DNA of 64,000 nt from Candidatus Omnitrophica bacterium UBA6233 (GTDB lineage Bacteria; Omnitrophota; Gorgyraeia; Gygaellales; Profunditerraquicolaceae). A program made the position numbers and the translations under genes. Positions within the stretch are counted from its first letter, which is position 1. Each line of letters begins with the position of its first letter. The stretch spans positions 61,427 to 125,426 of the forward strand of contig DJWJ01000011.1 in assembly GCA_002440965.1 (NCBI GenBank). The letters are read 5' to 3'. Below the pieces are notes generated by a model. The model saw nothing but the letters and a program-made list of their open reading frames with translations. It was not told the DNA's origin and made no database searches. Shown here piece after piece: positions 1 to 64,000 of this stretch.

Positions 1-49
1 GTACATCGCAGTAATTCCATACTTTCTGCACTATTTCATTTTCGCTCAT
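1..49 (-). CDS. hsdM: Type I R-M methyltransferase subunit HsdM, 5' end only. The gene starts at 49 and runs off the window edge.
   Basis: The reverse complement of 1-49 reads ATG AGC GAA AAT GAA ATA GTG CAG AAA GTA TGG AAT TAC TGC GAT GTA, translating to MSENEIVQKVWNYCDV. This matches the conserved HsdM N-terminus (compare EcoKI ..DLVAKLWKLCDNLRDGG). Only 16 codons are visible. Confidence 0.5.
   Translation of the reverse strand, partial: MSENEIVQKVWNYCDV
3..49. repeat. Direct repeat copy A (matching 1040-1086), covering the hsdM start region
   Basis: About 43 of 47 nt are identical to 1040-1086. The mismatches are ctgc versus tggg and one g/a. Both copies encode MSENEIV(Q/P)KVWNYCDV on the minus strand. 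Confidence 0.8.
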
Positions 50-317
50 AGATTTTACCTATCTTTCTTCATGCCATAGACTTAAATTTGTAGATTTCTC
101 AACAGAATATGTTATAATATTAATATGAGGCATTTAACTCTTGCTAAAACAAACCGCTACTTAAGAAACCGCGTTGCCCGTGCGATTTTACTCGGACGTA
201 CTACCATTAGTTCGGCCGCAGTGGAAGGTATCCATACTTGCAAACACACTCGCGCCAATGGCGTTTCCCCCAGCCGTTCAAAACACAATAGCGCCGCCGT
301 TTTATCCAAATAACATT

Positions 318-977
318 CTACACGTTTCTATCCGCTTTTTTCAAAGAATATTCTATAATCTTTCGAAAAATTATTTTCATCGGTACATAATTATGGCTAA
401 GCGCGGCACGCACTGCTGAAAAATACGGCTTTTCCCTCTTCTCTCCGGAAATAAGATAGAAATCAAAAGGCGGAAGTCCGGCCTGTAACCCCATCAATAC
501 CGCCAATAATCTCGCTAATCTGCCGTTACCTTCCCGAAAAGGATGGATCAGGACTAATTCAGCATGCGTTAGCGCAATAGCGTAACTTACCGCATCGATA
601 TCTCCCCGGCACGGCGTATAACGCGCAAGAATCTCCTTCTCAAAATCATCCATCAGCTGGGGAATATATGCAGCCGAGGCGAACTGGAATCCAGATTTGC
701 CGATATTGATATTGCGATATGTCCCTGCCCATTCGTATATCTTCCCTAACCAATTCTTATGCATAGCGCGAATGTCTGCCGCCGTAAATCGTTTGCCGGA
801 ATCTATGGTTTCAATATATTTCCCTAAAATTCGCGCGTGCTCGGAAATCTCCAAAGCCTCCATATCGCGCAAACGGGTAATCCCGCGCAGATTCATTAAA
901 ACCTTGCCGCGAGAACCAGGCTGAAGTTGCGCCTCCGGATAACCCGACACATCATATTTATCGCCTTTAGCGTTCAT
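318..977 (-). CDS. fic: Fic/Doc family protein (probable AMPylator or toxin)
   Basis: A 219 aa ORF carries the canonical Fic motif HPFREGNGRLARL. A GGAAG RBS lies 6 nt upstream. The gene sits 10 nt downstream of the hsdM-remnant stop. Confidence 0.85.
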   Translation of the reverse strand: MNAKGDKYDVSGYPEAQLQPGSRGKVLMNLRGITRLRDMEALEISEHARILGKYIETIDSGKRFTAADIRAMHKNWLGKIYEWAGTYRNINIGKSGFQFASAAYIPQLMDDFEKEILARYTPCRGDIDAVSYAIALTHAELVLIHPFREGNGRLARLLAVLMGLQAGLPPFDFYLISGEKREKPYFSAVRAALSHNYVPMKIIFRKIIEYSLKKADRNV

Positions 978-987
978 ATAATCTTCC

Positions 988-1086
988 TTATTTCAAATGC
1001 TCCACATAATCGCCGTAGCTGACGCCATCATCCCACAGCACATCGCAGTAATTCCATACTTTTGGGACTATTTCATTTTCACTCAT
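988..1086 (-). pseudogene. Truncated duplicate of the hsdM 5' end (32 codons then TAA)
   Basis: The reverse complement gives MSENEIVPKVWNYCDVLWDDGVSYGDYVEHLK*. This aligns with the HsdM N-terminal domain (EcoKI LVAKLWKLCDNLRDGGVSYQNYVNELASLLFLK) and stops where HsdM would continue. Confidence 0.6.
1040..1086. repeat. Direct repeat copy B (matching 3-49)
   Basis: See copy A. The similarity also extends weakly into the RBS-side sequence (ataggtaaaatct versus aataggaaatttt). Confidence 0.8.
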
Positions 1087-1102
1087 AAAATTTCCTATTA
1101 TA

Positions 1103-2002
1103 CTAATCCATACGATGTATCCAATACCATTCTCTAACATCCTGTCCATTATCTTTTAAAGCATAAACCGCAACAAAAGCAAAAGTTCCTTTTTGATCCA
1201 ATGAATCAATATTAAAAAGCACCGGTGATTTAGAAAATGGATTAGGGATAGGATTAAAACCTATTAATCGCGTTGAAACTTTAATATTTTCAAAATCCGC
1301 CTTCAACCCAACAATATCTTTAGACGTTTCCTGACATTTATCAACAGCCCATTTCCAAAATTTACGATAATCCCATGAAGATTCCTTTCCGCCCTGTGGA
1401 ATAGCATGCCAATAACCTTTACTTGCCAAATCAGAATCAAACAATTTCGCACCTGGCGTAACCCATTTATTAACTAATTTGACATAATCTCGCCAAGGAC
1501 AATCTCTAACTTCAGAAAACTCATCTAATACCTCATTTTTCCCCGGTCTTACCCATCTCTTATTGCGATAAACTTCTAATGGCATAATTGCACCGGTTCT
1601 TCCAAAAGTAACTACAAAAATTCCAAGATGTCTGCGTTTATTATTTGTATCAGCTAAATAATGGTTAAACTGTAACCAAATAGATTGACCAAAGGTTTTA
1701 AACTGATATTCTTTACATGGAGTAAGAATTAAAAAACTGTCAGTATTTTTTGCAATCAAATAAGTTTTTACATTAGGCAAAAATGCTAATGTTCCATAAT
1801 CACGTTTATAGAATTCTTGCCGGCTAATTATTTCGTTTTGTGAATCTAATAAAACTTGCTTTTCTACAGTTTTTTCTTTCTTTTCGATAGAAGGATTAAA
1901 GAAATTTACACTAACGCTAATAATTGCAGCTAATATAGTACAACCGCCACAAATTAAAGCGGCTATAATACCAACACTAAATCTTTTCTTATTTTTTATC
2001 AT
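1103..2002 (-). CDS. Hypothetical membrane-anchored protein (N-terminal TM helix), function unknown
   Basis: A 299 aa ORF has the N-terminal hydrophobic segment VGIIAALICGGCTILAAIISV. It overlaps the upstream ORF by 14 nt. I recognise no domain in it. Confidence 0.55.
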   Translation of the reverse strand: MIKNKKRFSVGIIAALICGGCTILAAIISVSVNFFNPSIEKKEKTVEKQVLLDSQNEIISRQEFYKRDYGTLAFLPNVKTYLIAKNTDSFLILTPCKEYQFKTFGQSIWLQFNHYLADTNNKRRHLGIFVVTFGRTGAIMPLEVYRNKRWVRPGKNEVLDEFSEVRDCPWRDYVKLVNKWVTPGAKLFDSDLASKGYWHAIPQGGKESSWDYRKFWKWAVDKCQETSKDIVGLKADFENIKVSTRLIGFNPIPNPFSKSPVLFNIDSLDQKGTFAFVAVYALKDNGQDVREWYWIHRMD

Positions 2003-2612
2003 TTATTTGTTTAATAACTAAATGTTTTTCCATCTCTCCAAGATTATCAGTCCACACTCCATCCCAAGATATTTCAAACACATCATATTTCCGAGAAATA
2101 AAATTATCCGCAACGATTTCTAATTCAACGCGCATAGTTGAATTAGCAGATATATGTCCTTCAAAATTATTAGGCGTTCCGTAAGTACAAATCCTGAATT
2201 TTTTTTCAACAAGAAAACCAAAATCGGCAGTATCTTCTTTGGATATCATTGGAAACATTGGATGACTTTCTGCCGGAGCCCAAGTTAATTGCTGAGGAAC
2301 AAATACATTTGCCCGGTAAAAATTACCATCTGCCTTCTTTTTTAGTATTCCAACAAGTAATATTCGCACATTCTTAGCAGAAGACCAAGGGCGTTTATTT
2401 TTAACAGATAAATGATAATAAATAACCGATGGGCCATTACTAAAATGCGTTAATTCACCTTTAAAGTTTTTAGGTTCTAACACTAAACGAGGACCAGCAA
2501 AGAAATCTCTAAATTTGTCACCCCAGATAGCCATAACAGCTACAGCAACAGTTCCAACAGCAGTTAACCAATCCGTTAGCTTTCCAAAATTTACAGAAAT
2601 ATCACACGCCAT
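1989..2612 (-). CDS. Hypothetical membrane-anchored protein, function unknown
   Basis: A 207 aa ORF has the N-terminal hydrophobic segment LTAVGTVAVAVMAIW. It lies 19 nt downstream of the hsdS stop. I recognise no domain in it. Confidence 0.5.
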   Translation of the reverse strand: MACDISVNFGKLTDWLTAVGTVAVAVMAIWGDKFRDFFAGPRLVLEPKNFKGELTHFSNGPSVIYYHLSVKNKRPWSSAKNVRILLVGILKKKADGNFYRANVFVPQQLTWAPAESHPMFPMISKEDTADFGFLVEKKFRICTYGTPNNFEGHISANSTMRVELEIVADNFISRKYDVFEISWDGVWTDNLGEMEKHLVIKQINDKK

Positions 2613-2631
2613 CGTCCCCTCCTTGCCAATA

Positions 2632-3873
2632 TCACTTTTTACTTAATTCTAACTTCCCCTTCTTTATTCGTTCCAACAAACTCTCGACAGGCTCATCATT
2701 CGGATCCGGCTCAACCAACTTGCCTTCGAAGGCTTTTTTCAAAATACTCTGTTTCAGTCGCTCAATCTTCTCCAGTCCTTGCTCAACGGCATCCTCAAGC
2801 AATTTTGCCCGTTCAAAACGAGATTCAATATTCTCAACAATCTTCACCTGTTCTTCAGGAGAACAAAATTTAAACGGAACCTTTTTAAAGTTTCTAGATG
2901 AAATCCCTGCAACCGTTGTCCCGGTTTTAGCTCTTTCTAATCTCTTTTGAAAAAAAGTTGACATTATCTGATACATTACGAATTTATCAAAATTGTCCGA
3001 TCTTAATAAAACCATTCTTTGCGCAATCGAGAATTTATAATCCGGGATTAGAGAAACTTCTCCCATAGGAGCTTCAGTAGTCATTAAGACATCACCTTTA
3101 TGTGGAATTCCTCTAGTCATATACTTCTTGTAAGTCTCCTCAGTAACATATCGAATATTTTCAAGTCTTATTTGACCATTCCGAATGTTTGAAGTCCGCA
3201 AATGTATAACACCCTTATCCGCATACGGTGGAGTTCTCCCGCGATAATCAATGATTTTAAAAATACTCTCAATAGGTTTTTCTTGTTCAATTTTCTCAAA
3301 CGCCGATTTAAACACTGCCTGGCGATAGCGCTTAATTTCCTGCTGCACGCGCTCCAGCGAATCCTTGGCGCTATCCAGCCGCGAAAACAAGCTCTCAATC
3401 TTGGCGACAATACGTTTTTGTTCGGGATAAGAAACTACCGGCACAGTCAGACACTCTAATTCTTTCGTTGGCACACGAAGCTGGCCAGCGGTTCCTGTCA
3501 TTCGGCCCCGTAAAAACCTTCGAACACTCGCCTGGAGTAAAAAGTAAAAGTAAAACTTATTGTCGACACAATCTGGCAAACGTATGACATGGAATTCCGT
3601 TGAACCCAATCCAATCCCATTCCTCAAACCTCCCATCAAGGCAATTTTACCGTTTTCCATACATGGCGTAATCTTGGCAAAAATAATATCTCCATCTTGA
3701 AATAGGGTAAACCTTTTTAACCCATCCGAAAGTTTAATCGTTTCCGACAAATCAAACCTGCCACTTTCCACTTCAACAGCTTTCATCGACAGGAAACTTA
3801 CTGTAACATCTGTCTTGGCCCGAGGGATCGCCTTCGCCGGATTAATTATTGCTACATCACCAAGTATAATCAA
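2632..3873 (-). CDS. hsdS: Type I R-M specificity subunit HsdS (two target-recognition domains)
   Basis: A 413 aa protein has two TRD-like halves separated and followed by conserved helical spacer regions (..LFSRLDSAKDSLERVQQEIKRYRQAVFKSAFE.. and ..ESRFERAKLLEDAVEQGLEKIERLKQSILKKAFEGKL). This is the typical HsdS layout. Confidence 0.85.
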   Translation of the reverse strand: MIILGDVAIINPAKAIPRAKTDVTVSFLSMKAVEVESGRFDLSETIKLSDGLKRFTLFQDGDIIFAKITPCMENGKIALMGGLRNGIGLGSTEFHVIRLPDCVDNKFYFYFLLQASVRRFLRGRMTGTAGQLRVPTKELECLTVPVVSYPEQKRIVAKIESLFSRLDSAKDSLERVQQEIKRYRQAVFKSAFEKIEQEKPIESIFKIIDYRGRTPPYADKGVIHLRTSNIRNGQIRLENIRYVTEETYKKYMTRGIPHKGDVLMTTEAPMGEVSLIPDYKFSIAQRMVLLRSDNFDKFVMYQIMSTFFQKRLERAKTGTTVAGISSRNFKKVPFKFCSPEEQVKIVENIESRFERAKLLEDAVEQGLEKIERLKQSILKKAFEGKLVEPDPNDEPVESLLERIKKGKLELSKK

Positions 3874-3980
3874 CTGTGCTCCTTAAATTCAATAATTTTC
3901 GCTCACCAATTCACCACAAAAGTTTAACCGTTATAAAGCGAAATGAACCATTGTAACTTATAAAGTTTTTGCTTACTTGA

Positions 3981-4706
3981 TTAAGAAATAAGGGATTCGA
4001 GATTGTTACGCAATTGAGCTTTAACAACATCAATATTAAGAGACCAAATATCAGCTAAAGACGAAATTGCCCCTTGAGTTTCCCATGGCATGATCGGCAA
4101 TTTACCATTAGTGACAAACGGCCCATCCGTCTCCAGAAGAACCTTCTCACGAGGCATTAACTTTATCAATTCCCGCCCTTTCGCACCTAATATCATTGCA
4201 GGACCGACACTAAACCAACAGCCCATTGTAATAGCCCGCTGCAATTCATTCGTTGTCCCAGAAAACCAATGTAATATCGCTGTCCCGGATCGAGGATATT
4301 CTTCAAGCAAATCCAGAACAGCATTGACAGCACACCTCGAATGAATACTCATAATCCTTCCACCTTGCTTTTCACACTCAGCTAAAACATTTAAAAATAT
4401 ATCCTTTTGCAATGGAAAGAATTCCTGATTCTTTGGCGTTCCGTCAAGACCTATCTCTCCAATAAACTGAACCTTCGCAACATCTGCCAGTAACATTTTT
4501 AATTCATTCGCTTTTTTATTCGCTATTTCAGGATGCAGCCCAAGGGCAACCTTAATATTTGTATATCCCGAGAATCTTTGTGACGTCACTTGCCAAGCTC
4601 TAGGGCTAGTCGTTACGACTAGAGTAAAAATATTTCGCTTTGAAACCATTGGAAGCAACTTTAAAGAATCCTGATAAAGATCAAGATGGGAATGAAAATC
4701 AATCAT
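3981..4706 (-). CDS. TatD-family metal-dependent nuclease/hydrolase (QatD-like)
   Basis: A 241 aa ORF has the N-terminal MIDFHSHLD (the HxH motif of TatD) and a TIM-barrel-type conservation pattern. It overlaps the upstream QueC-like gene by 4 nt. Confidence 0.8.
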   Translation of the reverse strand: MIDFHSHLDLYQDSLKLLPMVSKRNIFTLVVTTSPRAWQVTSQRFSGYTNIKVALGLHPEIANKKANELKMLLADVAKVQFIGEIGLDGTPKNQEFFPLQKDIFLNVLAECEKQGGRIMSIHSRCAVNAVLDLLEEYPRSGTAILHWFSGTTNELQRAITMGCWFSVGPAMILGAKGRELIKLMPREKVLLETDGPFVTNGKLPIMPWETQGAISSLADIWSLNIDVVKAQLRNNLESLIS

Positions 4707-5983
4707 ATAACCCCATGCTTTATTAAAAGCTGCCCGAGTTCATCCAACCCCCGAGATAAGACTCCTTCATATTGAGGACGATCAGTCGATGACGCAAAAG
4801 AAAGCGCTCCGCCTGCGAAGCGTTGTATCCCATATTTTTTATAATTTAAATAGGCCATAGCCACCGCCCCAATATCGTTAGGACCAAATTCACGGCCCGC
4901 TTTAGACAAGTCTTGAAAATGATAATTATTCACCGTGGTATCAGTTAATTGTGCTTTTAAGAAGGCTGCACGCCTAACCAAGCAAGGCAAACATCTGCCA
5001 CAATGAACTAGTTTATATCGACCAAACTTCCCACAACTTGTAGACTCCCCTATTAAACCAGTCAATTTTGCCTGATCACAACATCCACTAAGAATCTCGC
5101 CTTTAGTTTTAAATCGAAAAGGGAAAGATAATTTTACTGGGATACTTAGCATGTCCCAAATTTCTTGAAGGCCTCCAGCATAAAGGGGATGCGTGGTTTT
5201 CGTGCTCAAGCTGCCGCTTCTTCCTGAATTAAGTGATGGATTAAGACTCATAAAGCCGTTCTCGGGAACAACAACTTCTATAGGTGCTTCGGATCGAGAA
5301 TTTAAGGCAGATGCCGCAAGAAGCCCGTATGCAAAAAAGATTATTGAGCGTCCCCGAGTTGAACTTTCACACCTATTAAACAAGCTTACTGGATGGCTCC
5401 AATTAAAATACCGACTAGAAGCACCCAAGGTGTTTGCAAACCTCATTTGTGATTTTCTATCACCTTTGACGACTTGAGAAACAAATAAAGGTTTTCTCCC
5501 CGTAGCTGTCAAGTCAATTGCGCCAACAAGACTATCCATACCACCCGAAAGTAACGAAATACAATCTGCATCATAAGAAGCGAGAACTGATGCTTGTGGA
5601 GGTGGCTCAGCTCCAGGAAGAAAGTTTAATTTCCAAAAATCACCAGTTAAAACACGTAAAATCGATTCTAACCGAGATTTTTGTTGTACCCATAGTCCGT
5701 GTTCACAAAGATAAACATCCACTTCAATAACGCGCGTCCATCCATCGGAACTGTTCGACCTCTTACATGATAAATCAGCAGCTGCCACTGCTAACGCAAT
5801 TGACAGAAAATCCCACACGCGTACAGTCGGACTAAAACCTTTCTTTTTAACATCACTACGCAATGTTGGCGCAATGTGCCCAACACCATCACGATGTGAA
5901 TAAGAATACATCGAGAAATAGTTGACGTCATTCACTAGTGTTGCTGGCAAAATAGAATCTGGGGCACAAATAACTTTGTTCAT
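4703..5983 (-). CDS. QueC-like PP-loop ATPase with an extra N-terminal domain (QatC-like)
   Basis: A 426 aa ORF has the PP-loop SLLSGGMDSLVGAIDL about 145 aa from the N-terminus. It has a C-terminal Cys cluster CGKFGRYKLVHCGRCLPC, like the Zn site of QueC. No queD, queE, queF or tgt neighbours are present. Confidence 0.8.
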   Translation of the reverse strand: MNKVICAPDSILPATLVNDVNYFSMYSYSHRDGVGHIAPTLRSDVKKKGFSPTVRVWDFLSIALAVAAADLSCKRSNSSDGWTRVIEVDVYLCEHGLWVQQKSRLESILRVLTGDFWKLNFLPGAEPPPQASVLASYDADCISLLSGGMDSLVGAIDLTATGRKPLFVSQVVKGDRKSQMRFANTLGASSRYFNWSHPVSLFNRCESSTRGRSIIFFAYGLLAASALNSRSEAPIEVVVPENGFMSLNPSLNSGRSGSLSTKTTHPLYAGGLQEIWDMLSIPVKLSFPFRFKTKGEILSGCCDQAKLTGLIGESTSCGKFGRYKLVHCGRCLPCLVRRAAFLKAQLTDTTVNNYHFQDLSKAGREFGPNDIGAVAMAYLNYKKYGIQRFAGGALSFASSTDRPQYEGVLSRGLDELGQLLIKHGVI

Positions 5984-6837
5984 ATAGCACCTTCATATAC
6001 ACTAAAAGTATTCGCTAATGCTTCTTGAATAACAGTTGCCATCTGTCTCGAATCTAGATTGGCATTCCCTTCTCGCAACTGACGAATCTGGGCAGCAATT
6101 TCAGCCCTCATGTATTCACCCATTTCATTCACCCGTTGCACAACGTCTTTCGGATCTAACTTGGCGCTTTCAAAAAGTTGGCCGATATCAAGCTGCAATC
6201 GTGTGGATGCCTCATTTGCCAAAAAAAGCTCAACCACTGTCCAAATATCCGCGTCGTTCATTTTAAGCAAATTCACATTCGGCTGAATTCGTAACAAATC
6301 AGACATTGCACCATTCATAGAGTTTCGACACGATTCTTCATCAAGGCTCCCTCCATCTGATACAACCAAACGGCCGATTTCATCAATCACATCCCTTGCC
6401 GTTGACGTCCTAGCCACTAAAGCATTAATCCACTGGTTAATACGTTGATCAGTACCATCTCGTACTGTTTGAAAAAACGAAACCAGGCCAGCCGCAGTCC
6501 TAGCTGACAAACGCATACGTTTCGCCACGTTTTTCGCACCGCCCATCCCCAGATGGGAATAATGACCAACTGCTTTTCTAAAATGCCCCTCGTCTCCCGT
6601 TCTAGCAAAAATCCCCATTTCTCTTCGGGCATTTGCAAATCGTCGAGCAGGAGCAACACTCACCGGCTGATTCACTTCCAATGGTTGATCTGGTGGCGCA
6701 GTTTCCCTTGGATTATTCCCATTAGGCTCATCTGCTGGCACACTAGGAATAATCAATGGATTACCAATCTGATCAAGCCAAGGAGGATCAAAACCTACCC
6801 CGGCACCAGGCCCTGAACTTGAAGTAGACGTTCCCAT
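5980..6837 (-). CDS. QatB-like protein of unknown function
   Basis: A 285 aa ORF has a Gly/Ser/Pro-rich N-terminus (MGTSTSSSGPGAGVGFDPPW..) followed by a helical region. Its position between the NTPase and the QueC-like gene matches Qat gene order. Confidence 0.5.
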   Translation of the reverse strand: MGTSTSSSGPGAGVGFDPPWLDQIGNPLIIPSVPADEPNGNNPRETAPPDQPLEVNQPVSVAPARRFANARREMGIFARTGDEGHFRKAVGHYSHLGMGGAKNVAKRMRLSARTAAGLVSFFQTVRDGTDQRINQWINALVARTSTARDVIDEIGRLVVSDGGSLDEESCRNSMNGAMSDLLRIQPNVNLLKMNDADIWTVVELFLANEASTRLQLDIGQLFESAKLDPKDVVQRVNEMGEYMRAEIAAQIRQLREGNANLDSRQMATVIQEALANTFSVYEGAI

Positions 6838-8706
6838 TTATTTTCTTCCTTGCATTGAGATAGCATTCTTAACTTGTACAGGAGTATTCGCATCCTGCGA
6901 CCAGCGCTGCAGCATATCTTGAGCCCACGCCTCTCCTTTAATATGAGGAATCAGTGGCGCGGGGCGATTAGCCGCTGGTATCGTTTCAAGATTTGATACA
7001 AATAATGGCCCTAGTCCCGCGAACGCCCTAGTTACATGAAGACATCGAATTAAAGATGACAACGACCATTGCTCCGCCCGCGAAAGTCTCAATAATCGGG
7101 ACAATATACTTCCACACTCTACTTCACCAAGAGTTTGCAATTGAGTAATCATAGGCTGCTGAATAACTTCTCTTATCTCGGCTAACGCTGTTAACAATTC
7201 TTTCCCTCTAACAGAAAGTTCATCAAAACTTGCAAAATTCATCGCCTTATCTCGGCTCAAATATAATAATGGGCGAAGATCAATAGCAGCTAAACGTGGA
7301 GTAAGTTTTAACCATTCGGCAATAAAGGGTACATTCCAGCAAGGATCAGGTGAGCTATACACCTCTCCTTTTGCAAGAGCATCCTCAATTGCCTTCAAAA
7401 AAGAAGGTTTTCCATCGCTGCTTTCGGAAACTTTTCTTACTAAATATTCAAATGCCAAAGCCGGGGCACAACGCTCAAATAGCTGCAATTTCACTAATTC
7501 CTCAAAGGCTACAGTCATACCTTGGCTTCTTGCAACCGTATCTCGAATCATGAGATTATTTAAAAATCTTTTTATCAATCTAGGATTACCTGCGATATTG
7601 TCTGCCGTCGCCATAAGACCGGCAAGTTGATCTGCCAAATCAATTTGAGAACCAATCTTGGTGACTTCTGCACCAAAAGCCTCTTCCATTGTCTTCCGTG
7701 TCAGACAGCCTTTCCAAGAATCTCGAGCTGCTTCTAAAATTTTAACTTGTGCCTCTGCTAATACTTCTTTTAAAATTACCCCACGCCTCTGTTCCAAGTC
7801 AGCTAACAACAGAATCAAATAGGCTTTTACTTCACTGATGCTTAACCGAGGGACTTCCAGCGGAACCTGTATTAACTTGTCAAAATAACTAGTGACTAAA
7901 TTATCTTCCAAGTCATTAATCCCAAAATGCGCTCTAACCGCATTGCGGATCATCTGCTGATCAGCGGCAATAACAAAAGCCGTGCGGGGCAAAAATAGAA
8001 GTAACCGCATGGCCTCCAATGTAGAAATCGCAGTATTAGGAAGACATCGATCAAGGTCATCAACTAAGACAACCAGAGTAATATCTAAATCTTTTAGGAC
8101 CTCCTCAAAAGCTATTCTTAATCCTGCTATTTCTTTTGGAAGCGACTTTAATTCTTTATCTCTTAACAGACCTTTCAGTTCAGGCTCAAGCTCGGCATAA
8201 GCATTCTTAAGCTTCGTTAAATCTTCCTCAGACGGATTCCCCTGAGAGTTCGCAAGTCCACTGACAGCCCCAATGACTGCTCCAAGAGGCCCAGCCATCG
8301 TACCGCCGACAGCCATTCCGGTTAAAACCGGTGCAACAAGTTTTCCGACCCGGAACCATTTAACACGTTTTGCAAATTCGAGAGCCTTATCCAACGGTGT
8401 TTTTCTTTTTTCTGCTTCATCAAGCAAAGCGTCGGAAACAACTTGTAACAATGCCATTCTGGCATCATCGAAACCCTGATAAAGCCAAGCGTTAAAATTT
8501 ACAAAAATGTATTTCTTTCTTGATTCTTCATCTTTCTGTAAACAAACACCTATCATTTTCACTAACGATGATTTGCCAGATCCCCAGTTACCAGACACGC
8601 CTATCGACACCGGCTGACCATTTGATTCGCGAATAAGTTGAGCTGCTGTTTCTGCAACAACAGTAAAATTTAGTAAATCCGTCGTCGTTTCTACATCGTG
8701 CCACAT
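6838..8706 (-). CDS. KAP-family P-loop NTPase (QatA-like)
   Basis: A 622 aa ORF has the Walker A motif GVSGNWGSGKSSL (the KAP signature GxWGxGKS) and the Walker B motif LVVLVDDLDRC. It has a hydrophobic insert LVAPVLTGMAVGGTMAGPLGAVIGAV typical of KAP NTPases. An AGGAGG RBS lies 6 nt upstream. Confidence 0.75.
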   Translation of the reverse strand: MWHDVETTTDLLNFTVVAETAAQLIRESNGQPVSIGVSGNWGSGKSSLVKMIGVCLQKDEESRKKYIFVNFNAWLYQGFDDARMALLQVVSDALLDEAEKRKTPLDKALEFAKRVKWFRVGKLVAPVLTGMAVGGTMAGPLGAVIGAVSGLANSQGNPSEEDLTKLKNAYAELEPELKGLLRDKELKSLPKEIAGLRIAFEEVLKDLDITLVVLVDDLDRCLPNTAISTLEAMRLLLFLPRTAFVIAADQQMIRNAVRAHFGINDLEDNLVTSYFDKLIQVPLEVPRLSISEVKAYLILLLADLEQRRGVILKEVLAEAQVKILEAARDSWKGCLTRKTMEEAFGAEVTKIGSQIDLADQLAGLMATADNIAGNPRLIKRFLNNLMIRDTVARSQGMTVAFEELVKLQLFERCAPALAFEYLVRKVSESSDGKPSFLKAIEDALAKGEVYSSPDPCWNVPFIAEWLKLTPRLAAIDLRPLLYLSRDKAMNFASFDELSVRGKELLTALAEIREVIQQPMITQLQTLGEVECGSILSRLLRLSRAEQWSLSSLIRCLHVTRAFAGLGPLFVSNLETIPAANRPAPLIPHIKGEAWAQDMLQRWSQDANTPVQVKNAISMQGRK

Positions 8707-8965
8707 GAGTGACCTCCTAAAATATATTTTCTAATTGCTTTACTAGAACCAAATATTTTCCTAATTTTAATAATTCCCTTAAAACTTTCCAGCCCCGCGT
8801 TGATGTTCTCAATGATCTTAGTAGTTAAAACATCCTAACCGAGAAGATTATCGATGCCGATTAGACTCTGTCCCTTGAACTCAAAAGTGTCAAAACTAGT
8901 TTTATCCCGATAACAAATATATCTATCTGAACCTATAAAACAATTTAGATATAGTTGTTCACCAC

Positions 8966-11644
8966 TCACCCCACCAACGCCGTATTCAACTCCTCAATCA
9001 CTCCATCCAGATTATCTCCAAATACTTCTTTAGCCTTAATAATTCCTCCGCTGGCGCTGAAGGGCGGCAGGAGGAAATCGTTTTTATCCACACTACCGGA
9101 ACCGGCGATGTGCTCAGAGATCATCGTCAGCCACTGGATTTGTTTTGCGCTGAAAGTCTTACCTAAAAATTGCTGGTTTTTCAGCCATTCCTGAAAGCGA
9201 TGCTCAACATGTTCCTTAAACGGCTCCAGGACCTCCTCTTGATGTATAGCAAAACGCACCAGGGAAACGATATCGGTTAATTGTTTCTGAATCGAGGCCG
9301 GGCGCACTTTGGATTTTTCCAGCTGTTCATAGGCGCGCCAGAGAGTATCGGTGGTAAAGCCGTAAGGCGGCATTTCGATTCTTTCGGCTAATTCGCGGAT
9401 CTCTTCATAGGTAACATGACGCTTTTTATACGGCAGGTTATAGAGGATCTGCAAAGCAGTAATTTTGTCTTTGTTCTCGGCGATAAACTGCTCAAATTTC
9501 TTGACGATGGACGAAGCTTTATCTTTGGACTGCTGATCGAATCCTGACTGGGTAATTGTATCTATAGTAACAGTATCAATGGTTTGTTCGGTCTTTTTAT
9601 GAAGCACGGTTAAAAGCTCGCGAAATTCAGGATTATCAAAAGGCGCGCAGGCTTGGTCCCGATCAGCGACGATATCCGGATCAATGACTGAGACCAGATC
9701 GTTGACGATGTTAGACAAAGACTTGCCGCCGGATACGGCCTTGATCCGCTCAATATCCCGGGGTTCCAGATCCAGATCCAGGCGCGACAAGCGCGAGGCC
9801 AGGCTGGATAAAGTGTCATTGTCGCGGATGCCGATGGCAATATTATTCAGAAGTTTTAGCGTAGGAACGCTTTTTTGCCTATCCAACGGGAAGCTCTGGG
9901 TCTTCTCGCTTTCGCACACGCCTACGGCGTCAACCAGAATAAAATGGGTCTTAGTTTTGGCGTCAGGAGTTACAGCCATAAGGTCATCGGAATCAATTAC
10001 CCGCGTGCCGCGGCCTTTCATCTGCTCAAAGTATATTGCGGATTTAACGTCGCGCATAAAAAGAATACATTCCAGCGGCTTAATGTCGGTACCGGTAGAA
10101 ATCATGTCCACGGTTACGGCAATCCGGGGATTGAAACTATTGCGAAAGGCGGCGATCAGGTCGTCGGTGCTCTCCTGGGTGCGGTAGGTGATCTTCTTAC
10201 AGAAATCATTGCCTTTGCCGAATTCTTCGCGCACAATCTCGGTGATGTCTTCGGCGTGGCTGTCGTCTTTGGCAAAAATCAGGGTTTTGGGCACTTCAGT
10301 GCGGCCGGGGAAAATTTCCGTAGAAAGTTTATCCTTAAATTCCCGAATAACCGTGCGGATCTGGTCTTTAACTACAATACTGCGGTCAAGCTGATCCGGG
10401 GCATATTCGATGTCTTCGTCCAACTTTTCCCAACGGAGTTTGCGAGTAAGCCGGTCGCGTTTATCCACGTAGAAACCGGAAGGGATTTTGCCACCCTCTT
10501 CGGTGGTCTTAGTGCGGATGCGGTACACATCAAAGCCAACGTTGACTTTATCCGCGACTGCCCGGTTATGATCGTATTCCATGACTAAGTTTTTGTTGAA
10601 AAAACCGATGGTCTGATTTGAAGGAGTTGCGGTTAGGCCGATGATAAAAGAATCAAAGTATTCCAGGACCTGACGCCAAAGGTTGTAAATGGAGCGGTGG
10701 CATTCATCAACGATGATGAAATCAAAGGTTTCTACGGGAATTTTGCCGCTGAATTGCACTGCTTGCGGATCAATATCCGGGGCATCGGATTCATAAAGAG
10801 ACTTTTCATCGAGACTGGCGTCCAAATCCTGGTCACCTTTAAGCATGGAAAACAGGCGCTGAATAGTGGTAATGCAGACTTTGGCGCCGGGGTCAAAGAC
10901 GTTAGTGGTCATGTGCTGGACGATATAAAGATCAGTAAAGTTGCGATTATCGTCAAAAGGGATATAATTCTGGAACTCTTTTCTGACTTGCCGGCCCAGG
11001 GAACAGCGGTCAACCAAAAAGAGAATCCGGCGGGCTTTGGCAAATTTAATCAAGCGGTAAATCTCGCTGATAGCGGTGTAGGTTTTGCCACTGCCGGTAG
11101 CCATTTGCAACAGGGCGCGCGGCTTGGCTTGGCGCAAAGATTTTTCCAGGTTAGTGATAGCCTCGATCTGGCATTGGCGGAGATTATAGGGATCCAAAGG
11201 CGGTAATTCGCGCAGGCGCTGACGCAAAGATTTATCCTGTTCAAGCCAATCAGCTAACGTATCCGGGGAATGAAAAGCGAATACGCGGCGCGAACGGGCG
11301 TCCGGATCGCGGTTATTGCGGTAAAAAGTTTCTATGCCGGTGGATTCGTAAGCAACCGGAAGAATATCATCAACTCGGGGAAGATTATCGAGAACCGAAG
11401 AGTTATAGCGGGCGGTTTGCTCGGCAACTCCGGAAAGAGTAATCCCCTCAGCTTTAGCTTCTACTGTACCCACGGCTTTGCGGTCGACAAAAAGCATGTA
11501 ATCAGCCGGGCCGGATTTGGTAGGAAATTCACGCACAGCTACTCCCCTGCCGGCGGAAAGATTAATCTTACGGATATCCTGAATAATCCAGCCTGCTTCT
11601 TTTAATAACCCGTCAATCACCTGCCTCGCTTCGGCTTCGCTCAT
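8966..11644 (-). CDS. hsdR: Type I restriction enzyme R subunit HsdR
   Basis: An 892 aa ORF has the HsdR N-terminal nuclease region MSEAEARQVIDGLLKEAGW..KSGPADYMLFVDRKAVGTVEAKAEG. It has SF2 helicase motif I (MATGSGKTYTA) and motif II (IIVDECHRS). Its GC content is higher than the rest of the window. Confidence 0.9.
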   Translation of the reverse strand: MSEAEARQVIDGLLKEAGWIIQDIRKINLSAGRGVAVREFPTKSGPADYMLFVDRKAVGTVEAKAEGITLSGVAEQTARYNSSVLDNLPRVDDILPVAYESTGIETFYRNNRDPDARSRRVFAFHSPDTLADWLEQDKSLRQRLRELPPLDPYNLRQCQIEAITNLEKSLRQAKPRALLQMATGSGKTYTAISEIYRLIKFAKARRILFLVDRCSLGRQVRKEFQNYIPFDDNRNFTDLYIVQHMTTNVFDPGAKVCITTIQRLFSMLKGDQDLDASLDEKSLYESDAPDIDPQAVQFSGKIPVETFDFIIVDECHRSIYNLWRQVLEYFDSFIIGLTATPSNQTIGFFNKNLVMEYDHNRAVADKVNVGFDVYRIRTKTTEEGGKIPSGFYVDKRDRLTRKLRWEKLDEDIEYAPDQLDRSIVVKDQIRTVIREFKDKLSTEIFPGRTEVPKTLIFAKDDSHAEDITEIVREEFGKGNDFCKKITYRTQESTDDLIAAFRNSFNPRIAVTVDMISTGTDIKPLECILFMRDVKSAIYFEQMKGRGTRVIDSDDLMAVTPDAKTKTHFILVDAVGVCESEKTQSFPLDRQKSVPTLKLLNNIAIGIRDNDTLSSLASRLSRLDLDLEPRDIERIKAVSGGKSLSNIVNDLVSVIDPDIVADRDQACAPFDNPEFRELLTVLHKKTEQTIDTVTIDTITQSGFDQQSKDKASSIVKKFEQFIAENKDKITALQILYNLPYKKRHVTYEEIRELAERIEMPPYGFTTDTLWRAYEQLEKSKVRPASIQKQLTDIVSLVRFAIHQEEVLEPFKEHVEHRFQEWLKNQQFLGKTFSAKQIQWLTMISEHIAGSGSVDKNDFLLPPFSASGGIIKAKEVFGDNLDGVIEELNTALVG

Positions 11645-11730
11645 ATTCTTTTCTCAAATAAAAACCCGACCGTGTGGCCGGGTTGAATATAGTTATAAAT
11701 ATAAAATGATAAAAAATTAGATAAAGACAT
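11641..11730 (-). CDS. Candidate 29-codon leader ORF translationally coupled to hsdR (ATGA overlap)
   Basis: The reverse complement is AGGAGaaaaaATG..., encoding MSLSNFLSFYIYNYIQPGHTVGFLFEKRI*. The stop TGA overlaps the hsdR ATG as ATGA. A hairpin plus T-run lies inside this ORF. It falls below the ORF-track length cutoff. Confidence 0.35.
   Translation of the reverse strand: MSLSNFLSFYIYNYIQPGHTVGFLFEKRI
11652..11684 (-). terminator. Intrinsic-terminator-like hairpin plus T-tract on the minus strand
   Basis: On the minus strand the sequence is AACCCGGCCACACGGTCGGGTT followed by TTTATTTG. The stem is 6-8 bp with a 4-nt loop. It ends 8 nt before the hsdR ATG. Confidence 0.35.
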
Positions 11731-11750
11731 TTTTTCTCCTAAGTTGTTTG

Positions 11751-11779
11751 ATTATAACACTTTTGGGGGGAGAAATACA
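11751..11779 (-). promoter_or_regulatory. Putative sigma70 promoter with an extended -10 (TGtTATAAT) upstream of the hsdR leader
   Basis: The minus strand reads gTGtTATAAT at 11760..11751. The -35 (TGTATT) is weak. The predicted TSS is about 14 nt upstream of the AGGAG of the leader ORF. Confidence 0.3.
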
Positions 11780-11805
11780 GGAAAAAGCGGCCCCCTGATT
11801 TTTTA

Positions 11806-13212
11806 CTATCGGGGTGAGTTTTTTAGCAATAGGATTACTTGGGAGAGGTTGCGCAGGGCGGATTCCGGGCGGTAGGAGGCGACTTTGGAGTTTACTTCCC
11901 TCACCTTTTCATAGCCGTAGGTTTGGATTAGCCCCAGGTAGGTTTCGATTTTTTCTAAGTCTTTGGGCTCATTGAGTTGGGCGGAAAGCTGGCAGGCTTG
12001 TTGAGTCAAATCAGGGGTGTATTTATCGGATAATGCCTGGAGCGCTTGCCGGAATTGTTCCGGGGATTGCAAAGGATTCAGGCGGTAGTCGTTAGCCGGG
12101 CGTTTGTCGAATTCTCCTTCTTTTTCGGGCCTGTGCCTGTAAACTTCCAGAATATTTTCCTTTTCCAGTTCGGTTATGGCGCTGGTAATCGAGCGCTCAG
12201 AGATGTAATATATCCGGCTTAAGTCGGCGTTACTTCTGAACCAATAGGGATTATGGCTGGATCTTTGGGCTTCGCTCAGAGAAACTAAAAACATATATTT
12301 TGCCGCAAAGGAAAGTTTTTGGCAGAAACCATAATCCCAATAAGTATCCGGAATAGTAATGTTTTCCGTAAAGGATGTGTAGATGAGTTCAAGATTTTTG
12401 CTCCAGGGTTTATGCTGGATGAGGCCGTATTTTCGGGTTAGCTTTCTTAGAGGCTGAAAAAGATTAAAATAGTAATTATTGGTGTAACCCAGGGCTTGGC
12501 CGAATTCCGGATAGTTGATTTTTATGACGGATGAATGTTCGCTTTGGGCTTTTTTTGCCAGATACAAATACAGGTCAAAGGCTTTTTCCGAGTGGCTGGT
12601 GAAGAGTTCAAATAAAAGAGGATTGGGCGCGGAAGTTAAAAGGCTAACCGGCAGTTTCAAACCCGGCAGTTGTTGAGGCTGGATAGGCGGATTAAGGCTT
12701 AATTCGATTTTAGAGATATAATCCAGCAGTTTCCCGGCTTGCCTCGGGCTTTCGGTGTAAACGGCGAATTCGTAGTTGTCGCGCAAAGAGGCGCGGGTCC
12801 AGTTAAAACTGCCGAGGATACAAATTTTGGAATCGATGACCAGGCCTTTGCCGTGAAGCACGGCTTTAGAGCTATCGATGGCTGCATTTACGCCGGCTTG
12901 CCGGAGGCGTTTATAGGCGTTGTAATTGACTTTGAAGGTAGTGTCATCCAGGATAACCTTCACGTATACGCCTCTATTTTTAGCGCTGATCAGGCCTTCC
13001 AGGAGGATTGAAGCGGGGTTATCAGTGGGCGCGGGTTCCACGCTAATGAGATAGATGGCTACGTAGATTGATTTTTGCGCTTTTTGGATAGCTTGGAGGG
13101 TAGTCAGGAAATAATCTTTGCCGATGAGAATATCGCTGCGCTCGCCGGCAAAAACAGGCGCAAAGCTAAAGGCAAATAAAGTTATAAGGATTATGAGTAA
13201 GTATCGACGCAT
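11806..13212 (-). CDS. Secreted PLD-family (single HKD motif) protein with a C-terminal region of unknown function
   Basis: A 468 aa ORF has an N-terminal signal-peptide-like segment MRRYLLIILITLFAFSFAPVFAG. It has the HKD motif LHGKGLVIDSKICILGSFNWT. The C-terminal ~250 aa are unassigned. The coding sequence is GC-rich. Confidence 0.7.
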   Translation of the reverse strand: MRRYLLIILITLFAFSFAPVFAGERSDILIGKDYFLTTLQAIQKAQKSIYVAIYLISVEPAPTDNPASILLEGLISAKNRGVYVKVILDDTTFKVNYNAYKRLRQAGVNAAIDSSKAVLHGKGLVIDSKICILGSFNWTRASLRDNYEFAVYTESPRQAGKLLDYISKIELSLNPPIQPQQLPGLKLPVSLLTSAPNPLLFELFTSHSEKAFDLYLYLAKKAQSEHSSVIKINYPEFGQALGYTNNYYFNLFQPLRKLTRKYGLIQHKPWSKNLELIYTSFTENITIPDTYWDYGFCQKLSFAAKYMFLVSLSEAQRSSHNPYWFRSNADLSRIYYISERSITSAITELEKENILEVYRHRPEKEGEFDKRPANDYRLNPLQSPEQFRQALQALSDKYTPDLTQQACQLSAQLNEPKDLEKIETYLGLIQTYGYEKVREVNSKVASYRPESALRNLSQVILLLKNSPR

Positions 13213-13315
13213 AGAGGAATCTTCTTTTATAATCAGGGGCCACTTTCCTGTCCGGCCTTCGTGGATAGCCTACTACGGAAGATGTCCCTTTTTATTTCAT
13301 TCCACTTACTATATG

Positions 13316-13819
13316 TCAAAATTCAATGCCCCGGCGGGCATATATGCCATTCTTGAAATAGTGTTTGATTTCTTTTATTTCGCTGACCAGATCGGCTGCT
13401 TTTATTATTTTGGGGTGGGCAGAGCGGCCGGTAAGAATCAATTCTTTTTTCTTAGGAAGGCATTTTATAAGGCCTAAAACATCTTTTAAACCGATAAGCT
13501 TAAGCTTTAAGGCGACGTTTATCTCATCGAGCACGACTAATGAATATTTTTTCTCCAGTATCGCTTTTTTAGCCGCCCTTAACCCGGATTGCGCCAGCTT
13601 GATATCTTCTTGCCGGGGTAAACGGCGGATAAAACATTTTGCCCCGAATTGTTCAACTTTTATATCCTTAAATTTCTTTAAAGAACGCAGCTCACCGTAA
13701 TATTTGCCTTTTAAGAATTGACAGATATATACCTTTTTGCCGGCGCCGGCTGCCCTTAAAGTTAAACCCAATGCCGCGGTAGTTTTACCTTTTCCGTTAC
13801 CGGTATATACCTGAATCAC
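13316..13819 (-). CDS. cobO: Cob(I)alamin/cob(I)yrinic acid a,c-diamide adenosyltransferase (CobO/BtuR family)
   Basis: A 167 aa ORF has the N-terminal MIQVYTGNGKGKTTAALGL typical of CobA/CobO. Confidence 0.8.
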   Translation of the reverse strand: MIQVYTGNGKGKTTAALGLTLRAAGAGKKVYICQFLKGKYYGELRSLKKFKDIKVEQFGAKCFIRRLPRQEDIKLAQSGLRAAKKAILEKKYSLVVLDEINVALKLKLIGLKDVLGLIKCLPKKKELILTGRSAHPKIIKAADLVSEIKEIKHYFKNGIYARRGIEF

Positions 13820-13873
13820 CCCATTGCTCCTTGTTTAACGAACTTAAGCGAGTAGGCAGTATTTAGGGAAAAC

Positions 13874-14536
13874 CTACCTGCTGCCTGCTTTTATAATGAA
13901 TTTTATGAATCTAAACGTATCTACGATGGGGTTAATCTGGCTCTTCTCTCCCCGGTAGACTGTTTTAATCGGAACTGACGCTATCTTAAAACCCGCCCTT
14001 GAGGCGTTAAGCAATATTTCGGTCTCTATTTCAAAGTTGGAAGTCTTTAATTCGATTTTTTCGAGCGCGCGCCTTTTAATCAGCCGGTATCCGCACTGGG
14101 TGTCGGGAATCTTCTGTTTGCATAAAAGCGAGATCATCCACGACATAAACCTGTTGGTAATTATACGGATGAACGGCATATTCTTTGTATAGCTCATCCG
14201 GTTGCCTACCACTATGCCAGCCTCGGAAGTAACGGCCAGGTTTATAAAACCCGGTAAATCTTCCGGCAAATGCTGCCCATCGCCATCCATAACTAGCGCG
14301 GCGTCAAAACCGTTTTCTATGACATAACGAAAACCCTTTTTCAAGCAAGCGCCTTTGCCCTGATTGACAGAATTACGCAAAACTGTCGCTCCCGCGGCTT
14401 GCGCAAGCTCGGCAGTGGAATCGGCTGAACCGTCATCTACCACCAACACATCCGGATTTTTTTCTTTAATTTCCTTTATAAGCCGGGCTATTTCTTTAGA
14501 CTCATTATATGTAGGAATAATAACACAGATTTTCAT
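13874..14536 (-). CDS. Family 2 glycosyltransferase (polyprenyl-phosphate sugar transferase-like)
   Basis: A 220 aa ORF has MKICVIIPTYNE..VVDDGSADST and DGDGQH motifs of the GT2 family. Confidence 0.8.
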   Translation of the reverse strand: MKICVIIPTYNESKEIARLIKEIKEKNPDVLVVDDGSADSTAELAQAAGATVLRNSVNQGKGACLKKGFRYVIENGFDAALVMDGDGQHLPEDLPGFINLAVTSEAGIVVGNRMSYTKNMPFIRIITNRFMSWMISLLCKQKIPDTQCGYRLIKRRALEKIELKTSNFEIETEILLNASRAGFKIASVPIKTVYRGEKSQINPIVDTFRFIKFIIKAGSR

Positions 14537-14600
14537 CGTTCGACTCCCTTTGGTCGCTCACGATGACCCTGAGCAAGCACAGCGCGTCGAAGGGTCATTC
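14537..14600. repeat. R1 hairpin repeat, copy 1, between lpxL and the GT2 gene
   Basis: The sequence cgTTCGACTCcctttggTCGCTCACgATGAcCCTGAG..AAGGGTcAT is homologous to the elements at 32967-33023 and 53964-54066. The inverted arms are ATGACCCT and AGGGTCAT. Confidence 0.7.
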
Positions 14601-15452
14601 TTTCCAAAATCTCCTAAACATATACCATTGCTCCGGGTAACTACGGACATACTCTTCCAAAACCATCTTGTATCGAATAAGAATCTCGCGAATATCCTTT
14701 TCATTATCCCCGGTAGGAACATATTCAATAGGCTTATTCATTACCAAATCAAAACTATCATCTTTATTTCTAAGCATAAACCCCGGAATTATCCGGGCTT
14801 TGGTTTTTAAAGAGATAGCCGCGGGGCCTAAGGGAAAAACGCTGGGTTTAGCGAAAAAATCGATAACTACGCCTTTACCTGTAAAATCGCGGTCTCCTAC
14901 CAAACCCAATAATTCATTCTTTTTTAAAGCTCTCAGGCAACCTTTGGCAGCGCTTCCCAGAGGAAAAACCCTTACGCCTTTACTCTCTCTTTGCCGATTA
15001 AAAAAAGCGTCTACCGCTTTGGATTTATGACGCAAGGCAACGGTTATGAAAGGATAACCCAGCATCGAAATTACTACCCCTCCCAATTCCCAATTTCCCA
15101 GATGCGCGGTTAACAAAATTACTCCGTTGCCCTCGGTAAGAGCGCTATCCACATAATGCATATTTCTTACATGGATATTTTCTTTTATATATTTCATATC
15201 CAGCTTGTCAAAACGAAAAAAATCGACGAGATATTTGGCAAAATTCCGGAAAAGCTGCCTGCGAACGATGGAAATCTCACGATTGCCCTTTTCCGGAAAG
15301 ATAGCTTTAAGATTATCAACCACCCACTTCCGGTCAAGAAAAGCAACCATAGAATACAAATCAGCGGCAAACTCTGCCAGCCGGTAACCGTTCTTTACCG
15401 GCATACTTAATGCGAGCAGTTGGGCAAGTTTATATAAGAAATACTTGGGCAT
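14595..15452 (-). CDS. lpxL: Lipid A biosynthesis (Kdo2-lipid IVA) acyltransferase, LpxL/HtrB family
   Basis: A 285 aa ORF shows the typical N-terminal pattern YFLYKLAQLLALSMP..RRQLFRNFAKYLVDFF of LpxL-type lysophospholipid acyltransferases. Confidence 0.75.
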   Translation of the reverse strand: MPKYFLYKLAQLLALSMPVKNGYRLAEFAADLYSMVAFLDRKWVVDNLKAIFPEKGNREISIVRRQLFRNFAKYLVDFFRFDKLDMKYIKENIHVRNMHYVDSALTEGNGVILLTAHLGNWELGGVVISMLGYPFITVALRHKSKAVDAFFNRQRESKGVRVFPLGSAAKGCLRALKKNELLGLVGDRDFTGKGVVIDFFAKPSVFPLGPAAISLKTKARIIPGFMLRNKDDSFDLVMNKPIEYVPTGDNEKDIREILIRYKMVLEEYVRSYPEQWYMFRRFWKE

Positions 15453-15462
15453 TAATGATATG

Positions 15463-16605
15463 TTATTTTTTAAGCAATAGGCGGGCTATATCCATGCTGG
15501 AATTCGGCCTGCCGATCTGCTTCGCAGCTTCTTGAAGCTGTTTAAGCGTATAAGGATTATTCAAAAGCCCGTCAATAACAGAATTGATCTTTTGCGGCTC
15601 ATCAACTTTAATCGCCGCGCCTTTTTTGGTAAGATAAGCTGTATTATTCGCCTCCTGTCCCGGCAAAGGTTCAACGATAATCATGGGTTTGCCTTTGGCA
15701 AGAACCTCGGAAGTAGTTACTCCCCCGGGTTTGCTTATCACGATATCCGCAATATGCATTAATTCATTGATGTTTTGAGCGTAACCAAAAATAATTATTT
15801 TCTTCTTATATTTCTTTATCTTGCGCTTTAAGGAGTTATAAAGTTTTTTATTAGTCCCGGTAACTACGATTTCCTGAATATCTTTATCTACTTTTTCCAA
15901 AGACTTAACAATGGTTTTTATGGGGCCTAATCCCTGGCCTCCGCCCATAACCAATAACGTGGGAAGCTCAGGAGAAAGCTTATGCTTGTGGAAAATGGCA
16001 TCCCTGTCTAAGGGTTCGTTAAATCTCGGGTCAAACGGAATACCCAGCGATTTTACCTTTTCAGCGGCAATACCTTTATCAATCAAACGCCGGCTTACAT
16101 CTTCAGATGGAGTGATATAGCAATCCACAGAATCATAAACCCAATAAGAATGCGGCACATAATCGGTCAACACCGCAATTAAAGGAAGATTCAAGCCGTA
16201 TTTCTTCTTATAATAAGCGACCATTCCGCAGGGAAAAGCCTGAGTGCAAACAACTACATCCGGCTTGAGCTTGTCAAAAAGCCTTTTCAATTTAGGGGTA
16301 TTCTTTTTGTGGACATTGTGTTTTGCCCCTTCAAGGCACTTTACAATCTCAGGATTATCATAAAGGTAATCCCAGATGCCCGGAGCAACCCTGATTATCC
16401 CCATATAAATACTATTGACGATTTTCTCGGCTATCGGGTTCGTATAATTAAAAGCATTGATGTTCGATATCTCTGCCTGCGGCTCAAGGACTCTAAGCGC
16501 CTTTTCAATAGCAATGGTAGCGCTGTGATGGCCGGAAACCTCCGAGATATACATTAATACTATACGCTTAGGATACATATATTTTAGATTTTCCCTTCCT
16601 GGCAT
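15463..16605 (-). CDS. GT28-family diacylglycerol glycosyltransferase (MGDG synthase / UgtP-like)
   Basis: A 380 aa ORF has an MGDG-synthase-like N-domain and a GT-B C-domain with the G-rich loop LLVMGGGQGLG. Confidence 0.65.
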   Translation of the reverse strand: MPGRENLKYMYPKRIVLMYISEVSGHHSATIAIEKALRVLEPQAEISNINAFNYTNPIAEKIVNSIYMGIIRVAPGIWDYLYDNPEIVKCLEGAKHNVHKKNTPKLKRLFDKLKPDVVVCTQAFPCGMVAYYKKKYGLNLPLIAVLTDYVPHSYWVYDSVDCYITPSEDVSRRLIDKGIAAEKVKSLGIPFDPRFNEPLDRDAIFHKHKLSPELPTLLVMGGGQGLGPIKTIVKSLEKVDKDIQEIVVTGTNKKLYNSLKRKIKKYKKKIIIFGYAQNINELMHIADIVISKPGGVTTSEVLAKGKPMIIVEPLPGQEANNTAYLTKKGAAIKVDEPQKINSVIDGLLNNPYTLKQLQEAAKQIGRPNSSMDIARLLLKK

Positions 16606-17750
16606 AATTCCAGAAAAACCTCGGTTACGCGGGAGCTAAACTGCAGATTGCTCAATTTCCCGATTTCTTTTACAGCGTCATCTTTATATAAAGCGGTGCG
16701 ATACGGCCTATCCGAAGTCATAGCGTCATAAGAATCCGCTACGGATATGATAGAAGCAATCAAAGGAATCTGCTCGCCCTTAAGCCCTTCGGGATAGCCC
16801 CGTCCGTCAGGCCTCTCATGATGGTATTTTATACCAACCAGAGAATGCTCAAGCTCCTTAATTGGCCTGAGAATATTCACTCCGATCTCGGGATGTTTCT
16901 TGATTTTATTCCTTTCGCCAATAGTTAAGCTTCCTCTCTTATTAAGTATTTGTTCGGGAACGCCGATCTTGCCGACGTCATGCAAAAGGCTGGCTATATG
17001 CAAGTTCTCGAGAAATTTATTGTCTACAATCTTTTTGTTTTTCTGCGCCAGGCGTTTGGCTATCTCGATGCTTAAATTAGTAACCCGCGTTGTGTGCCCA
17101 TGGGTATAGTTATCCTTCGCTTCTATAGCAGCGACAAGGGCTATGGTTGTCCGCATAAAAAGCTGGTGTTTTTTATCCAATTCGGATTTTAATTCTTTAA
17201 ATAAATAGGCATTCCTTATAGCCATCGACATATTTGAAGCCAAGGCGACGAAAAAATCCTGTTCCTGGATGGAAATTTTGCTTCCATTCTTTTTCTTGCC
17301 CAGCAATAATATGCCTAATAGCTCATCCCGGTAATAACTGGGCACGCAAGTAACGGTCTCCAGCAAGCCCATTTGATACAAAACATCTCCCATAAGAGAC
17401 TTCAACCGCTCTTTGGTATCCGGGTTCTTAAGAGCGTTCTGAATATTCTCTACAGTCAGGGCTTCGTTGTTGAATAAAAGCCTGTTATCCCTCTCTCTAA
17501 AAAAACGGATAAGCGAATCATCTTTATCGAAACAAGCCAAACCTATCGGCACTTTCTTGGCTAAAGAACCCCCTGAAACAGTGAGCACATACGCCTGCCT
17601 TTCGGGCTTAAAAAGCAAAATACTCGCGTGCTCCACTTTTACCTTATCGACTACCATCCGCACGATTATTTTGATAAGTAAATCGGGATCGTGCACGAAA
17701 ATCATATTCCGCGCGGCAGTTTCCAGTTCTTTTTTAAAATCTATCGCCAT
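16584..17750 (-). CDS. GAF-domain HD-GYP phosphodiesterase (c-di-GMP signalling)
   Basis: A 388 aa ORF has the HD motif LLHDVGKIGVP and the GYP motif HHERPDGRGYPEGL. Confidence 0.8.
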   Translation of the reverse strand: MAIDFKKELETAARNMIFVHDPDLLIKIIVRMVVDKVKVEHASILLFKPERQAYVLTVSGGSLAKKVPIGLACFDKDDSLIRFFRERDNRLLFNNEALTVENIQNALKNPDTKERLKSLMGDVLYQMGLLETVTCVPSYYRDELLGILLLGKKKNGSKISIQEQDFFVALASNMSMAIRNAYLFKELKSELDKKHQLFMRTTIALVAAIEAKDNYTHGHTTRVTNLSIEIAKRLAQKNKKIVDNKFLENLHIASLLHDVGKIGVPEQILNKRGSLTIGERNKIKKHPEIGVNILRPIKELEHSLVGIKYHHERPDGRGYPEGLKGEQIPLIASIISVADSYDAMTSDRPYRTALYKDDAVKEIGKLSNLQFSSRVTEVFLELCQEGKI

Positions 17751-17756
17751 TGGGTT

Positions 17757-17990
17757 TTATCTCTCTTCAATTATGCCTAAAACTTCGCCCACCTTAACCG
17801 GCATACCTTCTGGAACCATAATTTCAGAAAGCATCCCGGAGCAGGGACTCGGTAAATTAAACGTGGACTTATCCGTAGCCAGCTCTACCAAGTCGTCTTT
17901 TTCCCCTACCTTCTCTCCGACTTTAAAATACCAATAAGAAACTGTCGCCTTATCAATCCCTTCCCCTAATTCAGGTAAAACTATCTTCAT
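17757..17990 (-). CDS. Stand-alone lipoyl/biotinyl-attachment domain protein
   Basis: A 77 aa ORF has LVELATDKSTFNLPSP with the conserved Lys in a beta-hairpin context, like 2-oxoacid dehydrogenase E2 lipoyl domains or the GcvH fold. Confidence 0.6.
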   Translation of the reverse strand: MKIVLPELGEGIDKATVSYWYFKVGEKVGEKDDLVELATDKSTFNLPSPCSGMLSEIMVPEGMPVKVGEVLGIIEER

Positions 17991-18204
17991 TACTTCTCCC
18001 GCTTTTTGTCTATAAAATAAAGGCCTTTGCTTTTGAATTTATTTTTTTCCATTCCCGGCTAATCCCTCTTTATAATCAGCCCAAGGCTTAGCTTGAGATA
18101 ACGCATTGCGCATATTAATAGATTATTATATCCATGCCTCAAGATCTAATCAAGGGAAAATTGGACAAATCTTTAAATCGCGGCTGTTTTCTATTTTTTG
18201 AGTT

Positions 18205-19500
18205 CTAATTTCTTAAAGCTTCAGAGATTGATTCTGAAAGAGTAGGGTGGGCAAACAAAGTATTACGCAGATTCCCGACAGTAATAGAATTCGCTATGGC
18301 TAAAGAGAAAATTCCAATTAACTCGGCTGCTTTAGGCCCGATAATAGAAGCGCCCAGAACTACTCCGGATTTTTTATCTGCCACTATTTTTATAAAACCA
18401 TCTGTTTCGTCTAAAATCCGGGCCATACCTAAACCAAGAAAATCAAATCTGTAAATATCTACCGTAAATCCTTTATTTACCGCTTCTTCCTCATTCAAAC
18501 CTGCAGAACCAATTTCAGGGTCAGTAAAAATACTGCTTGGGACACAAACCGGATAAGCGCTTATTCGATTATCTGGTTGGGCTAAATTTTGCACTGCCGC
18601 CCTTCCCTGATACCCGGCAAGATGCGCCAGCATAATTCTAGAAACGCAATCCCCTGCGGCATAAACATCACTCGCGTTTACGCGAAGATATTCATCGACG
18701 ACGATTCTACCGTTTTCCGATTCTATCCCCAAATTATCGAGCCCTAAGGCATCTATTTGGGGCATCCTGCCTATACAAACCAATATAGTATCGAACTCAT
18801 CGGGCTTTAAACTTAAAACATCGGTATTGGTATTTACCCTAATCCCCTTCTTCTTAAAACAATTTTCTATTTTTCTGGCTATTTCCTTATCCTCTCCCGG
18901 TAAAAGCTGCGGCATTTTCTCAACTATGGTAACTTTGGAACCCAAAACAGAAAATAAACCGGCAAACTCGCACCCGATGACCCCGCCCCCGATAATTAAA
19001 AGCGAACCCGGGATATTCTTCAAAAAAAGGGCTTCATTGCTAGATAGTATCTTCTTACCGTCGAATTTTAATTGCGCGAGTTCACAAGGTTTGGAACCCG
19101 AAGCAATAAGAATATTCCTGGCTCGAATTATCTTATCCCCGGAAATTCTTATCTCCTGATTGGATACCAATTGCGCTTCTCCGGACAAAAAATCAATTCC
19201 CTTTAGCCTAAAACGCATTCCCAGCCTAAGTTGCTGGATTATTCGGTCCTTTCTTTCCTGTATCTTTATTAAATCTAATACCGGATCCAAAAGGCCTAGG
19301 CCAAAAACAGATGATTTTTTCGTCAGGTTAAAAACTCTGGCGGATTGAATAAGGGTTTTGGTGGGAATACAGCCTAAGTTCAGACATGTCCCGCCGATCT
19401 CGGATTTATCGACGATGACCGTCTTAAGGCCCAACTGTTTTGCTTGAAGGCCGGCATTAAAACCAGCCCAGCCCGCGCCGATTACCGCTAAATCATACAT
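18205..19500 (-). CDS. lpdA: Dihydrolipoyl dehydrogenase (E3)
   Basis: A 431 aa ORF has the FAD site DLAVIGAGWAG and the redox-active disulfide GGTCLNLGCIPTK. Confidence 0.85.
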   Translation of the reverse strand: MYDLAVIGAGWAGFNAGLQAKQLGLKTVIVDKSEIGGTCLNLGCIPTKTLIQSARVFNLTKKSSVFGLGLLDPVLDLIKIQERKDRIIQQLRLGMRFRLKGIDFLSGEAQLVSNQEIRISGDKIIRARNILIASGSKPCELAQLKFDGKKILSSNEALFLKNIPGSLLIIGGGVIGCEFAGLFSVLGSKVTIVEKMPQLLPGEDKEIARKIENCFKKKGIRVNTNTDVLSLKPDEFDTILVCIGRMPQIDALGLDNLGIESENGRIVVDEYLRVNASDVYAAGDCVSRIMLAHLAGYQGRAAVQNLAQPDNRISAYPVCVPSSIFTDPEIGSAGLNEEEAVNKGFTVDIYRFDFLGLGMARILDETDGFIKIVADKKSGVVLGASIIGPKAAELIGIFSLAIANSITVGNLRNTLFAHPTLSESISEALRN

Positions 19501-19508
19501 AGGCCGCT

Positions 19509-20429
19509 CTAAAAAGAAAACTGCCGCAACAAATTTTGAATAGAATTAGCTGAATTCATCAACTCTTTTTTTTCGCCATCGCTTAGTTCCAATTCAATTA
19601 TATCTTCAACACCGTTTTTTCCCAAGCGGGCCAAAACGCCAATACAAATATCTTTGATTCCGTATTCACCGGTTAAATAAACACAGGCTCCTAAAACCTT
19701 TTTTTCATCTTTAGCTATTGCCTCGACTACCTCAGCTACCGCAGCCGACGGAGCGAAAAACGCGCTTCCACTCCCTAAGCAAGAAACAATTTCGGCTCCC
19801 CTTTCAACTGTCCTTTTTAAGAGGCTGTCAATTTTCTCTTTATCCAGGATTTTTTCAAGGCTCTCTCCCTTTACCCTGGTATGCCCGGCTAAAGGAATCA
19901 TCCCCTGTCCATGGGCGCCGATAACAACCGGAGTTATATCCACAGGATTTAAATTCAATTCCTGCGCAATAAGATTAGCGAATCTCGAGGCATCCAAACT
20001 AACCCCCATGCCTATAATCTTATTTTTGGGAAATCCGGTGGCTTTCAAAGCAAGATAAGTCATAAGGTCAAGCGGATTCGTAACCACCACCACAATAGCC
20101 TCAGGCGCCAAGTTCCGGATATTCAAACACACATCTTTAAGGATTGAAGAGTTCTTGGCCAATAGTTCTTCGCGGGTCATTCCGGGTTTACGGGCTAGCC
20201 CCGCGGTAACCACGACAACATCCGAATCTTTTATGCTATTTATATCGTCTGAACCTTTAATATTATAACTGGCCTTAAGAATCTGCCGGGCATCTTCCAA
20301 ATCCAAACTTTTTCCCCGGGCTAGCCCTTTAGCGATATCTACCAAAACTATATCTCCGAGCTTAAGCTCGGCCATACGCATAGCGCTTAAGGCCCCGACA
20401 TTCCCAGCTCCAATAACGCTTATTTTCAT
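19509..20429 (-). CDS. mdh: Malate/L-lactate dehydrogenase (LDH-like MDH family)
   Basis: A 306 aa ORF has the NAD-binding [12 protein letters not shown] and the IGAHG catalytic-loop region. Confidence 0.8.
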
Positions 20430-21508
20430 TTTATTTTCTTGATAATCGCGTCGGCCATTTCCCGAGTGCCGACTATACCGGAATCTTCAGGATTAGATTT
20501 AAAATCGTAGGTAACAGATACGCCTTCAAGAATAACCTCTTTAACCGCATTTTCTAAAGCCTGGGCTGCCTTATTCTCGTTCAGATATTCGAGCATCAAT
20601 ACACCCGACAAAATCATCGCGGTAGGATTCACTTTGTTTAACCCTTTGTATTTGGGAGCCGACCCATGAACAGCCTCAAATACAGCCATATCCTTTCCGA
20701 CATTTGCTCCGGGAGCAATCCCCAATCCGCCGATAAGGCCTGCGCATAAATCCGAAAGTATATCTCCGTAAAGATTAGGTAAAACCAAAACATCATAAAG
20801 ATGCGGCTTCTGGACCAGCTGCATGCTCATATTATCGACTATCGCTTCAGTAAATTCTATTTTTCCCGCGTAATTCCTAGCCACTTCTCTGCCCGTTTTT
20901 AAAAATAGCCCGTCGGTAAATTTCATAATGTTCGCTTTATGCACGATAGTAACTTTTTTGCGATTATGTTTTAAAGCATACTCAAAGGCAAACTTCACTA
21001 TTCTTTCGGACGCGCTTATCGAAATTGGCTTGATCGAAATCCCTGAATCCGGACGGATGTTTTTTTTACTGGCTTCTTCAATCTCTTTGATCAACTTCCT
21101 GGTTTCCGGCTTGCCTTCCTCAAATTCAATACCCGCGTAAAGATCCTCGCTATTTTCACGGATAATAACCAAATCAATATCCTTAAACAGGCTTCTTACT
21201 CCGGGATAAGTTTTAGCCGGACGGACACAGGCGTATAAATCTAAAGCATGCCTTATCGCCACGTTTACCGAACGGAAACCTTCGCCTATCGGAGTAACTA
21301 TCGGCCCCTTCAACGCTACTTTGTTTCTTTTCACTGAATCGATAGTAGATTTGGGAAGCAATTCTCCGGTTTTCTCCAAAGCTTCACTTCCTGCCAAAGC
21401 TATTTGCCAATCGATCTTTACCCCGGTCGCGTCAATACACCTCCTGGCAGCTTCGCTTACTTCAGGCCCTATGCCATCTCCGGGTATCAAGGTAACTTTG
21501 TAGCTCAT
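20426..21508 (-). CDS. Isocitrate/3-isopropylmalate/homoisocitrate dehydrogenase family enzyme
   Basis: A 360 aa ORF has the N-terminal [15 protein letters not shown] and [10 protein letters not shown] motifs of beta-decarboxylating dehydrogenases. Confidence 0.8.
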
Positions 21509-22009
21509 TTATACTTTAAGTTCTCCGTATTTTTTATAATAGTTAATGATACCGCCTTCTTTGAGAAGCTCCTGCATAAATTCCGGAAAAGGCTTAACCG
21601 GAAGTTCAATATTCTTAGTTATATTCCTGATGACTCCTTTATCCATATCTATATCTAGACTATCGTTTTCAGCTATCTTCTGCGTATCCGTCTCTATTAA
21701 AGCCAATCCTATATTAAAAGCGTTGCGGTAGAATATGCGGGCAAAGCTCTTGGCCAAAACAGCCACGATACCGGCCTCCTTAATTACCAAAGGAGCCTGT
21801 TCCCGCGAAGACCCCATCCCAAAGTTACTGCCGGCAATAATCATAGATTTACCCGGGGTTATCTTGGCGGGAAAATCCGGATCGATATCCTCCATAATAT
21901 GTTTGGCCAACTCTTTCATATCGGTAATGGCAAATTTATACCTTCCCGATATGATAAAATCAGTATTAATGTTATCCCCTAATTTAATCGCTTTACCTTC
22001 AAATTTCAT
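21509..22009 (-). CDS. leuD: 3-isopropylmalate dehydratase / homoaconitase small subunit (LeuD-like)
   Basis: A 166 aa ORF has the archaeal-type LeuD pattern (GDNINTDFIISGRY). Confidence 0.8.
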   Translation of the reverse strand: MKFEGKAIKLGDNINTDFIISGRYKFAITDMKELAKHIMEDIDPDFPAKITPGKSMIIAGSNFGMGSSREQAPLVIKEAGIVAVLAKSFARIFYRNAFNIGLALIETDTQKIAENDSLDIDMDKGVIRNITKNIELPVKPFPEFMQELLKEGGIINYYKKYGELKV

Positions 22010-23052
22010 AGCTGCCTGAATTCGTCCGAATTTTTAACCTTCGAAAGGGCGGTATCCAGAGTAATGAGGCCCTTTTGAAGTAATTCTTTTAAACACTTAT
22101 CCATAGTCTTCATTCCATATTGAGAACCGGTTTGCATAAGCGTGGGTATCTGCTCAATTTCCTGCTCGCGGATAAGATTCCTTATCCCGGAGGTCCCGAC
22201 CATAATTTCTGTTGCCAATACTCTTCCCTTTCCTGAAGCGTGAGGAAGCAGTAATTGCGAAACTACGCCCTGCAAGCAATCGGCCAATTGCAGTTTAACC
22301 TGCTGTTGCTGGTGAGAAGGAAAAACATCAATGATTCTTTCGATAGTCTGCGGCGCATCCGGAGTATGCAAAGTCGCTAAAACCAGATGTCCTGTCTCTG
22401 CCGCAGTCAAGGCCGTTGAAATGGTTTCCAGATCGCGCATTTCCCCCACGACTATTACATTGGGATCCTGGCGCAACGCGTGTTTGAGCGCTTCAGCGAA
22501 AGAACGCGTATCTTGATAAACTTCCCTCTGCTTTATGACGCTCTTTTCGTTTTTAAAAACAAACTCGATTGGGTCTTCTATGCAAACAATAAGGCATTCT
22601 CTTTCTTTATTAATCAGGTCAATCATTGTAGCCAAAGTCGTGGTTTTACCCATACCAGTAGGGCCGGTAACCAAAACCAAACCATTTGACCTACGGGCCA
22701 AATCAGGAATTATACCGGGAAGCCCGAGTTTTTCAATTGTGGGGATTTCCAAGGGAACGCACCTGAACGCCGCTTCCGGCGAACCTTTTTGCAGATGCGC
22801 ATTGACGCGAAACCGATCCAAACCCGGCAGGGCTAGCGAAAAATCAAGCTCAAGATCCCTCTCAAATGACTCTTTTTGAGAATTGCTTAAAATTCCATAA
22901 ATCATTCTCTTTAAGTCTTCTCTATTTAATACAGGCAGTTTTGTGCGCTGAAGAAAACCGTCAACGCGCAGAATCGGAGGTTCGTTTTCGGTAATATGCA
23001 AATCAGAAGCTTTCTTCTCGATGCACATCATAAGCAATTCCTTTATTTCCAT
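22006..23052 (-). CDS. pilT: Type IV pilus retraction ATPase PilT
   Basis: A 348 aa ORF has the Walker A motif VTGPTGMGKTTT and PilT-family Asp/His boxes. Confidence 0.9.
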   Translation of the reverse strand: MEIKELLMMCIEKKASDLHITENEPPILRVDGFLQRTKLPVLNREDLKRMIYGILSNSQKESFERDLELDFSLALPGLDRFRVNAHLQKGSPEAAFRCVPLEIPTIEKLGLPGIIPDLARRSNGLVLVTGPTGMGKTTTLATMIDLINKERECLIVCIEDPIEFVFKNEKSVIKQREVYQDTRSFAEALKHALRQDPNVIVVGEMRDLETISTALTAAETGHLVLATLHTPDAPQTIERIIDVFPSHQQQQVKLQLADCLQGVVSQLLLPHASGKGRVLATEIMVGTSGIRNLIREQEIEQIPTLMQTGSQYGMKTMDKCLKELLQKGLITLDTALSKVKNSDEFRQL

Positions 23053-23127
23053 CTATAACCTCCTTTATATAGCAAACTAACTGACACTAAATGAACTTAA
23101 AAGTAAAAAAACAAAAGGCAGAACTGT

Positions 23128-23262
23128 TAATGTCAAAAGTCAAAGTTCAAAGCTCAAAATAAATTTAAATTACAAATATCAAATGACAAGAAATTAGTTT
23201 TGGATTTTGAAATTTTAGTTTTAGATTTATTTTGTGCTTTGGATTTTGTCATTTGTCATTAA
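23128..23262. repeat. P-family AT-rich imperfect palindrome, copy 1
   Basis: The left arm taatgtcaaaagtcaaagttcaaagctcaaaataaat... is an approximate reverse complement of the right arm ...tttattttgtgctttggattttgtcatttgtcatta. Confidence 0.75.
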
Positions 23263-23287
23263 ATCTTTGAATTATTAGCCTCTCTGG

Positions 23288-24544
23288 CTAACAAAGAAAA
23301 TCTCCCGGATCAGCGATATGGCCTTTAATTGCCGAAGCGGCTACCGTAGCCGGAGAAGCCAAATATATAAAAGCGCCCGGATTTCCCATTCTACCCTTAA
23401 AATTCCGGTTTGCGGTAGATATAACTATTTCTCCGTCGGCAGGTATACCGTTATGCGTGCCTACGCAAGGACCGCAACCGGGAACCAAAACAATTCCTCC
23501 GGCTTTGACAAAGACATCCAGCAGTTTTAATTTCATTGCCTCTAATAAGACTCTGCGCGAACTGGGAGCTACGATAAATTTGACACCCGGGGCAACTTTT
23601 CTACCTTTGAGTATCTTAGCAGCTATTTTTAAATCTTGCAATCTGCCGTTTGTGCAAGTTCCCAGATATGCTTCATCGATCTTCACTTCGCTTAAATCCC
23701 GCGCAGGCCTGGCATTATCCACAACATGAGGCAAAGCTACCTGCGGCTCTAGACTTGATACATCAAATTCAAGAACTTGCTCATAGGAAGCATCCGTATC
23801 CGCGCAAATCTGTTTGATTTCCGGCTTAGGCACACCGTGAGACCTCAACCAATCAATAGTAACCCTATCCACCGGCATAAACCCGGCTTTAGCGCCCATT
23901 TCTACCGCCATATTACTCATCGTAAAACGGCCGTCCATATCCATTTTATCTATTACCGGCCCGCAAAATTCTACAGCCTTATATGTCGCTCCATCAGCCC
24001 CTATCTCTTTAATGACGCGCAAAATTACATCTTTTGCGAATACGGCCTTGGGAAGTTTCCCCTTAATTACTACCTTAATTGTTTCCGGAACCTTAAACCA
24101 GTTCTTTCCGGTAGCCAAGGCGATAGCCAAATCCGTGGAACCTACCCCCGTGGAAAAAGCGGCTAACGCGCCATAAGTGCAGGTATGGGAATCCGCCCCC
24201 AAAACCAAATCTCCCGGTAAAATTTTGCCGGATTCAGGAATTACCTGGTGACAAACTCCGCAACCTATATCAAAAATATTTTGCCGGAAATCTTTGGCAA
24301 AATCGCGCATCTTTTTATGCACCCGGGACACTCCTTCACTCGGGGATGGCGCGCTATGATCAATAACCATGCAAAAGCCTGTTTTAAGCTCTTTTACGCC
24401 CAGTTCCTTTATCCTGTCAATAATGATAGAGCTAGTGCCATCCTGTCCAAAAGTAAAATCGACTTTGCAAACCGCAAAATCTCCGGCTCTTAGATCCCTG
24501 CCGGAGTGCGCGCTCAATATTTTTTCCGCTATTGTCTTTCCCAT
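23288..24544 (-). CDS. leuC: 3-isopropylmalate dehydratase / homoaconitase large subunit (archaeal-type LeuC/HacA)
   Basis: A 418 aa ORF has the aconitase-family Fe-S ligand Cys residues (GTCTNGR, VPGCGPCVG). Confidence 0.85.
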   Translation of the reverse strand: MGKTIAEKILSAHSGRDLRAGDFAVCKVDFTFGQDGTSSIIIDRIKELGVKELKTGFCMVIDHSAPSPSEGVSRVHKKMRDFAKDFRQNIFDIGCGVCHQVIPESGKILPGDLVLGADSHTCTYGALAAFSTGVGSTDLAIALATGKNWFKVPETIKVVIKGKLPKAVFAKDVILRVIKEIGADGATYKAVEFCGPVIDKMDMDGRFTMSNMAVEMGAKAGFMPVDRVTIDWLRSHGVPKPEIKQICADTDASYEQVLEFDVSSLEPQVALPHVVDNARPARDLSEVKIDEAYLGTCTNGRLQDLKIAAKILKGRKVAPGVKFIVAPSSRRVLLEAMKLKLLDVFVKAGGIVLVPGCGPCVGTHNGIPADGEIVISTANRNFKGRMGNPGAFIYLASPATVAASAIKGHIADPGDFLC

Positions 24545-24595
24545 ATTTTGTCTTCTTCTGATTTAAGCGTGCCTTTGGCGTTTACGCTTAAATCA

Positions 24596-24616
24596 CCCCG
24601 AGCTCTGCGAGGGGTA
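24596..24616. repeat. M3 short GC hairpin motif, copy 1
   Basis: The sequence ccccgagctctgcgaggggta recurs at 28597-28621 and 29516-29539. Confidence 0.5.
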
Positions 24617-24618
24617 AC

Positions 24619-25794
24619 CTATAATGCTTTTAACCAGGATTCTAATCTGTCCATACCCTTTTCTAATTGTTCAGAACTTGCGGCAAAACTCAAACGTATA
24701 AAATCATCTGCTCCAAATCCATTCCCCGGAATGATGCTTAAATATTTCTTCTCCAACAATTGATTTGCTACTTCCGTTGATTTAAGGCCTGTCTTGGATA
24801 TATCGCAAAAAATGTAAAAAGCCCCCTTTGGCACTATCGCTGTAATCTTGGGCATTGCCTGAATACGGTTAATGCAATAGTCCCTTCTTTCCTGAAACTG
24901 GGCGCGGATTTCTTGAAAGAAATCTCTCGGCCCTTTCAATGCCGCAATAGCGGCCTTTTGCGCGATAGAATTGGGATTAGAAGTTGAATGATCCTGCAGG
25001 CGCGAAATTGCCTCCGCTATATGAACCGGCGCGCCCAAATAACCAAGCCTCCAGCCGGTCATCGAGAAACTTTTAGAAAAACCATTTACGGTAACGGTCA
25101 AATCATAAATATCCTTATTTAAACTGGCAATAGAGGTATGCTTTAATCCGTCGTAAATTAATTCCTCATAGATCTCGTCACTGATTACAAATACTTTATT
25201 CTTTACGCATATTTCGGCGATAGCTTCTAATTCTTCTTTTTCATATACGCAGCCGGTTGGATTCGATGGGCTATTCAGGATTAAAACCCGGGATTTCGCG
25301 CTGACTGCCTTTTTTAAATCCTGAGCGTTAAATTTAAAATCCTTCCCGGCCTGAGTTTGTATATAACGGATAGCGCCATCGCAAAGATTCGCCATTTCAG
25401 GATAGCTTACCCAATAAGGAGAAGGAATCAAAACTTCATCCCCCGGATTCACCAGGGCCAAAAGCGCGTTAAATATGCTATGCTTGGCTCCGCATGAAGC
25501 GACGATCTGATTTGGCGCGTATTCCAGAGAGTTATCCTCTTTGAATTTGGCTGAAATTAACTGTTTTAATTCGGGAATGCCTGTGGTAGGAGTATATTTG
25601 GTGAAACCGTTATTAATAGCCTCGATTGCGGCTGCTTTGACAAAATCGGGCGTATCAAAATCGGGCTCTCCGGCGGCAAGAGTTACTATATCAAACCCTT
25701 CGGCTTTTAGTTTTTTAGCCTTGGAAGTGATAGCGAGGGTTGATGAAGGTTTTACATTCTTTAAGCGTTTGGCTAACCTCGTATCTATATGCAT
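24619..25794 (-). CDS. aspC: Class I/II (aspartate) aminotransferase
   Basis: A 391 aa ORF has a PLP-lysine region (SFSKSFSMTGWRLGY). Confidence 0.85.
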   Translation of the reverse strand: MHIDTRLAKRLKNVKPSSTLAITSKAKKLKAEGFDIVTLAAGEPDFDTPDFVKAAAIEAINNGFTKYTPTTGIPELKQLISAKFKEDNSLEYAPNQIVASCGAKHSIFNALLALVNPGDEVLIPSPYWVSYPEMANLCDGAIRYIQTQAGKDFKFNAQDLKKAVSAKSRVLILNSPSNPTGCVYEKEELEAIAEICVKNKVFVISDEIYEELIYDGLKHTSIASLNKDIYDLTVTVNGFSKSFSMTGWRLGYLGAPVHIAEAISRLQDHSTSNPNSIAQKAAIAALKGPRDFFQEIRAQFQERRDYCINRIQAMPKITAIVPKGAFYIFCDISKTGLKSTEVANQLLEKKYLSIIPGNGFGADDFIRLSFAASSEQLEKGMDRLESWLKAL

Positions 25795-25809
25795 AGAAAA
25801 AGAATAGCT

Positions 25810-26382
25810 TTATAGCGAATCCCTTTCTTTCTTGAATATGCCCCTTATCCCTCCTAAGAACTTTTTAGCTGGCTTCTTAGTAACCGGGGGCTTTTCTTTA
25901 ACCGCTTCTTCACGCGCTTCAACCTGCTTTTTCTCATTTGCTTGCGCAGAAGCTGCTGTATCAATTACTTCTTCGGTATCCTTCTCTTTTATTTCCTTGG
26001 CTTTTTTTATCTTTTTTACCTTAGGCTTTAATTCCGTAAGCTCAAAGATAACTATGCTTGCGTCATCACCGCGGCGTTTGCCTAAATTAACGATTCTGGT
26101 GAATCCGCTGACCCGCTTAGCGAAGCGCGGTCCAACCTCGTTAAAAAGACTGGACACTAATTTATGATCGCCTAAAATGCTAAAAGCTTCTCTTTTAGCG
26201 CTTAAAGTATTGGCTTTAGCCAAACTTATAAGCTTCTCGGCTAAAGGCCTTACCGCCTTAGCCCTATGCAAGGTAGTCCTCATGCTCTCATAAATGAGCA
26301 AATTCCTGACTAAGCTATTCAGAGTAGCTTTATGCCAACTGGTAACACGATTTAACTGTAGCCTTCTTTTTTTATGTCGCAT
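25810..26382 (-). CDS. rplQ: 50S ribosomal protein L17 with a Lys/Glu-rich C-terminal extension
   Basis: A 190 aa ORF has an L17 core of about 120 aa plus a roughly 70 aa K/E/A-rich tail. Confidence 0.9.
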   Translation of the reverse strand: MRHKKRRLQLNRVTSWHKATLNSLVRNLLIYESMRTTLHRAKAVRPLAEKLISLAKANTLSAKREAFSILGDHKLVSSLFNEVGPRFAKRVSGFTRIVNLGKRRGDDASIVIFELTELKPKVKKIKKAKEIKEKDTEEVIDTAASAQANEKKQVEAREEAVKEKPPVTKKPAKKFLGGIRGIFKKERDSL

Positions 26383-26386
26383 TGTT

Positions 26387-27379
26387 TTAAGCTTTCTTTA
26401 TTTTTTTAGGATCAACTTGTATGCCTAAGGTTAAACCCATACCCATAAGAAGCTCTTTGATCTCGGTTAACGATTTCTTGCCAAAATTCTTGAAACCAAG
26501 CATTTCTTCTTCGGTTTTTTTAACCAAATCCGCGATAATCCTGATACCCGCTTCCCTTAAACAATTCGAGCTGCGCACCGACAATTCCAATTCCGAAATC
26601 GGCAGCCTCAACTTTTCGTAAAGAGCCGCCTCTTCCTTGGTCATCTCCAAATCTTCTTCAATGATATCTTCGGGTAACTGGCCGAAATTGACAAATACAT
26701 CCAAATGCCTCTGAAGAATATTTGACGCGTATAAAAGAGCGTCCTTGGGAGTAATGGCGCCATTAGTAAAAATCTCAAGGATCAACTTATCGTAATCGGT
26801 GCGCTGCCCCACACGGGTATTCTCGACAAAGAAATTCACCTTCTTTATCGGAGTAAATACCGCGTCAACCGGAATTACGCCGATTGTTTTATCTTCCTTT
26901 TTATTTAACTCGGCCGGGACATACCCCCTGCCGCGCGAAACTTCCATTTCAATGTTCAACTTTGTATCCCTGGTCAGAGTCGCGATATGCAAATCGGAGT
27001 TGATAATTTCAATAGTCTCATCAACTTCGATATCTTTAGCCTTAATATCGCCTTTGGAATCGGCCTTAATCATTATAGTCTTGGGTATCTTGGAATGCGA
27101 GTTAAGAACCAAACTCTTGATGTTAAGGATGAGTTCCGGAATATCTTCTAACACGCCCGGAATAGTCGAAAATTCATGCTGGGCTCCGGAAATCTTTACA
27201 CTTGTCACCGCGCTTCCCTCGATAGAAGAAAATAAAACTCTCCTTAAAGAATTCCCCAAGGTAACGCCATAGCCTCTTTCGAATGGCGCAGCCGAAAATT
27301 TTCCGTAGGTATTGGTATATGTAGCCTCGTCGCACTCAAGCCTTTTTGGTAGTTGAAAATCTCTCCATTTTATTCCCAT
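26387..27379 (-). CDS. rpoA: RNA polymerase alpha subunit
   Basis: A 330 aa ORF has the conserved NTD (LGNSLRRVLFSS) and CTD. Confidence 0.95.
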   Translation of the reverse strand: MGIKWRDFQLPKRLECDEATYTNTYGKFSAAPFERGYGVTLGNSLRRVLFSSIEGSAVTSVKISGAQHEFSTIPGVLEDIPELILNIKSLVLNSHSKIPKTIMIKADSKGDIKAKDIEVDETIEIINSDLHIATLTRDTKLNIEMEVSRGRGYVPAELNKKEDKTIGVIPVDAVFTPIKKVNFFVENTRVGQRTDYDKLILEIFTNGAITPKDALLYASNILQRHLDVFVNFGQLPEDIIEEDLEMTKEEAALYEKLRLPISELELSVRSSNCLREAGIRIIADLVKKTEEEMLGFKNFGKKSLTEIKELLMGMGLTLGIQVDPKKIKKA

Positions 27380-27407
27380 TATATTGTTCCTCCTGTTATA
27401 ACTTCAA

Positions 27408-27540
27408 TTAATGACAAATTACAAAGCACAAAATTCAAAATAATTACAAATTAAAAAATCTAAATCACAAAACCTTAGTTTTGAAATTTGCCATTTTGAT
27501 TTTTGATTTATTTTGGACTTTGAATTTTGTCATTTGAATT
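27408..27540. repeat. P-family palindrome, copy 2 (between rpsD and rpoA)
   Basis: ttaatgacaaattacaaagcacaaaattcaaaataa... is mirrored by ...tttattttggactttgaattttgtcatttgaatt. Confidence 0.75.
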
Positions 27541-27542
27541 TA

Positions 27543-28178
27543 TTATTTAGAATACAACTCTACTATTAACTGCTCTTGTATAACCTGTTGAATATCTTCT
27601 TTACCCGGAAGCCTTAAAACTTTACCGCTTAATTCGGCTGAGTTGAATTCAAGCCAGGTCGGAACTGTCCTCTCCTTGGATTGCTCCAGGATTTCTTTAA
27701 TTTTATTGAGCGCCTTTTCTTTAACCTTAACCTGAATAACATCTCCCTGCATAATCAGATAAGACGGGATATTTACCCTGCGCGAATTAACCTGTATAAA
27801 GTTATGCCTTACTATCTGGCGGGCCTGCGCGCGGGATAATCCCAGACCTAAACGAAAGATCACGTTATCCAAACGCCTTTCCAATAATTGCAGCAATACC
27901 TTTCCGGTAACACCCTTGGTCTTGGAAGCAATTTTAAAATAACGGCGGAATTGTTTTTCTAGGACACCGTAGATTCTTTTTACTTTTTGTTTCTCTTTCA
28001 TCTGAAGGCCGTAGTTAGAGAGCTTGCTCCTGCGTTTTCCACCCTGGCCGTGCTGCCCCGGCGGATAAGCCCTTTTGCTAGCGGCGCACTTTTCCGTATT
28101 ACAACGAGTGCCCTTTAGAAAAAGCTTCTCTCCCTGCCTGCGGCACAATTTGCAAACTGCGTCAGTATAACGTGCCAT
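27543..28178 (-). CDS. rpsD: 30S ribosomal protein S4
   Basis: A 211 aa ORF has [14 protein letters not shown]. Confidence 0.95.
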
Positions 28179-28181
28179 AAA

Positions 28182-28571
28182 TTACACTCTCCTTTTCTTC
28201 TTCGGACGACATCCGTTATGCGGTATAGGAGTAACATCCTTGATTAAAGTTATGATCAAACCTGAAGCCTGAAGCGCTCGTATCGCGCTTTCACGCCCGA
28301 ATCCCGGGCCTTTAACGCGCACTTCCACATCTTTAATCCCGATTTCCTTAGCTTTTCTAGCCGCGTCAGCCGCAGCTATCTGAGCCGCAAAAGGCGTGGA
28401 TTTCTTAGAACCGCTATAACCTACAATTCCCGGGGCAGACCAAACCAATACATTGCCCTGCTTATCGGTTATTGTGATTATTGTATTATTGAAGCTAGCC
28501 TGGATATGGGCAATCCCGGAACTAATCCCTCTGGCTATTTTCTTCTTCTTCGCTCTTTCTTTTGTCGCCAT
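28182..28571 (-). CDS. rpsK: 30S ribosomal protein S11
   Basis: A 129 aa ORF. Confidence 0.95.
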
Positions 28572-28596
28572 TAATTCCCTCTTTCTTTTAGGTTAG

Positions 28597-28621
28597 GAAT
28601 TAACCCCGAGCCCAAAGGGCG
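28597..28621. repeat. M3 motif, copy 2
   Basis: The sequence is ccccgagcccaaagggcgaggggta. Confidence 0.5.
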
Positions 28622-28638
28622 AGGGGTATACCCTTATT

Positions 28639-29046
28639 TTATTTTGCCGCTGGTTTTGCTTTAGCCGGCTCAGCTTTCTTAATTATAGCCATATTCCCCT
28701 TGCGCGGCCCTTTTCTGGTCCGGGCATTGGTGCGCGTGCGCTGGCCTCTGGCCGGAAGGCCCTTTTTGTGCCTTGAACCGCGATATGAACCAATGTCCAT
28801 TAAACGTTTAATATTCTGCGAAATATCCCTGCGCAAATCTCCTTCTAAACGCAACCCGCTTTTTTGCAGCGCATTGGTGATACGGGCGACCTCTTCATCG
28901 CTTAGGTCTTTGGCGCGCTTGGATGAATCGATGTTTACCTCTTTGAGTATCTTACCGGATAGAACTCTGCCTATCCCGTATAAATAAGTCAATGAAATAT
29001 CGATCCTTTTTTCCTTAGGTATATCTACACCCAGTATTCTTGGCAT
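28639..29046 (-). CDS. rpsM: 30S ribosomal protein S13
   Basis: A 135 aa ORF has [10 protein letters not shown]. Confidence 0.95.
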
Positions 29047-29099
29047 TTATATCTCCTATTTCTTTTGAATGCGAAAGGGGAACTCAAATTCCCAAAGAG

Positions 29100-29213
29100 T
29101 TAGCCCTGTCTCTGCTTATGCTTGGGATTAGAGCAAATTACCCTGATTACCCCCGCTCTTTTTACAATCTTGCATTTGTCGCAAATTTTTCTTACAGACG
29201 CTTTTACTTTCAT
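29100..29213 (-). CDS. rpmJ: 50S ribosomal protein L36
   Basis: The reverse complement encodes [37 protein letters not shown] (37 aa). It is absent from the ORF track, which has a 60-aa cutoff. Confidence 0.9.
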
Positions 29214-29268
29214 CCCGTTACAAACCTCCGAATTCTTAACCCGTTACAAGTTTGTAACGGGATTCATT

Positions 29269-29487
29269 TTATTTAACCCTAAAAGTTATCCTTCCCCTGT
29301 TCAAGTCATACGGAGAAAGCTCCAACTTAACCTTATCTCCCGGTAGAATCCTTATAAAATTCATACGCATTTTTCCTGATACATGCGCAAGCACCATATG
29401 CCCGTTTTCCAGCTCTACCTTGAACATCGCGTTGGGTAAAGCTTCGATAATTTTTCCTTCTGTTTCAATCAACTCTTCTTTAGGCAT
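29269..29487 (-). CDS. infA: Translation initiation factor IF-1
   Basis: A 72 aa ORF has an S1-like OB fold. Confidence 0.95.
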
Positions 29488-29515
29488 AAAACCCTTCTTA
29501 ATTACTCCCGGTTTT

Positions 29516-29539
29516 ACCCCGGGCGCTTAGCCGAGGGGT
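29516..29539. repeat. M3 motif, copy 3
   Basis: The sequence is ccccgggcgcttagccgaggggta. Confidence 0.5.
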
Positions 29540-29541
29540 AT

Positions 29542-30285
29542 TTATTTTGTTAAGATTTCCGGCCCTTTCTTGGTTATGGCTACCGTATGTTCAAAATGCG
29601 CTGAAGGTAACCTATCCTTAGTCACTGCGGTCCAGCCATTATCCAGAATTTCGGCTTCCCATCCTCCAATATTCACCATAGGTTCAATAGCCAGGACCAT
29701 TCCTTCTTTAAGCAGCGGCCCCTGCCCGGGACATCCAAAATTGGGGACTTCCGGATCTTCGTGCAACTTTAAACCGATTCCATGGCCGACAAATTGCCGC
29801 ACAACGGAAAAACCGTTATCTTCGACATATCTTTGAATCCTGACAGATATATCCGATAAACAATTCCCTATTATAGCCGCCTCTATGCCTTCGGACAAAG
29901 AAACCCGGGTAACATCGATAAGTTTCTTTATCTTTGGCGAAACACTGCCTATCGGTATGGTAATTGCCGAATCTGAGAAATAGCCTTTGTAATTTACTCC
30001 TATATCTAAACCTAAAATATCGCCTTCATTCAAGAGCCTGCCGGACGGAATACCATGGACAATTTCTTCATTGACCGAAGCGCAAACTGCCGCGGGATAC
30101 CCCCGATAACCCTTAAACGCGGGTAAGGCCCCTTGCTCCAGGATAAGTTTCTCCGCTAAAGAATCAATATCCAGGGTTGAAATACCGGCCTTAATCCTTT
30201 TTTCCAACTCTCGCATAACCCTGGAAAGAATCCCCCCGGAACATCTAAGCATTCGGAGTTCTTCTTCAGACTTTAAAGGAATCAT
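29542..30285 (-). CDS. map: Methionine aminopeptidase type I
   Basis: A 247 aa ORF. Confidence 0.95.
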   Translation of the reverse strand: MIPLKSEEELRMLRCSGGILSRVMRELEKRIKAGISTLDIDSLAEKLILEQGALPAFKGYRGYPAAVCASVNEEIVHGIPSGRLLNEGDILGLDIGVNYKGYFSDSAITIPIGSVSPKIKKLIDVTRVSLSEGIEAAIIGNCLSDISVRIQRYVEDNGFSVVRQFVGHGIGLKLHEDPEVPNFGCPGQGPLLKEGMVLAIEPMVNIGGWEAEILDNGWTAVTKDRLPSAHFEHTVAITKKGPEILTK

Positions 30286-30932
30286 GCAATCTTTTTAGTA
30301 AGAGCGATTATCTCTTCGAGAACCAAACCCGCATCGCCGTCTGCCGCAAGACGATATAATTTTTTCTTATCCTGATAATATTTTATAAGGCTGGAGACCT
30401 CGTTTTTGTAAACTTCCAGCCGTTTTTTAATCGTTTCTTCCCGGTCGTCGCTCCTTTGAAAAAGCGCGCCTTGGCACTTATCGCAAACTCCCTTATTCTT
30501 AGGAGGCATATTCCTGATGTGAAAATTCGCTCCGCAGACACTGCAAACCAATCTTCCCGAGAGCCTCTGGATAATTACACTATCACTTGAATCCAGGTAT
30601 ACAACCATATCCACATCTAAATTCTTCTGCTTGAATATTTCTTCCAGGGTTTGAGCTTGGGAAAAATTGCGCGGATAACCGTCGAGAATAAAACCTTTCT
30701 TTATATCGCTTTGCGAGAATCTCTCCAAAAGCATCTTGCTCATTAACTCATCAGGGACCAAAAGCCCGCGCTCCATATAGTCTTTGGCTTCTTTTCCCAA
30801 GGCAGTTGCGTCTTTGACGTTTTGCCTTAGGATATCGCCGGTAGATATATGCGGCAAACTCAATCTCTCCGCCAATCTTTTGGCCTGAGTTCCTTTACCT
30901 GCTCCGGGTGGACCTAATAGCACTATTCTCAT
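30282..30932 (-). CDS. adk: Adenylate kinase (Zn-lid type)
   Basis: A 216 aa ORF has GPPGAGKGTQA and CxxC...CxxC in the lid. Confidence 0.95.
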   Translation of the reverse strand: MRIVLLGPPGAGKGTQAKRLAERLSLPHISTGDILRQNVKDATALGKEAKDYMERGLLVPDELMSKMLLERFSQSDIKKGFILDGYPRNFSQAQTLEEIFKQKNLDVDMVVYLDSSDSVIIQRLSGRLVCSVCGANFHIRNMPPKNKGVCDKCQGALFQRSDDREETIKKRLEVYKNEVSSLIKYYQDKKKLYRLAADGDAGLVLEEIIALTKKIA

Positions 30933-30977
30933 ATATACACCTTAATTAAAAACTTAAAACGCAAAACTGCTTATTTA

Positions 30978-31112
30978 ATTAATGTCAAAATAACAAAGCA
31001 CAAAATTCAAAATAAATTTAAATGACAAATTCCAAATGACAAAACTTTTGTTTTGCTATTTGACATTTGGACTTTGAATTTATTTTGGACTTTAAATTTT
31101 GTCATTTGTCAT
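30978..31112. repeat. P-family palindrome, copy 3 (between secY and adk)
   Basis: ...aatgtcaaaataacaaagcacaaaattcaaaataaatttaaatgacaaa... is mirrored by ...tttattttggactttaaattttgtcatttgtcatta. Confidence 0.75.
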
Positions 31113-31129
31113 TACACTTTTTACTTTAA

Positions 31130-32476
31130 CTATCTTCTTCCTTTAATATGGCTTCCTTTAATAAAGCCTTCGTAGTGATGCGTCAACAAATGCGATTCTA
31201 TTTGTTTTAAGGTATCCAGCATAACTCCTACTATGATCAAGATTCCTGTGCCTCCAAAAAATGAGGCAACCAAATACGGGACTTTAAGCCAGGCCATGAT
31301 AAAATCCGGGAAGATGGCGATAACTACGATGAAAAGCGCGCCTGCCAAGGTAATCCGGGTCATCACATAATCCAGATATTCAGCTGTAGGCGCACCCGGA
31401 CGAATGCCTGGAATAAACCCGCCGTATTTTTTCATATTCTCGGAAAGATCCTGCGGATTAAACACTATTGCCGTATAAAAATAACAAAAGAACATAATCA
31501 GGAGCCCATAAACAACCGTATAAAGCACATGGCCGCGGATTAAACTCTCTGCCAATCTTTGAAATCCCGGATTGGGAATAAACGATGCCAATGTCGCCGG
31601 AAAAAGAATGATCGATTGAGCGAATATGATGGCTATAACTCCGGAGGTATCCACTTTCAGGGGAATATAAGTGGACTGCCCTCCATAAATCTTTCTGCCG
31701 ACGATCCTGCGCGCATATTGAACAGGGATTTTCCTCTGGCCCTGGGTAATCATTATTACCGCGAAAACTACGCCTACCAGAAAAATACCCATAATTAACA
31801 AGGTAAAAGGCTGAATTTGCCGGCGGCTTGCCGCAAAAGGCGAAACCAAAACATACAACTGGTGCATCGCAGCCGGAATCCTTGATATGATACCGGCGGT
31901 AATTACCAATGATATACCGTTACCTATTCCGCGCTCCTGTATTTGCTCGCCCAGCCACATAATAAAAATAGTGCCGGTAGTCAAGGTCAAAACAGTAACC
32001 AGACGAAAACCCCAACCCGGTGTCATAACTATTCTTAAACCTTCAAAACGAGCCGGATTTTCCAGCCAAAGAGCGATAAAATACGATTGAACCAGGGCTA
32101 AGGCTACTGTGCCATAACGGGTAAATTGGTTTATTTTCTCATAGCCAGCTTTACCTTCTTTGGCTATTTTCTCCAAAGCGGGGATTACCGCGGTCAATAG
32201 CTGCATGATGATCGATGAAGATATATACGGCATAATCCCCAGCGCAAATATGGTCAGCTTTTCCATTGCGCCTCCGGAAAACATATTAATTATGCCAAAG
32301 ATCGTGCCGCCTTGCGTCCGGGATATGCGGTTAAAAAATTCGGCCAGGGCTGCTCCGTCAATGCCGGGAGTCGGAACATAACAACCAACCCTGTATACCG
32401 CAATCAAAGCGCCAGTTATAATCAAACGCCTCTTTAGATCCGGAATCTTAAAGGCATTAACTAGAGCGCTAAACAT
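31130..32476 (-). CDS. secY: Preprotein translocase SecY
   Basis: A 448 aa ORF with 10 TM segments. Confidence 0.95.
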   Translation of the reverse strand: MFSALVNAFKIPDLKRRLIITGALIAVYRVGCYVPTPGIDGAALAEFFNRISRTQGGTIFGIINMFSGGAMEKLTIFALGIMPYISSSIIMQLLTAVIPALEKIAKEGKAGYEKINQFTRYGTVALALVQSYFIALWLENPARFEGLRIVMTPGWGFRLVTVLTLTTGTIFIMWLGEQIQERGIGNGISLVITAGIISRIPAAMHQLYVLVSPFAASRRQIQPFTLLIMGIFLVGVVFAVIMITQGQRKIPVQYARRIVGRKIYGGQSTYIPLKVDTSGVIAIIFAQSIILFPATLASFIPNPGFQRLAESLIRGHVLYTVVYGLLIMFFCYFYTAIVFNPQDLSENMKKYGGFIPGIRPGAPTAEYLDYVMTRITLAGALFIVVIAIFPDFIMAWLKVPYLVASFFGGTGILIIVGVMLDTLKQIESHLLTHHYEGFIKGSHIKGRR

Positions 32477-32966
32477 TGATAACTTCCGCTACTCCGCCGG
32501 CCTTTTTGATTTCTTCCGAGGCCTTTTTGGAGAATGAGTGGGCCTGAACAGTTATGGGATTTTTTACGCAACCGTCCCCCAGAATCTTAACCAGCTTACC
32601 CTTATCTTTAATCAAACCTTTAGCCAGTAAAAGTTCCGGATTTATCACGGTTTCTTTTATTTTAGCCAAGCTTTCCAGGTTTACAATCTGATATTCTTTT
32701 TTAAATACACTATTGAAACCGCGTTTTGGCATTTTGCGGACTAAAGGAGACTGCCCTCCTTCGAAACCTAAATAAAAATGCCTTCCCGCGCGGGAAGTCT
32801 GGCCCTTGCTTCCTCTAGTCGAAGTTTTTCCATGCCCCGAGCTAGAACCTCTGCCTAAATACTTACGCCCTTTATGCGCGCCAGCCGGAACTTTTAAGTT
32901 AAATAAACCGACTAACTGCGCAGAATCTTGCGACTTACTCTTTTTTATGGTTTTTTTGCTTTTCAT
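32469..32966 (-). CDS. rplO: 50S ribosomal protein L15
   Basis: A 165 aa ORF. Confidence 0.95.
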   Translation of the reverse strand: MKSKKTIKKSKSQDSAQLVGLFNLKVPAGAHKGRKYLGRGSSSGHGKTSTRGSKGQTSRAGRHFYLGFEGGQSPLVRKMPKRGFNSVFKKEYQIVNLESLAKIKETVINPELLLAKGLIKDKGKLVKILGDGCVKNPITVQAHSFSKKASEEIKKAGGVAEVINV

Positions 32967-33023
32967 AGTTCGACTCTTTTCACTCGCTCACTATGAACCC
33001 TGAGTTTATCAAAGGGTTCATCT
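32967..33023. repeat. R1 hairpin repeat, copy 2, filling the rpsE-rplO gap where rpmD (L30) normally sits
   Basis: The sequence AGTTCGACTCttttCACTCGCTCACTATGAACCCTGAGtttatcaAAGGGTTCAT is homologous to the elements at 14537-14600 and 53964-54066. Confidence 0.75.
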
Positions 33024-33476
33024 TTAACTTTTGAGGCTCTTTAAGCCCTCGACGGTAGCTTTAATAACATTAATAGGGTTATTGGATTTAAGGCACTTTG
33101 TCAATATATCCTTGATGCCTGCGGCTTCGCATATAGCCCGCACAGGACCAGCTGCGATTACCCCTGTCCCTTCCGAGGCTGGTTTAAGCATTACTTTGGC
33201 AGCGCCATAGTGCCCGACAACTTCATGAGGAATAGTGGAACCCTCAAGGCTAACCCTAAAAAGGCTCTTTTTGGCCTTAGTCAGGGATTTGCGTATTGCA
33301 TCCGCCACCTCATTAGCTTTATCCAAAGCAAATCCAACCCTGCCCTTGGTATCGCCTACAACTACAAGCGCGCTAAAATGTAATTTCTTGCCGCCTTTGG
33401 TAACCTTGGTAACACGGTTGATGGTAATTACCTTTTCAATTAATTCCGGCTGCTGTTCAATGTTTAACTCACGCAT
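33024..33476 (-). CDS. rpsE: 30S ribosomal protein S5
   Basis: A 150 aa ORF. Confidence 0.95.
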
Positions 33477-33479
33477 AAG

Positions 33480-33851
33480 TTAAAACTCCAATCCGCCTTT
33501 TCTTAAGGATTCGGCAAATGCCTTTATCCTGCCATGATATAAATAACCTGCCCTGTCAAATATGATTTTACTAATCCCTTTTTCTTTGGCCATTTTAGAA
33601 AAAACCTCTCCAAAAACGCCAGATGCTTTGACACTTCCGGAAGAACTTACGTTTTTCTTAAACTCTTTACTTGCCGTAGAAAAAGAAAATAACACCTTAT
33701 TCTCTGTGTCGTCGATAACTTGGGCTGAAAGATTGTTCAGGGAGCGTTTGACGACCAGACGCGGCTTACTGCCTGAGCCCTGCATTTTAATCCTGATTCT
33801 GCGATGCCTTTTTAATCTTGCGAGTTCTTTTTTATTCATTTTATTTTCCAC
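33480..33851 (-). CDS. rplR: 50S ribosomal protein L18
   Basis: A 123 aa ORF. Confidence 0.95.
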   Translation of the reverse strand: MENKMNKKELARLKRHRRIRIKMQGSGSKPRLVVKRSLNNLSAQVIDDTENKVLFSFSTASKEFKKNVSSSGSVKASGVFGEVFSKMAKEKGISKIIFDRAGYLYHGRIKAFAESLRKGGLEF

Positions 33852-34392
33852 CGCCGGTTGCCTGAGCCTTGCCCACTTTCTTTTTCACGTATTCCCCGAC
33901 AAAACGAATGCCTTTACCTTTATAAGGCTCTGGCGGATATATGGCGCGTATCTCGGTCGATACCTTGCCAACCAATGCCTTATCAATACCTCTTATAACT
34001 ACCTGAGTCGGTTTAGGCGTCTCGATTTTTATGCCCGCGGGGATAGGAAAATTCACCTGATGGGAAAAACCCAGGCTCATATTCAGAATGCTGCCCTGGA
34101 CACCCGCTTTAAAACCCACGCCGATTATTTCCAGCTCTTTTGCATAGCCTTCTGTCACACCCTTGATCATATTCACTATCAAAGCCCGGTACAAACCATG
34201 CAAAGACCTGTCCATCTTGGTATCGGCAACCCGTTTCACCAAAACCTGGCCATCTTTTATCTCAAGGTTGATCCGGGGAGAAAGCGGAAGATTCAATTTC
34301 CCTTTAGCGCTCTCCACTAAAATAACGTTATCCTTTACTTCGACTTTGACTTCTTTAGGGACAGTAATAAGTTTTTTTCCTATTCTAGACAT
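33841..34392 (-). CDS. rplF: 50S ribosomal protein L6
   Basis: A 183 aa ORF. Confidence 0.95.
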   Translation of the reverse strand: MSRIGKKLITVPKEVKVEVKDNVILVESAKGKLNLPLSPRINLEIKDGQVLVKRVADTKMDRSLHGLYRALIVNMIKGVTEGYAKELEIIGVGFKAGVQGSILNMSLGFSHQVNFPIPAGIKIETPKPTQVVIRGIDKALVGKVSTEIRAIYPPEPYKGKGIRFVGEYVKKKVGKAQATGGGK

Positions 34393-34399
34393 ATTTTCC

Positions 34400-34795
34400 T
34401 TACCAGATGTAGCCGATAACTTCTCCGCCTAAACTCATTTCGCGGGCGTCCTTATCGGTCATAATACCTTTAGATGTTGAGATGATTGCCAAACCTCTGC
34501 CTCTTAAAACTGTAGGAACCTTTTTGTGAGTCACGTATAAACGTAATCCTGGACGGGAAATGCGCTTGATATTTCTGATCGCTCCTTTTCCGGCGACATA
34601 TTTCAAATATATACGGACCTGGCCCTGTTTCTTATCTTCAATCAATTTAAAATTATCAACGTAACCTTCTTTTTTCAAAATCTCTAAAATAGATTTTATG
34701 GTGTTAGAAGCCGGAACATCCACGCTATCCCTTTTGATCATTGTGGCGTTGCGGATTATCGTAAACACATCAGCTATTAAATCAGTTCTCGACAT
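34400..34795 (-). CDS. rpsH: 30S ribosomal protein S8
   Basis: A 131 aa ORF. Confidence 0.95.
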   Translation of the reverse strand: MSRTDLIADVFTIIRNATMIKRDSVDVPASNTIKSILEILKKEGYVDNFKLIEDKKQGQVRIYLKYVAGKGAIRNIKRISRPGLRLYVTHKKVPTVLRGRGLAIISTSKGIMTDKDAREMSLGGEVIGYIW

Positions 34796-34812
34796 TATTC
34801 TCCTCTATTTTT

Positions 34813-34998
34813 CTACCAGCTTGCTTTTTTGACTCCCGGGATCATACCCTGCCAAGCCAGTTCCCTGAAACATATACGGCACAATTGAAACCTGCGCAAA
34901 TAACCGCCGCTTCGGCCGCAGATAGCGCAACGATTATGTTTACGCGTCGAAAATTTTGCCTGCCTTTTCCATCTTGCTATTTGTGAATTCTTAGCCAT
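34813..34998 (-). CDS. rpsZ: 30S ribosomal protein S14 type Z (zinc-binding)
   Basis: A 61 aa ORF has CAICGRSGG...CRICFRE. Confidence 0.95.
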
Positions 34999-35006
34999 AG
35001 CCTTTA

Positions 35007-35561
35007 TTAATCCTTATCTGTTTTAAAAGGGACGCCGAATAATTTCAATATAAGGCGGGCCTCTTCTTTGTTTCTAACATTCCTGATAACAATGGTTATA
35101 TCCATACCCTGAGTGCGGGTCAATTTATCGTATTCCATCTCCGGGAAAATTCCCTGCTCGCTAAGGCCTAACGTGTAATTACCCGCCTTGTCAAATGCGT
35201 CGGGAGAAACCCCCCTGAAATCACGGATACGCGGAAGCGCTATGTTCACTAAGCGATCCAGGAACTCATACATCATGAAACGGCGTAAAGTAACCTTGCA
35301 ACCTACGGGAGAATTTTCTTTAACTTTAAAATTTGAGATAGCTTTTTTGGCCCGGCGCATAATCGCCTTCTGTCCGGTAATTAAAGCTAACTCATCCATC
35401 GCTTTTTCCAGGATCTTCACATCTTGAAGCGCTTCCCCCACGCCCATATTCACCACTATTTTTTCAATGCGAGGAACCGCCATCCTGTTCTTGATCTTTA
35501 ATTCCTGCATCAGCTGCGGAACTATTTCTTTTCTGTATTTTTCTAATAATCTCGGTAACAT
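35007..35561 (-). CDS. rplE: 50S ribosomal protein L5
   Basis: A 184 aa ORF. Confidence 0.95.
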
Positions 35562-35616
35562 ATTTTCTCTCTCTACTTTTAGCTCTTCCTATGAGCTATC
35601 AGCTATGAACTATAAG

Positions 35617-35928
35617 CTAAATAACTTCTTTGCAAGATTTGCAGACTCTGGATTTTGTTCCGTCTTTAAGTATTAAAAAACCGACTCTGGCAGCCTTATC
35701 GCAATGCTTACAGACCAACATAATATTACTCAAGGCTATAGGCATTTCGATTGAAACAATTCCGCCTTTTTGGTCCTGGCGGGTCTGCCGTTTATGCTTC
35801 TTGGCTAAATTTATTCCCTCTACAAGAGCGCGTCCGCTTTCATTAAAAATCTGGATGACTTTTCCTTTTTTCCCTTTATCTTTTCCTTTTATTACCTGGA
35901 TTATGTCGTTCTTTTTAATTTTTTGCAT
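35617..35928 (-). CDS. rplX: 50S ribosomal protein L24
   Basis: A 103 aa ORF has a KOW motif. Confidence 0.95.
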   Translation of the reverse strand: MQKIKKNDIIQVIKGKDKGKKGKVIQIFNESGRALVEGINLAKKHKRQTRQDQKGGIVSIEMPIALSNIMLVCKHCDKAARVGFLILKDGTKSRVCKSCKEVI

Positions 35929-36296
35929 TAGATTACCTCGGGTGCCAAAGATATAATCTTGGAAAAATTCTTATCCCTTAATTCGCGGGCAACCGGACCG
36001 AATACGCGCGTGCCGCGGGGATTATCCTGATTATCGATAAAAACAACCGCATTGCGATCGAACCTTAACACTGAACCATCAAGACGCCTGATTGCCTGGC
36101 GGGTTCTTACGATAACGGCCCTGCCTTTTTCGCCTTTTTTAATCGTGGCATCCGGAGACGACTCTTTGATATTCACGTTAATAATATCCCCGATCTCGGC
36201 GTTAGGGCAGTTCTTTTTCCCTAAAACTCCGATCATCGATGCCTTTTTCGCGCCGGTATTATCCGCTACATCTAGTATGGAACGCAACTGAATCAT
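35928..36296 (-). CDS. rplN: 50S ribosomal protein L14
   Basis: A 122 aa ORF. Confidence 0.95.
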   Translation of the reverse strand: MIQLRSILDVADNTGAKKASMIGVLGKKNCPNAEIGDIINVNIKESSPDATIKKGEKGRAVIVRTRQAIRRLDGSVLRFDRNAVVFIDNQDNPRGTRVFGPVARELRDKNFSKIISLAPEVI

Positions 36297-36578
36297 TTAA
36301 ATCTCCTCTTTTACTTCTATCTTGGCCGCTTCGCTGACTTTCTTGATAACTTCAGTTACTCTAAAATGCTTGTCTTTAGAAAGGGGCCGGGTTTCTTCAA
36401 TCTTTACGGTGTCGCCAAACTTAGCGATCCCTTTCTCATCATGAGCTTTGAATTTGTTGAAAATCTTAGCAATACGCGAATATTTGGAGTGTTTGCTTAT
36501 CCTCATAACGCGCACAACCACCGTCTTTTGCATTTTATTGCTTATTACCGTCCCGATAAACTCTTTTCGCTTTCCCAT
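36297..36578 (-). CDS. rpsQ: 30S ribosomal protein S17
   Basis: A 93 aa ORF. Confidence 0.95.
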   Translation of the reverse strand: MGKRKEFIGTVISNKMQKTVVVRVMRISKHSKYSRIAKIFNKFKAHDEKGIAKFGDTVKIEETRPLSKDKHFRVTEVIKKVSEAAKIEVKEEI

Positions 36579-36580
36579 TT

Positions 36581-36781
36581 TTATTCTTTCTTTGAGTTCA
36601 AAATAGTTTCGACTACCGCAATGTCTTTTTTAACCAAAGAGAACAGGTGCGGCTTCTCTACTCTTCCGGTATAACGCTGGGAGTTCAATTTAAAAAGCTC
36701 ATCTTTCAGGGCTTTCTCTTTCTCCAGTAATTCAGCTTTTGATAAGTTGATTAAATCTTTTGCTTTCAGTCTTTTTGCCAT
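36581..36781 (-). CDS. rpmC: 50S ribosomal protein L29
   Basis: A 66 aa ORF. Confidence 0.9.
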   Translation of the reverse strand: MAKRLKAKDLINLSKAELLEKEKALKDELFKLNSQRYTGRVEKPHLFSLVKKDIAVVETILNSKKE

Positions 36782-36782
36782 A

Positions 36783-37199
36783 TTATTTATGTATACGTGA
36801 TATAAATTTTGTCCTGAGTGGTAACTTATAGGCTACAAGCCTAAAACACTGACGGGCATACTCTTCGGGAACACCGCCCAATTCAAACATTATCTTTCCT
36901 CTTTTAACCACGCAAACCCAATGATCCAAATCCCCCTTGCCCTTACCCATACGCACTTCTGCCGGTTTTTTAGTTATTGATTTATCCGGAAAAACCCTAA
37001 TCCAAAGCTTTCCCCCCTTATGCAGCTGACGGGCGATAATGACACGAGCGGCTTCAATCTGGGTATTCTTTAACCACCCGTTGTCCAGGCTTTTCAATCC
37101 GAATTCACCGAAGGCTAAATCTGCGCCGCTGGTGGCTATTCCTCTGCGCTGCCCCTTTTGTAATTTACGGTATTTTACTCTCTTGGGCATTAAAGGCAT
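36783..37199 (-). CDS. rplP: 50S ribosomal protein L16
   Basis: A 138 aa ORF. Confidence 0.95.
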
Positions 37200-37200
37200 A

Positions 37201-37896
37201 TCAGTTCATCTCCTTTTTAGCCTTTACTTCTTCGGCCTTAACTTCAGAAACATCCTGAATCACTTTCTTTTCCAAAACATCCCCCTTATATATCCAGACT
37301 TTAACACCTATAAGCCCATAAGTAGTAAGGCTCTCGGCAAAACCATAATCTATATCCGCCCGAAAAGTCTGCAAGGGGACTTTGCCAAGTTTATAAGTTT
37401 CGGTCCGGGACATTTCTGCTCCGTTTAGACGTCCAGCGCAGCAAACGCGTATACCCTTAACTCCGGCGTTGATTGACTGCTCCATGGCTCGCTTTACGGC
37501 CCTGCGAAACGCAACGCGTTTCTCCATTTGGAAAGCGACGTTTTCAGCAACTAATTGCGCATCCCAAGCAGGCTGCTTTACTTCTTCGATATCAATGGCG
37601 ATTTCCTGTTTGGCCAAACTATTCAAATCCCCTCTTAAGCGCTCAATATCGGCTCCGTGACGGCCAATAATAAGCCCGGGGCGAGCGCTAAATATCCTGA
37701 TTCTAATCTTATCCGCCAATCTATCAATTACGATTTTAGATACCGCAGCCTGTTTAAATCTTTTCTTGATGAATTTACGAATGTTATAATCCTGATATAT
37801 AAATTTAGGGAACTCTTTATGCCCGGCAAACCAACGCGAGTGCCATCCCTTGATAAAACCAATTCTTAGAAGTAACGGACTAACTTTTTGACCCAT
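37201..37896 (-). CDS. rpsC: 30S ribosomal protein S3
   Basis: A 231 aa ORF. Confidence 0.95.
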
Positions 37897-37899
37897 TTA

Positions 37900-38238
37900 T
37901 TATTCTCCTGATTTCAAATCTAATTCAATCCTGATATGGCAAGTTCTCTTTAAAATCGGTTGCGCCCGGCCAAAAGCCGCGGCCTTAAACCTTTTCCAGC
38001 TCGGACCCACATTACATACTGCTTTAGAAATATAAAGCTGTTCGATATTAAAACCTTTTACCTTGGCATTAGCAATAGCCGAATTTAATATCTTGATCAA
38101 ATACTCTTTAGGACGCTTATTAATATTTAAAAGTAACGCCCGAGCAAAAACCGCATCCTTTCCGCGAATAAGATCCATTACCAGCCTTACCTTAGGCGGC
38201 GAAATCCTCAAAAATTTTCCTTCTGCTTTAGCTATCAT
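37900..38238 (-). CDS. rplV: 50S ribosomal protein L22
   Basis: A 112 aa ORF. Confidence 0.95.
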   Translation of the reverse strand: MIAKAEGKFLRISPPKVRLVMDLIRGKDAVFARALLLNINKRPKEYLIKILNSAIANAKVKGFNIEQLYISKAVCNVGPSWKRFKAAAFGRAQPILKRTCHIRIELDLKSGE

Positions 38239-38284
38239 TTTTTCTTTTTCCTATCTACTGACTACTATCTGCTAACTACCCTTA

Positions 38285-38572
38285 TTAGGTTTTCTCTAAT
38301 GCTTTCTTGGCCTTTACTCCGCCGTGCTTCCTGAATATGCGGGTAGGGGCAAACTCGCCTAATTTATGTCCAACCATATTTTCGGTTACAAAAACAGGAA
38401 CGTGTTTCTTGCCGTCATGAACGGCAAAAGTCAAACCTACGAAATCCGGAATAACAGTAGAAGCTCTCGACCAGGTTTTAATTGCCTGGCGCGTGCCGGA
38501 TTTACGCTGCTGATCAACTTTCCTTAACAATCTTTCCTCAACATAAGGACCTTTTTTTAATGAACGTGGCAT
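38285..38572 (-). CDS. rpsS: 30S ribosomal protein S19
   Basis: A 95 aa ORF. Confidence 0.95.
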
Positions 38573-39408
38573 TATGGTTTCCTTCTTTTAACAATAAACT
38601 TATTAGAATACCGATTCGGCTTCCTGGTCCTATAGCCCTTAGTAGGCTTACCCCACGGAGTAACCGGATGCGGATTACCTTGCCCGGATTTTCCTTCGCC
38701 GCCGCCATGCGGATGATCAAAGGGATTCATTGCTAAGCCTCTTGATTGCGGTTTGACGCCCAACCATCTATTCCTGCCCGCCTTACCCATATAAATCGCT
38801 TCGTGCTCCACATTACCGACCTGGCCAACCGTAGCATGACATTCAAGACTAACTAATCTTACTTCGCCTGAAGGAAGCTTTATATGGGCAAAATCCCCTT
38901 CTTTAGCCATAAGCTGAGCGCTGGAGCCGGCAGAACGAACTATCTGCCCACCTTTGCCTTTGCTTATTTCCAAATTATGAATAAGTGTTCCGGAAGGCAT
39001 ATGCCTTAGAAGCAAACAATTGCCAATTTGGATTTCCACATCTTTTTGGTTGCTTGAAATAATGGTTTGTCCTACGGATAATCCCACAGCAGCCAATATA
39101 TATCTTTTCTCTTTATTCGGATATTCGATAAGAGCTATTCGGCAAGAACGATTTGGATCATACTCAATCGCAATAACCTTTCCCGGAATATCAATAATAT
39201 CTCTTTTAAAATCAACAATTCTCAACATCCTCTTATGTCCGCCGCCGCGATGCCTGGAAGTTATTCTTCCGTAAGAATTCCTGCCGCCGGACTTCTTCAA
39301 AGGAAGCAACAAGGATTTTTCCGGGGTATTTTTAGTAATTTCCGCAAAATCCGGGCCAGTCATATGCCTGCGCGAGGGTGTTGTCGGTTTAAAATATTTA
39401 AGTCCCAT
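38572..39408 (-). CDS. rplB: 50S ribosomal protein L2
   Basis: A 278 aa ORF. Confidence 0.95.
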
Positions 39409-39412
39409 AATA

Positions 39413-39691
39413 TTAAGCTACCTCTATCTTTTGCCCTGCTATTAAAGTCACCACTGCTTTCTTTTTGTCAGCGGTCCTACCTAATTGATGACGCACCCTT
39501 TTTAATTTCCCAAAGGAAATAAATGTATTTACATGTTTAACTTTTACTTTGTAAAGCTGCTCTACGGCGTGCTTGATCTGAATCTTATTAGCCTTGATAT
39601 CAACAATAAAAAGATACCTGGAATTAGGCTCATACACTGTTGACTTCTCGGTACGAATCAAAGATTTAATTATATCTTGTGAATAATTCAT
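39413..39691 (-). CDS. rplW: 50S ribosomal protein L23
   Basis: A 92 aa ORF. Confidence 0.95.
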
Positions 39692-40341
39692 TTTTTAAGC
39701 CTGTTAGTAAGTTGAGTTAAACCGTCTTTGGTAATAACTAATTTTTTATGCGCTAAAACTTCGTAAACATTGGTATCTGTAGCCAGGGTAAATTTCAGGA
39801 AATCAATATTCCTTAAAGCCAGTTTCTCATCCCCGGTGGACTTATCCAGCAGGAAGAGCACACGAGATGATTTTTTATCTTTGGAACTGTTTATTTTAAG
39901 GTTAGTAAATAATTTCATTGCTTCTTTGGTTTTGGAATTTTCCAATTTAAACTCATCCAAAACTATCAAATTATTTTCTTTTACTTTAGCGTTAAGACTG
40001 GATTTTAAAGCTACATTTTTGATTTTATCCGGTAAGGTATAAGAAAAATCTCTCGGATGCGGACCAAACACTACGCCACCATGTCTCCATAGCGGAGAAC
40101 GAGTCGAACCTACGCGGGCCCGGCCTGTCCCTTTTTGCTTCCAGGGCTTCTTACCGCCACCGGAGACCTCGCCTCTAGTTTTGGTCGCAGCCAAACCCTT
40201 GCGCTGATTAGCCCGATAAGCAGTAACAGCCTGGTAAATAGCTTCGGAATTTATTATACCGTCAAATACAGAAGTATTCAGCTTTATACTGTCTACTTCT
40301 TTGCCTTGTGCGTTATATATAGGTAAGGTTATGGTTTCCAT
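39688..40341 (-). CDS. rplD: 50S ribosomal protein L4
   Basis: A 217 aa ORF. Confidence 0.95.
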   Translation of the reverse strand: METITLPIYNAQGKEVDSIKLNTSVFDGIINSEAIYQAVTAYRANQRKGLAATKTRGEVSGGGKKPWKQKGTGRARVGSTRSPLWRHGGVVFGPHPRDFSYTLPDKIKNVALKSSLNAKVKENNLIVLDEFKLENSKTKEAMKLFTNLKINSSKDKKSSRVLFLLDKSTGDEKLALRNIDFLKFTLATDTNVYEVLAHKKLVITKDGLTQLTNRLKK

Positions 40342-40343
40342 TT

Positions 40344-41000
40344 TTATTTTTTAGCCCCTTTTGCCTTTGCCGGTTCTTTTTTAGGGGTAGTTTTTCTTTT
40401 TATAGCTGTTTTAACAATAACATAACCGTTTTTAAATCCTGGCACCGCTCCCTTAATTAAAAGTATATTGTTTTCCGCGTCAATTTTTACAATCTTTAAA
40501 TTCTGCGTAGTTACTTGTATAGCACCCATATGTCCGGCCATATGATGGCCTCTAAAAACTCTTCCGGGAGTAGTAGTTGAACCGACTGAACCTACGCGTC
40601 GACGCGAAGTCGAACCATGAGTCATCGGTCCACCATGCCAATGCCAACGTTTCATGCCACCCTGAAAACCTTTACCGATAGAAGTTCCGGTTACATCCAC
40701 AAAATCCCCTTCGGCAAATATACCCACCTTAAGATCTTCACCTACTTTATATTCTTTGCCAGCATCCTTCGGTAATTCTCTGATTATTTTACGTCCGTGT
40801 ATGTTCAACTTTTTAAAATAACCTGCCTGCGGTTTTTTTAAATTCTTCTCTTTAGCAAGGTCAAATCCAACCTGAATACTTTTTTCATTAATGGCTAACA
40901 CCGGACAAGGACCAGCCTCAATAGCAGTAACACTTACCAAGGATCCATCCTCGGCAAAAATTTGTGTCATGCCAATTTTTTTGCCTAATAAAGCGCTCAT
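40344..41000 (-). CDS. rplC: 50S ribosomal protein L3
   Basis: A 218 aa ORF. Confidence 0.95.
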
Positions 41001-41305
41001 TTTATCTCAACATCCACCCCTGCGGGCAGGTTTAACTTCCTTAATGAATCAATCGTCTTAGCTGTTGGTTCGAATATATCGATGAGCCTCTTATGTGTGG
41101 ATAAATCGAACTGTTCGCGGGACTTCTTGTCAATGACCGGAGAACGCAAAACCGTATAGATCTCGCGCCTGGTCGGAAGCGGAACCGGGCCGGCGATTTT
41201 GGCGCCGGTCCGTTTCACTGTTTCAACAATCTCCAAGACCGCCTGGTCCAAGAGACGATGATCGTAAGCTTTTAGTTTTATACGTATCTTTTGTGCGACT
41301 GACAT
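40997..41305 (-). CDS. rpsJ: 30S ribosomal protein S10
   Basis: A 102 aa ORF. Confidence 0.95.
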
Positions 41306-41309
41306 ATTC

Positions 41310-42515
41310 TTAAGCGATAATCTCCGTAACTACGCCTGCGCCTACGGTATGGCCGCCTTCGCGAATAGCGAAACGCGATTCCTTTTCCATGGCTATAGGT
41401 GTAATCAACTCAACATCTAAATTAACATTATCTCCGGGCATAACCATTTCCACTCCGGTCGGTAAAGTAACGTTTCCGGTAACATCGGTCGTGCGGAAAT
41501 AGAATTGCGGCCTGTAACCTTTAAAGAATGGCGTATGCCTTCCACCTTCTTCTTTGGTCAGTATATACACCTGAGCCTTGAACTTAGTATGTGGAGTAAT
41601 CGACTTAGGAGCAGCAATAACCATACCACGTTCAATATCGTTCTTTTCAACACCTCTTAATAACAATCCGACATTGTCTCCGGCTTGTCCTTCATCCAAA
41701 AGCTTACGGAACATTTCAATTCCGGTAACTACGGATTTCTTTACTTCCGGTCTTAAACCTATGATCTCAACTTCTTCGCTAAGTTTAACTTTGCCACGTT
41801 CAATTCTTCCGGTGGCAACCGTACCTCTACCTTCGATACTAAATACGTCTTCAACTGCCATCAAAAGCGGTTTATCCAAGTCTCTAACCGGCAAAGGAAT
41901 AAAATCATCACAAGCTTTGATTAAATCTAAAATCGGTTTGCAATCTGCCGATGTCGGATCACTTGCCCCGGCTAAAGCCTTAGAAGCACTCCCGCGGATA
42001 ATCGGAGTTTTATCTCCGGGATACCCGTACTTAGTAAGCAATTCCCTAACTTCCATTTCCACCAAATCCAAAAGTTCATTATCTGTAACTAAATCTACTT
42101 TATTTAAGAACACAACCATTGAAGGCACGTTAACCTGTCTAGCTAAAAGAATATGCTCTCTGGTTTGAGGCATAGGGCCGTCAGCAGCCGAAACCACTAA
42201 AATAGCGCCATCCATTTGAGCGGCGCCGGTAATCATATTCTTGATGTAATCGGCGTGACCGGGGCAATCGATATGCGCATAGTGGCGGGAATCTGATTCG
42301 TATTCAACGTGAGCAACCGAAATAGTAACGGTCTTGGTATCATCTCTCACTGTTCCACCTTTAGCAATATCAGCATAAGCCTTGGCCGTTGCTTTACCCA
42401 ACTTAGCCGAAACATTAACAATAGCAGCAGTCAATGTGGTTTTACCATGATCAATATGCCCGATAGTTCCGATATTAACATGTGGCTTACTTCTTACAAA
42501 TTTATCTTTAGCCAT
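41310..42515 (-). CDS. tuf: Elongation factor Tu
   Basis: A 401 aa ORF has [10 protein letters not shown] and DCPGHADY. Confidence 0.97.
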
Positions 42516-42535
42516 TTTTTCTTCCTCCTGTTTTT

Positions 42536-44638
42536 TTAACGAAAACTTTTTCTTGTTGAACCAGTAGCTGCGAAGCCAGTAACAATTTTTTCTGCTATAT
42601 GTGCAGGCACTTCGCTGTAAAACGAAGGCTCCATTGTATAGGATGCGCGGCCTTGTGTCAAGGATCTTATTATAGTTGCATAGTTAAAAACTTCAGCTAA
42701 TGGAATGTTCGCTCGAATGGTTCTTAAGTTAAGCCGCTGGGCTAAGGAAATTATTTTTGCCCGTCGAGAACTTAAATCTCCAATGACCTGGCCCATAAAT
42801 TCTTCCGGAACGACTACTTCCATATCCATGATCGGTTCCAATAAAACCGGATGACCATTTTTTAATCCGTCATTAAATGCAAGCGATCCGGCCATTTGAA
42901 ACGCGAGTTCCGATGAGTCAACTTCATGGTAAGATCCATCAACTAAAGTGACATGAATATCAGTAACAGGATACCCTGCTAATACTCCTGATTTAGCCGC
43001 GCCAAAGACTCCCTGCTTGACTGCTGGAATATATTCGCGCGGAATCGCGCCGCTTTTAATTTTATCTTCAAAGGTTATACCTGTGCCGGGAGTTTCCTGC
43101 GGAGCCATCTCAACAACACAGTGTCCATATTGTCCGCGGCCACCGGATTGAGATATAAATTTTCCCACAGATCTTACCTTTTTAGTCATAGTTTCCCGAT
43201 AGGCAACTTGCGGTTGACCTACTTGTGCAGCTACATTAAATTCACGCAAGATTCTATCGATTATAATTTCCAAATGCAATTGTCCCATACCAGCAATAAG
43301 AGTTTGACCTGTTTCTTGATTGTAGGTAACCCTAAAAGACGGATCCTCATCTTCAAGTTTATGCAAAGCTAAACCTAATTTTTCTTGAGCGTCTTTGGAT
43401 GTAGGCTCAATTGCCTGTTGGATAACCGGTTCGGGAAAACGCATTGCTTCCAGTAAAATCATATTATTTTCAGTACAAAGCGTGTCTCCGGTTTTTGTAT
43501 CTTTTAACCCAACCGCAGCGGCAATTTCACCACAAGAAACACTCTCCACAACTTCCTGATGGTTAGCGTGCATCTTCACAATCTTGGTAACTCTTTCCCG
43601 TTCTCTTTTCGAAGCATTATATATATAGGAACCGGCAGTCAAAACTCCGGAATAAACGCGAATATAATATATTTTTCCGACATAAGGATCCGTGGCTACT
43701 TTAAAGCACAGGGCGCAAAAAGGAGACTTTTCCGAAGCCTTGATCTCTTCGAACTCTCCGGTTTCAGGATTCGTTCCTTTAATCGGGGGCAAATCAATTG
43801 GCGAAGGCAGATAATCTTTGACCGCATCCAAAACCAACTGCACGCCTTTATTTTTAAATGAAGACCCGCAAAGTACCGGAACAAATTTATTGGCTATAAC
43901 TCCCTTTCTAATCGCAGCTTTTAATGTAGCTGCGGGAATCGCTTTACCATGCAAATAATCTTCCATTATCGCATCATCTACCTCGGCAATCCTCTCTAAC
44001 ATTACCGTCCGCTGCTTTTCTACTTCCGGCATTGCTTCGGCAGGAATTTCCTTAATCTCAATATCTTTTCCTAATTCATCCTTATAATAAACAAGTTTCA
44101 TTTCGACTAAATCAATTATTCCTTTGAAATTCGCATCCTTACCAAAAGGAAGTTGAATAGGAGCAGCATTTGTTCCTAATCTCTTATGCATCTGGTCGAT
44201 AGCCTCTAAGAAATTCGCTCCGACTCTATCCATCTTATTCACAAAAGCTATCCTGGGAACACCATAGCGATCTGCCTGACGCCAAACTGTTTCAGATTGC
44301 GGCTCAACTCCCCCTACGCCGCAGAACACCACTACTGCTCCGTCTAAAACTTTTAACGATCTTTCTACTTCAATCGTAAAATCAACGTGGCCGGGAGTAT
44401 CGATTAAATTAATATGAATATCCTTCCAGGTACAAGTAGTCGCAGCAGATGTAATAGTAATTCCTCTCTCCTGCTCCTGCACCATCCAATCCATAGTTGC
44501 TGCACCATCGTGAACTTCACCAATCTTATAGTTCCTGCCGGTATAAAAAAGCACGCGCTCGCTGGTCGTGGTCTTTCCGGCATCGATGTGCGCGATGATC
44601 CCGATATTCCTAATTTTATCTAAAGATATTTTTTCCAT
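42536..44638 (-). CDS. fusA: Elongation factor G. The start is set at MEKISLDK rather than the 20-codon longer track ORF.
   Basis: [12 protein letters not shown] is present. An AGGTGG RBS lies 7 nt upstream of the ATG at 44638. The rpsG stop is at 44643. Confidence 0.95.
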
Positions 44639-44642
44639 TAAT

Positions 44643-45113
44643 TTACCACCTAAAATGAGCAAAAGCCTTATTCGACTCAGCCATCTTATGCGTATCATCT
44701 CTCTTCTTTATAACCGAACCTTCACCCTTGTAAGCTGCGATAATCTCTTCAGCCAGCTTTTGGTCCATTGGCCTTCCTTTTTTATTCTGAGCAAAGTCTC
44801 TTATCCAACGTAAGGCAATCGACGTACCTCTTTCCTGACGTACCTCAATAGGAACCTGATAAGTCGCGCCACCTACACGCCGAGGTTTTACTTCCAGGCG
44901 CGGGCGCGCATTATCCAAAGCCTTGTAAAAAACTTTCAAGATATCCTGCTCGTTAAGATTCTTTTTTACGATCTCAAAGGCGCCGTAAACAATTTTTTCG
45001 GCAGTTGCCTTTTTACCTTCAAGCATAACCATATTCACAAACTTTGCCACAATCTTACTCTTAAGTTTTGGGTCTGGCAATATTACTTTTTCCTGAGCTT
45101 TTCTTCTTCTCAT
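44643..45113 (-). CDS. rpsG: 30S ribosomal protein S7
   Basis: A 156 aa ORF. Confidence 0.95.
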
Positions 45114-45146
45114 TATAATCTTTCCTTTATTACTAGTTAAGCGTTA

Positions 45147-45530
45147 CTATTTTGTGCCTTCTTTCGGTCTCTTGGCTCCGTACTTTGAACGCCCTCTTCT
45201 TCTGGCATTTACTCCAACCGCATCCAGCGTGCCTCTTACAATATGATACCTTACACCAGGTAAATCCTTGACCCTGCCACCTCTGACTAAAACTATGGAA
45301 TGCTCTTGGAGGTTATGTCCTTCACCAGGTATATAAGCAGTTACTTCAATTCCGGTAGTAAGCCTAACCCTGGCAATTTTACGCAAAGCGGAGTTTGGTT
45401 TCTTAGGAGTCATGGTACGCACCTGCAAACAAACACCTCTGCGCTGCGGGCAAGCCTTTAACGCAGGCGATTTACTCTTTTTCTTTTTGGATATTCTACC
45501 GAGCCTGATTAACTGCGAAATTGTTGGCAT
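45147..45530 (-). CDS. rpsL: 30S ribosomal protein S12
   Basis: A 127 aa ORF has [10 protein letters not shown]. Confidence 0.95.
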
Positions 45531-45534
45531 ATGT

Positions 45535-48500
45535 TTACTTTTTCTCCTCTTTAGAAGTCTTTACAACTTCTATATCCTGATGATCATGAAAGCCTGTTCC
45601 CGCCGGAATAAGATGCCCAACGATAACATTCTCTTTTAATCCAAACAATTCATCGCGCTTACCGCTGGTAGCAGCTTCGGTAAGCACGCGGGTTGTCTCC
45701 TGGAAGCTGGCTGCAGAAATAAAACTTTCCGTAGTCAAAGATGCTTTGGTTATACCTAACAAAAGCGGAGTAGCTACCGCGGGTTTTCCTCCTTTTTTAA
45801 CAACCTTGGAGTTTTCTTTCTGGAATACCCATTTATCGACCTGTTGCGTCGCTAAAAATTCGGTATCCCCCGGATCTTCAACACGGATTTTCTTTAACAT
45901 TTGCCGGATAATTAATTCAATATGCTTATCATTTATCCGCACACCCTGCAGACGGTAAACCTCCTGCACTTCATTAACTAAATATTCCTGCAAGACTTTA
46001 TCTCCGCAGACGCGTAAAATATCCTGTAAAACCACCGGTCCGTCAGTTAATTGCTGTCCGGCATCAACTCTATCGCCTTTATAAACATTGGGATGCTTGC
46101 CGTGCGGAATTACATATTCTCTCTGCATACCGGTAGTTGACTTTACGATAATTACACGTTGGCCTTTTTTAGTTTCGCCAAACTCCACAAAACCATCAAT
46201 TTCACTGATAATGGCCGGGTCTTTAGGACGCCTGGCTTCGAATAATTCGGCAACACGCGGAAGACCTCCGGTAATATCCCTGGTTTTAACTACCATACGG
46301 GGTATCTTGGCTAACAAATCACCGCCGCCAACTGCTTGTCCGTCTTTAACCATAATATGGGCGCCAATCGGAATAGGATATATCCCGGCAACTTCTTTAG
46401 CTTCATCCAAAATGACAATCTGAGGATGAAACTCCTGTTTATGTTCAACCACGACGCGCTCAGTAAGCTTGGTAACCGGATTAAGTTCTTCCTTGATTGA
46501 AATGTTTTCCTTCAAGTCTTCATATTTTACGGTACCGGAAACCTCGGTCAAAACCGGTAAGGTATAAGGATCCCAATGAATAAAGACTACATCCTTAACC
46601 AGTTCTCCTCCGTCAGCAACATTAATAAAAGCGCCTTGGGGAACCGAGAAACGCTCTAATTCTCTACCTTGCTTATCATTAATGCTCAAGAAACCATTCC
46701 TATTCAAAACGATAAATTCTTTATTCTTGGAAACTGTCCTTAAATTATGATATTTCAATATACCTTTATTTTTCGCTTTAATGAATGATTGTTCGACTTT
46801 TCTGGATGCGGTCCCGCCGATGTGGAAAGTTCTCATGGTCAGCTGAGTTCCAGGTTCACCGATACTCTGGGCAGCAACCACTCCAACTGCCTCGCCTAAC
46901 TCAGCCATTCTACCGGTGGCTAAATTTCTTCCGTAACACTTAGTGCATACCCCTCTTCCGGACTCACAGGTTAAAACGCTGCGAATACGTATCTTTTCAA
47001 TCCCCAGTTTTTCAATCATATCGGCTTTTTCTTCCGGAATTTCTTCTCCTGCCGCAACAATAACCTCATCCGTAATGATATCGACGATATTATCCAGGGC
47101 AACACGACCCACTATGCGGTCCTTGAGCGAAACAACTTCCTCATCCCCTTCAATAATCGCCGAAACCGTAATACCATTGAGAGTGCCGCAATCGTTCTCA
47201 GCAACAATTACTTCCTGCGCCACATCAACTAACCTGCGGGTCAAATAACCGGCATCTGCCGTCTTAAGCGCCGTATCTGCCAAACCCTTGCGGGCGCCAT
47301 GAGTGGAAATAAAATATTCCAAAACATTCAAGCCTTCGCGGAAGTTAGCCGTAATAGGGCTTTCGATAATTTCACCTGACGGCTTAGCCATAAGACCACG
47401 CATCCCAGCCAACTGCCTAACCTGTAAGCGTGAACCTCTAGCGCCTGAATCTGCCATCATAAATATAGGATTAAAGGAATCCATTCCTTTAAATAATAAA
47501 TCTGAGATTTCGTCGGTAGCATGCGTCCAAATATCGATAATCTTGGATTTACGCTCGCTATCGGTAATCACACCGTGGCGATACTGTTCTTCCACCTTGG
47601 CAACCTTCTCCTTGGAATCCTTTAGCACTGCCTGCTTCTCAACCGGAACCTGCAGATCGTCTATGCCGATGGATATCCCTCCGAGCGTGCCATTTTCAAA
47701 ACCTATCGTCTTAATATCATCAAGGAGATTGATCAACGCGGTGTGGCCAAATCTCTTATAGGTCTCGACCACAATATCTCCAACCTTACCCTTATTCAAT
47801 TCCTTATTCACAAAACCAAATCCTTTGGGAAGAACCTGATTAAATAATACCCTTCCGACAGTAGTATCGATGATCTGTTTACCCTCAATAAATTTCTTTT
47901 CATCAAAATCAAAAATACTATCAACTCTTAATTTAATCTTGGCGTGTATTTCAACAGCCTTATCTTCGTAGGCAATTACAACTTCATCGCTATTAGCGAA
48001 AATCATACCTTCGCCCCTTGCGCCGGATTTTTCCTTGGTCAGGTAATACACGCCCAAAATAATGTCTTGCGTAGGCGTTATGATCGGCCGACCATCAGCG
48101 GGAGAAAATACATTGTTAATAGCCAACATCAAAATCTTGGCCTCTAATTGCGATTCTAAAGATAACGGAACGTGCACAGCCATCTGATCACCGTCAAAGT
48201 CGGCGTTAAAAGCAGTACAAACGAGCGGATGAATCTTGATGGATTTTCCTTCGATTAAAAGCGGCTGGAAAGCCTGAATACCTAGGCGGTGCAAAGTAGG
48301 AGCGCGATTCAATAATACCGGATGATCCTTAATAACTTCATCCAAAATATCCCATACTTCGATTTTGCCGCGTTCAACCATGCGGCGAGCGCCTTTAATA
48401 GTATGCACAAAACCTTTTTCTCTTAATTTTTTGATGATAAATGGCTCGAATAATTCCAAAGCCATCTGTTTAGGCAAACCGCATTCATGCAGTTTTAATT

Positions 48501-49548
48501 CCGGTCCGACAACAATAACTGAACGTCCGGAATAATCTACGCGCTTACCGAGCAAGTTCTGTCTAAAACGACCTTGCTTACCTTTTAGCATATCAGATAA
48601 GCTCTTTAATGGACGGTTATTGGCGCCCATTACCGCCTTGCCGTGTCTTCCATTATCTAAAAGTGCATCTACCGCCTCCTGAAGCATACGCTTTTCATTG
48701 CGAATGATAATCTCAGGAGCATTTAACTCCATTAATTTCTTTAAACGATTATTTCTGTTGATTACGCGGCGATATAAATCATTCAAATCAGATGTAGCGA
48801 ATCTTCCCCCATCTAACGGAACTAACGGCCTTAAATCCGGAGGAATTACCGGAAGAATCTCTAAAATCATCCAATCAGGATTATTTCCGGATTTCTTGAA
48901 GTCTTCGACAATTCTTAAACTCTTTAAACCTTTGCGGTTGTTTAAAGCATCTTTAGATTTCTCCAAATCGCGGCGTAATTTACGGCACTGGGCGTCTAAA
49001 TCCAGCTCTTTTAAAAGATCCTTAATTGCTTCGGCTCCGATTTTTGCCTTAAAATTAGCTCCATATTTAGCTAAAGACTCCTGATATTTTTCTTCGCTTA
49101 AAAGCTCTTTTTTCTTCAAAGGAGTGGTGCCCGGGTCAATGACTACATACTCCTCATAATAAATTATCTTCTCTAAATCCCTTAAGCCTATGTCCAATAA
49201 CGCGGACATGCGGGAGGGAACTGCCTTAAAAAACCAAATATGCGTAACCGACGTAGCTAATTCAATATGCCCCATACGCTCGCGCCGGACGGAAGAACGA
49301 TCAACCGTAACCCCGCAGCGGTCGCAGGTAATCCCTTTAAACTTAATACCTTTATACTTACCGCAGTTACATTCCCAGTCACGCACCGGCCCAAAGATCT
49401 TCTCGCAAAACAAACCATCTTTTTCCGGTTTCAATGTGCGGTAGTTAATGGTCTCGGCTTTCTTAACCTCTCCTTTAGACCAAGATTTGATTATCTGGGG
49501 AGAAGCTATTTTAATCGAAATATTATCAAAAGAAACTATCTCTTCCAT
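45535..49548 (-). CDS. rpoC: RNA polymerase beta' subunit
   Basis: A 1337 aa ORF has the NADFDGD catalytic motif and a Zn-finger CNCGKYK..CDRCGV. Confidence 0.97.
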
Positions 49549-52500
49549 TATTTCGCCTTTTCTGTCCGGATATCCAGACCTAAACCTTGAAGCTCTTTAA
49601 TCAAAACATTAAACGACTCTGGCGTACCATGAGTCAAGCGTTGTTCACCTTTAACAATAGCCTCATAAATTCTAGTTCTGCCTGAAACATCATCACTCTT
49701 TACGGTAAGCATTTCCTGCAAAGTGAAAGCCGCGCCATATGCCTCCAGCGCCCAAACTTCCATTTCTCCTAACCTCTGTCCGCCGAATTGAGCTTTACCG
49801 CCCAACGGCTGCTGAGTAACTAAAGAATAGGGGCCGATAGAACGGGCGTGAATCTTTTCGTCAACCAAATGAATCAGCTTCATTACATACATATAACCTA
49901 TCGTAACTCTGTGATCAAAAGGCTCGCCGCTGTAACCATCATATAGTTGAATTTTACCATCTTGCGGTAAACCGGCTTTTTCAAGCATCTCTTTAATTTC
50001 TTTTTCAGTGGCGCCATCAAAAACCGGGGTTCCGATATAAAGACCTAAGGTCTTAGCCGCCCAACCTAAATGACATTCCAAAATCTGCCCAACGTTCATA
50101 CGGGAAGGCACGCCTAACGGGTTTAAAACCACTTCTACGGGGGTGCCATCAGGCAAATAGGGCATATCCTCTTCAGGCATAATCCTGGCTACCACACCCT
50201 TGTTCCCGTGACGCCCCGCTAACTTATCGCCTTCAGCTAATCTACGCTTAGTGGCAATATAGACTACCACTCTCTTCAAAACACCAGCGGGTAACTCATC
50301 GCCGCGCCTAACCTTCTCAATTTCCTGTTCTTGCTCGGAAAGTAATTCCTGAATCTGCTCATCAAAAGAAGCGGCTAAAATTTTAGCTTCTTCATTATCG
50401 TTAAAATCATGTTTCTCGACTTTCTTTTTATCTATTCCTAAAAGCTGGGCTAAACGGGCAGTTCTTTCGGTTTCGACAAATTCAATTTCCTGCTTGTAGT
50501 AAGCTTTTAATTCTCTGATCTTAATTAATTCTTTGGACTTTTCTTCTTTGGATTTTCTGCCGCGATCCTTGCGGGAAAAAACATGCACATCAATAACTAC
50601 ACCTTGCACGCCCGGAGGAACGATTAAAGAAGTATCACGCACATCTCCGGCTTTTTCTCCGAATATAGCCCTTAAGAGCCTTTCTTCCGGAGACGGTTCC
50701 GAATCAGTTTTAGGCGTAATCTTACCGACTAATATATCCCCAGGCATAACTTCGGCTCCAATGCGAATAACACCAGTCTCATCTAAATTAGCCAAAGCCT
50801 CTTCGCTAACATTAGGAATATCACGAGTAATCTCTTCGTTGCCTAAACGGGTTTCGGTAGCTTCAATCTCGAACTCTTCAATATGTATAGAAGTGAAAGC
50901 ATCTTCCTTTACCAGCTTCTCGCTGATTAGGATAGCGTCTTCAAAGTTAAACCCGCGCCAGGGCATAAATGCGACTAAAACATTTTTTCCCAAGGCAAGC
51001 TCCGCATTCTTTGTAGCAATACCATCGGCAATTACTTCACCCCGCTCTACCCTATCCCCGAGTTTAACAATCGGCCTCTGATTAATGCAAGTGTCGTTAT
51101 TCGTACGCAAAAATTTATTTAAATGGTAGATTTTCTTGCCTATAGTAATGGAGGATGCATCAATACTAGTAACCTTTCCCGACTCTTCAGATACAAGCAC
51201 TGTGCCGGAATCTCGCGCAACTTTTTCTTCCATAAGAGTCCCAACCAAAGGCGGTTCGGTAATCATTAAAGGCACACCTTGCCTCTGCATATTTGACCCC
51301 ATTAACGCTCTGTTTGCATCATCATGTTCTAAGAAGGGGATTAAAGCCGCGGCAACCGAAACTAACTGCTTCGGAGAAACATCCATATATTGAACCTGCT
51401 TACCCGCTACCTTAGGAAAATCATTCTTATAACGACAGGATACTTCCTTCTCGACAAAATATCCATTCTCATCCAGTGGAACGTTGGCCTGCGCGATAAT
51501 CATATCTTCTTCGATATCAGCAGTTAAATAATCAATTTTTTTAGTAACCCGTCCATCTTCAACCTTGCGGTAAGGTGTTTCAATCAAACCCAAATAATTC
51601 ACCCGGGCAAATGTGCTTAAAGATGCAATCAAACCGATATTCGGGCCTTCAGGAGTTTCGATGGGACACACCCGCCCATAATGCGAAGGATGAATATCTC
51701 TTACCTCAAATCCGGCGCGCTCGCGAGACAATCCTCCCGGGCCTAAAGCACTTAAGCGTCTCTTATGAGTCATCTCGGCCAAAGGATTGATTTGATCCAT
51801 AAACTGAGACAACTGGCTGCGGCCAAAAAAATCGCGGATCTGGTTGGATAATAATTTGGAGTTGATCAGGTAATGCACATTGATATTATCAAACTCGCTT
51901 AAAATACTTAATCTTTCGCGGATGGATCTTTCCACGCGAGAGAGGCCTATGCGCATTTGATTCTGCACTAATTCACCGACGGTCTTAACCCGGCGGTTAC
52001 CTAGATGATCGATATCATCGATTTTCCCAATACCGCTCTTCAAATTAATCAGATATTCTATAACCTTAACCACGGTATCAGAATCAAGTATACGTTTATC
52101 GAGAGAAACATCCATTCCCAATTTTCTATTTAGAATAAACCTTCCTGCTCTCTCCAAATCATAGCGGGCCGGATCAAAAAATAGCCTATAGAATAAAGCT
52201 TCCGCCGCCTCTTTAGTTACCGGTTCAGTCGGCCTCATTTTACGGTAAAAATCCATACAGGCTTCTTCTTTATTCTTAGTGTAATCTTTCTTGAGGGTAT
52301 TAACGATCTCAGGGTATTCTTTTCCAAAAGCTGAAATTATATCTTTATCTTCGGAAAAACCAAGTATCCTTAAAATCTGAGTGGCGGGAAAATTCCTGCG
52401 GCGGTCAACATAAGCTAAAATCGTTTCGGTCAAGTCATATTTAAATTCCAGCCAAGCTCCCCGATAAGGAATGACTCTGCCGTAAAATATCTTTTTACCC

Positions 52501-52952
52501 GTCGGATGCAGCTCTTCTTCGAAGGAAACACCGGGAGAGCGCTGCAACTGGCTGACTACTACACGTTCATCTCCGTTAATAATAAAGGTGCCGGTTTCAG
52601 TCATTAACGGTATTTCGCCAAAATAAGCATCCTGCTCTTTAGTCTCTTTTGGAGTCGTCAGGCGGAACTTGACCTTTAGAGGAAGGGCATACGAAAGACT
52701 CCTTGTCTTAGACTCAGCCAGATTATACTTTGGCTTACCTAATGAATAGCTTATAAACTCCAATTTTACAGAGCGATTCGGGCTTTCAATAGGAAAAATC
52801 TCAGCAAAAACTTCCTGCAGGCCTTGGTGCTTTCTTTCATTTGGCTTAGCATCAAGCTGCAAAAACTCAGCGTAAGCCTCAAGCTGAACGTCTAAAAGAT
52901 TCGGTATATTATAGACTTCCTTGATTTTGGCAAAACTTTTTCGCTTAATCAT
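49548..52952 (-). CDS. rpoB: RNA polymerase beta subunit. The start is placed at ATG 52952 (MIKRKSF...). The track ORF begins 22 codons earlier at a TTG.
   Basis: The N-terminus ..[28 protein letters not shown] matches RpoB N-termini. The exact start is uncertain. Confidence 0.9.
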
Positions 52953-53036
52953 ATAATCTTTCTTATGATTGCTGACCGCTAGTATCGGCATCGATATCAC
53001 CGACAATAGCATTAGCAACCTTTGAAAATATTGTCT

Positions 53037-53423
53037 TTATTTGAGTTCTACGGTAGCGCCGGCTGCTTCAAGTTTCTTCTTTATCTCTTCGGCTTCTTCT
53101 TTGGTTGCGCCTTCTTTAATCGGCTTGGGAGCGCCATCAACTAAATCTTTGGCTTCCTTTAAACCAAGATTGGTAATAGTGCGAACCTCTTTGATAACTG
53201 CGATTTTGTTTGCGCCTGAGCTGACTAAAACTACCGTAAAGGCAGTCTTCTCTTCGGCTGCAGGTGCAGCTCCAGCTGCGCCGCCTGCTGCGGGAGCAGC
53301 CATCATCGGCATATTTGCCTTAACCCCGAATTTCTCTTCCAGGGCTTTGACTAAATCCGATAGCTCCAGCACTGTCATGCCCTCTATCGACTTAATCATT
53401 TCATCTAACTTTGCGCTTGCCAT
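53037..53423 (-). CDS. rplL: 50S ribosomal protein L7/L12
   Basis: A 128 aa ORF has an Ala-rich hinge. Confidence 0.95.
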
Positions 53424-53435
53424 TCCTTCCTCCTT

Positions 53436-53963
53436 TTAACTTGTCTTTTTTTGTTTTATTTGATCCAAACAAATAACAAATTTCGCCAATACCTGATTTA
53501 GCGTTATTACCAAACCCGATATCGGCGAATTCAATGCACCCACTACCTGAGCACGTAAAACTTCCTTGGATGGAAGCTTAGCCATATGCTCAATATCTTC
53601 TTTCTCGATTATTTTATCGCTTAACGCCCCGCCTTCAAGCTTAAGCTGTTCATGCTCTTTGGTAAAATTACATAAAACTTGCGATGCTCCCACGGGTTCG
53701 TCTTTAATAAAAATCAAACCGCACGGACCGTCTATATTCTTAACCAGAGGCTCTAATGCTGAATCCTTAAATGCCCGGCGGGCAACACTGTTTTTTACTA
53801 TAAACAAAGAAGCGTTTGCTCCTTTTAAAATTTGCCTTAATGAACATAAATCCGGGCTGGACACTCCGGAGTATTTGACGATAAATACCGTCCCGGAATC
53901 TTTCAGGGTATCTTTAATACGGCTCTGCGAAGCCTCCTTAACAATTAAACCGATTTTTTTCAT
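53436..53963 (-). CDS. rplJ: 50S ribosomal protein L10
   Basis: A 175 aa ORF. Confidence 0.95.
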   Translation of the reverse strand: MKKIGLIVKEASQSRIKDTLKDSGTVFIVKYSGVSSPDLCSLRQILKGANASLFIVKNSVARRAFKDSALEPLVKNIDGPCGLIFIKDEPVGASQVLCNFTKEHEQLKLEGGALSDKIIEKEDIEHMAKLPSKEVLRAQVVGALNSPISGLVITLNQVLAKFVICLDQIKQKKTS

Positions 53964-54066
53964 AGTTCGACTCGTTTCACTCGCTCACTATGAACCCTGA
54001 GCTTGGTAGCGCTTCGACTCTACTCAGTGTCGCTGGTGAGCAAGGTCGAACCACCGAAGGGTTCGT
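53964..54066. repeat. R1 hairpin repeat, copy 3 (long variant), between rplA and rplJ
   Basis: The sequence is AGTTCGACTCgtttCACTCGCTCACTATGAACCCTGAG followed by a 52-nt insert containing a second TTCGACTC, then GAAGGGTTCG. Confidence 0.75.
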
Positions 54067-54071
54067 TTTAT

Positions 54072-54752
54072 TTATACCGCTAAAGTTAATCCCGGATTCA
54101 TCGATGTGGCGATAGAAAGGCTTTTTACAAACTTACCTTTCACTGATGCCGGCTTTGTCTCGTTTAATGCCTCAATTACTCTTGAGGCATTATCATATAA
54201 TTTATCTTCGCTAAAAGACACTTTACCTACTGAAAGATGAACCCCACCCTGCTTATCCACGCGGAATTCCACTTTGCCTTTTTTTACATCTTCAATCGCT
54301 TTCAATATATCGTTAGTAACAGTTCCGGTTTTTGGACTAGGCATCAGGCCACGGGGACCTAGAATCTTGCCTAATTTACTTAAATCCTTCATCATCTCAG
54401 GAGTGGCAATCACGCAATCAAAATCCATAAAACCAGCCGCTACTTTGTCTATAAGCTCTACTCCACCCACATGATCGGCATTGGCAGAACGGGCAATCTT
54501 TTCGTGTTCTCCCTTACAAAAAACCGCCACCCGGATCTTTTTACCTGTTCCATGCGGCAGGATAACAGTTCCACGAACCATTTGATCGCTCTTCTTTGTA
54601 TCAACGCTTAAATTAAAGTGTAAATCTACAGAACTGTCAAATTTCGTCAGAGCCATTTTCTTCAACACAGTTATGGCCTCTTTAAGCTGATATATCTTAT
54701 CCCTGTCTAACAGCTTAACCGATTCCTTATATCTTTTGCTGCGCGTTTTCAT
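54072..54752 (-). CDS. rplA: 50S ribosomal protein L1
   Basis: A 226 aa ORF. Confidence 0.95.
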   Translation of the reverse strand: MKTRSKRYKESVKLLDRDKIYQLKEAITVLKKMALTKFDSSVDLHFNLSVDTKKSDQMVRGTVILPHGTGKKIRVAVFCKGEHEKIARSANADHVGGVELIDKVAAGFMDFDCVIATPEMMKDLSKLGKILGPRGLMPSPKTGTVTNDILKAIEDVKKGKVEFRVDKQGGVHLSVGKVSFSEDKLYDNASRVIEALNETKPASVKGKFVKSLSIATSMNPGLTLAV

Positions 54753-54758
54753 AGTAAT

Positions 54759-55187
54759 TTAACCCTCAACTGCTATGCCCATACTGCGGGCTGTTCCTTC
54801 AATAACCTTGATTGCTTGAGCCATATCCGAAGTATTTAAATCCGACATTTTCTGCTTGGCAATCTCCTCAACCTGCTTCTTAGTAACCTTGCCTATAATC
54901 TCTTTTCCGCTGATGCCGCTGGCCTTGGCTAAATTTGCCGCGCGCTTCAAAAGAACGGATGATGGCGGGCTCTTTATAATAAAGGTAAAGGATCTATCTT
55001 CATATACGCTGATAACAACCGGAAGGATCAATCCATCCCGGCCTTTAGTCTGATCATTGAACTGCTTACAGAACTGCATGATATTCACGCCATGCTGTCC
55101 TAATGCCGGGCCAACCGGAGGTGCCGGATTAGCCTGAGCAGCCGGAACATGTAATTTAATCTGCGCTTTAATCGCTTTCTTTGCCAT
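54759..55187 (-). CDS. rplK: 50S ribosomal protein L11
   Basis: A 142 aa ORF. Confidence 0.95.
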
Positions 55188-55189
55188 AT

Positions 55190-55717
55190 TTAAATTTTCT
55201 CAACCTGCCAATACTCCAACTCAACCGGAGTAGAACGCCCAAAGATAGAAACACTCACCTTAATCTTGCCTTTTTCCGGATGGATCTCGTCGATTGTCCC
55301 GTTGAAATTCTGAAATGGACCTTCGGTTACCCTTACCTGCTCACCCTTCTCAAAAACGATCTTCGGACTAGGTTTAACTTGAGTGTCTTTTGTCTTCTTT
55401 AAGATATTATCCACTTCGCTTTGAGGAAGAGGCATGGGTTTTTTACCTAGGCCTATGAAACCGGTAACTCCGGGAGCGGTCTTAACGAACAAATACGTCT
55501 TTTCATTCAGTTCCATTTCTACCAAAAGATAGCCCGGAAAGAATTTTCTTTGGGATATTTTCTTTTTTCCGGAACGAACTTCAGAAACCTGCTCAGTTGG
55601 AATGATTACGCTCGAAATAGAATCCTGTAAACCAGAAGCGGCAATCTTGTTCTCTAAAGAAGTTTTTACTTTATCCTCTAAGCCAGTTTGTGTATGCACT
55701 ACGTACCAGTTCTTCAT
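55190..55717 (-). CDS. nusG: Transcription antitermination factor NusG
   Basis: A 175 aa ORF has an NGN domain plus a KOW motif. Confidence 0.95.
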
Positions 55718-55908
55718 TATTTGAATAGTAAGCTTAATAATTTGGAAAGGAAAATATCCAACACTCCGATAAAAATACCCAGTATTAAAGTCACGACTAT
55801 AACCACCAGCGTTGATGCTAATAACTCTTCACGCGTACTCCAAGCAACCTTCCCTAACTCTGCCTTTACTTCTTTGATAAAATTTACCGGTCTTGCTATT
55901 AAGTTCAT
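55717..55908 (-). CDS. secE: Preprotein translocase SecE. The start is at MNLIARP. The longer track ORF would overlap tRNA-Trp.
   Basis: A 63 aa ORF with a single TM helix. An AAGGAA RBS lies upstream of the ATG at 55908. Confidence 0.85.
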   Translation of the reverse strand: MNLIARPVNFIKEVKAELGKVAWSTREELLASTLVVIVVTLILGIFIGVLDIFLSKLLSLLFK

Positions 55909-55946
55909 AGTTCCTTTTTTTGCCCCTTGACCGCCTTCAAAAACTA

Positions 55947-56017
55947 CAGGAGCGGCAGGACTTGAACCTGCAGTCACGGTTTTGGAGACCGTTGGTTTGC
56001 CATTAACCGACGCCCCT
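55947..56017 (-). tRNA. trnW: tRNA-Trp (anticodon CCA)
   Basis: The reverse complement is AGGGGCGTCGGTTAATGGCAAACCAACGGTCTCCAAAACCGTGACTGCAGGTTCAAGTCCTGCCGCTCCTG. It forms a cloverleaf with a 7-bp acceptor stem (one G-U pair) and a GGTTCAAGT T-loop. The anticodon loop is CTCCAAA. Confidence 0.85.
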
Positions 56018-56022
56018 AATCA

Positions 56023-56172
56023 TTATTTTGTTTCTTTATGCGGGGTATGCTTATGACAGGACTGACAAAACTTGTTTATCTCTAAACGGTCCTGATGCAG
56101 TTTCTTGTTCTTTGTCGTCGTATAATTTCTATTCTTGCAAACCGTACACTCTAATGTAATGATTTCGCGCAT
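56023..56172 (-). CDS. rpmG: 50S ribosomal protein L33
   Basis: The reverse complement encodes [49 protein letters not shown] (49 aa, C4 zinc ribbon). It is below the ORF-track cutoff. Confidence 0.9.
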
Positions 56173-56231
56173 TTTTTAATGAGCGCATAGCTTACGAACA
56201 CTATAGCGTAAGTAAGTTATTGCGCGAATTA

Positions 56232-56304
56232 AGCTGGAGACGAGAATTGAACTCGTGACCCCGTCCTTACCAAGGACGTGCTCTGCCAACTGAGCTACTC
56301 CAGC
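56232..56304 (-). tRNA. trnT: tRNA-Thr (anticodon GGT)
   Basis: The reverse complement is GCTGGAGTAGCTCAGTTGGCAGAGCACGTCCTTGGTAAGGACGGGGTCACGAGTTCAATTCTCGTCTCCAGCT, 73 nt. The anticodon stem is CGTCC/GGACG and the loop is TTGGTAA. Confidence 0.85.
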
Positions 56305-56436
56305 GTTACCTTTTTAATGACCGCCGGAGGAATGATTCCCAAAATAAAAAAAATCCAGCAAAGAAATTTTTTTAAACTTCTTTTTGTATATTCCAAATTA
56401 AAGTTATGCTGTTACCTCGATTTACGTAAGCAATAA

Positions 56437-56465
56437 AATATATACTAATTTGACATACTTGTCAA
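56437..56465 (-). promoter_or_regulatory. Near-consensus sigma70 promoter (TTGACA-17-TATATT) for the tRNA-Thr/rpmG/tRNA-Trp/secE/nusG unit
   Basis: On the minus strand, TTGACA lies at 56465..56460, overlapping the ksgA stop. It is followed by a 17-nt spacer agtatgtcaaattagta and the -10 element TATATT at 56442..56437. Confidence 0.55.
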
Positions 56466-57274
56466 GCTTTTTTTATTGAAAATTGCAGATTAGCCAAAAA
56501 AGCAAAATTTTCCAGAGTTAATCTTTCCGGCCGGATATTTCGATCCAAAGAAATCTCGCTAAAAAATTTATCCAGAACTTGCGGGTCTACAATTCCCAAA
56601 AGGCTGTTCCTCAATATCTTTCTCCTCTTGCCGAAACCGCTTCTTACAATCTTAAAAAAAAGCGCTTCACTAGCTACATTGACCGCTGGGTGATTCCGGA
56701 TTTCCAATTTCAGGAACGAAGAGTCTACTTTGGGCAACGGACGAAAACAATTCTTACTAATATCGAACAATATTTTAGGTAACGCGTAATACTGCGTAAA
56801 ACAACTAAATGATCCGTAATCTTTTGAGCCGGGGATTGCTGCCACTCTTGCGCCAAACTCTTTCTGCACCGTTAAAAATATTTCGCCTATATGCTTACAG
56901 AATCCCAGTAAGTGCTCGATTATAGGACTAGAAATATAATAAGGTATATTGCCAAAAACTTTTATCTTACTTTCAATTCTTCTATCCTTAACAAAACCGT
57001 CTAAGTCAAATTTTAAGACATCCTGATTAATGATTTCGGTATTTTTGCAACCGGCAAGTGACTCGCTCAAGATTTCTAGTAACCTTTTATCAATCTCCAA
57101 AGCATAAACCCTGCTCACTCTAGGAGCAATTAAAGCGGTCAGTTCCCCTCTTCCTGATCCTATCTCAAATATAATATCCGATTCTTTTAATTCCAAAGAA
57201 TTAATAATCTTATTCCGGATATTTTGATCAACTAGGAAATTTTGGCCTAAGCTCTTTTTAGATTTAATGCGCAT
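56462..57274 (-). CDS. rsmA: 16S rRNA (adenine1518/1519-N6)-dimethyltransferase RsmA/KsgA
   Basis: A 270 aa ORF has the SAM motif IFEIGSGRGELT. Confidence 0.9.
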   Translation of the reverse strand: MRIKSKKSLGQNFLVDQNIRNKIINSLELKESDIIFEIGSGRGELTALIAPRVSRVYALEIDKRLLEILSESLAGCKNTEIINQDVLKFDLDGFVKDRRIESKIKVFGNIPYYISSPIIEHLLGFCKHIGEIFLTVQKEFGARVAAIPGSKDYGSFSCFTQYYALPKILFDISKNCFRPLPKVDSSFLKLEIRNHPAVNVASEALFFKIVRSGFGKRRKILRNSLLGIVDPQVLDKFFSEISLDRNIRPERLTLENFAFLANLQFSIKKA

Positions 57275-58254
57275 TTTACGGCTAGTCTAATAGCAGCAAT
57301 CAAAGAGCTAGGATCGGCTAACTTAGAATTATTGGCTATATCAAACGCGGTGCCGTGCAAAGGAGACGTTCTTATAAAAGGCAGGCCCAGGGTTAAATTT
57401 ACGCCGCTTTCTGCAGAGGTAAGCTTTAAAGGTATTAACGCCTGATCATGATAAATAGCAACAACGCAATCATATTGGCCGTCGGCTGCCCTTGAAATAG
57501 CTATATCGCTAGGTAAAGGGCCTTCGATTCCCGCCTTAACAACCTTCCTGATTTCCTTTAAACAAGGCTTGATTATTGTATTCTCTTCCTTCCCGATTAA
57601 ACCATTATCCGAAGCGTGAGGATTTATCCCGCAAACGACAATCCGCGGATTCTTAATCCCAAACACTTTCCGAAGCGACCTATACGTAAGAAGAATATTG
57701 TTGTAGAGCTTATGCTTATTCAGATTCGATGCAACTTTAGATAAAGCCAAATGCCTTGTGGCTAAACTAAACCTCAACTTATCGTTAATCAGCATCATAA
57801 CTACATCGCTAACGCCAGTATTCCTGATAAAGTATTCGGTATGCCCACTGTAATTAAAACCAGCCAGGTTAACTGCCTCTTTCGATATCGGAGCAGTTAC
57901 TAAACAATCTATCTGTTTTTTCTTCAATAATCCCAAGGCAAAGTCTAAATATTCAATAGACGCTCGTCCGTATTCAGCCCTAATCCTTCCGAAAGAAAAT
58001 CTTCTACGGTCAACATTATTTAAGTCATTAAATTTGACTTTTGATTCCTCCGGCCCGCCGCCGTAACGGCTGATGAACTTTTGGACTTTTGGAACCCGGC
58101 TTAGAACCCAATTATCTCCTATGATCGTAAAATCCGCAAAGCCCTTAAGCTCGTTAAGGGCTTTTAAAATTACCGCCGGGCCTATTCCGGAAGGATCCCC
58201 TATAGTGATACCGACCTTAATTGAGTTTGATATAAGACTTGTTTTTGAGCTCAT
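57247..58254 (-). CDS. pdxA: 4-hydroxythreonine-4-phosphate dehydrogenase PdxA
   Basis: A 335 aa ORF has ITIGDPSGIGPAV. It overlaps rsmA by 28 nt. Confidence 0.9.
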   Translation of the reverse strand: MSSKTSLISNSIKVGITIGDPSGIGPAVILKALNELKGFADFTIIGDNWVLSRVPKVQKFISRYGGGPEESKVKFNDLNNVDRRRFSFGRIRAEYGRASIEYLDFALGLLKKKQIDCLVTAPISKEAVNLAGFNYSGHTEYFIRNTGVSDVVMMLINDKLRFSLATRHLALSKVASNLNKHKLYNNILLTYRSLRKVFGIKNPRIVVCGINPHASDNGLIGKEENTIIKPCLKEIRKVVKAGIEGPLPSDIAISRAADGQYDCVVAIYHDQALIPLKLTSAESGVNLTLGLPFIRTSPLHGTAFDIANNSKLADPSSLIAAIRLAVKCALNLKRA

Positions 58255-59212
58255 CTAACCATTTAGCCATTTCTTCCTGCATTTTCTTTTCAAATAAAAA
58301 AACTTGGATTTTATACTGCACTTCATTAAGGGGCAACTCTCTGGAAGGAACTATATTAACGAGTTTAAATATATAGTATTTGTCATCCATTTTAACCACG
58401 CCGGAAATTTCATTAGCCCCCAGATTAAAAACGGCTTCTTCGACTTCCTTCTTCAAGGATTCGCCTGAAAGCACCTTGAACTTATTCACCGTAAAAGGAT
58501 ACCTCGTCGCCAGATCCGCCGGAGTTTTGCCGATCTTCAGATTATACGCAAAGCTATCAGCCAAATCCTGACTTTCCAAGGCAAAGGCTTCAAATTCTCT
58601 TTCTTCTCCCGAGGAAAAATCCTTTTTGTTGGATTCATAAAAACTGGTTATCTCCTCAGGCTTCACATTAATCTTGCTACGCACTTTCTGTTCAATCACT
58701 CCATACATAAAAAACTGATCCCTTATCTTATTCTCGATATCTGCCTGCGTCAGCCCCTGCTTAACCAACTCCCGCTGAAAATCTTCGTCTGAATTATAAC
58801 GTTTCTTGACCTCGCTGATTCTGGCTTTAACCCTTGCCTCTTCCACGGGAATCTTTTCTTTTTTTGCCTCTTGCAGAATAAGACGATCCTCGACAAGCCG
58901 GCCTAACAAATCCATTTTTAGAGAATTAATCCTGGTTTCAAGTTCCTTACCCTTATATTCTTTCATCAACTGCATACTCATAAAATGCAAGAAGTCATTC
59001 AGGTCTTTCTGCGTAACAACTTCGTTATTAACGATAGCCACAATTTTATCCTCAGCATAGACAGAATAAATCCAGGTGCCAAAACTAAAATTACAAATAC
59101 CAAAGCCCAAAATTAAAAATAAGCACAAATAACAAATACTAAATGAACAAACCTTTGTTTTGATATTTGGCGTTTTTATTTCAGGTTTATTTTGAGCTTT
59201 GAATTTTATCAT
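58217..59212 (-). CDS. surA: SurA-like periplasmic chaperone / parvulin PPIase (single PPIase domain); start uncertain
   Basis: A 331 aa ORF has a mature N-terminus EDKIVAIVNNEVV like SurA (DKVAAVVNN). The predicted signal peptide is encoded inside repeat P4. Confidence 0.7.
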   Translation of the reverse strand: MIKFKAQNKPEIKTPNIKTKVCSFSICYLCLFLILGFGICNFSFGTWIYSVYAEDKIVAIVNNEVVTQKDLNDFLHFMSMQLMKEYKGKELETRINSLKMDLLGRLVEDRLILQEAKKEKIPVEEARVKARISEVKKRYNSDEDFQRELVKQGLTQADIENKIRDQFFMYGVIEQKVRSKINVKPEEITSFYESNKKDFSSGEEREFEAFALESQDLADSFAYNLKIGKTPADLATRYPFTVNKFKVLSGESLKKEVEEAVFNLGANEISGVVKMDDKYYIFKLVNIVPSRELPLNEVQYKIQVFLFEKKMQEEMAKWLDELKNKSYIKLN

Positions 59213-59220
59213 TTATCATT
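59080..59220. repeat. P-family palindrome, copy 4, overlapping the Mfd C-terminal codons and the SurA signal-peptide codons
   Basis: aaaactaaaattacaaataccaaagcccaaaattaaaaataagcacaaataacaaa... is mirrored by ...tttattttgagctttgaattttatcatttatcatt. Confidence 0.7.
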
Positions 59221-61100
59221 GCCTTTCTTAACGTAGAAATTCCCTCTCTCAATAATCTGCAATATAAATCAAAACCGACCGCCGAGATAAAACCATGCTG
59301 CTCTAATCCCAATAAGTTTCCCGCTCCCCTTATCTCCAAATCTTCCATAGCGATATTAAACCCGGCCCCGAGATCCGCATACTCCTGAATAGCAGCCAAT
59401 CTCTTACGGGCATCTTTTTCTAAAACAATATTTTTCGGTATCATAAAATATGCGTAAGCCGAGCGGTTAAACCTACCCACCCTGCCGCGTAACTGATGTA
59501 AATCCGCTAACCCGAACATATGCGCGTTATTTACAATTATAGTGTTAGCATTAGGAATATCTATGCCTGATTCAATAATCATTGTGGAAATAAGGCAATC
59601 TATCTCTCCTCGCAGGAAACGCCCCATTACATCCTCTAGCTCCTTAGGATGCATTTGACCGTGGCCTGTTTCCAGGCGCACTTCCCGGGGTAATTTTCGC
59701 GCCAACCTTTCTTTAACCTTATGAATATCTTCTATCCGGTTATGCAGAAAGAAAATTTGGCCTTTTCGGGAGATTTCCCTCAAGATTGCCTGCCGGATTA
59801 AATCATCATCATATTCTACCACAATTGTTTTTATAGGCAATCTGTTTTGCGGAGGAGTATTAATCGCGGATAAATCGCGCGCCCCCATTAAGCTCATATA
59901 CAAGGTCCGGGGAATGGGTGTCGCAGTCAATGTAAGCACATTCGCCGAAAGCCTAAATGCCTTTAGCTTTTCTTTATTCTTTACCCCAAAGCGCTGTTCT
60001 TCATCAATTATAATCAACCCCAACTCTTTGAAGAATACATCCTCTGATAAAAGCCTATGCGTTCCAATTACCATATCGACAGAACCGTCTTTTAACCCCT
60101 TCACCACTTCTTTTTGCTCACCCTCAGTCCTAAAACGGCAAAGAAGTTTTATGTTTAAAGGAAAACTTTTGAGCCGGGAGCTAAAATTCTGAAAATGCTG
60201 TTCGGCCAAAATGGTTGTAGGAACCAAATAAGCTACCTGTTTACCATCCATTACCGTTTTAAATGCCGCCCGCATTGCTACTTCGGTCTTACCATACCCA
60301 ACATCGCCACAAAGCAGCCTGTCCATAAGTTTTCCGGATTCCATATCTTTTTTGACTTCTAATGTAGCGTTCAGTTGATCCAAAGTCTCCTCATAAGGGA
60401 ATGAATCTTCGAATTCTCTCTGCCAATCGGTATCCCTGGAATAAGTAAAACCCTTTGTCGAAATACGCATAGCTTGCAAACTCAACAAATCCCAAGCCAT
60501 CTTTTGAATACCCTTACGCGCCCTTTCCTTTACCCGCGACCACTCTCTTCCTCCTAACCGGTAGAGCTTTGGCCGTTTCGCGTGAAAAGCAATATACTTC
60601 TGGACCAAATGCATTGATTCAACCGGCACGAAAAGTTTTTCCTGCCGGTCATACTCAATCACCAAATGGTCCCTGATTTTATCCTGATGCTTAATTTTGT
60701 TGAGGCCCAAAAACCTTCCTATGCCATGCTGATTATGCACCACATAATCGCCGACACTCAAATCGAGAAAACCTGTTAGCGACAAATCTGCGGTAATGGG
60801 AGTAGTCTTTAAGCTACCCGGTTTTTTAATGGGCAACAGAATAAGCATGTTATGTTGCCAAAGGCCCTCACCATTAGAAGGATTAAATGTCCTTATGGAA
60901 CTGATTGAATTGTTATCTAATTCTATTCTGACGGGAAGTTCGAAGGAATTCGGAAAGATATCGATTAAGCCGCCGCGACGGGAAAAATCACCCTCAACTA
61001 AAACAGCATCCTGCCTTTTATAGCCAAAAACAATAAACTCATTCAAGAGGCTTTCAAAATCGATCTCCTGACCAACGTATATCTTCAGGGACTTAAACAT
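59187..61100 (-). CDS. mfd: Truncated Mfd-like transcription-repair coupling factor (RNAP-interacting domain plus RecG-like translocase; lacks the UvrB-homology and D7 modules)
   Basis: A 637 aa ORF has the CarD/TRCF-type region VGDYVVHNQHGIGRFLG. It has helicase motif I (LLCGDVGYGKTEVAMRAAF) and motif II (IIDEEQRFGV). Only 80 nt separate it from secDF upstream, so no longer ORF is possible. Confidence 0.75.
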   Translation of the reverse strand: MFKSLKIYVGQEIDFESLLNEFIVFGYKRQDAVLVEGDFSRRGGLIDIFPNSFELPVRIELDNNSISSIRTFNPSNGEGLWQHNMLILLPIKKPGSLKTTPITADLSLTGFLDLSVGDYVVHNQHGIGRFLGLNKIKHQDKIRDHLVIEYDRQEKLFVPVESMHLVQKYIAFHAKRPKLYRLGGREWSRVKERARKGIQKMAWDLLSLQAMRISTKGFTYSRDTDWQREFEDSFPYEETLDQLNATLEVKKDMESGKLMDRLLCGDVGYGKTEVAMRAAFKTVMDGKQVAYLVPTTILAEQHFQNFSSRLKSFPLNIKLLCRFRTEGEQKEVVKGLKDGSVDMVIGTHRLLSEDVFFKELGLIIIDEEQRFGVKNKEKLKAFRLSANVLTLTATPIPRTLYMSLMGARDLSAINTPPQNRLPIKTIVVEYDDDLIRQAILREISRKGQIFFLHNRIEDIHKVKERLARKLPREVRLETGHGQMHPKELEDVMGRFLRGEIDCLISTMIIESGIDIPNANTIIVNNAHMFGLADLHQLRGRVGRFNRSAYAYFMIPKNIVLEKDARKRLAAIQEYADLGAGFNIAMEDLEIRGAGNLLGLEQHGFISAVGFDLYCRLLREGISTLRKAMINDKIQSSK

Positions 61101-61180
61101 TTTTATACTAATATACTAGGTAGAAGTACAGGTAGCGGTAAAGATACGGGGTTTTCTATGCCTTAACCTATACCATTTAT

Positions 61181-63388
61181 CTATTTGGAGCTTTTACGGC
61201 CCCAGGCAAGAACTAAAGGAGAAGCAATAAAAACTGTAGAATATACGCCTGAAATAAAACCTACTAACAAGGCAAAAGCGAAATTATTTAATACGGCTCC
61301 GCCGTAGAGGAAAATAGCCAGAACAACCAATAAAGTTACACCTGAAGTAAGTATGGTCCTGGAGAGTGTCTGGTTTACGCTTAAGTTGATTAACTCATAA
61401 AGGCTAAGTTTCTGATAAATACGCATATTTTCCCTGACCCGATCATAAATGACTATTGTATCATTAATAGAAAAACCGGCGATGGTCAAAAAAGCGGTAA
61501 TACTCAAGAGGTCAATAGGTCTACCCGTAATAACCAGGGCTCCAAAAGTCACCAAAACATCATGAATAAGAGCGATTACACCGGCAAGAGCAAAATTCAT
61601 ATGTTTAAACCTGAACCCTACATAGACCAGTATAATGACCAACGACCAGATCAAAGCCCATATTGCTTTTTCTTTTAAATGTTTACCGGCGACAGGACCG
61701 ACGCGCTCTACCCTCAAGACCTGAATATCTTGATTAGGAAATACCTCTTTTAACTTAGAGGTCAAAATATCGCTTTTATCTTCAATAGTCCGGATTAAGA
61801 CCGCCTTAGGGTTCTCTTTAAACTGCTGTATAGAAGCATCCCCTAAACCTATATTCTTTAATACGCCGCGTATCTTATCTATGTCAGGGGCTTCTTTAAA
61901 ACTATACTCCTGCATTGAACCTCCGGCAAAATCAATTCCGTAAGCGCTGTTCCCTTTTTTAAAATAAGCCGCAAGCCCGATAATTATAATAATCAGCGAA
62001 ACAGCGTAAAAAAACCTGCGCTTCTTAATAAAGTCGATTTTAGTCTGACCGATTAACTTAAGCATAGGCAGCGAATCCCTAATCCACCCTAAGCTTAACA
62101 AAATTTCAAATATAGTGCGCGTTACCACTATCGCGGTAAACATACTCGCGATTAAACCTATGGTCAAGGTTACGCCAAAACCCTTTATTGAACCTGTTCC
62201 AAGCCAAATCAAAATAATTGCCGCAAATAAAGTAGTTAGGTTAGAATCAAATATCGCGCTGAACGCCTTGGAATAACCATTATTTATGGCGGTGCGCAAA
62301 TTCCTGCCAAGATTTAATTCTTCACGGATACGCTCGTTAATTAAAACATTGGCATCTACGGCCATACCCAAAGATAAAACCATACCGGCTATTCCCGGCA
62401 AAGTCAGCGTAGCAGAAAATTCCGGTAACAAATACGGAAGAATTCCTAGCACGCCTAAAATCATAAACAAATTAAATATAAGTGCAATATTCGCGATTAA
62501 ACCTGCCAAAAGATAATAAACTGCCATAAAAATAAAAACAAGAATACCGCCAATGATAGTGGCCTTTATACCGCTATTTATGGAATCCTGTCCTAATAGA
62601 GGCCCGATAGTCCGTTCTTCTTCAATATAAAGCGGCGCAGGGAGTGCGCCTGACCTTAATACATTTGCCAAGTCCTGAGCTTGCTCAACGCTAAAACGAC
62701 CAGTAATCACTGCCTCACCCGAAGGGATAGCTTCCCGGATATTCGGGGCAGACTGCACTTTACCGTCTAAAACAATAGCCAGCCTCTTTCCGACATTAGC
62801 CGCAGTCACTTCCGCAAACTTTCTAGCCCCTTCGGCGTTAAAACGCAAAGAAACTACCGGCTCATTAAATTGACTTGAGCTGAAATGCACGGATGCATCA
62901 GTCAAGGCATCGCCGATTAAAGTTGCATTTTTCTCCACCAAAATCGGCGCGTTATCATCCTGGGTATATTTCAATTCATACCCTTCAGGGACTTTTCCGG
63001 CTAACGCTTCTGTTAAACCGGCTTGATCCGAAGAAACTAACTTGAATTCAAGCAATGCCACTTTCCCAATCAATTCTCTAGCGCGCTCTCTATCCGTAAA
63101 ACCAGCCAACTCAACTACGATTTCATCAATGCCATGCTTCTGGATTAAGGGCTCTCGCACACCATAGTTGTCTATTCTCTTTCTGATAACTTCTATAGCA
63201 CGGTCTGCGGCATCTTCTCTGGCGTTTTCCGGGATCTTAGCTGTATCAACCTTAAGCAAAAGATGCATACCTCCCTTCAGGTCCAAACCAAGGTTAATCC
63301 TCTTATTCAAAGGAAAGGTAAAATATAAGCACAATCCCAGAGTTAACAGTATAAAAATAGACTTATAAACAACCCTTTTCTCCATCAC
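61181..63388 (-). CDS. secDF: Fused protein translocase subunit SecDF
   Basis: A 735 aa ORF with 12 TM segments. The SecD periplasmic domain is followed by a SecF-like half. Confidence 0.9.
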   Translation of the reverse strand: MMEKRVVYKSIFILLTLGLCLYFTFPLNKRINLGLDLKGGMHLLLKVDTAKIPENAREDAADRAIEVIRKRIDNYGVREPLIQKHGIDEIVVELAGFTDRERARELIGKVALLEFKLVSSDQAGLTEALAGKVPEGYELKYTQDDNAPILVEKNATLIGDALTDASVHFSSSQFNEPVVSLRFNAEGARKFAEVTAANVGKRLAIVLDGKVQSAPNIREAIPSGEAVITGRFSVEQAQDLANVLRSGALPAPLYIEEERTIGPLLGQDSINSGIKATIIGGILVFIFMAVYYLLAGLIANIALIFNLFMILGVLGILPYLLPEFSATLTLPGIAGMVLSLGMAVDANVLINERIREELNLGRNLRTAINNGYSKAFSAIFDSNLTTLFAAIILIWLGTGSIKGFGVTLTIGLIASMFTAIVVTRTIFEILLSLGWIRDSLPMLKLIGQTKIDFIKKRRFFYAVSLIIIIIGLAAYFKKGNSAYGIDFAGGSMQEYSFKEAPDIDKIRGVLKNIGLGDASIQQFKENPKAVLIRTIEDKSDILTSKLKEVFPNQDIQVLRVERVGPVAGKHLKEKAIWALIWSLVIILVYVGFRFKHMNFALAGVIALIHDVLVTFGALVITGRPIDLLSITAFLTIAGFSINDTIVIYDRVRENMRIYQKLSLYELINLSVNQTLSRTILTSGVTLLVVLAIFLYGGAVLNNFAFALLVGFISGVYSTVFIASPLVLAWGRKSSK

Positions 63389-63400
63389 TACCGATTCTCC

Positions 63401-63694
63401 TTAGGCTGCCGGAACAGTCTGTGTTTTTTTAATATAAGCTACGCAATTTTTTTCCAGCTCAATCTTGACATTATCGTCTATCCTCAAGGTTATTGTCTTA
63501 TCTTTCACATTAACGATAGTCCCGTGTATACCGCTGGAAGTAACGACTTCGTCATTTTTATTCAAATTTTTGAGCATATTCTGCTGCTCTTTTTCTTTTT
63601 TCCTCTGTGGACGGATAAGCATAAAATAAAAAACAACAAAGATAAGCACCAGAGGAACTAGGTTAACTATAGGATTAGCTGCTTGCGGTTGCAT
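63401..63694 (-). CDS. yajC: Preprotein translocase subunit YajC
   Basis: A 97 aa ORF with a single TM helix (LVPLVLIFVVFYFMLIRPQRKK). Confidence 0.85.
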   Translation of the reverse strand: MQPQAANPIVNLVPLVLIFVVFYFMLIRPQRKKEKEQQNMLKNLNKNDEVVTSSGIHGTIVNVKDKTITLRIDDNVKIELEKNCVAYIKKTQTVPAA

Positions 63695-63932
63695 TCTTTT
63701 TCTCCTTTTTAATAAGATTCTTTACTGTCTGCGAAGCTTGAGCTCCATTCTTAATCCAATATTGTATGCGTTCGGATTTCATTTTCGCCTGCCCAGTGGT
63801 AGGCTCATAAAACCCGAGTTCTTCGAGTATGCGCCCGTCTCTACCTGTGCGCTCATCATAAGCGGCAATGCGGAAATGCGGTTTGCCCTTGGGGTTTTTA
63901 CCGATTCTTCTTAAACGAATATGTACTGCCAT
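63675..63932 (-). CDS. rpsP: 30S ribosomal protein S16
   Basis: An 85 aa ORF has MAVHIRLRRIGKNPKGKPHFRI. Confidence 0.9.
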   Translation of the reverse strand: MAVHIRLRRIGKNPKGKPHFRIAAYDERTGRDGRILEELGFYEPTTGQAKMKSERIQYWIKNGAQASQTVKNLIKKEKKNATASS

Positions 63933-63959
63933 TGTATTTCCTCCTTATTTAGTTTTAAT

Positions 63960-64000
63960 ATCAAATGACTAAATCCAAATGACAAATTAAATCCAAAGTC
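63960..64000. repeat. P-family palindrome, copy 5 (left arm only; runs off the window)
   Basis: The sequence atcaaatgactaaatccaaatgacaaattaaatccaaag matches the left-arm consensus. Confidence 0.5.

Follow-up and report, generated by a model that had tools for sequence, protein, structure and literature searches.

R1, a small palindromic element at start-codon junctions best read as an active, MIRU-like mobile element common to several uncultivated phyla

The repeat R1 was found in three copies, each at the start of a different gene, in a stretch of 64,000 nucleotides of Omnitrophota DNA (the window, that is, the whole stretch analysed). It is best read as an active, MIRU-like, junction-homing palindromic element common to several uncultivated phyla. 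R1 probably belongs to the small, non-autonomous mobile elements of MITE/REPIN type and is made of an inverted doublet of a hairpin module of about 35 nt and situated at start-codon junctions. The family appears to be undescribed: searches of the literature on the core DNA, on the junk peptides it encodes and on the concept found no description of it.

Three copies of R1 in the window

The motif GTTCGACTC-N7-TCGCTCAC showed exactly three matches in the window, at plus-strand positions 14538, 32968 and 53965. The number expected by chance was 0.04, and none of 100 shuffles reached three. An independent repeat search recovered the same three-copy family (as D3), and a covariance model of R1 gave exactly three strong matches, scoring 50.7–56.2 bits. 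The family reported in the initial annotation is therefore real. Every copy (3/3) terminated at the CAT, the minus-strand ATG, of a minus-strand gene, which the ORF listing bore out. The gene products are catalogued under Candidatus Omnitrophota MAGs. The copies and their neighbours were located as follows.

32967..33021, minus strand: copy 1, a 55-nt insertion between rpsE and rplO; clean indel by comparison with the empty loci L121, L122 and L124
33017-33021, minus strand: direct repeat ATGAA of copy 1, 5' copy
32962..32966, minus strand: direct repeat ATGAA of copy 1, 3' copy, formed by the rplO start codon and the next two nucleotides; a single ATGAA in the empty site
32469-32966, minus strand: rplO, downstream of copy 1 and preceded by rpsE
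14537..14598, minus strand: copy 2, a 62-nt insertion within the lpxL/GT2 ATGA overlap; empty in L203
13874-14536, minus strand: GT2, a family-2 glycosyltransferase gene, downstream of copy 2 and preceded by an lpxL-like acyltransferase gene
53964..54067, minus strand: copy 3, an insertion of about 104 nt between the rplA stop codon (54072-54074) and the rplJ ATG (53961-53963)
53436-53963, minus strand: rplJ, downstream of copy 3 and preceded by rplA

Copy 1, which reads 5'-ATGAACCC...GTCGAACT-3' on the minus strand, is flanked by the rpsE stop codon (33024-33026) followed by AG, and by the rplO ATG (32964-32966). Copy 2 matched the covariance model with 55.2 bits over 14529-14569. The 21-codon ORF previously noticed in it, with an ATGA at both ends, was recovered at 14598-14533: it starts in the stop overlap of lpxL, the ORF of which ends at 14595, and its terminal TGA overlaps the GT2 ATG (14534-14536). 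Copy 3 (56.2 bits over 53956-53996) is a long variant with additional module-like segments within the loop of its first hairpin. It is longer in the way initially described, with a second (C)TTCGACTC at 54012-54020, and its 5' repeat is mutated to ACGAA (54066-54062). The ORFs differed among the copies, and the stems covaried. The conserved unit is thus the nucleic acid and not a peptide, as had been proposed, and a small-protein gene was ruled out on the same grounds.

Other features of the window were recorded. At 32967-33023, rplO comes directly after rpsE with no rpmD (L30) between them, as it does in 80 of 80 relatives. AT-rich direct repeats of about 144 nt (family D1/D2) were present at 23135-23278, 27416-27559, 30988-31131 and 59095-59238, with a further segment at 63956-63986. 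They hold TAAATTTAAATGACAAAT-type sub-repeats, one copy lies just 3' of secY, and they probably correspond to what the initial annotation counted as its first repeat family. A tRNA/tmRNA scan of the window found only tRNA-Trp and tRNA-Thr, both away from R1.

Filled and empty sites

A metagenome search with RplO retrieved 80 relatives with 66-98% amino-acid identity, and the rpsE-rplO junction was devoid of R1 in all 80. The covariance model had no match in 351 kb of relatives, compared with three in the 64-kb window. Empty counterparts were found for all three insertions.

rpsE-rplO, empty (L121, L122, L124): ...AAAAGTTAAAA joined directly to ATGAAAAGT; insert of 55 nt
rpsE-rplO, filled (window): ...AAAAGTTAAAG-ATGAA[CCC...GTCGAACT-ATGAA]AAGC
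lpxL-GT2, empty (L203): canonical ATGA overlap GGAAAGAATGAAAGTT; in the window, 62 nt between two ATGA
rplA-rplJ, empty (L201 and L202, two independent assemblies): TATAAAAAAATGAAAAAAATC, a 4-nt gap; insert of about 104 nt

The flanks of the copy 1 site in L121 were 88-93% identical to the window at the DNA level, and the insertion left the rplO start codon and the MKSK N-terminus unchanged. For L203, the DNA identity was 81-91%. L201 was much closer, with 99.1% and 99.5% identity on the two rplA-rplJ flanks; its 80-kb contig lacked copy 3 and possessed copy 2. Copy 1 was present in every contig with an identical RplO and copy 2 in every contig with an identical GT2 protein. From this, copies 1 and 2 are judged to be fixed in the species; they are missing from the more distant relatives, L121 and L203 respectively. 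Copy 3, judged from these contigs, is polymorphic among 99%-identical strains. On this comparison of filled and empty sites, all three copies of the window are taken to be recent insertions of a small mobile hairpin element, and the element is taken to be currently active in this Omnitrophota lineage.

These observations do not agree with the initial proposal of a shared regulatory or processing leader through which a common factor would act on rplO, rplJ and a cell-envelope gene. All three sites were empty in close relatives, including the rplJ site in contigs 99.1-99.5% identical to the window, none of the 80 rplO relatives carried a copy, and unrelated housekeeping genes lay downstream elsewhere. 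Nor does the rplJ copy replace an L10 leader, as had been suggested: at the empty site, a mere 4 nt separate rplA from rplJ. A ribosomal-protein leader was ruled out by the absence of R1 in near-identical strains, by this short gap and by the lack of conservation at the orthologous locus.

The inserts were flanked by the repeats ATGAA/ATGAA, ATGA/ATGA and ACGAA/ATGAA, with one repeat copy in each empty site. The flanking (A)TGA also pairs with an internal UCAU, and the repeats could be encoded by the element instead of resulting from a target duplication. A 3-nt T(G/A)A duplication, in which the last A of the element would complete the new ATG, fits both the combination of a 5' GTGA with a 3' ATGA, seen in 10 doublets, and the TAA/TAA flanks of L027 and L093.

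Another palindromic insert, unrelated to R1, was observed at the rplO start codon of other Omnitrophota relatives (L160, L180, L181 and L189; for instance L181:2835-2945). It has the form ATGAA-CCCCGCACCTTC...GAAGGTGCGGGG-TGAAAA, and the new start that it leaves is apparently a GTG, made up of the element's G and TG. This second case points to (A)TGAA at the beginning of genes as a hot spot that small palindromic elements have in common.

An inverted doublet of a covarying hairpin module

On the mRNA-sense (minus) strand, R1 consists of two hairpins, H1 and H2, the second being called module M. The hairpin with ATGAACCCT/AGGGTTCAT arms folded as the initial annotation had described it. From 5' to 3', the module of about 35 nt begins with the first strand of a closing stem and UGAGCGA, continues with a 2-bp stem around a GAA-type loop and then GAGUCGAA, and ends with the second strand of the closing stem, which contains the start codon. 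UGAGCGA and GAGUCGAA are the invariant strands of an asymmetric internal loop, and the 2-bp stem is capped by GAA or GCA. The closing stem is CAUGG/CCAUG in most genomes, and CAUAG/CUAUG or CAUCG/CGAUG in the copies of the window. In copy 1 the two hairpins were placed as follows.

32993..33021, minus strand: hairpin H1, stem AUGAACCCU (33021-33013) / AGGGUUCAU (33001-32993), from folding
32959..32999, minus strand: hairpin module M (H2), covariance model match of 50.7 bits, E=1.8e-11

The closing stem of this module, UCAUAG/CUAUGA, takes in the rplO AUG. Its inner stem-loop is GUGAAAA, and the strands of its internal loop are UGAGCGA (32990-32984) and GAGUCGAA (32976-32969). On its opposite strand, H1 reads as the module of H2 with another closing stem, ATGACCC/GGGTCAT. 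A single palindromic unit thus makes up R1 in the form of an inverted doublet, and the module is present in both orientations within each element. The H1 loop of copy 1 corresponds to a decayed reverse-complement copy of the module (UUUGAU..ACUCA). With this decay and one broken inner pair, copy 1 looks older than the others.

The initial annotation had called for a covariation analysis among copies, and the result indicated a conserved hairpin. Across 98 distinct gap-free copies, 87.1% of the cells were paired (72.5% in shuffles) and the covariation score reached 0.444, compared with 0.189 in shuffles, a value attained by none of 500 shuffles. In register-shifted controls, the score was at most 0.11. 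The pairs of the inner stem varied, with GC 41, CG 39 and AU 11 at one position and CG 69 and UA 18 at the other. Wobbles were found opposite the U and the G of the AUG (29 G:U and 20 U:G copies), and because of this location of the G.U pairs the sense strand appears to be favoured for the structure. For the rplO AUG, the predicted probability of being unpaired was about 0.8 when the site is empty and 0.02 when it is filled. A Shine-Dalgarno mimic (GGUGA) was ruled out, as these bases covary with the closing stem and the variants AGUGA and UUGUGA exist. No promoter or terminator was found within R1.

The ends of the element have only TTCGAC in common (CCCTTCGAC... / ...GTCGAACCA), as terminal inverted repeats they match imperfectly (CCCTTCGAC against TGGTTCGAC), and no transposase-bearing relative was present in 120 loci. 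The core of 24 nt was near-invariant across MAGs labelled as several phyla. Selfish repeats are not usually so uniform, which hints at some constraint other than mobility.

Read in antisense, for example on the plus strand at 32967-32999 of the window, the core is GG-TTCGACT-C ... TCGCTC-A-CCA and resembles the T-loop, acceptor strand and ACCA of a tRNA; L217, L220, L223, L230 and L232 were noted in the same connection. The search pattern with a spacer of 5 nt instead of 7 nt matched genuine tRNA 3' ends in viral contigs, and R1 adjoins antisense tRNA genes in L048, L073 and L098. The likeness to a tRNA 3' end may be a clue to the origin of the element, or a coincidence. A scan of viral sequences for R1 returned mostly antisense tRNA 3' ends and coding matches, and a plasmid blastn gave no match.

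Several known identities were considered. Rfam, at the gathering threshold on the window and at E<=1 on eight representative loci, gave no family at R1. Ribozyme cores (hammerhead and similar) were set aside, as no CUGANGA...GAAA was seen on reading and Rfam had no match. The integron attC consensus consists of R''(RYYYAAC) and R'(GTTRRRY) cores bounding gene cassettes. GTCGAAC and GTTCGAC in R1 are each one position off this consensus, no cassette was present, the copies lie in ribosomal operons, and attC was rejected.

Distribution and positional rule across genomes

The genome scan, with one genome per species, used a pattern that fixed '..NAT' behind the core but left the base following it open, and it yielded at least 120 loci. 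According to the titles of the MAG records, from which the taxon labels were taken, the majority of the loci listed belonged to Omnitrophota. The others were labelled Planctomycetota, CPR (Woesebacteria, Daviesbacteria and Kaiserbacteria), Acidobacteriota, Elusimicrobia/Endomicrobiales, Nitrospirae, Saganbacteria and Bacteroidales. Single MAGs could carry many copies, with at least seven loci in JACPTX01 and at least six in CAZPLZ01.

Among the matches listed, the 3' end was an ATG in 74 of the 101 non-Bacteroidales copies, and 62 of these 74 ATGs opened ORFs of at least 60 aa, compared with 34% of control ATGs. The downstream genes were unrelated housekeeping genes (sucD, rpmG, rplO, rplK, groEL, hrcA, ruvC, glyS, fabH, pdxA and nuoK). 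On the other side, an upstream ORF of at least 80 codons stopped in the TGA of the 5' (A/G)TGA in 25 of 41 doublets among the matches listed, compared with 8.7% of random [AG]TGA sites (nominal p ~7e-17, related copies being counted as independent). The 5' triplet of the doublets, among the matches listed, was ATG in 31, GTG in 10 and TTG in 1, a distribution which resembles start-codon usage. The distance from the 5' ATG to the 3' ATG was 2 mod 3 in 24 of 40 doublets (p ~5e-4, among the matches listed and again with related copies as independent). This most common length class re-creates a second ATGA overlap. The short ORF from the old start ended in a TGA overlapping the new ATG in 14 cases and otherwise 11-22 nt upstream of it. 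Tandem copies sharing an ATG were seen in L018 and L103.

The rule is that R1 is placed either where stop and start overlap by 4 nt or at a start codon with an A after it, leaving geneA-(A/G)TGA on the left and re-creating ATG(A)-geneB on the right. The preference for start codons on which the initial annotation had relied is thus strong across many genomes, and copies with neither positional preference nor conserved structure, the other outcome it had named, are not what was found. It belongs to a mobile element that settles at ATGA stop/start junctions and is no marker of a regulon.

Three other situations were observed. At the glyQ-glyS junction, a solitary module was present in three Acidobacteriota MAGs of different families (L063, L081 and L097), where the ORF upstream apparently runs on through it and gains the C-terminal ...VVSDRRESNH; either these copies have been retained over a long time, or insertion has struck the one junction repeatedly. 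In the Planctomycetota MAGs L019, L044, L069, L080, L084 and L111, a conserved gene (MPLILGPSGN...) is preceded by two modules in tandem; a tape-measure-like ORF lies in the same region, which may be a prophage or a multi-copy region carrying the element. Bacteroidales MAGs from the horse gut (L076:2965-3186, L011:1042-1143, L074, L056 and L108) had a variant of the module with the closing stem CAUUG/CAAU and no ATG. It formed head-to-tail arrays with a period of 60-61 nt, directly after a long perfect palindrome (e.g. AGTAGTTGTTGGTGTTGCGGCGAAGCCGCAACACCAACAACTACT). No spacers were present in these arrays, and CRISPR was ruled out.

Proposed mechanism and alternative explanations

The junction sequences show that insertion is precise and takes place at the (A/G)TGA of start codons, typically where co-transcribed genes overlap by 4 nt at stop and start. 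R1 keeps the stop of the upstream gene and the former start codon on its 5' side and offers a new ATG at its 3' end, which leaves both flanking genes and their reading frames intact. A short ORF connects the two start codons, and the new one lies within a covarying stem. For the maintenance of R1 in operons, we propose the following scenario. Ribosomes coming from the old start codon, the old RBS or the upstream stop may translate a short ORF through the element, ending in a TGA that overlaps the new ATG (the commonest class, and copy 2) or 11-22 nt upstream of it (copy 1). Their passage would melt the stem hiding the new AUG and deliver a ribosome for re-initiation. Termination at or near the new AUG would allow this re-initiation, which would make the insertion nearly neutral, even in ribosomal-protein operons. 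Such a relay could not work identically in every copy, because copy 3 has lost its 5' ATG and copy 1 falls outside the ATGA length class.

How the element moves is a separate matter. One possible view, which we hold to be on balance unlikely, is that R1 belongs with the REP/REPIN-type repeats and that a RAYT or an IS200/IS605-like HUH enzyme moves it as single-stranded DNA, the internal CAU beside the foot of the hairpin pairing as a guide with the AUG/TGA target. The flanking repeats would then be element sequence plus target and not a duplication of the DDE type. The arrangement of an imperfect palindrome as an inverted pair, known from REPINs and BIMEs, would be accounted for, as would the covariation of the flanking triplets with the complementary internal ones (ATGA with UCAU, and TAA with UUA in L027 and L093), the better structure on one strand owing to G.T wobbles and the absence of clean terminal inverted repeats. 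However, no transposase or RAYT-like gene, and no RAYT or TnpA gene in particular, was found beside the copies in 120 loci (8-kb pieces), where an all-vs-all clustering of ORFs gave only syntenic orthologues; an autonomous element with matching ends was likewise not found in these 120 loci. There is no conserved GTAG head, the core is common to several phyla whereas REPINs are normally lineage-specific, and the 5' GTGA/3' ATGA cases and TAA/TAA flanks also fit a 3-nt duplication by a DDE enzyme. Less likely still is a reading of R1 as an undescribed cross-phylum selfish family specialised for ATGA overlaps, the core of which would serve both as a portable coupling relay and as a CAU/UCA target guide. 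The old start would drive a uORF which unmasks and feeds the new AUG, the internal CAU/UCA would base-pair with the AUG/UGA target like the guide sequences of IS200/IS605, and the antisense likeness to tRNA 3' ends might point to the origin or to an exploited host factor.

That R1 is instead a shared cis-regulatory or processing RNA, a leader hairpin recruiting an RNase, an RNA-binding protein or the ribosome to co-regulate rplO, rplJ and GT2, with its spread being secondary, seems improbable to us. The covarying structure on the sense strand with its wobbles opposite the AUG, the invariance of the internal-loop sequences across phyla, the sequestration of the AUG in the closing stem and the element kept at glyQ-glyS in three Acidobacteriota would all suit such a function. 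But these genes can do without the element, as close relatives, 99%-identical strains among them, show by lacking it at each of the three loci; the genes downstream elsewhere (sucD, groEL, hrcA, ruvC, fabH, glyS and others) are unrelated; the two orientations within each element are expected of DNA-level palindromes and not of a single RNA signal; and no Rfam family matches. The polarity of the events might also be reversed, the three copies being an ancient junction sequence precisely lost from the relatives by excision or deletion. Presence or absence gives by itself no polarity for a single event, and the short direct repeats could mediate a precise deletion. We nevertheless regard this as very improbable: many independent precise losses would be needed to leave 80 of 80 rplO relatives (66-98% identity) without R1, the empty sites show the canonical ATGA, or the 2-4 nt, that coupled genes typically have at their junctions, and copy 3 is missing in two independent assemblies of near-identical strains.

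The mobile hairpin element thus remains the preferred reading, and it has several implications. A selfish element would be colonising highly constrained sites, the stop/start junctions of ribosomal-protein genes in compact genomes, without breaking either gene. The principle of the MIRUs would be carried from mycobacteria to uncultivated phyla such as Omnitrophota, Planctomycetota and CPR. The filled and empty strains, with 99% identity, form a natural pair usable for the study of termination-reinitiation coupling. R1 would be a common origin of the junk "hypothetical peptides" and of the displaced start-codon calls met with when MAGs are annotated. Finally, the near-invariance of the core across phyla raises the question of a conserved enzyme or host factor recognising it.

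Comparison with known systems

R1 resembles a MITE in its short length (55-104 nt), non-coding nature, dispersed copies and sites that are filled or empty in relatives. REPs typically possess a GTAG head, are located after stop codons with no start codon adjoining them and are lineage-specific. R1 resembles the REP/REPIN (BIME) repeats in its short imperfect palindromes, their inverted pairing, their dispersal between genes within operons and the strand-specific hairpin. It differs from them in that no RAYT was seen in the 8-kb loci, in the lack of a GTAG head, in a core found across phyla and in ending in the downstream ATG.

Like the L10 leader, copy 3 would be a structured RNA immediately upstream of rplJ; unlike it, R1 has no Rfam match, is absent from 99%-identical strains and also precedes unrelated genes. 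The Neisseria REP2 repeats and the Borrelia inverted repeats contain an RBS and an ATG and are MITEs with expression signals (PMC3184786). R1 shares with the Neisseria REP2, Borrelia and Correia MITEs the character of a small non-autonomous repeat immediately 5' of genes, able to supply a translation start. These bring a promoter or RBS into intergenic 5' regions, whereas R1 lies inside operons at stop/start overlaps.

The closest likeness, by description, is to the MIRUs (mycobacterial interspersed repetitive units; Supply et al. 1997). According to PMC12548453 and PMC3184786, MIRUs are repeats of 40-100 nt at the intergenic junctions of operons that insert at start codons; they contain a short ORF whose ends overlap by 4 nt (-4 nt) with the stop and start of the neighbouring genes, which preserves translational coupling, and filled and empty sites with short direct repeats indicate their mobility. 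R1 is similar in its location at junctions, its insertion at start codons, its filled and empty sites with short direct repeats and its tandem copies (L018 and L103). Copy 2 has the -4 nt ORF overlaps, as does the dominant length class in other genomes; copies 1 and 3 do not have them exactly. The hosts are different, being Omnitrophota, Planctomycetota, CPR, Acidobacteriota and Bacteroidales MAGs and not Mycobacterium, and the covarying inverted-doublet module and the stem-buried start codon are features that PMC12548453 and PMC3184786 do not allow to be attributed to MIRUs. We infer that R1, like the MIRUs, sits at the junctions of translationally coupled genes and that the coupling is relayed through the short ORF, according to the same logic.
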